A stretch of 57,385 nucleotides of DNA from Thermoleophilia bacterium (GTDB lineage: Bacteria; Actinomycetota; Thermoleophilia; Gaiellales; SKUG01). Location: the NCBI GenBank assembly GCA_039811765.1, contig JBDHZF010000002.1, positions 1-57,385 on the forward strand, read 5' to 3'. This document shows positions 1 to 57,385 of this stretch, in pieces; the stretch's first letter is position 1; every line of letters begins with the position of its first letter. Made by a program: the position numbers and the translations under genes. The notes beneath the pieces are model-generated. The model ran no database searches. It saw nothing but the letters and a program-made list of their open reading frames with translations, and had not been told where the DNA came from.

Positions 1-130
1 CGCGTGCGGGCGGCGGCGGCGTCGTCGGCTTCGGGGCGTGCGATCGCTTGCGTGCGCGGTCGCGACGCTCGCGCTCGCGGCGCTCACGCTCGACCGAGGG
101 GTCGCGATAGGATTTTTCGTCTCGAGTCAT
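1..130 (-). CDS. partial CDS (first 43 codons only; the rest lies beyond the window edge) with a basic, Pro-rich N-terminal tail; FtsQ/DivIB-like by position only
   Basis: ATG at 130-128 overlaps the TGA of the upstream ORF (ATGA at 127-130). Translates MTRDEKSYRDPSVERERRERERRDRARKRSHAPKPTTPPPPAR. Assignment rests only on dcw synteny after murB. Confidence 0.35.
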   Translation of the reverse strand, partial: MTRDEKSYRDPSVERERRERERRDRARKRSHAPKPTTPPPPAR

Positions 131-3100
131 CGGCCCGCTCCCGCCGGCGCGTCGCCGTGCTCGAACAGCGGCGAGCTGCCACCGCGAGCGATCACCCGAA
201 CGGCCGATTGCAGCTCGACGCCGAATTGCGTGCGCACGCGGTCGCGCATGGCCTCGGCAAGCGCGATCACGTCGCTCGAGGTTGCGTCGTCGACGTTCTC
301 GATGACGTTGCAATCGGTGGACGAGATCCGCGCGCCGCCGATCTGCAGTCCGCCCATGCCGGCCTGCTCGACGAGACCGGCGGCTCGAGGACCGTCCTTC
401 GGGTCGAGGAAGACGCGTCGCAACGCAGGCACCGATGCAGATGTCGAACGGGCGTGCGACTCGTCGAAGCGTGCGCGAATCGCATCGATGCGCGCCGTGA
501 TCGACACGCGCTCGTCGCTCGCGAGCGCGAGTTCGAGCTCGCAAACAACTTCGTTCGGGCCGATGCTCGCATGGCTCGAGCGCGCGCTCAGATCTGCCGG
601 CACCACGTCGCGCGTGCCGCTCGCGCTCGCGAGCCGAGCGCGCAGCAACGCCTCGCGGATCGAGGAGCCGTCCACCTCGGCATTCGTGGCGAGCGCGGCG
701 CCGGCCGTGCCCGGGATCGCCGCCGCGAACTCGATGCCGCCGATACCGGCCTCGCGGCACGGATCGAGCGCTGCGGCGAGCATCGCGCCACCGCCGATCA
801 CGACCCGGGCGCGCGCGGCGTCGACATCGATGCGCGCGAGGTCGCCGACCAGGCGAATCGCCAGCCCACTGAAGCCCTCGTCCGCGACGATCATGCTCGT
901 TCCGAGACCGATCGCCACCACGGGCAGCGCCGATTCGCGAGCCCACGCAAGCAACTCGACGAGCTGCTGCTGCGAGTCGACCCGGGCGAAGAACCGTGCC
1001 GTGCCGCCAGTGCCGATCGTGGTTGCGCGAGCGAGATCGACGTCTCGCTCGACCCCGCTCGGCGCGTCGACGAGTCCGTCCTCGAGGCCATCGAGGAGGC
1101 GCGGTGCGAGCGCGGTCACGTTGCCGGCCCCCATCGTAATGAGCACGTCGCCGTTCATGGTCTCCGAGAGGATCGTAGCGACGTCGCCCGTCGCAGGATC
1201 GTCGACACCTCGGCCGGCATACACACTCGGCGCGATCTCCACGAGCGGATCGGCGATCAACCGCTCCGTCACGCCGACCATCGGCGCTTCGCGCGCGCCA
1301 TAGATCGGCAGCACCCATGCGCGATCGGCGTGCGCGAGCGCGGCAGCGAACTCGCCGGCGAGCGATCGCGTGCGCGAGTACAAGTGCGGCTGGAACACGA
1401 CGAGCACGCGCCCGCCGCGCGCCGCAGCTTGCGAACGAGCGGCCTCGATCGTCGCGGCGACCTCCGTGGGGTGGTGCGCGTAGTCGTCGACCACGAGCAC
1501 GCCATGCGCCTCGCCATGCACTTCGAAGCGGCGACCCACGCCGCGAAAGTCGGCAAGCGCGTCGAGGATCGTCTCCTGCGACAGGTCGCGTGCGCTCGGA
1601 ACGCTGCCGAGCGCGTGCATCGCCGCAAGCGCATTGAGCGCGTTGTGGCGCCCGGGCGAGGCGAGTCGCGAGCCGACGCGACGCAGCTCGTCCTCGTCGT
1701 CGCCGAACCTGATGACCCGTGCTCCGGAGCCGCTCGTCGCCGCGACCAATCGATCGAGCGCCGCGCCCGGACCGGCCACGAGCACATCCGGGCGCTGCTC
1801 GTTCACCCACCGCGCGAACAGTCGCTCGACTTCCTCGTCGCTCGCGAACGTGTGGTGGTGGTCGCGCTCGATGTTCGTCACCACCGCGACGCGCGGCGCG
1901 AGGTGCAGCAGCGTGCGATCGCTCTCGTCGCCCTCCACGAGAAACGGCCCGCTCCCGGTGAGCACGTTCGTGGGGGGTGTGTCGGGCCCGATTGGAACCG
2001 TGGCACCGAGTACCGCCGCTGGGTCCAGGTCGAGCGCGAGGGCCGCGTGCATGAGCATGCCTGTGGTCGTGGATTTGCCGTGCGCGCCGGCGACCACGAT
2101 GGTCTCCGGTCGAAGCCGAGTCAGCTCGCCGAGCAGCTCGCCGCGAAGCCATGTGCGGCATCCCAGCTCGCGGGCGCGCGCAAGCTCGGGATGGTCGGCG
2201 GGCAACGCGCTCGACGCCACGAGCTCGACGTCCTCGTGCACGTGGGACGGGTCGTGCCCGATGGCGACGTCGATGCCCGCGTCGCGAACGAGCTGCGCGA
2301 AGCCGCTGTCGGCTTGATCGCAGCCGCTCACGCGCGCGCCCCATGCCTGGCACGCGACGGCGAGCGCGCTCACGCCCGCGCCACCGATGCCCATCAGGTG
2401 GAACGATCGTCCAGCGAGCGGCGCGGGCGGCGCCTCGTTCGCATCCACGCCAGCGCGCCGCCGCACACGCGCCGCGCCGCATTGCGCGACGATCGTTGCG
2501 ATGCGTCCTGCAGCTCGCGGTCTCGCGACATCGCGCATCGCGCGTTCCAGCGCGTGGCGACGCTCGTCGCCGGATGCCGCGAGCAGATCGTGCACGATCG
2601 AGCGAAGCGTCGCGGCGTGAATGGACGAGTCGTCGGCGATCGCGGCCGCGCCTTGTTCCACGAACCAGCGCGCGTTCGCGGCCTGATGATCCCCCGTCAC
2701 GTGCGGGCTGGGCACGAGCACCGCGGCGCGACCGATTGCGGCGAGCTCGAACACGCTGCCGCCCGGACGGCACACCACAAGATCGGCAGCGGCGATCAGC
2801 GTCGGCATGTCGTCGCTGTACTCGAGCAGTCGATAGCGATTGCTCGCGATGCCGCGCTGCGCGACGTCCGCATGATCGCGATGCCCCGACACATGCACGA
2901 TCCACAACGGTTCGCCATCGATGCGCGGATCGGGATCGGAGCCCCACGCGTCGTGCGTCGACTCGTTCAGCCGCGTGGCGCCGCCACTGCCGCCGAACAC
3001 GAGCAGGACCCGTCCATCCAGCGGAATCTCGAGCTGCGCACGCGCGTCGCGTCGAATTCGTTCGCAGCCGCCGCCCAGCTCCACGAATCGTCGCGACACA

Positions 3101-3621
3101 GGTCGCCCGGTCACCTCCTGCCGCATGCGCAGGTTCGGCAGCGGATACGCGGTGCACAGGCGACGCGACATGCGTCCGCTGATCCGATTCGCGAGCCCCA
3201 GATGCGCGTCGGCTTCGGTGGCCACGACTGGCACGCGCATCGCTTTCGCGGCAATCGCGACCGGCGCGCTCACGAACCCGCCGGCGGCGAGCACCACGTC
3301 GGGACGCTGTCGGCGCACGATCCGCAGGCTCGAGAACACGGCGCCAATCGCTTGGCCGATCGCACGCAACTGCGCGACCCCCGGCCGTCTCGGCAGTCCG
3401 GAGATCGCGAACAGCTCCGCATCGTACCCTGCACTGGAGACGAGCTCCTCGTCCCGGCGACCGCGGCTAGCCGCGAACGACACGTCATGGCCTGCGGCGC
3501 GCAACTCGTCCGCCACCGCGATCGCAGGCGCAAGATGGCCAGCGGTACCGCCCGCGGCGACGAGCACACGAAGCCGTGGCACGCGCGCAGGCGTGTCGTT
3601 GCTGGGGAACTCGCGCATCAC
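127..3621 (-). CDS. murG-murC-murB: single 1164-aa ORF fusing MurG (aa ~1-385), MurC (aa ~405-850) and a MurB-like domain (aa ~855-1164)
   Basis: No stop in frame. MurG G-loop VAAGGTAGHLAP. MurC motifs FHLMGIGGAGVS, AGAHGKSTTT and DDYAHHPTE. MurB-fold motifs TTIGTGGTARFF, IPGTAGAA and GGLQIGGARIS. ATG at 3618 or GTG at 3621, preceded by GAGAGG. Confidence 0.85.
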   Translation of the reverse strand: MMREFPSNDTPARVPRLRVLVAAGGTAGHLAPAIAVADELRAAGHDVSFAASRGRRDEELVSSAGYDAELFAISGLPRRPGVAQLRAIGQAIGAVFSSLRIVRRQRPDVVLAAGGFVSAPVAIAAKAMRVPVVATEADAHLGLANRISGRMSRRLCTAYPLPNLRMRQEVTGRPVSRRFVELGGGCERIRRDARAQLEIPLDGRVLLVFGGSGGATRLNESTHDAWGSDPDPRIDGEPLWIVHVSGHRDHADVAQRGIASNRYRLLEYSDDMPTLIAAADLVVCRPGGSVFELAAIGRAAVLVPSPHVTGDHQAANARWFVEQGAAAIADDSSIHAATLRSIVHDLLAASGDERRHALERAMRDVARPRAAGRIATIVAQCGAARVRRRAGVDANEAPPAPLAGRSFHLMGIGGAGVSALAVACQAWGARVSGCDQADSGFAQLVRDAGIDVAIGHDPSHVHEDVELVASSALPADHPELARARELGCRTWLRGELLGELTRLRPETIVVAGAHGKSTTTGMLMHAALALDLDPAAVLGATVPIGPDTPPTNVLTGSGPFLVEGDESDRTLLHLAPRVAVVTNIERDHHHTFASDEEVERLFARWVNEQRPDVLVAGPGAALDRLVAATSGSGARVIRFGDDEDELRRVGSRLASPGRHNALNALAAMHALGSVPSARDLSQETILDALADFRGVGRRFEVHGEAHGVLVVDDYAHHPTEVAATIEAARSQAAARGGRVLVVFQPHLYSRTRSLAGEFAAALAHADRAWVLPIYGAREAPMVGVTERLIADPLVEIAPSVYAGRGVDDPATGDVATILSETMNGDVLITMGAGNVTALAPRLLDGLEDGLVDAPSGVERDVDLARATTIGTGGTARFFARVDSQQQLVELLAWARESALPVVAIGLGTSMIVADEGFSGLAIRLVGDLARIDVDAARARVVIGGGAMLAAALDPCREAGIGGIEFAAAIPGTAGAALATNAEVDGSSIREALLRARLASASGTRDVVPADLSARSSHASIGPNEVVCELELALASDERVSITARIDAIRARFDESHARSTSASVPALRRVFLDPKDGPRAAGLVEQAGMGGLQIGGARISSTDCNVIENVDDATSSDVIALAEAMRDRVRTQFGVELQSAVRVIARGGSSPLFEHGDAPAGAGR

Positions 3622-3630
3622 CTCTCGAAC

Positions 3631-4953
3631 TCACCCCCAGTCGATGTCGCTGTCGTCGTCGGCGTCGTCCTCGGTCGCAGCAGCAGACGATGCCGCGGCC
3701 GCGGCGTTGCGTTCGCGAACCCGAAGATCGTTTGCCGGTCGTCGCTCCGTCGCGATGTTCGCGAGCAACCCGAGCGCGACGAGCGTGACGATGATCGACG
3801 AGCCGCCATAGCTCACGAGCGGCAGCGGAATTCCGGTGAGCGGCATCAGGCCGGTCACGCCAGCGATGTTCACGCATGCCTGCCCGACGATCATCGCCGT
3901 GAGGCCCGCTGCAAGCAGCGCGCTGAATCGACTGCGCGCGCGAAGCGCGATGCGAACGCCGATGCCCGCGAGCACCGCGAACGAGCTGAGCACGAACAGC
4001 ACCCCGACGATGCCGAGCTCCTCCACGATCACGGCAAAGATCATGTCAGTGTGCGCTTCGGGAAGGAATGCGATCTTCTGCACGCTGTGGCCGAGTCCCA
4101 CGCCGAACGTGCCGCCGGATCCGATCGCGAGCTGCGCTTGGATCAGCTGGTAGCCGTCCCCATATGGGTTCTTCCACGGGTCGATGAACGCGAGGAACCG
4201 ATCCCGACGGTATTCCTCCGTCATGATCGACAGCACGACGAGCGCGATGCCCGGCCCGATCGTGCGCCACAGGAGCTTCCACGGCGTGCCGATGATCACG
4301 TACAACACGATCGTGACCGAGCCGATGACGAGGCCCGACCCGAGGTCGCTCTGGAGTCCGACGAGCATCGCGGCGATGAGCAGCGCGGCGCCGCCCGGCG
4401 ATTTGACGAAATCGTTGAACCAGTGTCGTGGTGGTTCGTGCGTGGCAAGATGCGCGGCGAGCATCGCGCACACTGCGAGCTTGAGCGGCTCGGACGGCTG
4501 CAGCTGGAAGAAGCCGAGGTTGATCCAGCGCGACGCGCCGTACGCAGAGTGGCCAACGCCCGGCACCATCACAGCGAGCGACAACCCCACGCACAGCCAC
4601 ACCAATGGACGTGCGAGACGACGCACGAGTTCGAGCGGCACGCGCATGGCGACCCACATCGCCGAGAGGCCGACAATGCCGAAAATAGCCTGCCGCTTGA
4701 GCAGCGACCACTGGTCGAGATCCTGCAGCATCAGCTCGCCGCTGGACGCGCTGGCTACCATCACCAGACCGAACACGTACAGCGCGATGGCGATCAGCAC
4801 GATGAGCCGTCGCCGCCCGAGCGCGGCGGTGACAGGCGACGCAGTTGGACGCTTCGCCGAGTTGGGCGTGGAGACGGATGCCGGCTCGCGCGCGGCTTTG
4901 CGCGTCCGCCGCCGGCGGTCTCGCTCTCCATCTCGTGTCGCAGTGCCCGCCAT
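3631..4953 (-). CDS. ftsW: SEDS-family cell-division protein FtsW (peptidoglycan polymerase / lipid II-handling protein)
   Basis: 440 aa, multi-TM, with the motif GIPLPLVSYGGSSIIV typical of FtsW/RodA. Lies immediately upstream of murG as in dcw clusters. Basic N-terminal tail and acidic C-terminal tail. Confidence 0.88.
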   Translation of the reverse strand: MAGTATRDGERDRRRRTRKAAREPASVSTPNSAKRPTASPVTAALGRRRLIVLIAIALYVFGLVMVASASSGELMLQDLDQWSLLKRQAIFGIVGLSAMWVAMRVPLELVRRLARPLVWLCVGLSLAVMVPGVGHSAYGASRWINLGFFQLQPSEPLKLAVCAMLAAHLATHEPPRHWFNDFVKSPGGAALLIAAMLVGLQSDLGSGLVIGSVTIVLYVIIGTPWKLLWRTIGPGIALVVLSIMTEEYRRDRFLAFIDPWKNPYGDGYQLIQAQLAIGSGGTFGVGLGHSVQKIAFLPEAHTDMIFAVIVEELGIVGVLFVLSSFAVLAGIGVRIALRARSRFSALLAAGLTAMIVGQACVNIAGVTGLMPLTGIPLPLVSYGGSSIIVTLVALGLLANIATERRPANDLRVRERNAAAAASSAAATEDDADDDSDIDWG

Positions 4954-5052
4954 CGAACCACGCTCATCCTGATCACGCCGCCGGATGCCGCGCGCGTTCG
5001 AAGCTCCTTCGCCGCGCTAACGCCCACTCCTCCCGCGCCCATCCTCCCCGCG

Positions 5053-5160
5053 CCCATCCGCAATTTCCGTGAACAGTCGGGACAAGATGCGGAAACGCCC
5101 GCGCACGCCCCGTCACCCATCCGCAATTTCTCCCGACTGTTCACGGAAATTGCAGATGGG
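5053..5160. repeat. 33-nt inverted repeat (31/33 matches) with a 42-nt spacer; family A palindrome
   Basis: 5053-5085 versus the reverse complement of 5128-5160 (hand comparison, 2 mismatches). The right arm encodes the last 15 codons of the DUF559 gene (PICNFREQSGEIADG-stop). Lies 100-200 nt upstream of the ftsW start. Confidence 0.8.
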
Positions 5161-6129
5161 GGCACCGCCTGCGCGTGCAGTTTCGAGAATCGACGCGCGT
5201 TCGAGAATCAGTTCACGCGCGGGCTGCGTCGCGCGAATCGGGTCCGCGTCGAAATCGGCGGCCCGGATGTCGATCAACGTCCAGCCGATGCTCTCCAACG
5301 CGCGTCGACGCACGCGATTGTTTCGCGCCTCGACCTTCTCGTCATGATGACCCGCGCCGGGCTCGACCGCGATCTTCAAGCCCTCGTAGGCAAGATCCAG
5401 CCGATAGTGCTTGTCGCCGACCTGCACCCGCAGGTTCTGTCGGATCGGATCGCCATCGATCTCGGGCAGGTATAGCTTCACATCGTCTTCCAACCGACTG
5501 TCCGAGCCCTCGTCGCCATCGATGTAAGCACGAAGCGCTGCTCGCAGGTTCGAACCTCCCGGCAGACGAGACCGCTCGGCAGCGATCGACAACAGCTCGT
5601 CGACGTTGAGCACGCCTAGGAACACCGCTTGGCGAATCATCGCAGTCAACTCGCCGACCGGCACCCGCGGCGCCAACATCACCAGCGTCCACGCGGGCGT
5701 GAGCACGCGAAGCCGACCGACCATGACACTTCGCTGGGCGACGTTGCCCATGTACGCCACCCTCATGTCGTCGAACCGGCGACGACACTCGCGGTCCGAA
5801 ACCACGTCGATGCGCCGCCAGCGACGACGCCTGGTGAACTTCCAATATGCCGCCGAGTCGAATCCCCCGAGCGCGGCCGTTCCGGGAGCCGACCGCACAG
5901 CCGCGTGCCATTCGCCGAGCTGGGACAGCACCGGGTTGCCGAATATCCATACTCCACGACGCCGCTGGGTGAGCACGCCCTCGACTCGGTATCGAGAAAC
6001 CGCCGAACTCGAATAGCCGAGCTCGAGCAGTTCGCGGGTCGAGACCACCCCTCCTTGCGATCCGGCTCGTCGCGCCAGCGCGGAAAGGTCTCGTCTCACT
6101 CGTCTTGTTGTCGCCGTCGAAGTGGTCAT
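5113..6129 (-). CDS. DUF559 (Vsr-like endonuclease fold) protein with an AbiEi-like winged-helix N-terminus
   Basis: 338 aa. N-terminus GGVVSTRELLELGYSSSAVSRYRVEGVL resembles AbiEi_4/wHTH. C-terminus YRLDLAYEGLKIAVEPGAGHHDEKVEARNNRVRRRALESIGWTLIDI resembles the DUF559 core. Confidence 0.7.
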   Translation of the reverse strand: MTTSTATTRRVRRDLSALARRAGSQGGVVSTRELLELGYSSSAVSRYRVEGVLTQRRRGVWIFGNPVLSQLGEWHAAVRSAPGTAALGGFDSAAYWKFTRRRRWRRIDVVSDRECRRRFDDMRVAYMGNVAQRSVMVGRLRVLTPAWTLVMLAPRVPVGELTAMIRQAVFLGVLNVDELLSIAAERSRLPGGSNLRAALRAYIDGDEGSDSRLEDDVKLYLPEIDGDPIRQNLRVQVGDKHYRLDLAYEGLKIAVEPGAGHHDEKVEARNNRVRRRALESIGWTLIDIRAADFDADPIRATQPARELILERASILETARAGGAPICNFREQSGEIADG

Positions 6130-6212
6130 CGACGTACCGTCTCAGCAAATTCGTCACGAATTGCGCGCACTTCGTGCCAACTTCGTGCCAACCTTCACAC
6201 GAAAGTGTCACG
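6130..6212 (-). promoter_or_regulatory. conserved 83-nt leader/promoter region of the DUF559 cassette (paralogous to 43546-43628)
   Basis: Ungapped alignment anchored on the two ATGs gives 57/83 identical positions (hand count). Shared blocks are CGTGACACTT and TTGGCACRAAGTGCGCRCAA. Confidence 0.5.
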
Positions 6213-6247
6213 ACGACGGGTCCGACGCAACCGGCGACACGCCCCAA

Positions 6248-6345
6248 CCATCCGCAATTCCCGTGAACAGTCGGGACAAATTCACGAAACGCGAATCCAG
6301 CTCCGCCGCCCATCCGCAATTTCCGCGAACAGTCGGGACAAATTC
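6248..6345. repeat. two direct family-A repeat copies, 62 nt apart
   Basis: CCATCCGCAATTCCCGTGAACAGTCGGGACAAATTC (6248-6283) and CCCATCCGCAATTTCCGCGAACAGTCGGGACAAATTC (6309-6345). Confidence 0.8.
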
Positions 6346-6382
6346 CGGAAACGACGGGCACGCAAGACGCACTGAACACAGC

Positions 6383-6517
6383 CAGGACGCACTGAGCGTG
6401 GTCAGGGCAAGGAGCCGGAGCGAAGCTGCACGCTGGTGCAGCGAGCGACGAGCGAAGCTGCACGCTGGTGCAGCGAGCGACGAGCGAAGCAGCTATGGCC
6501 GCGCTCAGTGCGTCCTG
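6383..6517 (-). terminator. large nested hairpin after mraY: 16-bp closing stem around 2.3 tandem 32-nt units, each with its own 7-bp hairpin
   Basis: CAGGACGCACTGAGCG (6383-6398) is the perfect reverse complement of 6502-6517. Units CGAAGCTGCACGCTGGTGCAGCGAGCGACGAG lie at 6421-6452 and 6453-6484, plus a partial third. The right arm overlaps the last mraY codons and the stop. Confidence 0.5.
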
Positions 6518-7560
6518 AACCAGATGGTGAAGCCGGTGGCGGAAAACAGGGAAGCGACGATCGCGAAACGCACCATGATCTGGGTCTCGCTCCACTCCTT
6601 CAGCTCGAAGTGGTGGTGGATCGGGGCCATCAGGAACAGTCGCTTCGGCTCGCCTGTGAATCGCCGCGAGAGCTTGAACACGGAGGTTTGCAGCATCACG
6701 CTCAGCCCCTCGACGACGAAGATCCCACCGATCACGACGAGCAGCAGCTCGACCTTGAGCACCACCGACAGCGCCGCGAGCGCGCCCCCGAGCGCGAGCG
6801 ATCCCGTGTCGCCCATGAACACCTTCGCCGGATAGGCGTTCCACCACAAGAACCCGATCAACGACCCGCCCAGCGCGGCGCAGAAGATCGCGATGTCGAG
6901 CGCCCCGTTCTGATCGAGCGAGAGCACGCCGATCCCCGTCAACCTGCGATCCCACAAGATGAACGCGATCGCGGCGAACGCCATCAGCGAGATCGTGACC
7001 GTGGTGGCCGCGAGCCCGTCGAGCCCGTCCGCGAGGTTCACGCAATTGCTCGCGCCGGCGAGCACGAAGAACAGCAGCACGTACCAGCCCCACTGCAGGT
7101 CGACGGTGATCGCGTTCGCTCCCGCGCTGTTGCTCGTGAACGGCACCTCGAGCGTGGTTGGGATGTGCAGCACGTGCGTGCTGGCCCATCCGAGGAACAC
7201 CGTGATCAGCCCGAGCAGGAAGAGCTTCGTCTTGCCGTTGATGCCGAGCGATCGACGGTTCACGACCTTCATCGCGTCGTCCCAGAAACCCATCATCGCG
7301 CACAGCATCGTCGTGATCCACACCACCAGCCCGAAATCGGTGTGGTCGCGACCCACGAGCCAATAGGGAACGCTCATGCCGAACAGGATCAGCAGCCCAC
7401 CCATGGTGGGGGTTCCCTTCTTGGTGACGGCATGCGACTGCGGGCCGTCTTCTCGGAATTCCTGGCCGAACTCCCGGCGCTGCGCCCATCGGATGAACAA
7501 CGGCCCGAGCGCGATCACGATGAGCGCGGCCAAGGTGCCTGCGAGCAACATCCGTGTCAC
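6505..7560 (-). CDS. mraY: phospho-N-acetylmuramoyl-pentapeptide transferase MraY
   Basis: 351 aa, multi-TM. Motifs KKGTPTMGG, NCVNLADGLDGLA and GDTGSLALGG. GTG start overlaps the murF stop (GTGA). Confidence 0.92.
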   Translation of the reverse strand: MTRMLLAGTLAALIVIALGPLFIRWAQRREFGQEFREDGPQSHAVTKKGTPTMGGLLILFGMSVPYWLVGRDHTDFGLVVWITTMLCAMMGFWDDAMKVVNRRSLGINGKTKLFLLGLITVFLGWASTHVLHIPTTLEVPFTSNSAGANAITVDLQWGWYVLLFFVLAGASNCVNLADGLDGLAATTVTISLMAFAAIAFILWDRRLTGIGVLSLDQNGALDIAIFCAALGGSLIGFLWWNAYPAKVFMGDTGSLALGGALAALSVVLKVELLLVVIGGIFVVEGLSVMLQTSVFKLSRRFTGEPKRLFLMAPIHHHFELKEWSETQIMVRFAIVASLFSATGFTIWFRTH

Positions 7561-9107
7561 GTGACCTCACCTCCTTCCGCGCTCCCGGCTCCAAACCGTT
7601 CGACGAGCGTGGCCGCAAGCCTGCCCAGCCCCGACGAGTTGGACGCTTTTACGAGCACTGCGTCACCCGCGCGATGCCATTCGCCGAGCGCGGCGATCGC
7701 GACGTCAACGTCGTCGTATCGACGGGCTGCATTTCCACGACCGCGCAACCATCCATCGGCGAGCGCGTCAGCGTCGGCGCCAACGCCGATCACGACCAAC
7801 TCGTCCAACGCTCCATGACCGGCCGCGTGCTCGCCGACCTGCTCGTGCAATTCGCGGGACGCGGCGCCCAGCTCGGCCATTCGCCCCAAGACGGCAACGC
7901 GCCGATCGCCGCTCGTCGCCGACAGCTCGTCGATCGCCGCGCGCATGCTTTCCGGATTCGCGTTGTAGGACGCGTCGATGACGAGGCCTCCCGCCGCCAT
8001 GTCGTGACGATCACCGCGGCCGCGCGTGAACGCGTCGCGCTCTTCGCCACCGATCACCAGCGCGTCGCTTGGCAGCAGGTCAGCCGAGCCGGTCAACGCG
8101 ACGAGCACGGCGGCGGCAGCGGCGAGGTTGCGAGCGTGATGCAGGCCATGCAGCGGCACGTCGAATTCGAGTTCGCGACCAAGCAGGTCGATCGTGCCGC
8201 GAATGCCGTCGTCGCCGCGTTCGAGCGACGTGACGAGCACCGCGGAATCGTCCGCCTCCGATTCGCCCACCCCGAACGGCAGCAACCGATCGGGCACTCG
8301 AGCCGCCGCTTCGACCAACGCGGGTTGCACGGCGGGGAAGACGCCCACGCCCCCGGCCCAGGTGCCGGCGAGCAGTTCGGCTTTGGCGGCGACGATCGCT
8401 TCGACGCTGCCGAGCAGCTCGAGATGCGCCGTTCCGGCGGTGGTGACGATGCCGATGTCGGGGTCGGCAACCTCGCACAACCATGCGACTTGCCCGGGAC
8501 CGCGCATGCCCATCTCGCAGATCACGACATCCGTGGCCGCGCCGGCGGAAAGCAACGTCACTGGAACGCCGATCTCGTTGTTCCAGTTCGCATGGCTTGC
8601 GACGACGCGCATCCCGGCGCGCCGCAGCAGCGCAGCAAGCAGGTCCTTGGTGCCGGTCTTGCCGCTCGAACCGGTGATCCCCACCACGCGCCACGAGGAC
8701 CGTCGTCGCCACGCGCGCGCGAGTCGACCGAGCGCAGTGACGCTATCGCAGTCGGTGGCGACCAGCACTGGCCCGAGCTGCGCGGCCTCGCCGAGCAGCT
8801 CCGCCCACCTGTCGTCGTCGAGCTCGAGATCGGTGCCGGCGAGCACCGCCGCGGCGCCGTTCGCGAACGCCTGCGCCGCGTGCTCGATGCCGTGCGAGCG
8901 CGTGCCCTGGAGCGCCACGAACAGGTCGCCGTCGCGCACGCTGCGCGTGTCGAACGCCACCCCGGCATCGCCCCCGCCATGCGGCCCGATGCGGGTGTCC
9001 GCCAACTGCTGGTCGCCACTGATTGGCCCGTATGCGGCAAGGCTCAATGCCTCGACGATGTCGAGCAGCGACCATCGCGGGTCGAAGTCGTGCGCTGGAT
9101 CGGTCAT
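7557..9107 (-). CDS. murF: UDP-MurNAc-tripeptide--D-Ala-D-Ala ligase MurF
   Basis: P-loop GITGSSGKTGTKDLL and Mur ligase middle and C-terminal domains. Start placed at ATG 9107 (MTDPAHDF...). The ORF is open to 9242, but those codons overlap murE. Confidence 0.85.
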   Translation of the reverse strand: MTDPAHDFDPRWSLLDIVEALSLAAYGPISGDQQLADTRIGPHGGGDAGVAFDTRSVRDGDLFVALQGTRSHGIEHAAQAFANGAAAVLAGTDLELDDDRWAELLGEAAQLGPVLVATDCDSVTALGRLARAWRRRSSWRVVGITGSSGKTGTKDLLAALLRRAGMRVVASHANWNNEIGVPVTLLSAGAATDVVICEMGMRGPGQVAWLCEVADPDIGIVTTAGTAHLELLGSVEAIVAAKAELLAGTWAGGVGVFPAVQPALVEAAARVPDRLLPFGVGESEADDSAVLVTSLERGDDGIRGTIDLLGRELEFDVPLHGLHHARNLAAAAAVLVALTGSADLLPSDALVIGGEERDAFTRGRGDRHDMAAGGLVIDASYNANPESMRAAIDELSATSGDRRVAVLGRMAELGAASRELHEQVGEHAAGHGALDELVVIGVGADADALADGWLRGRGNAARRYDDVDVAIAALGEWHRAGDAVLVKASNSSGLGRLAATLVERFGAGSAEGGEVT

Positions 9108-9117
9108 CGTGGGCCGC

Positions 9118-10614
9118 TCAGGCGACGCCGGCGCCGACGGCTTCCAACGCTTCGCGCACGACCGAGACATCGTCGAACGGCACTGTTTCGGCGGCGAACG
9201 TCTGGCCTTGTTCGTGCCCTTTGCCCGCCACGACCACGACATCGCCGGTGCCAGCCTCGCTGATCGCGCGCTGGATCGCGGCGCGACGATCCACCTCGTC
9301 GAGCACGTCCGCGCCGCCGCGCATGCCGCGCTTGATTTCGGCGATGATCGCAGCTGGATCCTCGCTTCGTGGGTTGTCGCTCGTCACGATCGCGAGATCG
9401 GCCGCGTTGCTCGCCGCGCGCCCCATGAGCGGTCGCTTGCTGCGATCGCGATCGCCGCCGCAACCGAACACCACGATCAGGTTGCGATCGCAGATCTGTC
9501 GAGCCGCGTCGAGCACCTGCTCCAGCGAATCGGGCGTGTGCGCGTAGTCGACGAGCACGGTGAAATCTTGGCCCGCTTCCACCGGCTCGAATCGTCCACG
9601 CACGCCGGGGACGGTGTCCAGTCCAGCCTGCACGTCCTCGGGCGTGAGCCCCGCGAGCAGCGCCATCGTGGTGGCGGTGAGCACGTTCTCCACGTTGAAG
9701 CGGCCGCGCAGTCGGGACTTGAGGTGGAAATCGCCGACGGGGCTCTCCACCTTGATCGACGCGCCATCCGGCAACAAGGCATAGCTGGCGCTCACGCTCG
9801 CGCGCGCCATCTCGCGCAGTGTCCACCCCCACACCGGCACGTCTTCGCGCTCGGCGTGGACGAGTTCGTCGAACAGGCGACTACCCCATTCGTCGTCGCA
9901 ATTGATCGCGGCGGGAAAGTGCTGCCCCTCGGGTCCCGGCGTGACGAACAGCAACCGCTTCGCTTGGTAGTACGCCTCGAAGCTCTTGTGGTAGTCGAGG
10001 TGATCGCGCGTGAGGTTCGTGAACCCGATCGCGGCGTATCGAACGTTCGCTGCGCGGCCCTGATCGAGCGCGTGCGAACTCACCTCGATCGCGGCGGAGT
10101 CATCGCCGGCGTCGACCATGTCGCGCAACAGTCGATGCAAGTCGAGTGCCTCGGGCGTAGTGAAGTTCGTCTCGATGTCCTTGCCACCGACGACCACTCC
10201 AGTCGTGCCGACGAGCCCGCTCGTTCGCCCGGCCGCAGCGAGCATCGCGCGCAGCAGATAGGTGGTCGTGGTCTTTCCGTTCGTGCCGGTTACGCCGAAC
10301 ACGCCGATGCGCTTGGAGGGTTCGCCGAAGAATCGATCCGCGATCGGACCCATCGCCGCACGCGTGGACGGCACCACGACCTGGGGCGCGTCGACATCCG
10401 CGAGCTCGCGCTCCACGACGAGCGCTACGGCACCCGCCGCGACCGCGTCGGCTGCGAAGTCGTGCCCGTCGCGCGTCGTGCCCGGCACGCAGAAGAACAG
10501 CGCGCCGGGTTCGATGCAGCGCGTGTCGAGCGCGAGACTGGCGATTTCGACGTCCGCGCCGTCTTGCAGCACGGTGCCTTCAACGGTTGCGATGATCTCG
10601 GAAAGCTGGCTCAC
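9118..10614 (-). CDS. murE: UDP-MurNAc-L-Ala-D-Glu--2,6-diaminopimelate ligase MurE
   Basis: 498 aa with GVTGTNGKTTTTYLL, DNPRSEDP and the Mur ligase domain order. Confidence 0.92.
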   Translation of the reverse strand: MSQLSEIIATVEGTVLQDGADVEIASLALDTRCIEPGALFFCVPGTTRDGHDFAADAVAAGAVALVVERELADVDAPQVVVPSTRAAMGPIADRFFGEPSKRIGVFGVTGTNGKTTTTYLLRAMLAAAGRTSGLVGTTGVVVGGKDIETNFTTPEALDLHRLLRDMVDAGDDSAAIEVSSHALDQGRAANVRYAAIGFTNLTRDHLDYHKSFEAYYQAKRLLFVTPGPEGQHFPAAINCDDEWGSRLFDELVHAEREDVPVWGWTLREMARASVSASYALLPDGASIKVESPVGDFHLKSRLRGRFNVENVLTATTMALLAGLTPEDVQAGLDTVPGVRGRFEPVEAGQDFTVLVDYAHTPDSLEQVLDAARQICDRNLIVVFGCGGDRDRSKRPLMGRAASNAADLAIVTSDNPRSEDPAAIIAEIKRGMRGGADVLDEVDRRAAIQRAISEAGTGDVVVVAGKGHEQGQTFAAETVPFDDVSVVREALEAVGAGVA

Positions 10615-10664
10615 GGTGCGGAAATCCTACCGCTTGCAGCGGACTCCGCGCGTCAGTGCCGACC

Positions 10665-11789
10665 TCATCCGGGCCGCGCTGCGCGCGACGCGCCGTTCCC
10701 ACCGATGCGTCGCACCAGCGGACGCTCCACCTTCAGGTGCACCAGCCAGCTCACCGTCAAGCATCCGGCGAGCAACGCCGCGACTGCCCACAGCCGGTCG
10801 GGCCGCACGATGCCCAGCTCCCATCCGAGCGAGATGAACGGCACGTGCAGCATCAACATCGCGAACGCCACGCGCCCCGGACGCTCCAGCTTCGACCATG
10901 CGAACAGCCGCACGAGCGGACCGCCCCGCGCAGTCAGCGAGATCGCGAGCAGCGCCATCGGCGGGATGTACCACGAGCCGAAGTAGAACTCGCGCCCGTG
11001 CTCGCCGAACGTCGCGACGTGCGCGCTCCACAGCACCGCGACCACCGCCAACGGCTGCAACACCCACCCCGCTCGTGCACTCGGACGCCCCCACCGTACG
11101 ATCCAGCATCCGATCGCCACGCCCACGAGCACGTCCGCGAGACGAACGATCGGGCACACGTGCATCAACCACACCGCCAGCGGCTGGTCACGAAACGCGA
11201 TCGCCGCGCCGAGCACGACAAGCCACGGCACCACGCCCAGCGCGATCACCGATGCCCGGGAACGCCACCGCCGATGCAGCAGCAGCGCCACCACGGGGAA
11301 CACAGCGTAGGCGAGCAGCAGCGACGAGAGCGTCCACGTCGGACCGTCAAAACGCAGCGACACGCCGTGCTCGCCCCCACCCACCGGAAGCCACGACTGC
11401 ACCAGCAGCGCGTTCGCCACGAACGCCGCCCATAACTCGGCGCCAGTCATGATCTTCGCCATCAGCTCGTACGGGATCGCGATGATCGCGCCCAATAGTC
11501 CGAGCGGCGCGACCGCAGCCCATCGCCGCCGCAAGTATCGTCCCCAGCCTTCAAGCGTCGCGTCGTGAACGAGCTTTTCGCCGTACGCCCAGTACAAGCC
11601 GATCCCGCCGAGGATGAAAAAGCCGCTCGTCGCCGCCTGCCCCTGCCGCAGGATTCCGAAGTCCGAAGCCACGAGCGGATTTCCCTCGCACAGCCAACGA
11701 ATCAAGTGATGGCACACGATCCAAGCCGCGAGCGCCACGCGAACCCCGGTCAGCGCGGGAATCGGCGCGCGCCCACGCGGGCGCGCCAT
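10665..11789 (-). CDS. integral-membrane acyltransferase (acyltransferase_3 family-like)
   Basis: Multi-TM protein with N-terminal ALTGVRVALAAWIVCHHL, typical of acyltransferase_3. Start uncertain: ATG 11789 is preferred and the ORF is open to 11990. Confidence 0.65.
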   Translation of the reverse strand: MARPRGRAPIPALTGVRVALAAWIVCHHLIRWLCEGNPLVASDFGILRQGQAATSGFFILGGIGLYWAYGEKLVHDATLEGWGRYLRRRWAAVAPLGLLGAIIAIPYELMAKIMTGAELWAAFVANALLVQSWLPVGGGEHGVSLRFDGPTWTLSSLLLAYAVFPVVALLLHRRWRSRASVIALGVVPWLVVLGAAIAFRDQPLAVWLMHVCPIVRLADVLVGVAIGCWIVRWGRPSARAGWVLQPLAVVAVLWSAHVATFGEHGREFYFGSWYIPPMALLAISLTARGGPLVRLFAWSKLERPGRVAFAMLMLHVPFISLGWELGIVRPDRLWAVAALLAGCLTVSWLVHLKVERPLVRRIGGNGASRAARPG

Positions 11790-12031
11790 CGCTTCTGGAA
11801 CCTCCTCGATCAGAAGGTTCGGATCTCCGCTCGCGCTCGCCGCCTCGGGTCGGATAACGAGACGCGAACCGTCGCCCGCTCGTGTCCGCGTGTGGATGGT
11901 CCTTGTCATCGGTCGCGAATGGTGACACATCCTGCCGCGCGACGGCGAACGAGCAGCTTCACCTGAAGAACGACAAAGGGCGCCGACCACATGGTCGACG
12001 CCCCTCGTGCTGAATCACCGAAGCGACTGGA

Positions 12032-12319
12032 TCACTTCTTGGTGTTCACGACTTCCTTGAGCTTGCTGCCCGGCGTGAAGCGCGGGACGCGAGCTGCGGC
12101 GATCGTCATCTTCTCCTTGGTGCGCGGGTTCACGCCCTGGCGTGCCGCGCGCTCCGAGACGGAGAACTTGCCGAAGCCCGTGATGTTCACGTCGCTGCCG
12201 GCCTTGAGCTCACCCTCGATCGCCCACAGCACGGCCTCCACGGCCTCGCCTGCGTCCTTCTTGGACAGGTCGGCGCGCTCGGCAACCTTGTCGATGAGGC
12301 CAGTCTTGGTCAGACCCAT
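12032..12319 (-). CDS. hup: nucleoid-associated DNA-binding protein HU
   Basis: 95 aa: MGLTKTGLIDKVAE...GFGKFSVSERAARQGVNPRTKEKMTIAAARVPRFTPGSKLKE. The longer 446-aa ORF in the track is an artefactual extension. Confidence 0.9.
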   Translation of the reverse strand: MGLTKTGLIDKVAERADLSKKDAGEAVEAVLWAIEGELKAGSDVNITGFGKFSVSERAARQGVNPRTKEKMTIAAARVPRFTPGSKLKEVVNTKK

Positions 12320-12463
12320 TGCCACTTCTCCTTTTGCTCGTTCGTGATGCCGGACGAGGACGGATTCCCCTTTCCGACGCCGACATCCTGCACAGCCCGT
12401 TCCAGCGATTTCAACCTGCCAATGCGGGTTGGAGCCGGTTCGGTCAGGGGAAGGAAAGCACAT

Positions 12464-13411
12464 ATGGACGACGCACCCATCGATGAAGACGGCCATCCGA
12501 GCAACCTCGAGGACATGGCTGCCCCCGGCGAAGAGCCTGCATTCACCAGTGAAATACCAGTTTCGAACCTTGCTGGGGAAATGGCCTCCGATCGCGCGGA
12601 GATCCTCGCGACTCGCCCTGTTCACGAGTTCGTTGCAGAGGCGCGAATCCGCGTTCCCACGCGCGGCAACCGCGTGCTCGAACAAGTGATCCAGCGCGTC
12701 AACGCCGACGACGAGCTGCGCACGTGGTGGCACATCGGCAACCTCAATGCCGTCACCCGCATGGGCATGAACGACCACTCCTGGGTGCACATGCAGGTGG
12801 TGACGAACATCGGGCTGAAGCTGCTGCGACTGCTGGCGCGCGCAGGCGTGCGCCCCGCGATGGTCACCGATTATGGCCTGACGCAGAAGGAAGCCGAGGT
12901 CGTGGTGGTGCTCGGCTGCCTGCTGCACGACGTGGGCATGAGCGTGCACCGAATCGGCCACGAGGAGTTCAGCCTGTTCTTGGCCGACCGCAAGGCGCAT
13001 CAGCTGCTCGACGGACTGTACGACGAGATCACCACCACGGTCGTGGTGAGCGAGGCGCTCCAGTCGATCATCTCCCATCGCAGCGAAGGACGCCCGCTCG
13101 CGATCGAAGCCGGAGTCGTGCGCGTCGCGGATTCGCTCGACATGACCCATGGCCGATCGCGGATTCCCTTCGAGCAGGGGTCGCTGTCGATCCATGCGCT
13201 TAGCGCCGCGGCCGTGGATCGCGTCCGCCTCACGCCAGGCCGCGAACGCGCGATCGCCGTGGAGATCGAGATGAACAACTCGTCTGGCGTGTTCCAAGTG
13301 GACGAGCTGCTGCGCAAGAAGCTGAAGGGCTCCGGGCTCGAGCAGCACGTCGAGATCCAAGTGAGCGTTCACGAGAACGAGAAACGCCTGCTCGACCGCT
13401 TCACGCTCTGA
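12464..13411 (+). CDS. HD-domain metal-dependent phosphohydrolase
   Basis: ATG 12464 preceded by GGGGAAGGAAAG. HD motif GCLLHDVGMSVHRIGHEEF and a later DSLD motif. High GC3. Confidence 0.8.
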   Translation: MDDAPIDEDGHPSNLEDMAAPGEEPAFTSEIPVSNLAGEMASDRAEILATRPVHEFVAEARIRVPTRGNRVLEQVIQRVNADDELRTWWHIGNLNAVTRMGMNDHSWVHMQVVTNIGLKLLRLLARAGVRPAMVTDYGLTQKEAEVVVVLGCLLHDVGMSVHRIGHEEFSLFLADRKAHQLLDGLYDEITTTVVVSEALQSIISHRSEGRPLAIEAGVVRVADSLDMTHGRSRIPFEQGSLSIHALSAAAVDRVRLTPGRERAIAVEIEMNNSSGVFQVDELLRKKLKGSGLEQHVEIQVSVHENEKRLLDRFTL

Positions 13412-13661
13412 TCCCCTCCCCCAGCTTGGTCATCCAGCGTCACGAAAAACGACACGCTCGAGGACGAACCTTGGGAAAAGGGGCTGGGAACGGGTGTTTC
13501 ATCGAATTGCGGCCATGACGTAGGCCGCCGCGGCCTGCAACTGGCCGCTTTCGCGCTTCGATGTTCCGGGTGAAGCATCAGAGCGTGCCCTTCGGCGGCC
13601 GACGCGTTCCGCGCATCGACCACGCCGTCGTCCGGCCCGCACGACCAAGGAGGACGAGGAC

Positions 13662-13949
13662 ATGAGCTTCCTCGACTACCTGGACGAGCATCGGGGCGAG
13701 TACATCGACCACCGAGCGTCCAAACCGCTCCACCAGGGCGTGCCTGCCCAGGAGGCGGAAGACCTGCTCGCCGACGCCGGATTCGCCAGGTCCGTCGAAG
13801 GCGGCGGAGCATCGACGCGCTCGCGCAAGCGTCGCCCCCGGTACCAGTCGCCGGGGATCCGCTTCCGCCACATCCGTCCAGCGTTCGCGCCATCCCCCTA
13901 CTCCGATCCGTTGCCCTACGAAGAACCATGGGAGCGCGCCTTCCGATGA
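13662..13949 (+). CDS. small hypothetical protein (95 aa)
   Basis: Strong RBS AAGGAGGA 7 nt before the ATG. Its stop overlaps the next start (ATGA at 13946-13949). No recognisable domain. Confidence 0.6.
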   Translation: MSFLDYLDEHRGEYIDHRASKPLHQGVPAQEAEDLLADAGFARSVEGGGASTRSRKRRPRYQSPGIRFRHIRPAFAPSPYSDPLPYEEPWERAFR

Positions 13950-14584
13950 CGACCATGCCTCGACTTCGCCGCCGCGTGCGGCTCGCCGATCCGATCCGTC
14001 GATCCGCGGCGGCCACCTCGACCACGCCCCTGCTCCGGCGGTTCCAGGACAACGCCGATCGCGCCGCGGATGCCGCCGATTCCAGTGACGAGAGCTTGCA
14101 GCGTTACGACCGGCTGCTCGCCGAGGAAGCGGACCTGTGTGCGGTTCCACCCGACCTGCTGCGAGCGATCTGTTGGTACGCGAGCGGCTGGCGCCAGTTC
14201 GAGCCGTCCGGCCGCACGCTAGCGACCCCGGACGCCCACGGCACGCGCTGGGGCTGCATGCAGCTGTCCGACCACTGGCACCCCGACGCGTTCCCCGCGG
14301 CGACGAGCGACTCGCGCGCCAACATCCGGTACGCCGGCAACCTGCTCAACTGGCTGCACGAGCAGACGGGATCGTGGCAACGCGCAACCGTTGCGTTCTT
14401 CGGTCACGATGCTCGAGCCGAGCAGGCGGCGCGACGCGTGCAACGGTATCGCGAGCTGCGCCCGTGGCTGTCGCGGCTTCCGCAAGCCCCGTCGCCGCAG
14501 GTACCGGATCGCGAGGAGCCGACCGCATCGCAGCCGCAGTCGCTCGACGGTTACGACGACCTGTACGCGGAGCTCGCGCTCTGA
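13946..14584 (+). CDS. SLT (family 1 lytic transglycosylase)-like protein; catalytic Glu apparently replaced
   Basis: LLRAICWYASGWRQF ... WGCMQLSD ... ANIRYAGNLLNWL aligns with the SLT motifs ES / GLMQ / N-x-x-x-G-x-x-Y-L, but it carries AS where ES is expected. Translationally coupled to 13662-13949. Confidence 0.6.
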   Translation: MTTMPRLRRRVRLADPIRRSAAATSTTPLLRRFQDNADRAADAADSSDESLQRYDRLLAEEADLCAVPPDLLRAICWYASGWRQFEPSGRTLATPDAHGTRWGCMQLSDHWHPDAFPAATSDSRANIRYAGNLLNWLHEQTGSWQRATVAFFGHDARAEQAARRVQRYRELRPWLSRLPQAPSPQVPDREEPTASQPQSLDGYDDLYAELAL

Positions 14585-14608
14585 GCGCAAGACGCCGCCC
14601 GTGCCACG

Positions 14609-15268
14609 CTACCGCGGCTCGTGACCGCTCAGCAGGAACGCGTCGATCGCCTTTGCGTGCTTGCCCGCGCCGCCGCCGTTGACGAGCGCGACCACGCCCG
14701 AACCGTCGTCGTGCCGATACGCCGCCAGTCGCTGCGTGCTGCGGCCGTGATCGGATTTCCACGTGAAGGTATAGTCGAGGTAACGGATCCCGTCTGCGCC
14801 GGGTCGCATCTTCGCGTCGACCTTCTCGAATCCGCGGTACTTGCTCGGCAGCTCGTCGTCGAGCCGCCCTTCGAACGCCGCGAGCTGCGGGAGCGAACTC
14901 GCGCCCGACCCGGTGTACGCCAAGAACGTGACCTTCACGTCGCCCTTGCAATCGCCACCGCTCGAGCCACCTGGACACACGCCACTGACCACGCTCGACA
15001 GTCGCTTCGCCGCCGCGTCTTGCTCGGCCGCCGCCGCGCTCGCGCCCAAGCGTCCCCATGCAGCCGGCAGCTCAAATTGCACGCCGCCCGCGATCAGCTC
15101 CTCGGGTGGCGCCGCGAGATGCACTTCGTGCGCTCCGCCCTTGCCGGGCAGTCGATCGGCCAGCTTCGCTGCGGTGTCGCTCTTCAGCAGGATCGGCGAA
15201 GAGAAGGACGCCGCGACGAGCGTGACGAGCGCGGTCGCGCGAGCAGATGCAAGAAGGTCGATGGCCAC
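14609..15268 (-). CDS. secreted hypothetical protein, last gene of the minus-strand surface operon
   Basis: GTG 15268 gives VAIDLLASARATALVTLVAASFSS, which looks like a signal peptide. The ORF is open to 15385. High GC3. No known domain recognised. Confidence 0.55.
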   Translation of the reverse strand: MAIDLLASARATALVTLVAASFSSPILLKSDTAAKLADRLPGKGGAHEVHLAAPPEELIAGGVQFELPAAWGRLGASAAAAEQDAAAKRLSSVVSGVCPGGSSGGDCKGDVKVTFLAYTGSGASSLPQLAAFEGRLDDELPSKYRGFEKVDAKMRPGADGIRYLDYTFTWKSDHGRSTQRLAAYRHDDGSGVVALVNGGGAGKHAKAIDAFLLSGHEPR

Positions 15269-15402
15269 AGGCGAGTGTCTGTTCTGTGCAGGCGAGCACG
15301 CCAGTCGGCTCCCTCCACCCGAACCCCATCGGCAGTTTGTTGCAGATTGTTGAGTACGATATGGGAAATTGGTGAAGACGGTCAAACGCTCGAATATCGA
15401 GG

Positions 15403-16560
15403 TCAGTATGACGACGAATCGTCGTCATCGTCCGCTCGCGCTTCGGCGGCGTCCACGCGTGCAAGCAACTCGCGATACCGCCGCTTCGACCGACGTCGCA
15501 GCCACACTGGAATCGCGATCGCCAACACGAGCGCAAGCAGGTACCACCATGATGGGATCACCCAAATCGGATCGAGTTGCTGCGTGTGCGTGCGACCACG
15601 AGCATCGGTCACGACGATCGTCGGCCGGAAGCGACCCACGAACGGGATGTCCTTCGACCATGTCGCCTCGAACGACCGCGCCGAATCGCGCATCACTAGC
15701 CGCTTGGGAACGTCGAGCGTCGTCACCTCGCGTCCACCGAGCGTGCTCGTGATCTCCACCGATCCGCCGGGTTCGTCCGACACGGATCCGGTGTTGCGCC
15801 ACTTCCAACGAATCGGGGCGATGCCCGCACTGCGCACGCGCTCGAGCACCGGAATCTTCCCAAGGTCGAATCCGTCCCACCACACCACGCGAGGCGAGCG
15901 AACGTCGATGATCTCGCCGCCCTCGGTGATGTCGCCGGGAACATCGAAGAACACCTGCACGACGACGGCCGACGAGACTTGCGCCTGTGTGCCCTTCGTA
16001 TGGGTGACTTCGCCGCCATCGGCCGCGGACACGCCGGCGTACGCGCTGCCGCCCGCCGTGTCGGCAGGAATATCGACTGCGACGTCCATCCAGATGATGT
16101 CGCCATGCTGGAGCGACTCAGTGTGATTCGTGGGCAGCGTGAGCCATGCCCCAGCGCCGTGCTCCGCGTCGTCCAACCCGACCGGAACGGGAGAACCGTC
16201 CATCGACGCGCCGAAATCGCTCGTGTCGAAGCGAAGCGTGATCGGCGCGCCCGTGCGATTCTGGAATCCGATGCAGATCGTGCCGGATTGCCCGGGCGCG
16301 AAATCCGTGGTGAGGCGATCGGGAAGCCCAGCGATTCCGCCAGTGACGTCTGTCTGCTCCGGATGCTGGATGTAGACGCCCGGCGAGCGCTCGACGTACT
16401 TCGTGCTCGTGCCGTCGAGCATCGCGCGGCAAGACGTCGCGTTCGGATCGCTTGCCGCGACCGCCGTCGACGCGCCGCCCACGGAGGAACAGACGATGCA
16501 TAGCGACGCTGCGACGAACGATGTCGCGAGCGACGTGACGAACTTGCGACGGATGCTCAC
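15403..16560 (-). CDS. module B1: signal peptide + two beta-rich domains + C-terminal TM anchor (DUF916/DUF3324-like architecture)
   Basis: 385 aa. N-terminal signal SLATSFVAASLCIVCSSVGGASTAVA. C-terminal IPSWWYLLALVLAIAIPVWLRRRSKRR followed by an acidic tail. Paralogous to 18378-19400 and 20151-21263. Confidence 0.8.
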   Translation of the reverse strand: MSIRRKFVTSLATSFVAASLCIVCSSVGGASTAVAASDPNATSCRAMLDGTSTKYVERSPGVYIQHPEQTDVTGGIAGLPDRLTTDFAPGQSGTICIGFQNRTGAPITLRFDTSDFGASMDGSPVPVGLDDAEHGAGAWLTLPTNHTESLQHGDIIWMDVAVDIPADTAGGSAYAGVSAADGGEVTHTKGTQAQVSSAVVVQVFFDVPGDITEGGEIIDVRSPRVVWWDGFDLGKIPVLERVRSAGIAPIRWKWRNTGSVSDEPGGSVEITSTLGGREVTTLDVPKRLVMRDSARSFEATWSKDIPFVGRFRPTIVVTDARGRTHTQQLDPIWVIPSWWYLLALVLAIAIPVWLRRRSKRRYRELLARVDAAEARADDDDDSSSY

Positions 16561-16599
16561 AGAGCCAACGCTACCCCGGGCACCTGTGCTCGAATCAGA

Positions 16600-17358
16600 T
16601 CAGTTCGCCGTCACGGCATACGTCGTCTGCACGAGGTAACTCGTGCTCGCCGGCTGCGCCGAACCCGGGTTCACGCGATAGTCGACGGTCACGTCGCCGT
16701 CCGTCATGGACGAGGTGGCGCACACGGTCTGCCCGTTCACAATGGCGTCGGTGTTCTGCTGGAGTCCGTGCCGGTTCGAGTTCGCTGCCATGCCGCCGGT
16801 GCAGGTGCCGCCGTTCACGGTGAGGGCGATACCGAACTTGCCGGATGTCGCCGTCTCCCCTTGCCCGAACTGGCCAGCGCCAGTGCCCGGCGCCTCGCCA
16901 GTCGCCACGTCGACGTCCGTGAACTGGGCGGCTGGGCCGGGACACGTCACCGTGGCCGCTGCGTCGCAGAACGAGTTCGCTCCGCTGGCGCGAGTGCTCT
17001 CGACCAGCAGCGTCGCGCCAAGCGCGCTGTTGTTGCTGCCGAACGTGAGGCGACACGTGGCGAGCGATACGTCGCCGTCGGAAGTGGAGAGCGTGGTGCC
17101 CGTGAAGTTCTTCGTCGACGTGCTGCCGGAGACAGGACCACACAATCCCGCATCGTCCAAGTTCACGTGTACTTCTTTGGACACTGTCGCGCCAACCGTG
17201 ACCGATGATGTGGTTGCCGCCGTGGATCGCGGCACGAGCCCGAAGCCAGTGGCGGCGAGCAGTCCCGCGACGATCAACGCAGCCGCCGGCAGCCACATGA
17301 GCAGCCGCGGATCCAAGGGGATGGGCAGTTGTTTCGCGCGTGTCGTGGACATCGGCAT
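16600..17358 (-). CDS. module A1: small secreted Cys-rich beta-type protein
   Basis: 252 aa, RBS GAGG before the ATG, hydrophobic leader LLMWLPAAALIVAGLLAATGFGL. Motif CRLTFGSNNSALGATLLVE is shared with A2 and A3. Has 7 Cys. Confidence 0.8.
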   Translation of the reverse strand: MPMSTTRAKQLPIPLDPRLLMWLPAAALIVAGLLAATGFGLVPRSTAATTSSVTVGATVSKEVHVNLDDAGLCGPVSGSTSTKNFTGTTLSTSDGDVSLATCRLTFGSNNSALGATLLVESTRASGANSFCDAAATVTCPGPAAQFTDVDVATGEAPGTGAGQFGQGETATSGKFGIALTVNGGTCTGGMAANSNRHGLQQNTDAIVNGQTVCATSSMTDGDVTVDYRVNPGSAQPASTSYLVQTTYAVTAN

Positions 17359-17567
17359 GTCACAAAACCTCGATGGTCGGCGATCGATCGATGTTGATGT
17401 CGGCAGTCTCGCGCCGCACCTTGAGGCGCGACGATCGGATCGAGCCGATCGATCTCGTCGCGCTCAAGCTCTCGACCTCGGTTGCCGACAAGGACCTCGA
17501 CGCGGCACGCCGCCGAGCTGACGGCCACCCCGAACCGAGCATGGAAGCACGACAAGGAGTTCAGCCC
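17359..17567. promoter_or_regulatory. divergent promoter region between the A1-B1 and A2-B2-A3-B3 operons, rich in GATC/CGATCG palindromes
   Basis: CGATCGATCGATG and GATCGGATCGAGCCGATCGATC lie inside a 209-nt divergent intergenic region. No promoter consensus could be assigned. Confidence 0.4.
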
Positions 17568-18290
17568 ATGAGCGCCAAGCAGCGAATGCCGAAGCGAACA
17601 GCCCGCCTGATTGCGTTCGGCCCAGCATTGGTGATTGCCTGCGTCACCGCGTACGCAGCATCGGGCGTGTCGCTCGTGGGAAGCGCAACGGGCGCCGCCA
17701 CGGTCGGCGTCACCGGATCGGTGTCGTCGAGCTTCTCCACCACCCCAGGCACCACCGGCGGTTCCGGCGCCACGGGCTGCGCGGACGAGGCGATCGGCAC
17801 GAGCTTCGCGTCGGCGTTCGCCGCGTCGAACGGCTGCACGGTGACGTGGAGCTCGAACAACGCAACCGGATCGGAAGTGGTGTTCGAGAACGACAACGCT
17901 GGCGCCGTGGACTTCTTCTGTGCCGACCCGGACGGCGCCGGCGCATTGCCGCGAAGCTGCGCCGCCGACGGCAACACCGTCGACGACTTGACGGGTTCGG
18001 GCAATCAGCTGGTCGCGCAGGGCTTCGGCTTGGCGCTCGTCAACACCACCGGTGGCGACGGCGCGACCGCGGGCACGGGCGTGTCGGCCGCCGACGCCTC
18101 TCCCGCCGACACCGACAGCATCTGGGCGGGAATCCCCGACCAGGGCAGCGCGGTGCAGTTGTGCCGATACGGCAGCGCGAACGCCACGACGTCGAGCTGC
18201 AACTTCGTGTTCGGCGCGCTCGGCAAGGGCGCAACGCAGGGCGCTGGCGACTACAGCGGCACGCTGCGGTTGACCGCGCAGCTCACCTGA
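17568..18290 (+). CDS. module A2: small secreted Cys-rich beta-type protein
   Basis: ATG 17568 preceded by AAGGAG. Leader RTARLIAFGPALVIACVTAYAASG. Motif CTVTWSSNNATGSEVVFEN. Has 6 Cys after the leader. C-terminus CNFVFGALGKGATQGAGDYSGTLRLTAQLT. Confidence 0.8.
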   Translation: MSAKQRMPKRTARLIAFGPALVIACVTAYAASGVSLVGSATGAATVGVTGSVSSSFSTTPGTTGGSGATGCADEAIGTSFASAFAASNGCTVTWSSNNATGSEVVFENDNAGAVDFFCADPDGAGALPRSCAADGNTVDDLTGSGNQLVAQGFGLALVNTTGGDGATAGTGVSAADASPADTDSIWAGIPDQGSAVQLCRYGSANATTSSCNFVFGALGKGATQGAGDYSGTLRLTAQLT

Positions 18291-18377
18291 GTTCGATGCA
18301 CGACAACGGCTTGTTCGGGCGGCGCTTCGCATGTGCGGGTGCCGCTCGAGCCGTTTCGGGGTAGGGCATTGCTCGGC

Positions 18378-19400
18378 ATGGATCGAATCGCACCGTTGAT
18401 CGTTCGAGTCGTCGCGCTTGCGGCGCTGTTCTGCGCGCTGCTGACCGTTGGCGCATCATCCGCTGCGTGGGCGAAGATCGAGCGGACGCAGGGCACGCCG
18501 AGCGCGGATCCAACGGGCCGGCTCTTCATCTCGCCTGGGCGCGTCGAATCGGACGTGCAACCCGGCGTGGCAACGAGCATCCCGGTCACGTTGACCAACG
18601 ACTCCGACGGCCCGTTCGACGTGTCGGTTCGGGCAACCGATCTCGGGCAGGCAACCGATCCACGAAGCGTGGCGACCTCGGTCGAGGACGGAGAGTTCGG
18701 CGCGGGCGACTGGATCCAGCCGGAGATCTCCGACATTCGGCTCGAACCGTTCGAGACGATCACGTTCGACCTGCTGGTCAACCCACCCGTGGACGCGCCG
18801 ATCGGAACGAACCTTGCCGGTTTGATCGTCGATTCCACCGACGCGGACGGACCCGTCGGCACAGCGGACACCACATCGATGTTCCGCATCGAGGGGTTGA
18901 TCCAGGTTTTCCTCACCGTTCCGGGTCCGGTGAAGCACGACCTGACGATCACGGATGTTGCCGTGCGCGACACCGTGATCCTCGGCGGTCAGCGATTCGC
19001 GGTGTGGGACGTAACGTTCCGCAACGACGGCACCGTGAACGAGCACGTGTCGGGGACGGTCTCGATTCGAAGCATGTTTGGCAACGCCGCGCACCGCGAG
19101 AAGATCGCCAACTTGCTGGTGCTGCGCGGCGCGACCCGCACCACCCGCGTGATCTGGCGCGACCTTCCATGGGTGGGCGCGTTCACCCCGGAAGTTCGCG
19201 TGCGCGGCGACGACGCGAAGCTGATGACCAAGACCGGCGATCGCGTGATCGTCCTGCCATGGTGGCTTCCGGTGCTGCTCGTGCTCGCGGTGCTGGTGCC
19301 GATCTTGGTGATCTGGTGGCGTCGACGGCAGGAGTGGAAGCTGTACCTCGAAGCCGAGGAAGACGACGGCTCGTTCGAACACGGCGGCGGCGCATACTGA
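18378..19400 (+). CDS. module B2: signal peptide + two beta-rich domains + C-terminal TM anchor
   Basis: MDRIAPLIVRVVALAALFCALLTVGASSAAWA signal. C-terminal VLPWWLPVLLVLAVLVPILVIWWRRRQ plus an acidic tail. ORF open to 18333. Confidence 0.8.
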   Translation: MDRIAPLIVRVVALAALFCALLTVGASSAAWAKIERTQGTPSADPTGRLFISPGRVESDVQPGVATSIPVTLTNDSDGPFDVSVRATDLGQATDPRSVATSVEDGEFGAGDWIQPEISDIRLEPFETITFDLLVNPPVDAPIGTNLAGLIVDSTDADGPVGTADTTSMFRIEGLIQVFLTVPGPVKHDLTITDVAVRDTVILGGQRFAVWDVTFRNDGTVNEHVSGTVSIRSMFGNAAHREKIANLLVLRGATRTTRVIWRDLPWVGAFTPEVRVRGDDAKLMTKTGDRVIVLPWWLPVLLVLAVLVPILVIWWRRRQEWKLYLEAEEDDGSFEHGGGAY

Positions 19401-19449
19401 GGCGAGCGCCTCAAGCGCATCGCTCCATGCGCCGATACCACACTGCAGG

Positions 19450-20103
19450 ATGGGAACCGTCACGCACATTCGCCACGCATCGCCGTGGGTGCCGCTCGCG
19501 ATCGCGTTGGCACTCGTGATCGGTTCGCTCGTGACCGGTCGCGGGCCGGAATCACCCGCAGCTGGCGCGACGGTCGTGCCAGTGACCGGTTCGAACGCGG
19601 CCGTGGTGTCGATCGACACCACAGGGTGCACGCCCGGATCAACGGCGATCGGGGAGCTCGTTCCCGGCACCGACCCGTGGAAGACTGCGCAGGACGAGGG
19701 CGGCGCCACCTGCTCGATCGACTTCGGAACGACGAACGGCACGCTCGGAGCCAATCTCGACGTGCTCGAGGATCCGAGCGCCCCGCCATCGCCGGCGGCG
19801 GCGATGAAGTGCACGGGCGGCGGCTGCAGCGGCCATGCCATCGCCGACTTCTCCGGCAGCGGCGAACCCGCGGCTGGAACGAGCGCGTTCGGCGCGCAGC
19901 TGCTCGGAGCAGGCAGCGGCGCGAGCGCGGTGTGGAGCGCCGCCCCGGCGGTTCACGCGATCGCCGACACGAGCGACACTGCGTGCCAGACTTCGGCGAT
20001 CGGCATGGGCAACTGCACGTTCACCTTCGGCGCGACCGCAGCGGCGTCCGACCCGGCCGGGTCGTACGAGGCGCAGGTTCGTTACGTGGTGCTCGCGCGC
20101 TGA
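19450..20103 (+). CDS. module A3: small secreted Cys-rich beta-type protein
   Basis: 217 aa. Leader WVPLAIALALVIGSLVTG. Motif CSIDFGTTNGTLGANLDVLE. Has 6 Cys. C-terminus CTFTFGATAAASDPAGSYEAQVRYVVLAR. Confidence 0.78.
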   Translation: MGTVTHIRHASPWVPLAIALALVIGSLVTGRGPESPAAGATVVPVTGSNAAVVSIDTTGCTPGSTAIGELVPGTDPWKTAQDEGGATCSIDFGTTNGTLGANLDVLEDPSAPPSPAAAMKCTGGGCSGHAIADFSGSGEPAAGTSAFGAQLLGAGSGASAVWSAAPAVHAIADTSDTACQTSAIGMGNCTFTFGATAAASDPAGSYEAQVRYVVLAR

Positions 20104-20150
20104 TCGATTCGCACGTTCCTGCAGCGCGGCACGCGGGAACGACTCCCGTC

Positions 20151-21263
20151 GTGCGAGCGTTCCTGCATCTCGGGGTGATCATCGGCGTGGCTGTTGCGAT
20201 GGCTTCACTCGCGAGCGGAGCAGCAGGCGCGGCGTCGGACGCGGACGACATTCCCAGCAAGCCCGTGACATCCGCGATCGATCGAGGCGACGACCCGGTC
20301 GTGGAACTCGCGCCAGCGAGACTGGACGACATCACGCTGGACCCTGGCGGCCAGCTGCGATTGGCGCTCGAGGTGCGCAACCGCACCGATTTCGCCGTAT
20401 CGTTGAAGCCAACCGTGATCGCGCTCGTTGGATCCACCGACCCAGGTTCGCTGGCATCGCCGGCCGCCGACGATTCGCGACGGAGCGAGGCCGTCGAGTG
20501 GGTGCGAATGCCGTTCGAGCGGTGGCCGTCGCTCGAACCAGGAACGGCCCTTCGATTTCCTGTGACGATCCAGGTGCCGGACGACGCCCGCCCCGGTTTG
20601 CACGCGCTGGGGCTCGGCGTGCAACGCCAGGTGACGGGCGCGTCGATCGGGGGCGTGGACACGAACGACGCGCACGTGCGCGTGACCGCGGACCTGCTCA
20701 GCGAGCTGCTGCTGACGGTGTCCGGCGACGCTCGCGCGCGCGTGCGCGTGAAGAACGTTGACGGACCGCGCTTCGTTCGCAGTGGCCATCCCGCCGAGTT
20801 TCGCGCCACGGCAGCAAACGACGGCGACACGCTGCTGCACATCGACTCGCAGGTGGAGCTCGGCGCGTTCTTGTCGACGGCCAGTCAGACGATTCCGATG
20901 CAAGGACCGAAGGACGGATATCCAACCTTGCCTCGCGGCGTGCGCGAACTTCGCCTGCGTTGGAGCGATCCGCCGCTCGTCGGGTGGTTCACGCCCACGC
21001 TCGTGGTGGTTGGCGGCGAGGGCAGCGGCGTGCGCGTCACACGGCAATTGGACACGGTGTTCGTGCTGCCGCCGTGGTGGCTCGTGTTGCTGGTCGTGTT
21101 CGCGATCTGGCTGCCGGTCCGCGCGTGGCGGCGTCGACGCCGCGTTCGTCATGCCACCGGTGCAGATCGTGAGCTCGCTCGAAGTCGCGTGGAGCAGCGA
21201 CTGCGCAAGCGGGATGCCAAGCAGCGAGCGCGCGACGCCCGGCGTCAGCCGCCGAGGCGCTGA
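20151..21263 (+). CDS. module B3: signal peptide + two beta-rich domains + C-terminal TM anchor
   Basis: GTG 20151 gives VRAFLHLGVIIGVAVAMASLASGAAGAAS. C-terminal VLPPWWLVLLVVFAIWLPVRAWRRRRR plus an Arg/Lys-rich tail. It is the in-frame part of the longer track ORF 19485-21263. Confidence 0.75.
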   Translation: MRAFLHLGVIIGVAVAMASLASGAAGAASDADDIPSKPVTSAIDRGDDPVVELAPARLDDITLDPGGQLRLALEVRNRTDFAVSLKPTVIALVGSTDPGSLASPAADDSRRSEAVEWVRMPFERWPSLEPGTALRFPVTIQVPDDARPGLHALGLGVQRQVTGASIGGVDTNDAHVRVTADLLSELLLTVSGDARARVRVKNVDGPRFVRSGHPAEFRATAANDGDTLLHIDSQVELGAFLSTASQTIPMQGPKDGYPTLPRGVRELRLRWSDPPLVGWFTPTLVVVGGEGSGVRVTRQLDTVFVLPPWWLVLLVVFAIWLPVRAWRRRRRVRHATGADRELARSRVEQRLRKRDAKQRARDARRQPPRR

Positions 21264-21547
21264 AGGTACTCGCGCACCTTCTTGGTGTCGGCATCTCCCT
21301 GCGCGAGCATTTGGTACAGCGGCTTGGGGCTGCGCAGCGTCTGCAGCGTCTCGACGTGCCCCGTGGTGAGTCCCTCGCGACGCGCGAACGTGAGCAATCG
21401 CGTGCGGTCCGCGCTGAGGATACGGAAGCTTTCCATCTGGCGCGCTTGGTCGAAGTCGCCGTAGACTCCCACGCCGCCTTTGAGCGCCTCGTCGACTGCG
21501 GCCTTGTATCCGCCTCGGTAATCGAATTCGTTTGAGTCGTCAGCCAT
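21245..21547 (-). CDS. small helical hypothetical protein (100 aa)
   Basis: ATG 21547 (MADDSNEFDYRGGYK...). High GC3. Convergent 19-nt overlap with B3. No domain recognised. Confidence 0.55.
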   Translation of the reverse strand: MADDSNEFDYRGGYKAAVDEALKGGVGVYGDFDQARQMESFRILSADRTRLLTFARREGLTTGHVETLQTLRSPKPLYQMLAQGDADTKKVREYLQRLGG

Positions 21548-21609
21548 GGTGCGTACGCTATAGCCTCGGCACGACGACACGCGAGCGCGAGCTTGGAGGA
21601 ATCACGAAC

Positions 21610-21861
21610 ATGGCGCACGACATCACCGAACGACGCACGTTCAGGCTGCTGCCCAGCGAGGACATCGGCTTCTCCAAGCCGGCGATCCGATACGAGATCG
21701 ATGGCGAGGATCATGTGCGGCTCGCGCACGAGTTCAAGGCGCCAGAACCCGAGCTGGCTCGAAAGCCCGGCGACCCTGGCTGGTGGACGATCACCGTGTG
21801 GCTTCCCGTGGGCGCGATGCCGCTCGAGCTGATTCCCGATCCGGACGCGCCACTGCTGTGA
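21610..21861 (+). CDS. small hypothetical protein (83 aa)
   Basis: ATG 21610 preceded by GGAGGA. Its stop overlaps the GTG of the downstream GNAT gene (GTGA at 21858-21861). Confidence 0.6.
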   Translation: MAHDITERRTFRLLPSEDIGFSKPAIRYEIDGEDHVRLAHEFKAPEPELARKPGDPGWWTITVWLPVGAMPLELIPDPDAPLL

Positions 21862-22391
21862 GCGAACCGACGATTCGCGACGCCGAGCCGCGCGACGCGG
21901 CGGCGATCGCGTCGATCCATGTGCGTTGTTGGCAGCACGCGTACGCGGGCATCGTGCCGGACGATCTGCTCGCGTCGCTCGACATCGCTCGGCGCAGGCA
22001 GCAGTGGGAGCGAGCGCTCGACCGCGACGGCGAGCACGCCCCTCGTCGAGGCGCGACCGTGGTGAGCGTGGACGAGTTCGACGACGTCAAGGGCTTCGCG
22101 CAGGTCGGCGCGTCGCAGGGAGAAGGCGCGGACGAATCCCTCGGTGTGTTGTTCGCGATCTACTTGGAGCCGGAGGCGATCGGAACGGGCGTGGGGCGAA
22201 CGCTGCTCGCATCCGCGACAGATCGGCTGCGCGCGGAGGGGTTCACGCGCGCGTGCCTGGAGGTGTTGCCTGAAAACGAGCGCGCGCGGCGCGTGTACGA
22301 AGCCGCGGGCTGGGAAGTGCGCGGCGATCCGTTCGTCGTGGATCACGGCGAGCATCAGCTCGTGCACCTGCGCTACGAGCGGGCGCTCTGA
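21858..22391 (+). CDS. GNAT-family N-acetyltransferase
   Basis: IRDAEPRDAAAIASIHVRCWQHAY..., AIYLEPEAIGTGVGRTLL (acetyl-CoA loop) and ARRVYEAAGW. GTG start coupled to the upstream ORF. Confidence 0.82.
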   Translation: MSEPTIRDAEPRDAAAIASIHVRCWQHAYAGIVPDDLLASLDIARRRQQWERALDRDGEHAPRRGATVVSVDEFDDVKGFAQVGASQGEGADESLGVLFAIYLEPEAIGTGVGRTLLASATDRLRAEGFTRACLEVLPENERARRVYEAAGWEVRGDPFVVDHGEHQLVHLRYERAL

Positions 22392-22485
22392 CGACGCGGC
22401 TTTTCCGCGCGCAACTCGGTACGTGCGTACCGGAAAACGATACGAACGCACCGCTCATGGGACGGGATGCCCTCCCTACATCGTC

Positions 22486-22535
22486 GTCTTGTGCCGGCAA
22501 ACCCGGTGCGAAACACCGGTTTGCCGGCACAAGAC
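22486..22535. terminator. strong hairpin between convergent genes (family B palindrome); possible bidirectional terminator
   Basis: GTCTTGTGCCGGCAAAcCCGGTG-cgaaa-CACCGGTTTGCCGGCACAAGAC forms a ~22-bp stem with one bulge. Lies between the GNAT stop (22391) and the ribH stop (22682). No U-tract. Confidence 0.5.
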
Positions 22536-22681
22536 AGCGACCGCGTCCGGAATTCGACCAAGACAGGACGGAATTCCAGACGCAGTGAACGCGCAGTGGG
22601 TGCCGTCAGATCTGGGATGTGCGTGCACTTGTCTCGGCGTTCCCAGGCAATTCGCTGGCACCTGCGCCGAGACGCCTCCGA

Positions 22682-23221
22682 TCAGCTGGATCGAACGACG
22701 CGGTGCAGCCCGGCGAGCTCGATCGCGGCGCGCGCGGCGTCGCGGCCCACGTTGTGGCCGCCCTGGCCGAGCTGGGCGCGAGCCTTCGCCTGCTCCAGCG
22801 TGTCCACCGTGAGCAGGCCGAACCCGATCGGCAGGTCGTGCTCGAGCTGGACGCGCACGATGCCGTCGGTGGCGGCGCGGCATACGTAATCGAAGTGCGC
22901 GGTCTCGCCGCGAATCACGCAACCGAGCGCGATCACGCCGGCAACGCCGTGACTGGCCTCGGCCAGCGTCTTCGCAGCGAGCGGAATCTCGACCGCCCCC
23001 GGCACGCTCACGGCGCGAATGTGCTCCGGGCGAGCGCCCGACTCGAGCAGCTCGTCCACCGCGCCTTGGTACAGCGCGTCGGTGATCAGACCGTTGAATC
23101 GCGCGACGACGATGCCCCAGCGCGCACTGGCAGCGCTCGGAGCGAACTGCTCCACCGCGACGCCAGCATGGTCGAACGCGCCCTCGGAAGCAGGCGCGAA
23201 ATTGTGCCCATCAGCGGGCAA
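22682..23221 (-). CDS. ribH: 6,7-dimethyl-8-ribityllumazine synthase
   Basis: 179 aa. IVVARFNGLITDAL, VPGAVEIPLAA and ALGCVIRGETAHFDYV. Confidence 0.92.
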   Translation of the reverse strand: MPADGHNFAPASEGAFDHAGVAVEQFAPSAASARWGIVVARFNGLITDALYQGAVDELLESGARPEHIRAVSVPGAVEIPLAAKTLAEASHGVAGVIALGCVIRGETAHFDYVCRAATDGIVRVQLEHDLPIGFGLLTVDTLEQAKARAQLGQGGHNVGRDAARAAIELAGLHRVVRSS

Positions 23222-24494
23222 GCGACGGCTCCTGCTCCGGCGCCGCCGCTCCGTTGGCGCTGCCTTGCAGCGCGCCGGAGAGCGCGTCGTCGCTCAACAG
23301 GTGGCCGAGCCGATCGCGCTTGGTGGTGAGGTAGCTGCGGTTGGTGTCGCGCGCGGCGATCTCGAGCGGCAGTCGCGCGCTCACCGGAACGCGGTAGCGT
23401 TCGAGCTCGTCGACCTTGCGGGGGTTGTTGGTGAGCAGCTGCACCGACTGCACGCCGAGGTCGCGCAGGATGTGCGCCGCGGCGTGGAACTCGCGCGGGT
23501 CGGCGTCATGGCCCAGCTCGGTGTTCGCGTCCACGGTGTCGCGCCCGTTCTGTTGCAGCTCGTAGGCGCGCAGCTTGTCGAGCAAGCCGATGCCGCGCCC
23601 TTCCTGAGCCAAGTACACGAGCACGCCGCGTCCCGCCGACTCGATCTCGTCCATCGCGCGCTCGAGCTGTTCGCCACAGTCGCAGCGCAGCGAATGGAAC
23701 ACGTCGCCAGTGGCGCAGGAGCTGTGCACGCGAACGAGCACGTCCTCCGAGCCTGCGACGTCGCCCTTCACGAGCGCCATGTGCTCCAAGCCATCGACGG
23801 TGCCGCGGTAGCCGTACACCTCGAACTCGCCGCGACGGGTCGGCAGCGCGGCGCGCGCGGTGCGCTCCACGTGCAGCTCGGTGCGGCGGCGGTACTCGAT
23901 CATGTCCTCGATCGAGATCATCTTCAGATCGTGCTTCTTGGCGAACTCGAGCAGCTCGGGTACACGAGCCATCGTGCCGTCGTCGTTCATGACCTCGCAG
24001 ATCACGCTGGCCGGCTCGAGCCCCGCGAGCTTGGCCATGTCGACGCTTCCCTCGGTCTGACCGGTGCGCTCGAGCACGCCGTGCGGCTTGGCGCGCAGCG
24101 GGAACACGTGACCAGGGCGGTCGAGGTCCTCGGGGCGGCACTTCGGATCGGCGGCGACGCGGATCGTGTGAGCGCGGTCCTCGGCGCTGATGCCCGTCGT
24201 CACGCCTTCCGCGGCTTCGATCGACACCGTGAACGCAGTCTCGAACCCGGCCTTGTTGCGCGGGTTCTGCAGTGGCAAGTCGAGCTGCTCGATGCGCTCG
24301 GGGCTGAGCGTGAGGCAGATCAGCCCGCGCGCCTCGATCGCCATGAACGTGATCTGCTCGGCGGTGACGTGCTGCGCGGCGACGCACACGTCACCCTCGT
24401 TCTCGCGATCTTCGTCGTCGACGATGATCACCATCTTGCCAGCGCGATAGTCCTCGATCGCGGCTTCGATGGAGTCGAACGGGGAGTCGGACAT
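23211..24494 (-). CDS. ribBA: bifunctional 3,4-dihydroxy-2-butanone-4-phosphate synthase / GTP cyclohydrolase II
   Basis: 427 aa. [12 protein letters not shown] (DHBPS) and [21 protein letters not shown] (GCH II zinc site). Confidence 0.92.
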
Positions 24495-24542
24495 GTAATT
24501 CGCCTTGCCTTGCGTTGGGGGAGCATCGATTACAGGACGAGT

Positions 24543-25148
24543 TTATCGCGAAACGGGCAGCAAGCGCGCCACGTAGCGCGCGATGACGTCCGCCTCGAGG
24601 TTCACGAGGTCGCCCGGAGCGAGCTCGCCGAGATTGGTTCGCTGCTGCGTTTCGGGGATCAGCTGCACGCGAATTCCGTGCTCGAGCACGCCCATCACGG
24701 TGAGCGAGGTTCCGTTCACGGTGATCGATCCGCGGTCGATGCAGTAGCGCAGCACTGAGTCCGGAAGGTCGATCTCGAGGTCGAGCCATCGCCCGTCGGG
24801 TTCGCGATCGGCTGACGAGACGACGCCCGTGGCATCCACGTGTCCTTGCACCAAGTGCCCGCCGAGCGGCGCTCCCGCGCGCAGCGCAGTTTCGAGATTC
24901 ACGCTCGCGCCGGGCGCGAGGGTGGACAGGCGCGTGTGGGAGATCGTCTCCGGCAGGACGTCGAATGTCAGTCGCCACGTGGCGACCTGGGCGTTCTCGA
25001 CTGGTTCGCTGGCGACGATCGTGAGGCAGCACCCGTCAACGGCGACGCTCGCGCCGAGCATCTCGTCGATTCCGGGGGCGTCGAGCACGAGCCGGTTCGG
25101 TTCCAGCGCGACGACGACGCCGCGCGACTGCACGATTCCGGTGAACAT
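24543..25148 (-). CDS. ribE: riboflavin synthase alpha chain
   Basis: 201 aa. MFTGIVQSRG and the two lumazine-binding repeats (GASVAVDGCCLT / GSITVNGTSLTV). Confidence 0.92.
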   Translation of the reverse strand: MFTGIVQSRGVVVALEPNRLVLDAPGIDEMLGASVAVDGCCLTIVASEPVENAQVATWRLTFDVLPETISHTRLSTLAPGASVNLETALRAGAPLGGHLVQGHVDATGVVSSADREPDGRWLDLEIDLPDSVLRYCIDRGSITVNGTSLTVMGVLEHGIRVQLIPETQQRTNLGELAPGDLVNLEADVIARYVARLLPVSR

Positions 25149-25235
25149 GACGGGAGCCTATCGCTCGCCATACGGCGCTCCGTGCGTTACGATGAGACAT
25201 AACCAACCAGTCGGCAAAACCAGTTGGAGGCAGCG

Positions 25236-25478
25236 ATGGAGACGGTGGGAGCATTCGAGGCGAAAACGCACCTCGCGGCGTTGCTCGATCGGGTCGAGCG
25301 CGGGGAGCGACTGACGATCACGCGGCGTGGGCGGCCAGTGGCGATGCTGGTGCCTGCGTCGAACACGAACCCAAGCGAGTCGGCACGCCTTGTGGAACGC
25401 ATGCGCGAGCGCGCGGCACGGCGCGCGCCGCTCGGGATGGACGTCAAGCAGCTCATCGAGGAAGGGCGGCGATTTTGA
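25236..25478 (+). CDS. vapB: type II antitoxin, Phd/YefM (VapB-type)
   Basis: ATG 25236 preceded by GGAGG. METVGAFEAKTHLAALLDRVERGERLTITRRGRPVAMLVP. Its stop overlaps the toxin start. Confidence 0.8.
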   Translation: METVGAFEAKTHLAALLDRVERGERLTITRRGRPVAMLVPASNTNPSESARLVERMRERAARRAPLGMDVKQLIEEGRRF

Positions 25479-25891
25479 TCTCGTTCGTGCTCGATGCATC
25501 GGTCGCGCTCGCATGGTGTTTCCCGGACGAGGGAACCGAGGCGGGCTGGAAACTGCTCGAACGAGCCAAGAGCGACGGCGCGATCGTTCCGAGCCACTGG
25601 GCACTCGAGATGTCCAGCGCGCTGCTCGCAGGCGAGCGCCGCGAGCGGATCCGACGAGACGAGGCCACGGACTTCATTGCCGATCTCGACACCGCGCAGA
25701 TCGAGATGGACACGCTCACACACGTCAGAGCCTGTCACGAAACCCTCGAACTCGCACGCGAGCACGGGCTGTCGAGCTATGACGCCGCCTACGTGGAACT
25801 CGCGCGCAGACGCAGCATTCCGCTCGCGACGCGCGATCGTCGGCTCGCTGCGGCCGCGCGCGCGGCGGGCGTGGAAACCATCGAGCCGTAG
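25475..25891 (+). CDS. vapC: PIN-domain ribonuclease toxin VapC
   Basis: 138 aa. FVLDASVALAW ... LSSYDAAYVELARRRSIPLATRD (PIN acidic residues). TTG start overlapping the vapB stop (GTG 25487 is an alternative). Confidence 0.8.
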   Translation: MISFVLDASVALAWCFPDEGTEAGWKLLERAKSDGAIVPSHWALEMSSALLAGERRERIRRDEATDFIADLDTAQIEMDTLTHVRACHETLELAREHGLSSYDAAYVELARRRSIPLATRDRRLAAAARAAGVETIEP

Positions 25892-26020
25892 GACGTTGTA
25901 CTACGCGGCGACCGTGCGCTGCAGCCGCCGCTCGCGCGTTTCGACGACGCCCACGAGCAGTGTCGGCGCGGCGAACATCACGAGAAGCACCCACTGCAGG
26001 TCGAGGCCAACCGAGGCGCA

Positions 26021-26698
26021 CTACACAGCGATGCCGAGCACGATGATCACGAACAGGCCGTATCGTTCGGCGATGTGGTGCGGATGCCACGGGGTCATGC
26101 CGGCACGCTCGGCGATGCGCGGCACCATCAGCTCCCCCACCACGCCGATTGCGAACCCGACGAGCGCTGCTGCGTCGCTCCAGCCGCCAAACGCGATCGT
26201 CAGCACCCCCCAGTAGACCTGCATCACCATGATCCCGAGCGCATAGCGTCGGCAGGTGGTGCGATGGTTGGGATCCTCGCGGGCCGCGCGCAGCCACTGC
26301 GTGACGAGCGCGGTGCGCATGATGCAGTAGCCGATCACTTGGACCGTGCCGAGCCCTTGCCCGGATTCGGCGATGCCGATCGCCATCACCACCACGCCGA
26401 TCATCTGCACCATCGTGAGCAGGCGGAAGGGGACGTCGTCCGTGTCGTAGGCCGACGCGAACCACGTGAAGTTCATCCACGCCCACCAGATCGCGAAGAA
26501 GCCCGTGGCGAAGTGGACGAGTCCGTCCGCCACGTGATGGGCGGCGATGTCGTGGTGCAAGTTGCGCGCGGCGAACGCCACGGCGACGACGAAGGCGAGG
26601 TCGAAGAACAGCTCGAGCTGACTCGCCACGCGGTGCTGTTCGGCGCCGCGTCCGGTCATGCGGCGGCGCTTGGTGATGCGGATCCCGTGCTCGTTCAT
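26021..26698 (-). CDS. LtrA (low temperature requirement A)-family membrane protein; shortened and interrupted by an in-frame TAG, so possibly a pseudogene
   Basis: ELFFDLAFVVAVAF, WWAWMNFTWFASAYDTDD and AERYGLFVIIVLG, then TAG. The frame continues with 39 further codons, a hydrophobic run followed by a charged tail (CASVGLDLQWVLLVMFAAPTLLVG...), to a second stop at ~25903. Confidence 0.6.
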   Translation of the reverse strand: MNEHGIRITKRRRMTGRGAEQHRVASQLELFFDLAFVVAVAFAARNLHHDIAAHHVADGLVHFATGFFAIWWAWMNFTWFASAYDTDDVPFRLLTMVQMIGVVVMAIGIAESGQGLGTVQVIGYCIMRTALVTQWLRAAREDPNHRTTCRRYALGIMVMQVYWGVLTIAFGGWSDAAALVGFAIGVVGELMVPRIAERAGMTPWHPHHIAERYGLFVIIVLGIAV

Positions 26699-26723
26699 GC
26701 ACGGATCCTGACGAGCAGGGCGG

Positions 26724-26924
26724 CTACGCCACGTCGGCGTGCGAGTCCGGGAGCGCCGGCGCTTGGAACGCCGGTGAATCTTCCACCGGCACCGCAGCAG
26801 GCTCGGCCGTGGTCGCGGCGAGTTCGTCGGCTGCGTCGAGGCCCGCTCGATCGGCGAAGATCGCGACCACGAACAGCAACACGAAGGACGTGAGCGTGAT
26901 GAGTGCGAGCGTGAGGTCTTCCAT
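26724..26924 (-). CDS. small single-TM hypothetical protein (66 aa)
   Basis: ATG 26924 preceded by GAAGGA. MEDLTLALITLTSFVLLFVVAIF. The ORF could extend to ATG 27056. GC3 is lower than in core genes. Confidence 0.4.
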   Translation of the reverse strand: MEDLTLALITLTSFVLLFVVAIFADRAGLDAADELAATTAEPAAVPVEDSPAFQAPALPDSHADVA

Positions 26925-27729
26925 CGCGATGGTCCTTCGTCCGGGCTGACGGCACGACAACCCGAATGGTGGATCGGACGCCGCGAAGGGGTTGTCCCAC
27001 GCAACACCTTCGATCAAACCGCCGTCGGGCGGCCAATGCTCGGCCACGTCGCGCATGCCGATATGCGCGTTCGACCCTCGCCTACACGCCGTGAATCTGC
27101 TGACCACCTAGTCGACAGCCACCACCACCTACCGCCGAATACCTGATTTTGCAGGCATTTTCCTACTACCTAGGTGCGTCCTCGGTGAGATAGGTAATTC
27201 CACCGACTCGGTAGACGGCACGCCGTGGGACAGTGATCTTGCAAGGCAGCGAGGAACCAACCGCCCGGAGCGTCGGGATCACACGGAAGGGAAACCGCGA
27301 GCGCCGCCCGTGCCACGGAAGGCACCGGATCCGCCAGGTCCGGGGGATGGTCGCCGCCAGGCGGAGGTGTACTTCGCTGCCAAGCGCCGGATTCGCAACC
27401 GGGATCTTCGATCGAGGGGGACGCCGCCTCGCGATCAACACGAAGATCACAGCCACCGGAGCGAGTGCGAACCGACATACCGCTCTACCAGCACGACGCT
27501 GCTGAGCGGGAGCTTTTCGACAACGCGAACGTCTACACACCGCCACGATCCGTCCCACGTCCCAAACGCAAGACTTCGTGGCAATCACAGCCAGGTCCGT
27601 CCATCCGTCCCACACCGGAAACGACCTGGCACCAGCGGCCCCGACCCCGCCCGCCGTCCAACGGGCACAGCGGTCGGGGCCGCAATTTCTTCTTCGCACA
27701 TCGATGAAACAGATGCGGCGCGGAGCGCG
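26925..27729. other. ~0.8-kb stretch with no convincing ORF, lower GC and many local hairpins; candidate structured RNA or decayed gene
   Basis: Overlapping ORFs (27166-27888 minus strand, 27310 onward plus strand) are Arg/Cys/His-rich with GC3 of about 66% by hand count. Hairpins include GTGCC-acggaa-GGCAC and GATCTTCG...CGAAGATC (27404-27448). Confidence 0.3.
27637..27696 (+). terminator. intrinsic-terminator-like hairpin with a T-rich tail
   Basis: GGCCCCGACC (27637-27646) pairs with GGTCGGGGCC (27672-27681) and is followed by GCAATTTCTTCTTCG. Confidence 0.45.
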
Positions 27730-28374
27730 ATGAACCGGTTGGACTGGCCGAATGGCCAAGATGGGACGACGGGACGAATCATGAACATTGCAGCACGACT
27801 TGGATTGGTCGCCGCAGGCGCTGCCGTGGGTGGCGGCGCGATGTATGCGATGCATGCCTCCGTAGCCAAGGTTTGGGAGAACCGACAACAGGACATCGCC
27901 GCGCGCAGCGACACCGCGCAGGCCGAGTGGGACGCGTTCAGGAATGAGGCGGAAACGCAGTTCCCCGGCTTAGAGCTGAATTCGCGCGAGGATCACGCAC
28001 GGTTCGACGCGTTTCTGAAGCAGCATCCGGCACCGTCATGGATCACTGTCCAGCACGAGGGTTACACGCGCGCGCACTTGTCCACGCACGGGTTCTTGCC
28101 GAGCGGTTTGCAACGACCGATCGGCGAGGAAGTCGCGTACCCGGTCGGATTCGGCGGGATGTTCGCGCTCGGCGGCGCGGGATACGCGATCATGGAGCTC
28201 GCACGGCCGAGCGCCAAGACGCTCGCAGGCAAGATCGGCGCCACAGCCGGGGCCGCGGCGATCGCGGCGCTTGGCGTCGGCATGGTGCTCGGCGGCCTGC
28301 AAGTCGGCAAGTTCAAGGAGACCGCGTACGCGCACTCCGACACGATCGTTGCCGGCGTGAACGTGTACCGCTGA
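27730..28374 (+). CDS. hypothetical membrane protein (Gly/Ala-rich TM segments)
   Basis: ATG 27730 (GGAGCG upstream) or ATG 27781. MNIAARLGLVAAGAAVGGGAMY and C-terminal GKIGATAGAAAIAALGVGMVLGGL. Atypical codons (TTA, AAT, ATT). Confidence 0.6.
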   Translation: MNRLDWPNGQDGTTGRIMNIAARLGLVAAGAAVGGGAMYAMHASVAKVWENRQQDIAARSDTAQAEWDAFRNEAETQFPGLELNSREDHARFDAFLKQHPAPSWITVQHEGYTRAHLSTHGFLPSGLQRPIGEEVAYPVGFGGMFALGGAGYAIMELARPSAKTLAGKIGATAGAAAIAALGVGMVLGGLQVGKFKETAYAHSDTIVAGVNVYR

Positions 28375-28399
28375 CGCTCGGCTCGCTCGCGACGATGGC

Positions 28400-29590
28400 T
28401 CAGTCGGCGGTCGCGCCGGGAAACGCCCACGCCGGATGCAGGATCGCGTGATGGTGCGCGTCCTCGCCGCTGGCATGGGCGGGTGAGGACAACGCAAGCT
28501 GCGCGAGCGGATGGTCGAGTTCGAGGCCAGGTTGGTCTTCGGGCGCGTCGAACGGCGCGACGAACGCGTGGAATGCGTCGAGCAGCTCCGCGTCGTGGAA
28601 TCCGGCGAGCAGGGTCGGCCCGGATTCGCAGAGCACATCGTTGATGCCGTGTTCGGCGAGGCGTGCGAGCGTCCAGCCGCCGATGCAGGGATCGCCGGGG
28701 CCGCATTCGGGAGCGCGCCACACCTCCGCGCCAGCTGCCTCGAGCGCGAGCTGCGGATCGAGCGGCGCGTCGTGCGCGCACACGACGAGCACTGGCGCGG
28801 CATCGATGGTGCGTACGAGCTGCGAATCGAGCGGCGTGCGCAGACGGCGATCGAAAACGATGCGCGTGGGTGGCACGGGCGTTCGGTCGACGAGCACACC
28901 GCGCACGGTGAGCAGCGGGTCGTCGGCGAGCACGGTGCCGATGCCCACGAGCACCGCGCCCGATCCGGCGCGCAGGTACTGCACGTGTTCGCGGCTGGTC
29001 TCGCCGCTGATCCAGCGACGGTTCGGATCGCCGGTCGCGAAGCGACCGTTGCGCGTCATCGCCCACTTCGCGGTGAGGTAGGCGCGTCCGCGCAAGTGCA
29101 CGGAGTGGAACCCGGCGTTCTGTTGCAGCGCGCGGCGTTCGATATCGATCGGCGCGCGTGCCACGTCGATGCCCGCGGCGCGAAGCTTCGCCGGGCCGAT
29201 CCCGGCAGTGACGGTGTTCGCGTCGCTGGATGCATAGACGACGCGGCGAACGCCGTGCTCGATGATCGCGTCGGTGCACGGCGGCGTGGAGCCATGGTGG
29301 CTGCATGGTTCGAGCGACACGTAGAGCGTGGCGTGCTCGGGCACGGGATGAGTCAAGTCGTCGAGCAGCGCGCGTTCGGCGTGGGCCGCGCCTTTGCGAA
29401 CGTGGTGGCCGGTGCCGATCACGGCGCCGTCGGGCAGCGCGAGCACGGCGCCGACGACGGGATTCGGTCGCGCGCCGGGGCGGCCGAGTTCCGCAAGTTC
29501 GATGGCGCGTTCGAGCATCGCGCGGTCAATCGAGTCATTGGTACGAGGCACCGACGCGGCGCCGACGCAGTCGAACGCGTCGCCGTTCAC
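28400..29590 (-). CDS. ribD: bifunctional riboflavin biosynthesis deaminase/reductase RibD
   Basis: NPVVGAVL, HAERALL and LEPCSHHGSTPPC (CMP/dCMP deaminase zinc site), then the reductase domain. GTG 29590 overlaps the rsmB TGA (GTGA). The track ORF is open to 29887. Confidence 0.88.
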   Translation of the reverse strand: MNGDAFDCVGAASVPRTNDSIDRAMLERAIELAELGRPGARPNPVVGAVLALPDGAVIGTGHHVRKGAAHAERALLDDLTHPVPEHATLYVSLEPCSHHGSTPPCTDAIIEHGVRRVVYASSDANTVTAGIGPAKLRAAGIDVARAPIDIERRALQQNAGFHSVHLRGRAYLTAKWAMTRNGRFATGDPNRRWISGETSREHVQYLRAGSGAVLVGIGTVLADDPLLTVRGVLVDRTPVPPTRIVFDRRLRTPLDSQLVRTIDAAPVLVVCAHDAPLDPQLALEAAGAEVWRAPECGPGDPCIGGWTLARLAEHGINDVLCESGPTLLAGFHDAELLDAFHAFVAPFDAPEDQPGLELDHPLAQLALSSPAHASGEDAHHHAILHPAWAFPGATAD

Positions 29591-30876
29591 GCGGATGCCT
29601 CCGCGTCGCGGCGCATGCGCGCGATGAAGAAGCCGTCCGCGCCTTTGCTCGGCCACGTGCGCTGCACCGACTCGACGGTCAATCCGGGCGGCAGATGCTC
29701 GATGATCGACTCGTCCTCCGCGGCGAGAATCGAGCAGGTGGAATAGACGAGCACGCCGCCGGGTCGTACGAGCGTCGCCGCGGTCGCGAGCAGTCGACGC
29801 TGCAACTCGACCAGCTCGTCGATGCCCTCCTCCGTGCGCTTCCAGCGCGCGTCCGGGCGAGCTGCGAGCACGCCGGTTCCCGAGCACGGCGCGTCGAGCA
29901 GCACACGGTCGAACGGATTAGTCTCGTCGAGCATGTCGAGCGTGAGGGTGGTCGCGTCCGCCTGCACGACGCACAGCCGATCGGCCACGCCGACTCGCGT
30001 GGCGAGCGCACGGATCGAATCGGCGCGATGCTCGTGCAGCTCCACGGCGACGAGCGCGCCGTCTGGTCCGACGAGCTGCGCCGCATGCGTGGCTTTGCCG
30101 CCGGGCGCGGCGCACATGTCGAGCACGCGCTCGCCAGGTTGCGGATCGAGCGTGCGCACGACGAGTTGCGAGGCAAGCGACTGTGGCACGAGTTCGCCTC
30201 GATCGATGCGATCGGCCAGGTGCGCCGTGCTTCCGCCGACGACGATCGATTCGCCGGTCGTGGTGTCGCGGAACGCCGCCGGGTGCGGTTCGTTCATCGC
30301 GCGTAGTTCGGCGATCGCGTCGTCGCCCATGTCGGCACGCAGGCGATGAACGAGCCACTCGGGCATCGACACGAGCGTGGCGATGTCGGAGTCCTTGGTC
30401 GGATCGAGCGCATCGAGGATCAATTCGCCGTCGACCTGCGCACGACGCAAGATCGCGTTCGTGAACGCCACAGCGCGCTCGCCGACCACGCCGCGCACGA
30501 TTTCCACTGCCTGGTCGACTGCGGCGTGCGCGCTCTCGGCTCGCAGCTCGAGCAGTTCGTAGCAGCCGAGACGAAGCGCATGGAGCACTGGCGGATCGAG
30601 CTTGTGCAGCGGCCGCTTGCCGAGCGTGGCGATCACATGGTCGACGCGTTTGGCTTGCTGGACCGTGCCGTACGCCAGCCGCTGTGCGAAGGCTCGCTCG
30701 CGCGGATCGTCGTCGAGCTCGAGCTGCTGCACCACGCCGGCGAATGCGCGATCGGTCCACGCGTCCTCGTCGAACGTGCGACGGATCGTGAGCCACGCTG
30801 CCCAGCGTGCGCGAGTCACCTTGGAGGGTCGACGCAGGCGACGCTGGTTGCGGGTTCGCTGCGACGGGATCGCCAT
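29587..30876 (-). CDS. rsmB: 16S rRNA (cytosine967-C5)-methyltransferase RsmB
   Basis: 429 aa. NusB-like N-terminus, then VLDMCAAPGGKATH and FDRVLLDAPCSGTGV, and YSTCS. Confidence 0.88.
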   Translation of the reverse strand: MAIPSQRTRNQRRLRRPSKVTRARWAAWLTIRRTFDEDAWTDRAFAGVVQQLELDDDPRERAFAQRLAYGTVQQAKRVDHVIATLGKRPLHKLDPPVLHALRLGCYELLELRAESAHAAVDQAVEIVRGVVGERAVAFTNAILRRAQVDGELILDALDPTKDSDIATLVSMPEWLVHRLRADMGDDAIAELRAMNEPHPAAFRDTTTGESIVVGGSTAHLADRIDRGELVPQSLASQLVVRTLDPQPGERVLDMCAAPGGKATHAAQLVGPDGALVAVELHEHRADSIRALATRVGVADRLCVVQADATTLTLDMLDETNPFDRVLLDAPCSGTGVLAARPDARWKRTEEGIDELVELQRRLLATAATLVRPGGVLVYSTCSILAAEDESIIEHLPPGLTVESVQRTWPSKGADGFFIARMRRDAEASA

Positions 30877-31847
30877 CAGGTCCTCGCGGGGCGTTGCTCC
30901 GGGGCAGTAGCCCGCTCGAGCGGCACGCGCAAACCGCGCAGCCAGTCGCCAGCCGCCATGCGACGCTTTCCGGGCGGTTGCAACTCGAGCACGTCGAGCG
31001 CGCGGTCAGCGGCGCCGATCAGCAGCCGTTCGGAGTCGTGCCAGATCGCGCCGGGCTTCCCTGCCACGGGAGCGTCGGCGGTGGCGATCCGCGTTCTCCA
31101 GATGCCGAGTCGCTGGCCGTCCACCTCGAGCCACGCGCCGACGTGCGGGCTGAGCGCGCGGATTCGATCGTGCAGTTCGCGCGCCGGGCGGGCCGGGTCG
31201 AGCATGCGATCCTCGGCCGCGATCTTGTGCGCGTACGTTGCGCCCTCCGCCGGTTGCTCGGTGAACTCGAGCGTGCCAGCGTCCGCGCGTTCGAGCGCGT
31301 CGAACAGGATTCGCGCACCGGCGGCTTCGAGCTCGGCGAACACCTCGCCCGCGTCCTCGTCCACCGTGATCGGCACTTGGGCGCGCAGGGCGATCGGGCC
31401 CGTGTCGAGCCCCGCCTCCATGCGCATGATGTCCACGCCGGTGATGGTTGCGCCGTCCATGATCGCGCGCTCGATCGGCGCGGCGCCACGGTACTTGGGC
31501 AGGATCGAGCCGTGCACGTTCAGCATCAGAAAGTCGCTGAGCAGCGGCTCGCGCACCATCTGACCGAACGCGGCGACGACGAACGTGGTGACGCCAAGGT
31601 CGCGGTAGAGCTCGAGCAGCTCCGGCTCGTGCATGCGCTCTGGCTGCACCAGGCGCACGCCACGATCCTTCGCGAGCTGGGCGACTGGCGGGCTCGCGAG
31701 CTGCTTGCCGCGCCCCTTCGGACGATCCGGCTGGCTGACGACGAGCACGAGGTCGTTTCGCCCGGGCCGGCCGTCGCCTGGGCCGTCGAGCAACGCGCGC
31801 AGCATGGCTGCGCCGAACGGCGCTGTGCCGGCGAAGGCGATCGCCAT
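30876..31847 (-). CDS. fmt: methionyl-tRNA formyltransferase
   Basis: 323 aa. LNVHGSILPKYRGAAPIERAI. ATGA overlap with rsmB. Lies 1 nt after def. Confidence 0.92.
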   Translation of the reverse strand: MAIAFAGTAPFGAAMLRALLDGPGDGRPGRNDLVLVVSQPDRPKGRGKQLASPPVAQLAKDRGVRLVQPERMHEPELLELYRDLGVTTFVVAAFGQMVREPLLSDFLMLNVHGSILPKYRGAAPIERAIMDGATITGVDIMRMEAGLDTGPIALRAQVPITVDEDAGEVFAELEAAGARILFDALERADAGTLEFTEQPAEGATYAHKIAAEDRMLDPARPARELHDRIRALSPHVGAWLEVDGQRLGIWRTRIATADAPVAGKPGAIWHDSERLLIGAADRALDVLELQPPGKRRMAAGDWLRGLRVPLERATAPEQRPART

Positions 31848-31848
31848 G

Positions 31849-32436
31849 TCAGGGCTTGGGCCGGAGTCGACCCATCGCCTCGGCGCGGGCGGCTGGATCC
31901 TCGACGCGATCGATCATCAGCACGCCGTCGAGATGGTCGATCTCGTGCTGGAACACGCGCGCGTAGTAGTCGTCGAGCTCCCACTCGCGATCCTCGCCGG
32001 ACGGCGTCTTCGCGGCGACCTTCACGGAGATCGAGCGGCGCACGGGCACGCGCACGTCGTCGCCGAGCGAGAGGCAGCCTTCGACGTCGATGTCAGTCTC
32101 GTCGCTGCGCCACGTGATCTGCGGGTTCACGACCGCCTCGGCGGGGCCTTCGTCGGGCTGGAACGTGAACATGCGAAGGCGCAGGCCGAGCTGCGGCGCG
32201 GCGAGTCCCACGCCGTACGCGTCGCCCATGATGCTGGTCATGCGCTCCACGAGCGCGGCGAGTTCGTCGTCGAAGTCCACGACGTCGCTGGTGGGCGCGC
32301 GCAGCACCGGATCCGGATACTGGCGCACGTGACGCAGCGCCATCTGGCGACGCTGCTCGACGGCGGGCGGCAATCGATCGTCGTCATGCTCGGATTCGCT
32401 GCTGTTCTTGCGGCGCTTGGTGGCGGAAGTTTCCAT
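31849..32436 (-). CDS. def: peptide deformylase
   Basis: 195 aa with motifs GVGLAAPQLG, EGCLS and HEIDHLDG. Confidence 0.92.
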   Translation of the reverse strand: METSATKRRKNSSESEHDDDRLPPAVEQRRQMALRHVRQYPDPVLRAPTSDVVDFDDELAALVERMTSIMGDAYGVGLAAPQLGLRLRMFTFQPDEGPAEAVVNPQITWRSDETDIDVEGCLSLGDDVRVPVRRSISVKVAAKTPSGEDREWELDDYYARVFQHEIDHLDGVLMIDRVEDPAARAEAMGRLRPKP

Positions 32437-32513
32437 GTTGGAAGGCTAGCAGCTTCCCCTGCCGCATCCACGGCCGCTCGCGCGCGTGCGGCGAGTGCCG
32501 TCCCGCGCACTGT

Positions 32514-32619
32514 TGCCGGCAAACCCGCGTCGAACACGGATCCACCGGCACAAGACGCGTACACGCCACGACCTCTGCCGACAAACCCATGCCAAACACG
32601 GATCTGACGGCACAAGACG
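32514..32619. repeat. two tandem family-B units, period 62 nt
   Basis: TGCCGGCAAACCCGCGTCGAACACGGATCCACCGGCACAAGACG (from 32514) and TGCCGACAAACCCATGCCAAACACGGATCTGACGGCACAAGACG (from 32576). Related to the 22486-22535 hairpin. Lies in the divergent def / methyltransferase intergenic region. Confidence 0.75.
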
Positions 32620-32682
32620 GGCGTGACGGGTTCGAATCGCGGGCAGGTGGGGCGACCGCGCACTCCGGGTACGGCTCGCAGC

Positions 32683-33468
32683 ATGGAACTCAGCGAGCAT
32701 GCGGTGCGCAATCGCGCGCAATGGAACGAATGGGCGAGCGACTTCGTGCCGAGCGCGGAACACAACTGGGCCACGCCCGACGTAACGTGGGGCGTATGGG
32801 ACATCCCCGAACGCGACGCGGGGCTGTTCGGCGACGCAGGCATCGAGCAGTGGGCTGGCACAGACGTGATCGAGCTCGGTTGCGGCGCGGGATACGTCTC
32901 CAGCTGGCTAGCGCGAGCGGGCGCTCGCGTGATGGGGATCGACGTCAGCGACGAGCAGCTCGCCACCGCGCGCAGGCTGCACGAGCAGCATCTCGACGAA
33001 CTCGCAGGTTCGATCGAGTGGATTCAGGCCAGTGCCGAGGCCGTTCCATTGCCCGACGCGTCGTTCGACTTGGCGATCAGCGAGTACGGCGCATGCCTGT
33101 GGTGCGATCCGCAGTTGTGGGTGCCGGAAGCCGCGCGATTGCTTCGCCCTGGCGGGCAACTCGTCTTTCTGACCAACGGCGTGCTGCAGGTGCTATGCAT
33201 GGACGAACCAGGCCTCGCCACGACCCGCGAACTGCACCGGCCGCTGTTCGGCATGCACCGGATGGAGTGGGACGATGACGATGGCGTCGAGTTTCACCTG
33301 TCGCACGGCGAGTGGATCCGACTGCTGGGCGAGCACGGATTGCAGGTGGAGCGACTGATCGAGCTGCGCGCGCCGGAGGATGCCGGACCGGTTCGGTGGC
33401 AACACGCGAACGCGGAGTGGTCGCGCAGTTGGCCGTTCGAGGAGGCGTGGGTGACGCGGCGAGCATAG
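32683..33468 (+). CDS. class I SAM-dependent methyltransferase
   Basis: ATG 32683 (MELSEHAV...). Motif I VIELGCGAGYVSSWLA and post-I GIDVSDEQL. Confidence 0.8.
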   Translation: MELSEHAVRNRAQWNEWASDFVPSAEHNWATPDVTWGVWDIPERDAGLFGDAGIEQWAGTDVIELGCGAGYVSSWLARAGARVMGIDVSDEQLATARRLHEQHLDELAGSIEWIQASAEAVPLPDASFDLAISEYGACLWCDPQLWVPEAARLLRPGGQLVFLTNGVLQVLCMDEPGLATTRELHRPLFGMHRMEWDDDDGVEFHLSHGEWIRLLGEHGLQVERLIELRAPEDAGPVRWQHANAEWSRSWPFEEAWVTRRA

Positions 33469-33492
33469 GTGTGTCGCTGATTGCGCGCAGCG

Positions 33493-35775
33493 TCACACCA
33501 GCGATTGCGGATCCACGTCGAGGACGACGCGCACGTCGGCGCGGCGACGGTCGCGGTCGGTAGTGCCCAGGAATCGACGTACCGCGGTCGCCACGGACGC
33601 GACGTGATGCGTGCCGACGATCACCTGCGCGCGTTCGCGGTCGTTGATGCGCAGCAGGCGCGCGGGACCGAGCACTGTGCCTGCGTCGAGCTGGCGCATG
33701 CCGTCGGCGATGGCGCGCGCCCAGCGATCGCGCGACGCCTCGTCGCGTGCGCTGACGAGCACGCGAACGATGCGCGAGAACGGCGGGAATCCGTGCTCGG
33801 CTCGCTCGGCGAGCTCGCGCTCGAGGAAGCCGTCCACGTCGTGGGAACGCGCGAACGCGAGGAACGGATGATCGGGGTACCACGTTTGCAGCATGACGCG
33901 CGCGTGCTCGGCGGTTTCGGCGCTGCGACCGGCGCGTCCCGCGAGCTGCGCGACCATGTTGAACGCGCGCTCCTCGGCGCGGAAGTCGGGAATCGCCAGG
34001 CCGGCGTCCGCGTCGATCACCACCGCGAGTTCCACGTCGGGAAAGTCGTGCCCCTTCGCAACCATCTGCGTGCCCACGAGGATCGCCGCGCCCGGCTCGC
34101 CGAACGATTCGAGGATCGTGCTCACTGCGCCGCGCGTGCGAACGGCGTCCGCGTCGAGGCGCAGCACGCGCACCGTGGGCCAGCGCTGTTCAAGCAAGGA
34201 CTCGAGCTGCTCGGTGCCCGCCCCCATGCGCGCGATGTCGGTGGACCGGCACTCCGAGCACTGCTTTGGAACCGGCTCGTCATGGCCGCAGTGGTGACAT
34301 GTCAGTCGCTGACGCGCCGCCGATCGCCCATGGATGACGAGCGACACGTCGCAATGCGGACAGCGAAACGTGTGCCCGCATCCTCGGCAGTGGAGCGCGA
34401 CCGCGTACCCGCGACGGTTGTGCAGCACGATCACCTTGCGGTCGCGACGAAGCGTCGCGTCGATCGCGTCTTGCACGGGAAGCGTGATCGGGTACTCGGA
34501 GGCGTGGTCGCGCAGGTCGACGAGCTGCACGGGAGCGAGGCGCCCGCCACGAGGTCGCTCGCGCATCACGACGTGCCGCTGCACGCCCTTCCAGCTCTCC
34601 GGACGCGGCGTGGCGCTGCCGAGCACGAGCCGCGCGCCTTCGTGCAACGCGCGACGGTAGGCCACTCGCCGCGCGTCGTAGCGCGGGTCGCTGTCCTGCT
34701 TGTAGGAGCCGTCGTGTTCCTCGTCGATCACGATTACGCCGAGCGGGTGCACCGGCGCGAAGATCGCCGATCGCGGCCCCACCACCACGCGGGCCTCCCC
34801 ACGTGCGATGCGTTCGTGCGCCGCTGCGCGCTGCGCCTTCGTCATCGCCGAATGCAGCACTTCCACGATCTCGGGGAAGCGTTGCAGGAACCGGCGGGCG
34901 GTTTGCGGGGTGAGCGCGATCTCCGGGACGAGCACGATCGCGCCGCGCCCTTCCTCGAGCGCGCGCGCGATCACTTCGAGGTACACCTCCGTCTTGCCGG
35001 AGCCGGTGATCCCCACGAGCAGCGTGGCCGGATCCGTCGAGTCCTCGTCGTGCCAACAGCGTTCGACCGCGTCGAGCTGCAGCGGCGTGAGCTGCACGTG
35101 CGGCCCGGCCGCCGCGGCCGCCTTGGCCACCGCCACGATGTCGTTCGCCTCCGGATCGGAATCCGGTTCGCTGGCGAGCTCGTCGAGGAAGCGTTCCTCC
35201 AATGCCAAGACGCCCGCTTCGGCGAGCTTGCCGATCGTCGCGCGCGTGGTGCCGATGCGATCGAGCAACGGTGCGAGCGCGGTCCACGCCATCGGGATCT
35301 GGTCGGCGATCTCGTGCTGGCGCGAGGTGAGATCCACGCCGTCGACGCGATCGACGATGCGGCGCACCGCTTGCTGACGACGTCGGTTCGGAACCGCGCT
35401 GGCACGCGCCTGCGCCGCAAAGCGGGGGCCGACGACTAGCGCGAGCGCGAGCGTGCGCGCGCATCCGTACTGGTCGGCGACCCACTCGGCGAGTTCGACG
35501 AGCGCCGCGGGAACCGGCGGCGCGTCGACCACGCGCGCGACCGGTTTGAGCCGAACCCCCGCCGGTGGTTGCACGTCGAGCGCCTGCACGACGCCAACGC
35601 GCGCCGCGCTTGCGACCGGGATCTCCACGATCGACCCGACGCGAACGTCGCCCGCGAGCGCGTCGGGCAGCTCGTACGTGAACGGTTCGTCGAACGAACG
35701 CGCCGGCACGAGCGGGTACACGGCCACCGCGCTCGAGACGGGTTCGGCGGGCATGTCGAAGAGCACGTCGGTCAC
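33493..35775 (-). CDS. priA: primosomal replication-restart helicase PriA
   Basis: Walker A GITGSGKTEVYLE, DEEHD, and the Cys-rich zinc region CRGCGHTFRCPHCDVSL...CHHCGH...CSECRS. Start GTG 35775 or ATG 35754; the ORF is open to 35895. Confidence 0.9.
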   Translation of the reverse strand: MTDVLFDMPAEPVSSAVAVYPLVPARSFDEPFTYELPDALAGDVRVGSIVEIPVASAARVGVVQALDVQPPAGVRLKPVARVVDAPPVPAALVELAEWVADQYGCARTLALALVVGPRFAAQARASAVPNRRRQQAVRRIVDRVDGVDLTSRQHEIADQIPMAWTALAPLLDRIGTTRATIGKLAEAGVLALEERFLDELASEPDSDPEANDIVAVAKAAAAAGPHVQLTPLQLDAVERCWHDEDSTDPATLLVGITGSGKTEVYLEVIARALEEGRGAIVLVPEIALTPQTARRFLQRFPEIVEVLHSAMTKAQRAAAHERIARGEARVVVGPRSAIFAPVHPLGVIVIDEEHDGSYKQDSDPRYDARRVAYRRALHEGARLVLGSATPRPESWKGVQRHVVMRERPRGGRLAPVQLVDLRDHASEYPITLPVQDAIDATLRRDRKVIVLHNRRGYAVALHCRGCGHTFRCPHCDVSLVIHGRSAARQRLTCHHCGHDEPVPKQCSECRSTDIARMGAGTEQLESLLEQRWPTVRVLRLDADAVRTRGAVSTILESFGEPGAAILVGTQMVAKGHDFPDVELAVVIDADAGLAIPDFRAEERAFNMVAQLAGRAGRSAETAEHARVMLQTWYPDHPFLAFARSHDVDGFLERELAERAEHGFPPFSRIVRVLVSARDEASRDRWARAIADGMRQLDAGTVLGPARLLRINDRERAQVIVGTHHVASVATAVRRFLGTTDRDRRRADVRVVLDVDPQSLV

Positions 35776-35873
35776 TGGCACACGATATCGCGGCGAGCCG
35801 AAGCTGCAACGCGGAGCGGTTCGGACCCGACAATCGGGCGCAGGGAATTCGTGCTTCGGGGGGAGCAACGTCC

Positions 35874-36611
35874 GTGAACATCGGACCATCGGCAAGAGCG
35901 CTTCGATCGATCTTCGACGATCCTCGGATCGCCGCTGTACGGCCGTTGATCGACCGAACTGAAGCGGGACGCGACGTGACGCGACGCCTCGAATCGCTCC
36001 CGGTCAGATTGGCCGAAGCATCCGACGCAGACTTGGCGGCGCACGGGGCGAGCGCGACCTACAACAATCGCACGAAGACGATGACGATCCCGTCGCGGTT
36101 TCTGAACGCCACGGGGTTGCGCAACAAGAAAGCGCTTGCGGACATGGTCCGTCACGAAGGCATGCACCGGATCCAAGACGCGGAGGGCCGCAGCAACGTT
36201 CCTTCTCGTCGATTGGCCACGGCCGGAGCGACCGCTGCGCTCCAAGCCGTGAAGCGCGGCGATGCTCCCGCAGCCGCGTGGCGAGACGCAGTCGACGCGG
36301 CGTCCATGATCGACGAGGGCGAGGCGTATCTCGTGGACTATCACGTGGCCCGCGCGTTGGGCGATGAGATCGCGACGAGGCCTGTCTTGAACCAGCTTCC
36401 CGCGCTCGAACGCCAGCTCGGTCGACCACTTGCAGCGCGGGACGTCGCCATGGTCGTGCGAACCGTCGACGGTTACGCCGCAACGGCCGCGCACGGGCGA
36501 GTCAGAGCGCGCGCGACCACGGAACTTGCCCTCGGAGCAGCAGGCGTCGGAATCGCGGCGACCGGCCTGGCAGCGACCGCCGCAGTCAACCGTGGGCGTC
36601 AGGAACGTTGA
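35874..36611 (+). CDS. HExxHxxQ putative zinc metallopeptidase-like protein with C-terminal TM anchor (paralogue 1; DUF4157-like)
   Basis: GTG 35874 preceded by GGGGGGA. ...TMTIPSRFLNATGLRNKKALADMVRHEGMHRIQD. C-terminal ELALGAAGVGIAATGLAATAAV. Confidence 0.7.
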   Translation: MNIGPSARALRSIFDDPRIAAVRPLIDRTEAGRDVTRRLESLPVRLAEASDADLAAHGASATYNNRTKTMTIPSRFLNATGLRNKKALADMVRHEGMHRIQDAEGRSNVPSRRLATAGATAALQAVKRGDAPAAAWRDAVDAASMIDEGEAYLVDYHVARALGDEIATRPVLNQLPALERQLGRPLAARDVAMVVRTVDGYAATAAHGRVRARATTELALGAAGVGIAATGLAATAAVNRGRQER

Positions 36612-36624
36612 CGCGAAGTAATCC

Positions 36625-37344
36625 GTGCCGATGATCACACGTCAACTCGCATCGATCTTCGACGAGCCTCGCATCGCGGCGATCCGGCCGCTCATCGACC
36701 AAACCTCGATCGGCCGCGAGATCACCGCGCAACTCGAGCGCATGCCCGTGAGCTTGGCGATCCCCGACGCCAGCGACATGCCGCGCGGGTTCACTGCGGC
36801 GTACAACGAGCGGATGAACACGATCGCGGTGCCGAGGCAACTGCTCGACACGACAACGGCGAACGGGCGCGAGGTCCTCGCGCGCGCGATCCGGCACGAA
36901 GGCGTGCATCGAATCCAGCGGGCACGGCCGGGAGGCTTCCCAAGCGTTCCGTCGCTTGCGGTCACGGGAGCTCGCGCAGCGGCACACGCGCTGAGAAGCA
37001 GCGAAAATCCGGTCTCGCACTGGCGAGCCGCGGTGAACGACCGCTGGCTCGCGCTGGAAGGCGAGGCGTATCTCACGGACTATCGAGCGGCGACGCAGCT
37101 CGGAACGAACGTCGACAAGGAACCGATCCTTGCCGAGATTCCCGGCATCGAACGCACGCTCGATCGTCCGCTGAAACCGACGGATCTCGTGCCAACCCTC
37201 TTGGACATCCCGGGATATCGCGACATGGCACGCGTGATGCGTCGGCGCGCGGCCGCGGCGACCGCGTTACCGGTCGCCGGCGCGTCGGCCGTCGTGGCGG
37301 GCGTCGCTACGCTGTCGCCGTCACGCCAGCAACAGCGGCCTTGA
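36625..37344 (+). CDS. HExxHxxQ putative zinc metallopeptidase-like protein with C-terminal TM anchor (paralogue 2)
   Basis: [16 protein letters not shown]... and [14 protein letters not shown] are colinear with paralogue 1. C-terminal [17 protein letters not shown]. The last 38 nt overlap the 3-prime end of convergent metK. Confidence 0.7.
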
Positions 37345-38524
37345 GCGCGTCGACCTTGTCGAGCCGCTCCCACGGCAGGTCGAGATCGGGGCGTCCGAAG
37401 TGGCCGTACGCGGCGGTCTGACGATAGATCGGGCGACGCAGGTCGAGGTCGGCGATGATCGCCGCCGGACGCAGGTCGAACACTTCGCGGATGGCAGCCT
37501 CGATGCGGTGATGGTCCACCGTTCCAGTGCCGAACGTGTCGACGAACAAGCTCACTGGGCGAGCGACGCCGATCGCGTACGCGACCTGCACCTCACAGCG
37601 GCTGGCGAGACCGGCGGCGACCACGTTCTTGGCGACCCAGCGCCCGGCGTACGCGGCGCTGCGATCCACCTTCGTCGCGTCCTTGCCGCTGAACGCGCCA
37701 CCACCGTGGCGGGCTGCGCCGCCGTAGGTGTCGACGATGATCTTGCGGCCAGTCAGCCCCGCGTCCGCGTGCGGTCCGCCGAGCACGAACGCGCCCGTGG
37801 GATTCACGTACACGGTGATCGCGTCGCGCCACCATTCGCCGAGCACCGGTTTGATCACGTGCTCCACGACGTCCGTGCGGATGCGATCGGATCCCGCGAG
37901 CGTCTCCCCGTCGTGGGTGCGCGCGTGCTGCGTGCTCACCACGACCGCGTCGACCGCGACCGGACGATGCGATTCGTCGTAGCGAACCGTCACCTGCGCC
38001 TTGCCGTCCGGGCGCAGGTACGGCACGTCGCCGCTGCGCCGCACCTCGGCGAGCCGACGCGTGAGCCCATGCGCGAGCGTGATCGGCAGAGGCATCAACT
38101 CGGGGGTCTCGTCCACCGCGTAGCCGAACATCATGCCTTGGTCACCGGCGCCGTGCTGGTCATGGTCGTCGCCGTCCGATGTTTCGCGAAGTTCCCAGCC
38201 AGTGTCAACGCCCTGCGCGATGTCGGGGGACTGCTCGTCGATTGCCACGAGCACGCCCGCGGTGCGGCCGTCGAAGCCCACCTTCGAGCTGTCGTAGCCG
38301 ATCTGCAGCACTGTGTCGCGCACCACTTGCTGCACGTCGACGTAACTGCTCGTGGTGATCTCGCCGCCAACGACCACGAGACCAGTGGTCACGAAGGTCT
38401 CGCACGCCACGCGCGCGTTGGGGTCCTGCGCGAGGATCGCGTCGAGCACGGAGTCGCTGATCTGGTCGGCGACCTTGTCGGGGTGACCCTCGGTCACCGA
38501 TTCGCTCGTGAATAGGTACTCCAT
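37307..38524 (-). CDS. metK: S-adenosylmethionine synthase
   Basis: 405 aa. [32 protein letters not shown] and [18 protein letters not shown]. Confidence 0.95.
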
Positions 38525-38617
38525 GCGACGGCTCCTTCGTCTGGCGTCGAGCCGCGATCAGCGCGGCACCGGAAATCCTACCAAGTCACTGGAGAAGTCG
38601 CGGCCGCCCCGCTCCCA

Positions 38618-38730
38618 AAACTCGTCGCCAATTTGTTCCAACAAGTCTGCGCAACTGGCGATCAGTCGCGCGCGGTCCGAAACTCGTCGCCAATTTGTTC
38701 CAACAGGTCTGCACAAGTGGCGACGAGTTT
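38618..38730. repeat. two tandem family-C units, period 62 nt; the second is a perfect 13-bp-stem hairpin 5 nt after the lipoprotein stop
   Basis: AAACTCGTCGCCAATTTGTTCCAACA(A/G)GTCTGC... at 38618 and 38680. AAACTCGTCGCCA (38680-38692) pairs with TGGCGACGAGTTT (38718-38730). Confidence 0.75.
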
Positions 38731-38735
38731 GGGGG

Positions 38736-40121
38736 TCAGAGCGCGAGGGCGCTGGCGAAGGATCTCCCGCACGCTGCAGTGGACGAATCGCGCAGCGAGA
38801 CGGTTGCGGAGAGTGTCATCTCACCTTCACCGTCGAACGTGATCCAGCCTGCCGCGGGGCCGGTGCAGCCGGCGATCGAACGCGACCACAACCACGCGAT
38901 CGGTGGGCGTGGCGGAGTGCCTGCGCGCGCGGCGAGCGTGGAGCGTCGGCTCGTCAATGCAAAGTCACGGTCCGCAAGTGGTCCGAGCGGGACGACCACG
39001 TCCAAGGTGCCCTGGTCGGTGGACGTGGCACGTGCGGTCACCCCCGCGAGCCGGAGCGCGGCGCGCACGTCCTCGACCGAGTCGCCCGCGCCGTCGACGA
39101 CAAGCTCGAGCTCGCGTCGATTCCACGCCACTGTCGACGGTCCGTCGAACTGATCGAGCACGCCTTCGAGATCGATCGGATGCTCGTCCTTCGGCACGTC
39201 CTGCGCGGTTGCGTACTGGCCGTTGCGGCGCGTGATGCCCGTGACGATCGCGCTCAAGTGCTGGCCGATGCCGTCAACCGCCACGATCGAGTCCGCGGCG
39301 ATCGAGATCGAGTCGAGCTGCTTCGAAGTGGCATGCCCCCAATCCACGTCGGGCGACAGGTCGGGCACCCACTCGACGTTGCCGACGACGGTGGCGCGAC
39401 CGCCGTCCTCGCTCGTGCCTGCGACGCCGACCCATCCGTCGCGCGTGGCGATCAGATCGTCGCTGTCGGTGGCCCAGCGCGCGAACTCCAGCAGCGCGGG
39501 ATCGTCTTGGAACGGTCGCCGTGCCTGCGTGCGGATCAGATCGAAACGGAACACCGCCGCGAACGGCGCCTTCGTCGCCGCCTCTGCGGCGTACTCGCGC
39601 ATCGCCTTGCGATCGGGAACGGCATAGGCGTCGGCGGCCTTCACGAACGCGTCGAGCCCAGCTTTCGATCGCGCGACGAGCACGCCATCGTCGTACGCTT
39701 TGACCGCGCGGCCGCCCTCGGAGAGCGTGGGCAACGCCTCTTCCAGCGCGTCGCGATCGCGCACGTCCGCGAACCAGATCCGATCGTCCGCCACGTGCTC
39801 GCTCGGCGACGGCAATTGGCGAATGGCAACTCCCGCGTGATCCCCGATCCACGGCTTCGCGTCCGTGGCGTCGATGCCCACCTCGTCGTACAACGCATCG
39901 CGCATCGAACCGTCCACGGACGTGTCGACCAGCGTGAAACCGAGCACGTCGGCGGTCAGGTACGTCAACGAGGGCGGCATCGCCTTCGGCGCGCGCTCGA
40001 GTCGCGTCGCGCCCGGAGCGGCACAGCCAGCGAGCGTGAACCCGATCACAGCAACGGTGAACACCACTACGAGCGCTCGCAGCGCTCGTAGTGGGCAGGT
40101 GAACGAAGTCGGGGCGGACAC
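38736..40121 (-). CDS. lipoprotein, DUF3352-like (paralogue 1)
   Basis: 461 aa. Signal peptide plus lipobox VIGFTLAGCAAPG. No enzymatic motif. Confidence 0.7.
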   Translation of the reverse strand: MSAPTSFTCPLRALRALVVVFTVAVIGFTLAGCAAPGATRLERAPKAMPPSLTYLTADVLGFTLVDTSVDGSMRDALYDEVGIDATDAKPWIGDHAGVAIRQLPSPSEHVADDRIWFADVRDRDALEEALPTLSEGGRAVKAYDDGVLVARSKAGLDAFVKAADAYAVPDRKAMREYAAEAATKAPFAAVFRFDLIRTQARRPFQDDPALLEFARWATDSDDLIATRDGWVGVAGTSEDGGRATVVGNVEWVPDLSPDVDWGHATSKQLDSISIAADSIVAVDGIGQHLSAIVTGITRRNGQYATAQDVPKDEHPIDLEGVLDQFDGPSTVAWNRRELELVVDGAGDSVEDVRAALRLAGVTARATSTDQGTLDVVVPLGPLADRDFALTSRRSTLAARAGTPPRPPIAWLWSRSIAGCTGPAAGWITFDGEGEMTLSATVSLRDSSTAACGRSFASALAL

Positions 40122-40182
40122 GGCAGCCGGAGAATACCGGCACCGGGTCCGCCCCGCATCGACTTCGCAGCGAGCGAGTCGC

Positions 40183-41775
40183 TCAGTCCTTGGTCACGTG
40201 CAGGAAGGCGCCGAGGTGCGCATCGCTGTCGTCGCCCTCGATCCAGCCGACCATGCCACCGAGCTTCGCGTCGTCGCTGCCTTCCGCGCCGGCGAGCTTG
40301 GCGACGCGCGCCGCGTCGAGCCACATCGTGCCCCACGTCTCGTCCGGCGCGTCGGCGGCCTTCCATGCGTCCTGGAACGCGTCGCTGTCGCCGAGCGTGT
40401 CCTTGCCCCAACTCGCGAACGGGCTGACGCCGATCGACACCGCGGCGAGATCCTTCGTCGACGCCTCGGTGAGCGGAATGCCGCCCAAGCTCAGCTGGCG
40501 TAGCGTGAACTTGCCAACGGTGGACGTCTTGCCCGCCGCTGCGGCCGTGGTGCTGCCACCGAGCAACCCGCCCACGCTCGTGACGATCTTGCCGAGGGTC
40601 TTCGACGTGTCGCCCGTCTCCTCGAACGCGAGCATGATCGTGCCCGCGCTCAGCAGCGACGTCGGGTCGACCGACGAGAGGCCGCCGCCCCCAGCCGCTC
40701 CGGCCACGCCCGTGGCGAGCGAACCGAGGCCCGCGTCGTCAGCCGAGACGCCGAGCACGAACTCGCCGTCGAGCGTGTCGGCGAGTTCGTCCATCGTCAC
40801 GCCGAGCAGCGCGGTAGCTTGGCCCAGCATCTGCTGGGTGTCGGCGCTGTCCTTGCCCGCGGCGTCGGCCGCGGCCGACAGCTGACCGCCGAGATCGTTG
40901 CCGCTGATCGCCAGCAGCGTGTTGGCGGGCATGTCCTCGAACACCGGATGCTCGGTGTTCTTCAGCTTGTCGTCGCCGTCGCTGATCGCGTGACCGTCCA
41001 CTCGAAAGCCGTCGTCCTGCACGCCCATCGACATCGCGAACGACTTGAAGTCCTTCAGCTGGTCGAGATCGGCGATCTGCTTGAGATCGTCGTCGTTCTT
41101 GGCCGCTGCGCGCAAACCAGCACCGTTGATGACGAGCGTGCCGAGCGCGTCGCCGTCCACTTCGTCGATCGCGTCCTCGACGCCATCGGCGTCGGTGATC
41201 GAATCGCCGTCGTAATTGACGATCGTCTTCAGCATCGCCGAGTCGGTCGTGAGGATCGCGAGATCGTCGGACACGCCGATCACCATGTCTTCGTCGTCTG
41301 CGTTCTTCCACGACTGGAAGTCGCCGACCTTCGCGCCCTTCTCGAAGTCGCGCTTCTTGGCGAACTTCTCGAACGCGGCCTTGTCGGAGACCTCGGCCCA
41401 CACGAAGAAGTCGGCGGCCTCGTCCGACTTGACGTCCAGCAGCGCCGCGCCGGCGTTCTTGCCGAGCCACGGATCGATGTCCTTGGCGTAGTCCACGTCG
41501 TCCTCGTCGTTCGAGGTGGACTTGGCGACTTGGTCCTCGACCGACTTGAAGTCAGGGTCGAGCGCCGTGGCGAGACTCGAGAACTGATCCCAGTTGTCGC
41601 CGCCGAAATCGGTGTCGACGGTGACGTATCCGATCGCCGACTTGGGAACGAAATCGAGCGCGGCGGAGCTCTTGGCGGCCGAGGTGGCCCCCGAACCGGA
41701 GCCGCAACCAGTGGCGACGAGCGCCGATCCAACGATAGCGAGCACGGCGAGACCGCCACGAACCTGCAACTTCAC
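40183..41775 (-). CDS. lipoprotein, DUF3352-like (paralogue 2), Asp-rich
   Basis: GTG 41775 preceded by GAAAGGAA. VKLQVRGGLAVLAIVGSALVATGCGSG (lipobox-like). The track ORF extension to 42474 is antisense to gpsA. Confidence 0.7.
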   Translation of the reverse strand: MKLQVRGGLAVLAIVGSALVATGCGSGSGATSAAKSSAALDFVPKSAIGYVTVDTDFGGDNWDQFSSLATALDPDFKSVEDQVAKSTSNDEDDVDYAKDIDPWLGKNAGAALLDVKSDEAADFFVWAEVSDKAAFEKFAKKRDFEKGAKVGDFQSWKNADDEDMVIGVSDDLAILTTDSAMLKTIVNYDGDSITDADGVEDAIDEVDGDALGTLVINGAGLRAAAKNDDDLKQIADLDQLKDFKSFAMSMGVQDDGFRVDGHAISDGDDKLKNTEHPVFEDMPANTLLAISGNDLGGQLSAAADAAGKDSADTQQMLGQATALLGVTMDELADTLDGEFVLGVSADDAGLGSLATGVAGAAGGGGLSSVDPTSLLSAGTIMLAFEETGDTSKTLGKIVTSVGGLLGGSTTAAAAGKTSTVGKFTLRQLSLGGIPLTEASTKDLAAVSIGVSPFASWGKDTLGDSDAFQDAWKAADAPDETWGTMWLDAARVAKLAGAEGSDDAKLGGMVGWIEGDDSDAHLGAFLHVTKD

Positions 41776-41837
41776 GAGAGCGTTCCTTTCATCGAACCAC
41801 GAGTCGAACGTGAATCTAGCAGGACGAGATCGGGGCG

Positions 41838-42869
41838 TCACCCGACGATGTCGCGATCGTCGGAGAATTCGCGTCCTGGTGGTCGCGACATCATGCGGCG
41901 CACCATCTCCGGCAGCGGCACGTCGTGCGCGACGACCTGCGCGACCGCCTCGCAGATGTGCATCTCGATGCCGGCCGCGACCGCCATCTCCTGCACGATC
42001 GGCGCAGTGCGCATCCCCTCCACGACTTGCCCGATGCGCTCGCGAATCTCCGCGGGCTGGCAACCCTCGGCGAGCAGGCGACCCGCCCGATGGTTGCGCG
42101 AGTGCGGGCTGCGACACGTCACCATCAGATCGCCGACGCCGGCGAGCCCGAGATACGTCTGCAGCTTGGCGCCGTGGGCGATCCCGAGCCGGGTCATCTC
42201 GCCGAGGCCGCGCGTCATCATCGCGGCGACGGCGTTGTCGCCGAGGCCGGTCCCCTCGAGCACGCCCGCGGCGATCGCGACCACGTTCTTGGACGCGCCC
42301 GCGAGCTCGACGCCGACGATGTCGTCGTGCGCGTACACGCGGAAGGCGAAGCCGTTGACCACGTTCTGCACGGCGAGCACGGCGGCCTCGCTCGTGCCGG
42401 CGACGACCGCTGCGGTGGGCAGGTCGAGCATCATCTCGCGAGCGATGTTCGGGCCAGACAGCGTGACGTAGCAATCGGGCTGGAGGAATTCCGCGGCGAC
42501 TTGGCTGAGGCGTCGACCGCTCGGATCAAGCCCCTTGCCGAGCGACAGAAACAGCGGCGCGCGATCGGCGAAGCGCTCCACGGTCTGCGCGAAGGCGCTG
42601 GTGGGGACGGCGAGCACGATGGCGTCCCACGTCTCCTGCGCAGCCTCGTCCACCGTGGTGATGCGCGTGTCATGCGGGAATTCGATGCCCGGGAAGTAGC
42701 GCTCGTTCGTGTTCGACTCGCGCATCGCGGACGCATGCTCATCGCTGCGTGCCGCAAGCGTGAGCTGCACCGGGCGCGGGCCGAGGATGCGCGCCATCGC
42801 GGTGCCGAACGATCCAGCGCCCACGACCAGCCACCGTGGCTGCCCTTGCGATGCGTGCGAAGTTCCCAT
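41838..42869 (-). CDS. gpsA: NAD(P)H-dependent glycerol-3-phosphate dehydrogenase
   Basis: ATG 42869. VVGAGSFGTAMA Rossmann loop, GPNIAREM, and GASKNVVAIAAG...GLGDN. Confidence 0.9.
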   Translation of the reverse strand: MGTSHASQGQPRWLVVGAGSFGTAMARILGPRPVQLTLAARSDEHASAMRESNTNERYFPGIEFPHDTRITTVDEAAQETWDAIVLAVPTSAFAQTVERFADRAPLFLSLGKGLDPSGRRLSQVAAEFLQPDCYVTLSGPNIAREMMLDLPTAAVVAGTSEAAVLAVQNVVNGFAFRVYAHDDIVGVELAGASKNVVAIAAGVLEGTGLGDNAVAAMMTRGLGEMTRLGIAHGAKLQTYLGLAGVGDLMVTCRSPHSRNHRAGRLLAEGCQPAEIRERIGQVVEGMRTAPIVQEMAVAAGIEMHICEAVAQVVAHDVPLPEMVRRMMSRPPGREFSDDRDIVG

Positions 42870-42963
42870 CGACACGGACCCTACCGGAGCGCCTGTCGCA
42901 GATAGCCGCGTCGTCACCACGCCGCGCCACTCCGCCGATTCATTGCACAGTGAATCCGACCCT

Positions 42964-43545
42964 CTACCCGACGAATTCGCTCGATCGTTGTAGGTTCGGC
43001 CACACGAAGTCTGGTTCGTCTCGAGGGACTCCCATCGAACCGAGCGTGTAGACGATTGATTCCTCGATGCCGACGCGCTGGAAGAACTCCAGGAACTTGT
43101 CCTCCATCGGACCGCGCGAGCCGACGCTGCCCGAAAGCGCGAGTTGCACCGCGGCACGCAACGTCGCATTGCCTGGAGCTCCACGGTGCGCCTCGACGTA
43201 CTCGGCGACTTCCGGGATCTCGACGCGCTTCTGGTACACGAGTCGATCGAGCACGAACGCCAGCTGCCACTTCGTGTGGTCGATCGCCATCGTGGCAAGC
43301 AACCTGCACGGATCGGCGACCGGAATCGGACCTGCGCGAAGCACCGTATCCGGCAGCCAGAGTTCCTTCGCGCACGAGAACACGAAGCCATCCGCGCGTT
43401 TGGGACGGGTCGTGCCGGGCGTGCTGGCGTGAACTATCGTGCAGCGTCGATTCCACGAGTCGAGCAACGAACGACGGTAGACGACGCCCAAGGTGGGCGC
43501 CGCAAGCTGCAGGATCAGGGAATCGATGGAACGTCCGCGTGGCAT
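42964..43545 (-). CDS. DUF559-family protein fragment (the endonuclease core is truncated after ...PDFVWPN); probable pseudogene
   Basis: 193 aa. Colinear with the middle of 5113-6129 (LRAAVQLAL / MEDKFLEFF / PDFVW versus LRAALRAYI / LEDDVKLYL / YRLDLAY). It ends before the conserved E-x-DG / H block. Confidence 0.5.
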   Translation of the reverse strand: MPRGRSIDSLILQLAAPTLGVVYRRSLLDSWNRRCTIVHASTPGTTRPKRADGFVFSCAKELWLPDTVLRAGPIPVADPCRLLATMAIDHTKWQLAFVLDRLVYQKRVEIPEVAEYVEAHRGAPGNATLRAAVQLALSGSVGSRGPMEDKFLEFFQRVGIEESIVYTLGSMGVPRDEPDFVWPNLQRSSEFVG

Positions 43546-43628
43546 GCACGTATCGTCACCATCGAAGTGTCACGCGTTGTGCGCACTTTGTGCCAAGAGC
43601 GTCACAAGAGTCGCACGGAAGTGTCACG
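43546..43628 (-). promoter_or_regulatory. conserved 83-nt leader of DUF559 cassette 2
   Basis: See 6130-6212: 57/83 identical and the same distance to the ATG. Confidence 0.5.
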
Positions 43629-43689
43629 AGTCCGCACCGCTGCGCACGCGGGCCGATCCACATCAACGCTCCTCCGCCGCTGACGCGAT

Positions 43690-43810
43690 TTCACTGTGCA
43701 GTGAAAACGACGGCTCACACGACGGATTCGCTGGCCAGTGCGATGCCACGCGCCACTATCGAGCGAGAAAACGTCGGCTTACACGACGGTTTCACTGCAC
43801 AGTGAATCCG
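43690..43810. repeat. family-D repeats: TTCACTG(T/C)(G/A)CAGTGAA palindromes and a 19-nt direct repeat 64 nt apart
   Basis: ACGACGGCTCACACGACGG (43707-43725) versus ACGTCGGCTTACACGACGG (43771-43789) match at 17/19. Palindromes at 43690-43705 and 43791-43806. Confidence 0.7.
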
Positions 43811-43838
43811 CAGTGGGCAAACGGAGGCGCGCGAGCGG

Positions 43839-45311
43839 TCAGGCGCGCGAGCGGTACTCGATCACCAGCGGGCAGCCTTGGAAGCCGAACTTCTCGCGGA
43901 TCTGGTTCTCGATGTAGAAGCCGTAAGAGCGCGTCATCAGCTCTTTCGCGTTCACGTAGATGCGCAGCTTCGGCGGACCGGCCTGCACCTGCGTTCCGTA
44001 GAGCAAGTTCAAGCGGCGGCGCGTTCGCTTGTCGAGCGGCGGCGGCGTGCGCTCCTTGATCTCTTTGAGGAAGCGGTTCAGTTCGCCCGTGCCGATCTTC
44101 TTGGCAGCGCGGTCGTGCAGCTCGATCGCCTTGCGCAGCAGCTTGTGCACGTTGCGATTCTCGGTGCCGGACGTCGTCACCACTTCCGGACGTTGGCGCA
44201 GCTTCTGCGCGATCGTCTCGGTGACGTCTTTGAGGTCGACATCGTTGATGTCCCACTTGCTGAGTGCCACGATCACCGCGCAGTTGCGCTCGCGCATCGC
44301 GTCCGCGACCGACAAGTCGTTCTCGCGCACGCCCGCGCTGGCGTCCACCAACAGGATCGCCACGTCAGCGCGCTCGGCGGCCTGCAGCGCGCGCACCTCG
44401 CTGTAGTAGTCGAGCGGGTCCTGGCCGCTGCGGCGTCGGCGCAGGCCTGCAGTGTCGACGAGCACGATCTCGCGCCCCTCGAACTCGAAGGACGTGTCCA
44501 CGCTGTCACGCGTGGTGCCGGGCATGTCGGCCACGATGTGCCGAGCCGCGCCGCCGAGGATCGCGTTCGCGAGCGTTGACTTGCCCACGTTCGGTCGCCC
44601 CACGAGCGCGATGCGAACCACGTCGTCGTCATCGGTGCGAACGAATGGTGTGCCGTGCTCGCGCAGCTCCTCCACGACCACGTCGAGCAAGTCGCCCGTG
44701 TTGTTGCCGTGGTGCGCGCTCACCGGGATCGGCATGCCGAGCCCGAGCTCGAAGAACACCGTCGCGTCGTTCTCGCTGCGCGCGTTGTCGATCTTGTTCG
44801 CCACCAAGCGCGTGGGCACCTTGCTGCGCCGCAGGATCTCCGCGAGTTCGTGATCGGCCGCGCTCACGCCACGCTGGCCGTCGACCACGAAGAGGACGAG
44901 GTCGCACTCGTCGATCGCGTCTCGAACCTGCGCCACGATCTCGCGCGCCATGTGCGAGCGATCGCCCTCGTCCACGCCGCCCGTGTCGACGAGCAGGAAC
45001 TCCGCGCCGTTCCACTCGCACTCGATTTCCTTGCGATCGCGCGTCACTCCGGGCGTGTCATGCACGATCGCGGTGCGCGTGCCGCTCAGGCGATTCACGA
45101 GCGTGGACTTGCCCACGTTCGGATAGCCCACCACGGCGATGCGACCGATGAACTCGCGCGACTCGTGCGCTTCGAGCTGTTCCTGCTCGGCGAGCTCAGC
45201 GGCGATCCAGTCGGCGTCCTCGTCGTCGAGATCGTCGAGGTCGTCGAACGGCTGCTCGAGCTGGTCGAGCATGGGATCGTCGTCGAGCTGGGTGTCGTCG
45301 TGGTCGAACAT
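43839..45311 (-). CDS. der: ribosome-associated GTPase Der (EngA), two G domains plus KH-like domain
   Basis: 490 aa. GYPNVGKSTLVN and GRPNVGKSTLAN P-loops, DTGG / DTAG, NKID / SKWD. Acidic N-terminal extension. Confidence 0.93.
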   Translation of the reverse strand: MFDHDDTQLDDDPMLDQLEQPFDDLDDLDDEDADWIAAELAEQEQLEAHESREFIGRIAVVGYPNVGKSTLVNRLSGTRTAIVHDTPGVTRDRKEIECEWNGAEFLLVDTGGVDEGDRSHMAREIVAQVRDAIDECDLVLFVVDGQRGVSAADHELAEILRRSKVPTRLVANKIDNARSENDATVFFELGLGMPIPVSAHHGNNTGDLLDVVVEELREHGTPFVRTDDDDVVRIALVGRPNVGKSTLANAILGGAARHIVADMPGTTRDSVDTSFEFEGREIVLVDTAGLRRRRSGQDPLDYYSEVRALQAAERADVAILLVDASAGVRENDLSVADAMRERNCAVIVALSKWDINDVDLKDVTETIAQKLRQRPEVVTTSGTENRNVHKLLRKAIELHDRAAKKIGTGELNRFLKEIKERTPPPLDKRTRRRLNLLYGTQVQAGPPKLRIYVNAKELMTRSYGFYIENQIREKFGFQGCPLVIEYRSRA

Positions 45312-45368
45312 GGCGCGACGGGCATTGTCGCAGGGTTCGCGCGACGGCGCGCCGGGCGCGGCGCCCGA

Positions 45369-46742
45369 TCAGACGATGTCGGCGATATACGTGGGGTGAT
45401 CGGTCGGATCGCCCTTCGCCAGCTCGTTGCGCGCGATTTCGTACTGCGCGATCCACGTGGCGTCGAATCCGTGTGCGTAGATGTGGTCGATGTGCGTCTT
45501 CACCGAATCGTCCTCGTCGAGTTCGTCGGTGTGCGTCAAGTTCGCCGTGCCGAGGATCGCGTCGGCGGCGTCGATCGTGCCGTTGCGACCGTTGCGCGTC
45601 GTGTTCAAGTCGCCGCCGAGCACGATCTTCGACTGGTTGAACCCGGTCGCGGTGGCGGCGTCCGAGGCCCCGGCGGGCGTGTAGGCGAACGAGCCGGTCG
45701 ACTCGATCGACTTCACGATGTTCGCGAGCAGGTCGAGCTGCTTCTTGCGACGCTTGCTCGCCGCGACGCTCGGCCGATGCGACAAGTGCGCGTTCACGAC
45801 GGTGAACGCCTCGCCGCCTGGCGGCCGAATCGCGAGCACGCCCGCGCTGCGCTGCGAGGTGTCGCCTTCGGACGGCAGGTCGACGTTCACGGCCTTGTCG
45901 ATCGTGTACCCGTTGCGCGTGAAGGTGGCGGTTCCGCTGCGCTCGCTCTTCTTCACGTTTCCCTTGGCCGGCGTGAACGCCATGTCGGATGCGCCGATCA
46001 GGTGGGCGAGCACCGAAGGCATCTCCGGGATCGCCTTCTTGTCGCCCTTCAGCTCCTGCACCATCACGACGTCGGGATTGACGGCATTGACGTAGCGAGC
46101 AACGTCGCGCAGCGCGTCGATGTCCTGACCGCTTCCCGTGCTCTTGCCCGCGGGCGCGCCAGCATGGATGTTGATCGTCATCACGCGGGTGCCGTCGGCT
46201 CGGGTCTTCACCTCGACGCCCTTCGGCACCTTGCCTCCTGTGGGCGGATCGAGCTTGCCCTTGAGCTTCGGGTTCTTCTCGAGTTCTTCCTTGGTGAGGA
46301 TCTCGCGGAACACGCCGGGACCATCCTGCGCGCCGCGACCAGATTGCGCGGGCGTCTGCGAGACGCCCGCGGTCGCAGCGCCTCCAGCGGTCGTGGACGC
46401 GGCCGAGGCCGTGGCTGCCGCTTGCTGGGCGAAGAGCTCGGGGTGCGCGGACTGCAGCGCGGTGAGCGCCTGAACAGCCTGATTGGCTGCTTGCAGCACT
46501 GCGGCGACTTTCGCCTGATCGACGCCTGCAGGAACTTGCGCGGCGCCGCCGGCGGTGACCGTCGACGCGCCCTGCGCGGCTTGGTACCCAGCCGGCGGAG
46601 CACTTGCAACCGCATAGTCCTTCACCGGGGACGGCGTGTCCGGCGTGGTTCCGCCGACGATCGATCCCACATAGCCGCTGCTCAGCGAGCTAGTCGCGTC
46701 GGCTGGCATGCCCAGCGACGGTCCTCCCCCTATCAGCGTCAT
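45369..46742 (-). CDS. endonuclease/exonuclease/phosphatase (EEP) family protein with a long Ala/Gln/Thr/Gly-rich N-terminal region
   Basis: ATG 46742 preceded by AAGGGGA. EEP motifs MTINIHAG, VVMVQEL, LGGDLN, DHIYA and DPTDHP. Confidence 0.75.
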   Translation of the reverse strand: MTLIGGGPSLGMPADATSSLSSGYVGSIVGGTTPDTPSPVKDYAVASAPPAGYQAAQGASTVTAGGAAQVPAGVDQAKVAAVLQAANQAVQALTALQSAHPELFAQQAAATASAASTTAGGAATAGVSQTPAQSGRGAQDGPGVFREILTKEELEKNPKLKGKLDPPTGGKVPKGVEVKTRADGTRVMTINIHAGAPAGKSTGSGQDIDALRDVARYVNAVNPDVVMVQELKGDKKAIPEMPSVLAHLIGASDMAFTPAKGNVKKSERSGTATFTRNGYTIDKAVNVDLPSEGDTSQRSAGVLAIRPPGGEAFTVVNAHLSHRPSVAASKRRKKQLDLLANIVKSIESTGSFAYTPAGASDAATATGFNQSKIVLGGDLNTTRNGRNGTIDAADAILGTANLTHTDELDEDDSVKTHIDHIYAHGFDATWIAQYEIARNELAKGDPTDHPTYIADIV

Positions 46743-46870
46743 GTTCGGCGATCCCCTTGCGGCCTTTCGGATCACGCTGGCGAAGCGCGGTCCCCTGCTC
46801 GTTCACCATCGCACCGTGGCGTGTCGAGCGAATGGGAGCAATTACCTAGGTTGCGCGACCCACGGCTGGA

Positions 46871-48292
46871 TCAGTAGGGGCGATCCGCGCGCAGCGCGTC
46901 CCACAACTCCTGAACGTCCGACCAGACCTCGGTGGTGGCGCGTCGAACGTTGTCGGGCGTGGCGAGTTGCCCGCGGAAGTCGTGCGGTCGGCCGAACGCC
47001 ACCGTGACCTTGAACAGGCTCTCGCTCCAACGGTTGCCGTAAATCGCCACAGGCACGACCGGAACACCTGTGACGAGCGCGAGACGCGCAGCGCCCTGGC
47101 GTGGACGCGCCAATCGCCCCTCGTACACGCGCGTGCCCTCGGGGAACACGCCGAGCGAATCGCCGCGGCGCAGCACTTCCTCGCCGATGTGCATCGCCAC
47201 GCGATCTCCCGCGCCGCGGCGAACGGGGAAGAACCCGATCGAGTCGGCCATGTTCTTCACCACGCGCGTGTGCGCGAGCTCGGCCTTGCCCATGTAGCGG
47301 ATCACGCGGTTGAGCGGCGTGATAAGGAATGCCGGATCCCACATCGACGCGTGGTTGGCGATGAACAGGCACGGCCCCGCCGGCACGCGCTCGGTGCCGA
47401 TCGCGCTCAGCCGGAAGCCGCGCTTCCAGATCGGGCGCGTGCGACGCAGGGTCTTCTCGAAGTTCGCGAGTCCCGCCTCGTTGTCGATCCACTCGCGCGC
47501 GGTTCGACCTTGCGTGACCTCTCCGTCGAGCAGTTCGCGGCGCCGCTCGATCCATCGCCCCACCACGAGATCCACGGCCTGCTGGATGCCCATGTTCGTG
47601 GTGTCGACGACGAGCGCGTCCTCGGCGGCGCCGCTCTGCTTGGCGTCGCGCTGATCGCGCTCGACGAGGTCGCGCGCGACGTCGTCGCGCTGCTCGGTGC
47701 CGAGATCGGCTTGCTGCCCGCCGCGTCGGCGCGCGCGCTCTTCCAGATCGGCCGTCACGAAGATCTTCAGATCGGCGTCGGGCCGCACGTTCGTACCGCA
47801 GTCGCGCCCGTCCAGCACGCTGTCGCGATCGAGCGACAGCTGCCGCTGCCGCGCCACCAGCACGTCGCGCACCGCGTCGTGCGACGCGACCTTCGACGCG
47901 GCGTCGTCGATGCGCGGCTCGCGAATCGCGTCGGTCACGTCGACGCCTGCGATCCGCACCCGCCAGGAATCGTCCTCATAGCCGAGCTGCGTGGGTTGGG
48001 CGATCGCGAGGCCGCGAAGCCGCTGCGCGTCGTCGAGTGGAATGCCGCGTTCCAGCGCGAGCCAGCCAAGCGCGCGATACGTCGCGCCGGTTTCCACGTA
48101 GTTGAAGCCGATCGTCTCCGCCGCGAGCCGAGCGACGGTGCTCTTGCCGCTGCCGGCCGGACCGTCCACGGTGATCGTCAGCGCGCGCGTCCAACGCTCG
48201 CCCGCTCCGAGCTCGTCGCGCGGAACGGGTCGGGGCACGTCGAGCTTCGTGGACGCCGTGGTCGGTGCGGAGGTCGAACCCATCCAGCGCAT
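46871..48292 (-). CDS. cmk: fusion of cytidylate kinase (N-terminal) and 1-acyl-sn-glycerol-3-phosphate acyltransferase (C-terminal)
   Basis: 473 aa. ITVDGPAGSGKSTVARL (Cmk P-loop), then ANHASMWDP (HX4D) and VFPEGTR (PlsC motifs). Confidence 0.85.
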   Translation of the reverse strand: MRWMGSTSAPTTASTKLDVPRPVPRDELGAGERWTRALTITVDGPAGSGKSTVARLAAETIGFNYVETGATYRALGWLALERGIPLDDAQRLRGLAIAQPTQLGYEDDSWRVRIAGVDVTDAIREPRIDDAASKVASHDAVRDVLVARQRQLSLDRDSVLDGRDCGTNVRPDADLKIFVTADLEERARRRGGQQADLGTEQRDDVARDLVERDQRDAKQSGAAEDALVVDTTNMGIQQAVDLVVGRWIERRRELLDGEVTQGRTAREWIDNEAGLANFEKTLRRTRPIWKRGFRLSAIGTERVPAGPCLFIANHASMWDPAFLITPLNRVIRYMGKAELAHTRVVKNMADSIGFFPVRRGAGDRVAMHIGEEVLRRGDSLGVFPEGTRVYEGRLARPRQGAARLALVTGVPVVPVAIYGNRWSESLFKVTVAFGRPHDFRGQLATPDNVRRATTEVWSDVQELWDALRADRPY

Positions 48293-48325
48293 GCTACCCG
48301 TCCCGCGAACCGCGAGGCGAGACGA

Positions 48326-49639
48326 TCAGCGAACCGCGATGGCTTCGAGCAGGTCGAAGAAGCCGGGGAACGACACGTCCACGCACTCCGCGCCCTTGAT
48401 CGTGACGCCGTGGCGCGACACGAGCCCCGCGATGCCGCCGAGCATCGCGAGCCGGTGATCGCCCGCCGCGTCCATCGTGCCGCCGTCGGGACGCACGCTC
48501 GATCCACGCACGATGAAACCGTCCTTGAGCGGCTGCACGCTGATTCCGATCCGCTTCATCGCTTGGTGCAGCGCCTCGATGCGATCGCTCTCCTTCGTGC
48601 GCAGCTCGGCCGCGCCGCGCACCACGAACTCGCCGCGCCGGAAGTGGGCGACGAGCGCCAGCATCGGCAGCTCGTCGATCATCCGCACCACGTCCTCGAT
48701 CTCGAGGAAGATGCGGCCCACGGTGGCGTGCTGCACTTCGTAGTCGGCAACCGGCTCGCCGTCTTGGTCGCGGCGGCCAGACACGCCGATGCGCGCGCCC
48801 ATCTGGTCGAGCACGTCCACGAAGCCGCGACGACCGGGACTGTCGATCACGCCGGGCAGGCGCAGCAGGCTCCCGCGAAGCAATGTGGCGGCGGCGATGA
48901 GCGGCGCGGCCGCGGACGGATCGGCGGCGATCTCGGTGTCAGGCAGTTCGATCGAGTCGATCGGATCGACGCTCACCTCGCCGTCGCGGCGTCGAATCGT
49001 CGCGCCGGCGCGACGCAGCATGCGCTCGGTGTGGTCGCGCAGGACGCCCGGCTCCACTACGGTGGTTGGCGCTTCGCCGCCGAGTCCGGCGAGCAACAGC
49101 GCCGACTGAACTTGCGCGCTCGCGACCGCCAGCTCGTAGCGACCGCCGTGCAGCGGTCCGCCGCTCGAAATGCGCATCGGCAGCGTGCCGTCGCCAGTGG
49201 TTTCGACGATCGCGCCCTGTTCGACGAGCGGGTCGGCGACTCGACGCATCGGACGCGCGCTGAGCGATTCGTCCCCGATCAATTCGAACACGCGGCCGCT
49301 CGGCTGGCCAGCGAGCAGCCCCGCGAGCAGTCGCGCGAGCGTGCCGGAATTGCCGCAATCGATCGCCGCGCCGTTGGCAGGCGGCTCGATTGCGCGCAGG
49401 CCCACGCCACGCACGGCAAGCGTCGTTGGATCGTCGGCGTCACGTTCGATGCGCGCGCCGAGCTGTTCGATCGCCGCGATGGTGGACTGCACGTCAGCGC
49501 CCGTGGCGAGATTTTGGATGCGCACGCGACGGGTGGACGCGAGCGCGAGCAAGAGCGCGCGGTGCGACATGCTCTTGTCGCCAGGCAGGTGCACCTCGCC
49601 GCGAACGGACGTGGCCGGAGCAACATGGACATCGGTCAT
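48326..49639 (-). CDS. aroA: 3-phosphoshikimate 1-carboxyvinyltransferase (EPSP synthase)
   Basis: ATG 49639 (MTDVHVAP...). LPGDKSMSHRALLLA, GNSGTLARLL and ELRTKESDR. The track ORF extension to 50182 overlaps aroF. Confidence 0.92.
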   Translation of the reverse strand: MTDVHVAPATSVRGEVHLPGDKSMSHRALLLALASTRRVRIQNLATGADVQSTIAAIEQLGARIERDADDPTTLAVRGVGLRAIEPPANGAAIDCGNSGTLARLLAGLLAGQPSGRVFELIGDESLSARPMRRVADPLVEQGAIVETTGDGTLPMRISSGGPLHGGRYELAVASAQVQSALLLAGLGGEAPTTVVEPGVLRDHTERMLRRAGATIRRRDGEVSVDPIDSIELPDTEIAADPSAAAPLIAAATLLRGSLLRLPGVIDSPGRRGFVDVLDQMGARIGVSGRRDQDGEPVADYEVQHATVGRIFLEIEDVVRMIDELPMLALVAHFRRGEFVVRGAAELRTKESDRIEALHQAMKRIGISVQPLKDGFIVRGSSVRPDGGTMDAAGDHRLAMLGGIAGLVSRHGVTIKGAECVDVSFPGFFDLLEAIAVR

Positions 49640-49652
49640 CTCAGTCGCACCC

Positions 49653-50495
49653 CTACTCCGCGGCCGCCACGACGGTCGGACTCGCACGACGCGCGCCGAC
49701 GGCTTCGAGCACACGATCGAGCGATTCCACCAATTGCGCGAACTGCGAGACGTCGAGCGCCTGCTCGGCATCGGAGATCGCCGCGGTGGGATCGTCGTGG
49801 ACCTCGACCATGATGCCGTCCGCGCCCGCGGCGGCTGCCGCCAGCGCGAGCTGCGGCACCCATCGTGCCACGCCGGCCGCATGCGACGGGTCGACGAGGA
49901 TCGGCAGGTGCGTTCGCTCGCGCAGCACGGGAATCGCGGTGATGTCAAGCGTGAAGCGCGAGGACGGCTCGAACGTACGAATGCCGCGCTCGACGAGCAG
50001 AATTCGTTCGTTGCCTTCGGCGAGCACGTAGTCGGCGGCGTCCAGCAGTTCGTCCACGGTGGCGCCGAAACCGCGCTTGAGCAGGATCGGTCGGCCGGTG
50101 CGCGCCAGCTCGCGCAGCAGCACGGCGTTCGACATGTTGCGCGCGCCGACCTGCAGCACGTCGGCGACATCGGCGGCAACATGCGCGTCGCGTGGATCGA
50201 GCACCTCGGTCACGATCGGCAGTCCGGTCGCCTCGCGCGCGGCGGCGAGCATGCCGAGACCTTCCTGCCCGAGCCCTTGGAACGACTTGGGGGACGTGCG
50301 CGGCTTCCACGCGCCCCCGCGAAGCATCCCGGCACCGGCGCCGGCGACCGCGCCCGCGATGCGAACGATCCCGTCTCGCGACTCCACCGAACACGGACCG
50401 GCGACGACGAGGAAGTCGCCGTTGCCCACACGCAGATCCGCACCGTCGAATTCGACGGTCGCGCGCGTTCCGGGGCGATGCTCGAGGCGACTCAC
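49653..50495 (-). CDS. aroF: 3-deoxy-7-phosphoheptulonate (DAHP) synthase, type I-beta (AroF/KDO8PS-like)
   Basis: VVAGPCSVES, GGAWKPRTSPKSFQG, LQVGARNM and DPSHAAG. GTG 50495 gives a length like unadorned I-beta enzymes. ATG 50567 is an alternative start. Confidence 0.85.
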   Translation of the reverse strand: MSRLEHRPGTRATVEFDGADLRVGNGDFLVVAGPCSVESRDGIVRIAGAVAGAGAGMLRGGAWKPRTSPKSFQGLGQEGLGMLAAAREATGLPIVTEVLDPRDAHVAADVADVLQVGARNMSNAVLLRELARTGRPILLKRGFGATVDELLDAADYVLAEGNERILLVERGIRTFEPSSRFTLDITAIPVLRERTHLPILVDPSHAAGVARWVPQLALAAAAAGADGIMVEVHDDPTAAISDAEQALDVSQFAQLVESLDRVLEAVGARRASPTVVAAAE

Positions 50496-50603
50496 ACCGT
50501 GGAGCCTAGCGGAGCGACGCGAGCACGAGGGGTTTACAAGAACGCAGTTGCGTTGCACGTTGGACATAGTGCAAACGCCGATGGCGCACGACAGGCGACC
50601 CCC

Positions 50604-51413
50604 ATGCAGCCGAATCACCATACCTCCACCATGCTTCTCGACCCCGAAGACGCCAGCGCGCGACCGCCTGCGATCGCGCTGCCGCCGAATCCATTCGGCA
50701 TGGCTCGAGCCAGCGCCGCGCCGATTGCACCGCCTGCGCCGACGCCCGAGCCCGTCGTCGAATTGGCGGTCGCACCCGAAGTCGCGCCCGCGATCGAGCC
50801 CGCGATCGAGCCCGAAAACGAGCCAACCCTCGAGCCGGCGCGCCATTACGAGCTGCCGAGCCGGGGCATCGCCGGCTCGACCCGTCGCACGCTGCGTCCC
50901 GACTTGATGATCGCCGCGATGCCGTTTCCCGATCGCGCAATCGAGCACCCGCCCGCGCCAGCGCACGCGCCGGAGCCGCCAACCGCGCACGCCGCGGAAA
51001 TCGCTTCCGTGTTCGCTCCGACCAGTGCCCAGGCTCCGGTCACAATTGGCCACCTTGCCACCGCACAGCCGACGACCCCGGTCGCCGGCCCAGCGGGTCC
51101 GGCGCTCGCTCCTGGCGCGAACCTCCATCCAGTCGCGGCCGCAGCCGCAGCGTCCCCAGCGGCATGGTTCGGCACCGGCGCCGTGCACGTCGACGACGAG
51201 CTGATGATCTGGAACTCGTCCGCGAGCGCGTCGTCAGCCGCCGCCGTCGTCGGCGCCTTTGCGCCCTCGCCCACGATGATCGCCGCCGCGCCCGCGACCA
51301 CGGCTACCGGCACGACCGCCAGCACGTCGCGCCTGCGAGTCGCGCTGCTGATCAGCGTTCCCGCCGCGCTTGGCATCGGGATCGCGGTCGCCATCAACCA
51401 GTTCCTGCTCTGA
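50604..51413 (+). CDS. Pro/Ala-rich hypothetical protein with C-terminal TM anchor
   Basis: ATG 50604. Low-complexity PA-rich sequence ending LRVALLISVPAALGIGIAVAINQFLL. GC3 of the last 22 codons is 20/22 (hand count). Overlaps the rluB 3-prime end by 180 nt. Confidence 0.5.
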   Translation: MQPNHHTSTMLLDPEDASARPPAIALPPNPFGMARASAAPIAPPAPTPEPVVELAVAPEVAPAIEPAIEPENEPTLEPARHYELPSRGIAGSTRRTLRPDLMIAAMPFPDRAIEHPPAPAHAPEPPTAHAAEIASVFAPTSAQAPVTIGHLATAQPTTPVAGPAGPALAPGANLHPVAAAAAASPAAWFGTGAVHVDDELMIWNSSASASSAAAVVGAFAPSPTMIAAAPATTATGTTASTSRLRVALLISVPAALGIGIAVAINQFLL

Positions 51414-52253
51414 ACCCGCAACCTGCGCCGCACGCGCCGCGGCACGGCGCTCTGCCCGCGAGACACGCTCGCCGTCACCTTCGCGTCGTGCCGGCGCAAG
51501 CCCCGCCACCTTCTGTAGCCGCCGGATCTCCTGCGCCGCGAGCTCGCGCCACGCACCCGGGGCAATGCCCGACAATCGCAGTGGCCCGTACTGCGTGCGC
51601 GCCAGCTCCACCACCGGGTGCCCCACGGCCGCGCACATGCGCCTGACCTGCCGATTGCGCCCTTCGTGAATCGTCAATTCGAGCACGCTGCGCTTCGCGC
51701 CCGAGTCGACGACTGTGGCCGTCGCAGGCGCGGTCATGCCATCTTCGAGCTCGATGCCCTCCGCAAGCGAGCGCGCCGTCGCGCCGCTCACGCCGCCCTC
51801 GACGAGCACTCGATACGTCTTCTCCACCCCGAACGACGGATGCATGAGCCGATGCGCGAGCTCGCCGTCGTTGGTCAACAACAGCAAGCCGCTGGTGTCC
51901 GCGTCCAGACGACCAACTGGATACACGCGCACGTCGTCCGGCACGAGCTGCGCCACCGTGGGCCGACCCTGCGGATCGTCGAGCGTCGTCACCACCCCGG
52001 TCGGTTTGTTGAGCAGGAAGTAGCGCGGCGCTTGCGGCCCCACGGGCACGCCCCCGACGCGCACGTCGTCCCCCTCCACGACACGCATGCCGAGCGTAGC
52101 GACCGCGCCATTCACAGTGACGCGACCCTGCCGAATCATCACCTCAGCATGGCGACGGGACGCGACGCCCGCCGCGGACAAGAACTTTTGCAGCTTCTCG
52201 CCACTCGGTGGCTCGTCGCCGGGAAGCAGGAATGGATCGCGGGGTTCGGACAT
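51234..52253 (-). CDS. rluB: 23S rRNA pseudouridine synthase, RluB/RsuA family, with an Arg/Gly-rich tail
   Basis: ATG 52253. S4 domain KLQKFLSAAGVASRRHAEVMIRQGRVTVNG. Catalytic VYPVGRLDADTSGLLLLTNDGEL. Confidence 0.88.
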   Translation of the reverse strand: MSEPRDPFLLPGDEPPSGEKLQKFLSAAGVASRRHAEVMIRQGRVTVNGAVATLGMRVVEGDDVRVGGVPVGPQAPRYFLLNKPTGVVTTLDDPQGRPTVAQLVPDDVRVYPVGRLDADTSGLLLLTNDGELAHRLMHPSFGVEKTYRVLVEGGVSGATARSLAEGIELEDGMTAPATATVVDSGAKRSVLELTIHEGRNRQVRRMCAAVGHPVVELARTQYGPLRLSGIAPGAWRELAAQEIRRLQKVAGLAPARREGDGERVSRAERRAAARAAQVAGSEQELVDGDRDPDAKRGGNADQQRDSQARRAGGRAGSRGRGRGGDHRGRGRKGADDGGG

Positions 52254-52312
52254 GCGCGAAGCGTACGCGACCACGAATTGCAGCGACGAGTTGCACACCA
52301 CGACGACTCGAA

Positions 52313-52351
52313 GTAAGGTCCGCCTTACAGATTGGAATAAGGCCAGCCTTA
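52313..52351 (+). promoter_or_regulatory. twin hairpins in the rpsD leader (possible S4 autoregulatory structure)
   Basis: GTAAGG-tccg-CCTTAC (52313-52328) and TAAGG-ccag-CCTTA (52338-52351), 23-60 nt upstream of the rpsD ATG. Confidence 0.35.
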
Positions 52352-52373
52352 CACAGCAACGATGGGATGCAAC

Positions 52374-53009
52374 ATGGGCCGCTATCTCGGACCAAAGGAA
52401 CGCCTCTCGCGCCGCGCCGGCGTGGAACTCGGCCTCAAGGGCGAACGCGCGCTCAAAGGCAAGAGCGCGCTCGAACGCCGCGGCCAGCTCGCCCCCGGTC
52501 AGCACGGAAGACGCCCTCGCCGCCTGAGCACCTACGGCGAGCAACTGCTCGAGAAGCAGAAGGCGCGCTGGTGCTACGGCATCCGCGAGAAGCAGTTCCG
52601 CCGCTACGCACGCGAGGCGATCCGCAAGCGCTCGGACGAGACCGTGGCAGGCGAGCGCCTGTTGGCGCTCCTCGAAACGCGACTCGACAACATCGTGTTC
52701 CGACTCGGATTCGCTTCGACGCGCGCACAAGCTCGACAATTCGTCTCCCACGGCCATGTGACCGTGAACGGCCGACGCCTCGACATCGCTTCCGCACGTG
52801 TGAAGCCCGGCGACACCGTGGCCATTCGATCGGGCGCGCCGGTGATCGAGCTCGCGACGGCGGCGTTCGCCGACGTGCATCGCCTCCCCGCATGGGTTGC
52901 CGCCGACGGCGACGCGCTCACGGGCACGGTCTTGCGCCTGCCGACGCTCGACGAGATCGACACGCCCGTGAACGAACAGCTGATCATCGAGTACTACTCG
53001 CGGGTCTGA
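52374..53009 (+). CDS. rpsD: 30S ribosomal protein S4
   Basis: MGRYLGPKERLSRRAGVEL..., and the S4 domain LETRLDNIVFRLGFASTRAQARQFVSHGHVTVNG. Confidence 0.95.
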   Translation: MGRYLGPKERLSRRAGVELGLKGERALKGKSALERRGQLAPGQHGRRPRRLSTYGEQLLEKQKARWCYGIREKQFRRYAREAIRKRSDETVAGERLLALLETRLDNIVFRLGFASTRAQARQFVSHGHVTVNGRRLDIASARVKPGDTVAIRSGAPVIELATAAFADVHRLPAWVAADGDALTGTVLRLPTLDEIDTPVNEQLIIEYYSRV

Positions 53010-53011
53010 TC

Positions 53012-53581
53012 ATGTGCCAACACCGACCGAACACCGCGTCGCACTGGCGTCACGCGCAGCGAATCGCACTCGCGCTCGACGTGGATCACGGCGAGGCGGA
53101 CGCGCGCGTGGACGAGCTCGCGGCTCGCGTTCGAATCGAACTCGCGGACGGAGCGAGCGCGCCCCGGTCCGCTGCGCGCGTTGCCATCGACTCGCTGCGC
53201 CTGCTCGCCGATTCGCAGTGCCGCGCCACGTCGAGCTTGCTGCCGCCCTCCGCGGCGAGCACGGGCCGCGGGCATGAACTCGCGTGTGTGCTCGTGCTGA
53301 TGGAAGCATGCCGACGCGCGGGCGCCGATGTTCGACTCGCGGCGAGCGACGACACGCTCGTGCTGCTGGTGGGCGACGATCGCGGTTGGGGAGCCGTCGC
53401 TCCCCGGTGGGGCGCGCTCGACTGGGTGGCGCTTCCGGTCGCGGCCGCGATCGACCAATCGTTCCACGCATGTTGCGCGCACGACGCGTCGCGCATGCTG
53501 CTCGCCTTGCTCGCGCCAGTACTGCCAAGCGAGCAGCTCTTGGACGCGATGCAGCTCGCGGACGAACTCACCGCCGCGTGA
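53012..53581 (+). CDS. hypothetical protein (189 aa), possibly a degenerate transglutaminase-like fold
   Basis: ATG 2 nt after the rpsD stop. High GC3. ELACVLVLMEACRRAGADVRL resembles a transglutaminase-core Cys context, but this is weak. Confidence 0.5.
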   Translation: MCQHRPNTASHWRHAQRIALALDVDHGEADARVDELAARVRIELADGASAPRSAARVAIDSLRLLADSQCRATSSLLPPSAASTGRGHELACVLVLMEACRRAGADVRLAASDDTLVLLVGDDRGWGAVAPRWGALDWVALPVAAAIDQSFHACCAHDASRMLLALLAPVLPSEQLLDAMQLADELTAA

Positions 53582-54485
53582 GGCGTAGATGCAGCGCGAG
53601 CGAGCACACGCCCGCCACCGCCATGCCGCCGAGGTTGATCGTCAGCGTGATCATCGAGTCGAGCGCCGCGCGCTGGTCGCCGTAGGCGAGCAACGTCGCC
53701 GCGTCCGCGGCGGCGGGGATGGTGGTGACGCTGATCAGTACGCCGATCAACGTGCCCGATCGGTTGCTGGTGATCGCGAGCGTGCCGGCGACGCCCGCGA
53801 TGAGCGCGATCACGATTGACAACACGCCCGGGGACGCCACCTCGGCGACGATTCCGGTGAATGCCAAGCGTGAATCGAAGACGCCAGCGGCCCGCATCGC
53901 GAGCACGAAGAGCGATGCGGCCACGATCGCCGCGCCGAACCCCACGAAGATGCTCGCGACGCCGTCGCGAACGCGGCGGGCGTCGCGGTCGATCACGCCA
54001 ACGATCATGTTCGCGAGCGGGCCGAACTCGGGTCCGAGCACCATCGCTCCCACGACGAGGATCGCCGAATTGGTGATCACGCCTATCGCGCCGAGGAGCG
54101 TCGCGAGCACCATGAACGCGATGAACGACCAGCTCGGGGAGCGCTCTTCGTCGAGTTGGTCGCGCACGAGTTGCCAGACGACGGCGTCGGACGCGGCGCC
54201 ACGCGCGTCGCGTTCGGCGCGATCTGCGCCAACGCTCAAGTGCGCGAGGGTCGGTTGCACGCTCACCGAACACGCGCCGTCCTCCAACCCTGATTGGGTC
54301 AGCGCCTCGATGAGCGCGTCGGCGTCCTCGCGCGGAACATCGCACGCGACGATGTCGCCCGGCGGCTGCACGAGCGCGCCGCGAATGCGCACGCGGTTGA
54401 TCGCGTTCGGACTCGCCGCGAGCAATTCGACGGCGGTGTCGGCATGCTCGTTCGGTGCATGCACCTCTACGCGAAGCAGCGTCAC
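53568..54485 (-). CDS. DUF389-family membrane protein
   Basis: 305 aa. Soluble N-terminal domain (MTLLRVEVHAPNEHADTAVELL) followed by Gly/Ala-rich TM helices, as in DUF389/TIGR00341 proteins. Confidence 0.75.
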   Translation of the reverse strand: MTLLRVEVHAPNEHADTAVELLAASPNAINRVRIRGALVQPPGDIVACDVPREDADALIEALTQSGLEDGACSVSVQPTLAHLSVGADRAERDARGAASDAVVWQLVRDQLDEERSPSWSFIAFMVLATLLGAIGVITNSAILVVGAMVLGPEFGPLANMIVGVIDRDARRVRDGVASIFVGFGAAIVAASLFVLAMRAAGVFDSRLAFTGIVAEVASPGVLSIVIALIAGVAGTLAITSNRSGTLIGVLISVTTIPAAADAATLLAYGDQRAALDSMITLTINLGGMAVAGVCSLALHLRLTRR

Positions 54486-54503
54486 CTGAGCGCTCCCGTC
54501 GCG

Positions 54504-55241
54504 CTACTCGACGCGGGCCTCGGCCATCTTCTCGAGCTGCTCCTTCATGCGAGCAACTTCCTCGTCGCTCGGCCCGAAGCCGTCGAGTTCGGGCAGGGCA
54601 CCCAAGCTCGACAACCCGAACGCGCGCTCGAAGTGCGCGGTCGTGCGAAACAACACCGCGCCGCTATCGCTGCGCCCGGCTTCCTCGATGAAGCCGCGCT
54701 CCATCAGGCCGTTCATCGCGGCATCGACGCTCACGCCGCGGATCTTCGCCAAGTCGGGGCGGCTCACCGGCTGCAGGTACGCCACAATCGCGAGCGTCTC
54801 GACCGCGCTGGGCGACAACTTCGTGTCGCCTTGCGGCCGCGTCATGCGGCGAAGCACGGTCTCGCAATTGTCGGCGGCGCGAAACGCCCACCCACCGGCG
54901 ACACGCTCCAGCACGATGCCGCGCGAACCTTCCGCCCACGCATGCATCATGTCGACGAGGCACTCGTGCAGATCGTCCTCGTCCTCGTCGGTGAACTCCG
55001 CGAGCTGCGCGGTGGTGAGCGGCGTGGGCGAGACGAACAGCAACGCTTCGAGCTGATACTCGAGCGCCGGACCGACGATCTCGCGATCATTCGACGCCGT
55101 GGGCCGAAGCTGCGCCACCGGCGCGTCTGCGAGCCCCTCGTCGGTTGCCGGCTGATCCGCGCGCGGACGCAGGGTGACGACGTTCGTCTCCGCGTCCTGT
55201 TGCTCGTCGACCGGCGGTTCGGTGATCGTGGTGTCGGTCAT
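54504..55241 (-). CDS. scpB: segregation and condensation protein B
   Basis: ATG 55241 overlaps the scpA stop (ATGA). LEALLFVSPTPLT, VAGGWAFR and IVAYLQPVSRPDLAKIRGV. Confidence 0.88.
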   Translation of the reverse strand: MTDTTITEPPVDEQQDAETNVVTLRPRADQPATDEGLADAPVAQLRPTASNDREIVGPALEYQLEALLFVSPTPLTTAQLAEFTDEDEDDLHECLVDMMHAWAEGSRGIVLERVAGGWAFRAADNCETVLRRMTRPQGDTKLSPSAVETLAIVAYLQPVSRPDLAKIRGVSVDAAMNGLMERGFIEEAGRSDSGAVLFRTTAHFERAFGLSSLGALPELDGFGPSDEEVARMKEQLEKMAEARVE

Positions 55242-56032
55242 GCGGTCTGGGCTCCCCTGCCTGACGAGTCGGCTGTCCCTGCCGACGCTGCTTCGCTGCT
55301 GCCGTCCACGTGCTCGGTCGCCTCGCGACGAGTCACCGTGATCGGTCCGAATCGATCGTCCTGCGCGAGCATCACGTGCCCGGCCTTGCACAGCTCGAGC
55401 GCCGCGACGAACGCCACCGCCTGATCCAAGCGCGTGAGTCCCTCGACGGCCTCGTCGAGCGAGAAGCTGCGACGCTTGTGCAGCACGCCGAGCAGTCGTC
55501 CGGTCATCTCGTGCACGGACGCGTGCCGCCCCACGAGGTGGCGCACGTCGACGTCTGGCTGCGCGAGCAGCACCGTCATCGAGCGATGCAGCAACATCGG
55601 ATCGAGCGTGGGGCCCTCGTACAGCCCCGTCTGCCGTTTCACGGGCCGCGCCGCGATGCGCCAGAAACGATCCACGCCTGCTCGGTCGCCGAGCCATGCG
55701 GCCGCGCCTTTGAACGTGGTGTAGCGAACGAGCCGATCGAGCATCTCTTCCTGCGATTCGATGCTGCTCGGATCGACGATGTCCAGCTCGGCTTCCTGAT
55801 CGAGCAGGTCGCGCGCCTTGATCTCCATCAGTCCCGCGACGAGCAGCAGGAATTCGCCCGCGGTGTTCGGATCGATGCGCTCCTCGTGCGCGAGACGCTG
55901 CACGTAGCCGACGACGATCTCGGCGAGCGGCACGTCCTCGATCGGCAGCTCGCGCCGCAGCAGCACCGAGCACAGCAAGTCCAACGGACCCGCGTAGGTG
56001 TCGAGATCGAGCTGAAGGGCGGCAATCTGCAT
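55238..56032 (-). CDS. scpA: segregation and condensation protein A (kleisin)
   Basis: 264 aa. YAGPLDLLCSVLLRRELPIEDVPLAEI and EFLLLVAGLMEIKARDLL. Confidence 0.9.
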   Translation of the reverse strand: MQIAALQLDLDTYAGPLDLLCSVLLRRELPIEDVPLAEIVVGYVQRLAHEERIDPNTAGEFLLLVAGLMEIKARDLLDQEAELDIVDPSSIESQEEMLDRLVRYTTFKGAAAWLGDRAGVDRFWRIAARPVKRQTGLYEGPTLDPMLLHRSMTVLLAQPDVDVRHLVGRHASVHEMTGRLLGVLHKRRSFSLDEAVEGLTRLDQAVAFVAALELCKAGHVMLAQDDRFGPITVTRREATEHVDGSSEAASAGTADSSGRGAQTA

Positions 56033-56077
56033 CGATGGGGAGTGTACCGACCACGTCGGACGGTCGGTCCACTTCGA

Positions 56078-57106
56078 CTACCGGCTGAGGGTTCCCGGTG
56101 CCGCGACCGGCAGCAGCCCCACGCGGTCCACTACGCGCGCGAGGGTCGCCGACGCGACCTCGCGTGCGCGCTCGGCCCCGCTCGCGAGGATCCGCTCGAG
56201 CTCGCCGCGGTCGTCCATCAGCTCGTGGTAGCGCGCCTGGATCGGGGCCAGATGCGCGGCCACCGCTTCACCCACGGCCACCTTGAAGTCGCCGTAGCGC
56301 CCGTGGTCGTGCTCGGCCTCGAGCTCGGCGATCGACCGCCCCGTCACCACGTGCAGCAGCTCGAGCAGGTTCGACACGCCGGGTTTCGCCTCCGGGTCGT
56401 AGCGCACCTCGGCATCGCTGTCGGTGACCGCCGACTTGAACTTTTTCACGATCTTCGCCGAATCGTCGAGCATCCACACGGTGCCCTTCTCCGAGCCGGT
56501 GCTCGTCGACATCTTGCGAGACGGGTCCTGCAGATCCATCACCCTCGCGCCCACTTCCGCGATGATCGGCTCCGGCACCTTGAGCACGACGTCCCCTTCG
56601 CCGCGCCCGTAGCGGTTGTTGAAGCGCTGCGCGAGGTTGCGCGCGAGCTCGATGTGCTGCTTCTGGTCGGCGCCCACGGGCACGCGATCGGCGTCGTACG
56701 CCATGATGTCCGCTGCCATCAGCGTGGGGTACGTGAAGATGCCGACGGACGTGGCGTCACCCTTGCCGTCGCTCTTGTCCTTGTACTGGGTCATGCGGTT
56801 CAGCTCGCCCATGCGCGCGACGCATTGCAGCACCCACGCGAGCTGCGTGTGCTCGGCCGCCACGTGGCTCTGCACGAACAGCGTGGAGCGCTCGGGATCC
56901 ACGCCTGCGGCGAGCAGCATCGCAGCGGTCTTGAGAGTCGTCTCCAACTGATCCGCCGGGTCGGGCAGCAGCGTGAGCGCGTGCAGGTCGGCGATGAAGT
57001 AGAACGCCTCGCCGAGCTCCTGGTCGGTCACGTAGTGGCGGATCGCTCCGATGTAGTTGCCCAGGTGCTTGTCGCCGGTGTTCTGGATGCCGCTGAGGAT
57101 TCGCAT
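56078..57106 (-). CDS. trpS: tryptophan--tRNA ligase
   Basis: ATG 57106 (MRILSGIQNTGDKHLGNYIG = HIGH region) and KMSTS. The track ORF extension to 57361 is leader sequence. Confidence 0.93.
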   Translation of the reverse strand: MRILSGIQNTGDKHLGNYIGAIRHYVTDQELGEAFYFIADLHALTLLPDPADQLETTLKTAAMLLAAGVDPERSTLFVQSHVAAEHTQLAWVLQCVARMGELNRMTQYKDKSDGKGDATSVGIFTYPTLMAADIMAYDADRVPVGADQKQHIELARNLAQRFNNRYGRGEGDVVLKVPEPIIAEVGARVMDLQDPSRKMSTSTGSEKGTVWMLDDSAKIVKKFKSAVTDSDAEVRYDPEAKPGVSNLLELLHVVTGRSIAELEAEHDHGRYGDFKVAVGEAVAAHLAPIQARYHELMDDRGELERILASGAERAREVASATLARVVDRVGLLPVAAPGTLSR

Positions 57107-57385
57107 GCGCGAGAGTCTATCCCGCGGCCGCATGGGGCTGAGGCTCGGGACGGTCGCGGCCGCTCGCCTGGCCCCGCCACACGCTGGATCGGTGCGTGAA
57201 CGAGGATCTCGATACCGAAACCGTTCGAAGGTCTCACCCTGAATCCACCGTTTTCGCGGTGACCGCTTGAAGAAGAAGGTGCCTTGACTCAGTATCCATG
57301 CCGGTTTCTCACGACTGACATGGTTCCGAGGAAAGGCACCTTCCGGATGCAATCTTCGCATACGCTCGATCGCGTTGCTGTGATG
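57107..57385 (-). promoter_or_regulatory. long, lower-GC, hairpin-rich leader upstream of trpS (attenuator or T-box-like element not established)
   Basis: On the minus-strand RNA, GAAGGTGCCTT ... AAGGCACCTTC forms an 11-bp stem followed by TTCTTCAAG, then CACCG-cgaaaa-CGGTG and AGGGTGAGACC. At least 279 nt without an ORF. Confidence 0.3.

Follow-up and report, generated by a model that had tools for sequence, protein, structure and literature searches.

A triplicated module of pilin-like and membrane-anchored chaperone-like genes in Thermoleophilia: a candidate usher-less chaperone-subunit system

A locus in a Thermoleophilia bacterium encodes three small, secreted, pilin-like proteins (A1 to A3), each paired with a membrane-anchored, two-domain protein that resembles a chaperone (B1 to B3), and is very probably a chaperone-subunit system working by strand complementation. 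The version in which the A subunits also polymerise, giving a fibre by usher-less assembly on the surface of a single-membrane cell, is put forward tentatively. The features of the locus within the window (the whole stretch of 57,385 nucleotides analysed) are collected in Table 1.

Table 1. Features of the module and of its neighbours
Feature	Position	Strand	Description
SLT-like upstream neighbour	13928-14584	+	weak Pfam SLT (lytic transglycosylase) match
C	14609-15385	-	conserved neighbouring protein, one N-terminal hydrophobic segment; start uncertain
B1	15403-16560	-	ORF, 385 aa; membrane-anchored two-domain chaperone-like protein, 39 nt downstream of A1
A1	16600-17358	-	ORF, 252 aa; pilin-like small secreted subunit, N-terminal leader and six Cys
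Divergent intergenic region A1/A2	17359-17567	.	209 nt; promoters of both operons presumed here
A2	17568-18290	+	ORF, 240 aa; pilin-like small secreted subunit
B2	18378-19400	+	ORF, 340 aa; membrane-anchored two-domain chaperone-like protein; modelled
A3	19450-20103	+	ORF, 217 aa; pilin-like small secreted subunit; modelled
B3	20151-21263	+	ORF, 370 aa; membrane-anchored two-domain chaperone-like protein

All seven open reading frames (7/7) named in a preliminary description of this DNA, the three A genes, the three B genes and gene C, were recovered at their coordinates, as was the arrangement of A-B pairs in two divergent operons: A precedes B in each pair, and the gaps are short (39 nt for A1-B1, 87 for A2-B2, 49 for B2-A3 and 47 for A3-B3) on either side of a 209-nt divergent spacer. 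An AAGGAG ribosome-binding site precedes the ATG of A2 by 8 nt, and a scan of 17359-17567 for the sigma-70 consensus returned no match. In BLASTP comparisons within a seven-protein database the B proteins recognise one another clearly (B1-B2 at 3e-21, B1-B3 and B2-B3 both at 1e-12), with 27-28% identity across ~280-310 residues, and a B HMM scores B1 at 4e-86 and B3 at 1.3e-77. The A pairs are weaker than the B pairs (A1-A3 4e-6, A1-A2 0.008, A2-A3 0.19), and paralogy is secured here because the A-family HMM scores all three proteins (1e-34 to 1e-86; 2.6e-44 for A1 and 7.7e-34 for A2) and because their position is conserved. Judged by sequence, the three A genes are true paralogues, and so are the three B genes. 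The 54 close homologues of B2 are, where named, from Thermoleophilia MAGs. The layout of three A and three B genes is kept in five Thermoleophilia/Gaiellales contigs (L001, L005, L006, L009 and L015), in all of which the A1 orthologue holds its position; orthologue identity is ~50-77%, compared with ~27% between paralogues. Since the layout recurs in these contigs, the triplication is old.

Hydropathy profiles place a single hydrophobic segment at the N-terminus of each A protein, and both an N-terminal and a C-terminal segment in each B protein, so that the leaders ascribed to all six proteins are indeed present. The B proteins had been described as two beta-rich domains followed by an (I/L)P-x-WW-TM-RRR anchor, with which both the motif scan and the AF2 model agree. 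All three carry [ILV]P-x-WW, then a hydrophobic helix, then RRR (IPSWW-TM-RRR in B1, LPPWW-TM-RRRRR in B3), and the model of B2 (pLDDT 90.7) comprises a helix at residues 4-26, beta domains at 35-181 and 189-292, and a helix at 296-330. As modelled, B starts with a leader and ends in a membrane helix, with two Ig-like sandwiches in between. The best PDB matches of this model in Foldseek are E. faecium WxLIP structures (DUF916/DUF3324), 9i1y and 9i25, at E 7e-11 to 1.8e-10, the latter being WxLIP in complex with a WxL protein. Next come the chaperones CfaA, CsuC, Caf1M, FimC, PapD and DraB (E 3e-9 to 3e-7). The suggested likeness of B to DUF916/DUF3324 proteins, and its chaperone-like character, are thus both borne out. 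Among curated families, PF06030, PF11797 and the Pfam PapD models were unmatched by the window's own B proteins. The B profile retrieves 8225 cluster representatives at E<=1e-3, and the sequence link runs through distant relatives: P0180 and P0195 match PF06030 at 1e-5, and P0170 (5e-32 to the B profile) belongs to a cluster that includes a CPR2 protein with the UniRef name 'DUF916 domain-containing protein'. Some relatives adjoin PamT-like and Pam-pilin-like genes in low-GC operons; P0195 itself has a PamT-like C-terminal part (NF058579, 2.8e-8), and the genes flanking P0171 match PamT (5e-14) and Pam_pilin_C (9e-6, full domain). B is a homologue both of DUF916 and of the chaperones encoded in Pam-like operons.

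The mature A proteins contain six Cys each at aligned positions, and the seventh Cys of A2, which made up the earlier count of six to seven, lies in the leader. All three share the motif C-x-[LVI]-x-[FW]-[GS]-[ST]-x-N, although at residues 88-102, mid-protein, and not near the N-terminus as had been proposed; F-x-FG and G-x-Y occur in A2 and A3 but are absent in A1. The proteins do lack WxL motifs; all W-x-L matches fall within the membrane helix of B or directly follow it (0 in A). In the AF2 model of A3 (pLDDT 91) a leader helix at residues 14-29 is followed by a flexible conserved segment (30-52), of which 40-52 form a low-confidence N-terminal stretch ahead of the first core strand, and by nine strands across 53-216, the chain stopping right after the last one. 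Of the conserved Cys, C60 closes the first strand and C88 opens the following one. The preliminary description had found A reminiscent of SCPU/Csu subunits, and the fold supports this: chaperone-usher pilus subunits supply 28 of the best 50 PDB matches of the A3 model in Foldseek, and the best TM-scores among these 50 belong to CsuA/B in its chaperone-bound form (6fq0_B, probability 0.93, target TM 0.57; 6fq0_D, target TM 0.59, rmsd 4.2 A). E-values are weak, with no PDB match at E<1e-3 (best 0.022), and no Pfam model was matched by the A proteins, WxL and SCPU included. By profile alignment, the A family meets Pam-like small pilins over 150 columns (hhalign, E 2.9e-5, probability 74%). A3 matches NF058581 CPR_Pam_pilin_C weakly (E 0.0025, 17.9 bits, cut-off 55), such a weak match being found in 8 of 50 A-family members with no other family comparably recurrent, and the A6 HMM has a full-length match in L014:6787-7473 (E 6e-4).

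For strand complementation, polymerisation and subunit order we infer the following course. Each A would be exported by Sec, its leader probably being cleaved after the conserved Ala directly ahead of a T-V-x-V-T-G-S segment, and outside the membrane it would become a disulfide-stabilised, pilin-like Ig domain with one strand missing. The cognate B, whose two PapD/WxLIP-like Ig domains would be held in the membrane by the C-terminal helix with the RRR tail in the cytoplasm, would lend a beta-strand and so complete the A fold. In a donor-strand exchange, the incoming A subunit would then use its free N-terminal strand to displace the strand lent by B, giving a short hetero-polymeric A1/A2/A3 fibre that grows from its base and is tethered through the last B-bound subunit.

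A strict 1:1 ratio of subunit to chaperone is unusual for a pilus system, in which several subunits share one chaperone, and the ratio seen here suits stable heterodimers at least as well as it suits a pilus. The main alternative is that the locus specifies a static complex on the cell surface, as in the WxL/WxLIP clusters: three different B:A heterodimers, in each of which B permanently caps its own A with a strand at the outer face of the membrane, with neither exchange nor fibre; such a complex would serve in adhesion, in contact with the cell wall or in organising the envelope. This is possible, if doubtful. It accords with the long divergence over which the 1:1 gene ratio has been kept, with WxLIP, including the WxLIP-WxL complex 9i25, as the closest solved structure to B, and with the window itself, where a search found no tip adhesin, PamR-like terminator, PamT-like tip gene or large protein with a C-terminal A domain. 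A stable anchoring role has also been modelled for WxLIP (PMC10599100). However, an N-terminal strand-like segment is conserved in all three A families and would be superfluous in a permanently capped subunit, the A fold resembles polymerising chaperone-usher subunits whereas its best 50 matches do not include the WxL chain of 9i25, and by profile A is related to Pam-like pilins whose operons are of the filament-forming type.

It is unlikely that A and B are functionally independent, with B a membrane-anchored Ig surface protein (adhesin, cell-wall binder or spacer), A a Cys-rich secreted protein, and the likeness to chaperones and pilins a product of the mere commonness of Ig-like sandwiches. 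The B2 model does also match unrelated two-Ig proteins (CEP192 SPD-2, RbmA, hydin-type ciliary proteins and a transglutaminase), no single fold match of A is significant, and a solitary B-like paralogue with no A neighbour is found in L010 and L012. However, target TM-scores for the non-chaperone matches are 0.07-0.30, compared with 0.49-0.58 for the chaperones, and the share of chaperone-usher subunits among the matches of A would be hard to obtain by chance. Moreover, in each of the Thermoleophilia-type loci examined A is directly followed by B in all three pairs, and B-like genes adjoin pilin-like genes again in distant low-GC and CPR loci.

Pili of Actinomycetota are usually of the sortase or Tad type, and this general expectation is the one point in favour of a sortase-type or type IV/Tad-type pilus locus, or of a classical chaperone-usher locus derived from a diderm, which is extremely improbable since it is contradicted by motifs (no LPXTG in a scan of the module proteins, A included), by the A leader (of ordinary Sec type, with a hydrophobic stretch ahead of the cleavage region, and not a class III pilin signal), by the flanks of the homologous loci (no prepilin peptidase, usher or ATPase, and no sortase among the Pfam matches listed for neighbours) and by GC content (0.67-0.68 across the module, much as in the remainder of the window).

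The module had been proposed to be self-contained, which agrees with the sampled loci, where the precomputed Pfam matches listed for called genes include no usher, sortase or secretion ATPase, and with Pam pili, which follow the same logic. Protein C, in contrast, had been assigned to the A1-B1 unit as an additional secreted protein and probably does not belong there. It has no family match, and its homologues adjoin the module in L001 as well as in L003 and L004; because the latter two lack A1-B1, C is not tied to that pair, and it is probably outside the A/B mechanism. A promoter-like match at 15385-15356(-) falls within the annotated 5' end of C, whose true start is likely downstream of 15385. 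The gene at 13928-14584, unchanged in position in L001 and L003, has a sub-threshold match to Pfam SLT (E 0.018), and no hydrophobic leader is visible in its sequence; this putative SLT-like neighbour may contribute cell-wall remodelling and is a candidate associate of the module.

Among known systems, the WxL/WxLIP clusters of Firmicutes (DUF916-DUF3324, Csc) provide the best structural match of B (9i1y, 9i25), together with the transitive sequence link to PF06030. WxLIP and B have the same build, in which two Ig-like domains stand between a leader and a C-terminal TM helix, and WxLIP too is paired with a small secreted beta-sandwich protein, the fold of which a WxLIP strand is predicted to complete (PMC10599100), as proposed here for A. 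However, the window's B proteins lack the NQIDKxxxYFDLK motif and fall below PF06030 and PF11797, the A proteins have neither Trp-x-Leu motifs nor a Pfam match, and the locus encodes neither a large WxL-type adhesin nor a protein with LPXTG. The module ratio is 1:1, whereas WxL clusters have one WxLIP per two WxL proteins.

The archaic (sigma) chaperone-usher pili, exemplified by Acinetobacter Csu (6fq0, 6fqa, 7zl4), include the best target TM-scores for A3 (CsuA/B, 0.57-0.59), while CsuC ranks high among the matches of B2. Csu subunits share with A a strand-prone mature N-terminus and a C-terminal G-x-Y followed by an alternating hydrophobic strand that ends the chain. The module, however, lacks an usher and belongs to a cell without an outer membrane, its B proteins are membrane-anchored where the Csu chaperone is soluble and periplasmic, the Pfam SCPU and PapD models are unmatched by A and B, and A has six conserved Cys.

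Closest in logic are the Pam pili of Ca. Mycosynbacter amalyticus, built from the pilins PamA/B/E/T and the chaperones PamC/PamD by donor-strand exchange, with membrane-anchored PapD-like chaperones and no usher (bioRxiv 10.64898/2026.03.03.709456). As in the module, which is known from sequence and models, the chaperones are two-domain and PapD-like with a C-terminal transmembrane helix, the subunits are Sec-exported and Ig-like with paired cysteines, neither an usher nor an ATPase is present, and the host cell is bounded by one membrane. B-family relatives share operons with PamT-like and Pam_pilin_C-like genes, and A aligns to such small pilins. On the other hand, A is single-domain (~180 mature residues) whereas PamA/B/E are two-domain (N-terminal sandwich, linker strand and C-terminal domain), the NCBIfam Pam models are reached far below their cut-offs, and neither a PamR-like terminator nor a PamT-like tip gene turned up in the window. 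The module consists of three dedicated 1:1 pairs, where Pam has two chaperones for five subunits, and its host is a member of the Thermoleophilia (Actinomycetota), whereas Pam pilins are reported as CPR-exclusive (bioRxiv 10.64898/2026.03.03.709456). The system had been called undescribed, which does not hold for the usher-less chaperone-subunit kind as such, since Pam pili have been published, but does hold for Actinomycetota and for the A-type subunit. Usher-free kin of Gram-negative chaperone-usher pili have so far been known only as Firmicutes WxL/WxLIP clusters and the Pam pili of CPR bacteria (2026).

An ORF check recovered the three A genes (small secreted pilin-like proteins), the three B genes (membrane-anchored two-domain chaperone-like proteins) and the extra minus-strand ORF, here termed C, with exactly the boundaries first assigned to them. 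Their division into two divergent operons, A1-B1 on the minus strand and A2-B2-A3-B3 on the plus strand, is fitted by within-pair gaps of 39-87 nt, by a spacer of 209 nt between the divergent operons and by an AAGGAG site ahead of A2. Within the spacer, a scan for promoters and terminators gave nothing above shuffle expectation. Paralogy is clear for the B proteins (BLASTP 3e-21 to 1e-12, 27-28% identity over about 280-310 residues). The A proteins, of 217-252 aa with the leader counted, are more diverged, giving pairwise BLASTP values of only 4e-6, 0.008 and 0.19; one and the same family HMM scores the three at 1e-34 to 1e-86, and they have invariant Cys, FG and Tyr positions in common. Hydropathy bears out the topology proposed in the preliminary description, with a single N-terminal hydrophobic segment and six Cys in the mature part of each A protein, and, in each of B1-B3, a leader at the N-terminus and a helix at the C-terminus that lies between P-x-WW and RRR. 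The sequence motifs quoted there were mostly found by regular expression, except that F-x-FG and G-x-Y are absent from A1; C-x-[LVI]-x-[FW]-[GS]-[ST]-x-N is present, at residues 88-102 rather than near the N-terminus. Neither the seven proteins nor the whole family alignments gave a Pfam or NCBIfam match above any cut-off.

The B proteins are a diverged branch of the DUF916/WxLIP family (known from Firmicutes WxL clusters), that is, of membrane-anchored PapD-like proteins, a placement drawn from fold matches and from links through distant relatives. The AlphaFold2 model of B2 (pLDDT 90.7, 37-sequence alignment) comprises a leader helix, two beta-sandwich domains (residues 35-181 and 189-292) and a long helix at the C-terminus. 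Its best Foldseek matches in the PDB are the Enterococcus faecium WxLIP structures 9i1y and 9i25 (E 7e-11 to 1.8e-10), the latter in complex with a WxL protein, followed by the chaperone-usher chaperones CfaA, CsuC, Caf1M, DraB, FimC and PapD (target TM 0.49-0.58); two-Ig CEP192 SPD-2, RbmA and hydin-type ciliary proteins are also listed, at much lower target TM-scores. At the sequence level B1-B3 are reached by no Pfam or NCBIfam model, including PF06030 (WxLIP_PGBD) and PF11797, one of the 37 family members matches PF06030 at E 0.083, and the B profile finds EfmWxLIP1 among PDB sequences only at E 0.14. A B HMM search of 1.84 billion representatives returned 8225 relatives, 3182 of them at <=1e-10, with their taxonomic spread sampled only. 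Two distant relatives, P0180 and P0195, match PF06030 at E 1e-5 (26 bits against a cut-off of 27.3), and the cluster of a third, P0170, holds a 'candidate division CPR2' protein with the UniRef name 'DUF916 domain-containing protein'. The B-like part of P0195 continues into a part resembling PamT (NF058579, 2.8e-8) of Pam, the usher-free pili of CPR, and P0171 is flanked by small genes matching PamT (5e-14) and, over the whole domain, Pam_pilin_C (9e-6). Conserved features of B include an ISPxRxE motif, the nearly invariant x-L-x-Q-x-F-L-T-V of the last strand of domain 1 and an invariant Arg in the first strand; the latter, R55 of B2, would correspond in position to Arg8 of PapD and FimC, which binds the subunit carboxylate. 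NQ[IV]D and YFD[LI] were absent from B1-B3 in a regular-expression search. A solitary, longer B-like paralogue of 463-508 aa, whose TM helix is followed by some 150 aa of cytoplasmic tail, occurs on two Thermoleophilia/Gaiellales-type contigs (L010 and L012), where it adjoins lgt, dsbD, thioredoxin and TPR genes and has no A-like neighbour.

The AlphaFold2 model of A3 (pLDDT 91, 50-sequence alignment) has a leader helix at residues 14-29, a flexible segment at 30-52 of lower confidence, which contains a conserved A-T-V-x-V-T-G-S motif, and a nine-strand single beta domain that reaches the C-terminus. No individual Foldseek match in the PDB is significant (best E 0.022); 28 of the 50 best matches, each weak, fall on subunits of chaperone-usher pili or on adhesin pilin domains, among them CfaE/CfaB, PapG, PapA, FimA/G/H, PsaA and HdaB. 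Superposition is best on CsuA/B in its chaperone-bound form (6fq0_B, probability 0.93, target TM 0.57; 6fq0_D, target TM 0.59, rmsd 4.2 A). A Foldseek comparison with viral structures gave no useful information, and among PDB sequences the A profile had no meaningful match. None of the 50 A-family members matched a Pfam model, WxL included, at E<=0.1, and the sole recurrent family signal is CPR_Pam_pilin_C, in eight of the 50 at a best E of 0.0025, far below cut-off; A3 itself scores 17.9 bits against this NCBIfam model (NF058581), for a cut-off of 55. An hhalign comparison of the A profile with an alignment of six small pilin-like sequences, taken from Pam-like loci of low GC (L011, L013 and L014), gave E 2.9e-5 and a probability of 74% over 150 columns that take in the whole mature A domain, N-terminal strand and C-terminal G-x-Y strand included, while the lone PamT-like tail of P0195 aligned over its last 29 residues only (E 0.098). 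It is this one profile alignment that suggests a remote homology between A and the Pam pilins. In the Pam-like relatives, T-V-T-T-N-x-x-x-G-[W/Y]-x-L stands at the position of F-G-T-T-N-x-x-x-G-A-x-L in A, and one relative has G-W-K-L, which hints at a link to the first WxL motif and is best treated as a lead.

Several arrangements were observed around the more distant relatives. The 577-aa ORF of P0195, on a contig of 32.5% GC, combines a B-like chaperone with a TM helix and a PamT-like pilin domain, and is either a genuine fusion or the product of a sequencing or assembly error that joined two genes. On a contig of candidate division CPR2 (L016, GCA_000995565.1), two B-like chaperone genes, the first with the UniRef name DUF916 domain-containing protein, surround a gene for a 349-aa two-domain pilin-like protein ending in AGTYTNQMTYSILANY. 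Large surface proteins encoded beside B-like genes on L011 and L016, one a Kelch/beta-propeller protein and the other of 1038 aa, terminate in a pilin-like domain (A8 family profile, 6e-31 and 8e-5), a logic like that of the 'long WxL' proteins and of the two-domain tip adhesins of chaperone-usher systems. The Thermoleophilia module has no large surface protein that ends in a pilin domain.

The module is conserved among related genomes. The named close homologues of B2 are from 'Thermoleophilia bacterium' MAGs, and the three GTDB loci are likewise Thermoleophilia or Gaiellales MAGs. Scans of genomes and metagenomes with back-translated patterns specific to B2 orthologues yielded three and two loci, and a homologue search from a diverse alignment of 81 B sequences added nothing to the known close orthologues. 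The complete layout of three A and three B genes also occurs in L001, L005, L006, L009 and L015. In L003 and L004, A2-B2-A3-B3 and a C homologue are kept and the A1-B1 pair is absent, so this third pair is dispensable in some lineages. Orthologues are about 50-77% identical, against about 27% for paralogues, which indicates that the triplication is older than the split between these lineages and was kept thereafter. The inclusion of C in the A1-B1 unit, as initially suggested, does not agree with the retention of its homologue in the two loci that lack A1-B1; judged by this synteny, C behaves as a conserved neighbour separate from that unit. The sole match of the module to a sigma-70-like consensus lies inside the annotated 5' end of C, and C homologues begin further downstream than the annotated start, hence C is probably transcribed from a promoter of its own and shorter at its N-terminus than annotated. 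No hydrophobic leader is visible in the weakly SLT-like protein encoded upstream of the module. In L001 and L003 an MCP gene, accompanied by cheW in L003, lies between an HD-domain gene and the SLT-like gene; it is missing at the matching position in the window, where only about 250 nt separate 13411 and 13662. Rfam detected no family at gathering score in the window (1-57385), and no FMN riboswitch despite the riboflavin genes ribH/ribBA.

Coordinates of features in the window and in related loci
Feature	Sequence	Coordinates	Remark
Small ORF	Window	13662-13949	22-nt overlap with the start of the SLT-like ORF; conserved in L001 and L003, again upstream of the module
Weakly SLT-like ORF	Window	13928-14584	Pfam E 0.018; conserved in L001 and L003, again upstream of the module
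Sigma-70-like consensus match	Window	15385-15356(-)	
ribH/ribBA	Window	22682-24494(-)	
MCP gene	L001	3395-5407	
MCP gene	L003	3980-5946	
A2-B2-A3-B3 with C homologue	L003	8339-13000	
Longer B-like paralogue	L010	7001-8527	
Longer B-like paralogue	L012	8001-9392	
P0195 ORF	L013	410-2143	
B-like genes around pilin-like gene	L016	4465-7928	
Large surface protein	L011	8759-11014	
Large surface protein	L016	568-3684	

In the A proteins the mature N-terminus is strand-prone and the last strand is also the end of the chain. This anatomy fits the logic proposed for Pam and, in a capped form, for WxL/WxLIP, and on this match strand-lending by B is proposed. An A subunit with an Ig-like fold would be exported by Sec and received by a two-domain PapD-like B protein tethered to the sole membrane, which would lend a strand to complete it, the candidate being the last strand of B domain 1 with its x-L-x-Q-x-F-L-T-V pattern. 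The N-terminal strand of another A subunit would displace the B strand, and the predicted outcome is a short fibre of A1, A2 and A3 that grows from its base. The chief alternative is a static WxLIP-type B:A heterodimer, which would suit the 1:1 ratio of A to B genes and the absence of tip or terminator genes, whereas the conserved N-terminal segment of A and its pilin-like, non-WxL fold argue against it. Horizontal acquisition from a diderm is rejected on a GC content equal to that of the surroundings and on old, conserved synteny, type IV or Tad pili on the wrong signal type and the absence of an ATPase from the Pfam matches listed for neighbouring genes, and chance ORFs on conserved orthologues and high-confidence folds. 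Beyond strand exchange at this locus, a wider and tentative reading, less likely than not, is that the WxL/WxLIP systems of Firmicutes, the Pam pili of CPR and the Thermoleophilia module are branches of one ancient and widespread usher-less donor-strand-exchange pilus pathway for single-membrane cells. Membrane-anchored chaperones of the DUF916 type would drive this pathway; they would share ancestry with the PapD-like chaperones of the diderm periplasm and may be ancestral to them. The Thermoleophilia version would build a three-subunit fibre, with one dedicated chaperone for each subunit setting the order of assembly.

Chaperone-usher pili are textbook Gram-negative structures, and Thermoleophilia are an abundant yet poorly cultured class of soil bacteria. 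The sole usher-free version with a membrane-anchored chaperone that has been shown to form filaments dates from a 2026 report, which calls it exclusive to CPR (bioRxiv 10.64898/2026.03.03.709456), a statement that the present data qualify at the superfamily level. The locus and the 8225-member B family suggest that the same assembly principle is used by free-living Actinomycetota, and provide a common framework that also takes in the long-enigmatic Firmicutes WxL/WxLIP clusters. The module could serve as a minimal system for usher-less donor-strand-exchange catalysis, with two proteins per subunit and no energy source, while also pointing to an unexplored surface structure in Thermoleophilia and giving a rationale for the annotation of thousands of 'hypothetical' proteins. 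In full-text literature searches, no account of a system like this one turned up for Actinobacteria.

Compared with known systems, B resembles WxLIP in its leader, two tandem Ig-like sandwiches and C-terminal TM helix (B2 model; hydropathy of B1-B3). Unlike WxLIP, B1-B3 do not reach the gathering scores of PF06030 and PF11797 and lack the conserved N-terminal NQIDKxxxYFDLK motif (PMC10599100), and whereas WxLIP clusters include at least two WxL-domain proteins, the A proteins of the module are without a W-x-L motif (regular expression). The chaperones proposed for Pam have a B-like architecture (bioRxiv 10.64898/2026.03.03.709456). The B model and fold, and the usher-free flanks judged from the Pfam matches listed for homologous loci, agree with that system, and B-profile relatives are found within operons bearing PamT- and Pam-pilin-like genes. 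A further mark of the Pam system is a filament assembled through donor-strand exchange (cryo-EM), as is predicted here for the A subunits. In contrast to Pam pilins, which consist of a nine-strand sandwich at the N-terminus and a truncated Ig domain at the C-terminus, linked by a donor strand, A3 is a single domain, and A scores below the NCBIfam cut-offs of NF058581 and NF058579. Chaperone-usher pili have an outer-membrane usher gene, whereas the module itself consists only of A, B and C genes; no usher was found among the Pfam matches listed for the L001 and L003 flanks, and A and B match neither SCPU (PF05229) nor PapD_N/C. Subunits of such pili pair an incomplete Ig fold with an N-terminal donor strand; what A3 shows in this respect is the set of 28 weak subunit matches (best E 0.022) and the conserved flexible segment at its N-terminus. 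Sortase pili, marked by LPXTG and a pilus-specific sortase, are rejected on the absence of LP.[TSA]G from A and B (regular expression), and neither a sortase nor an ATPase was found among the Pfam matches listed for neighbouring genes. The module thus lies outside the curated membership criteria of the WxLIP, Pam, chaperone-usher and sortase-pilus families, but in its architecture it clearly resembles the WxLIP, Pam and chaperone-usher systems. What distinguishes it from them is that its subunits are single domains with six Cys, that each is paired with its own membrane-anchored predicted chaperone, and that the pairs occur in triplicate in a member of the Actinomycetota.
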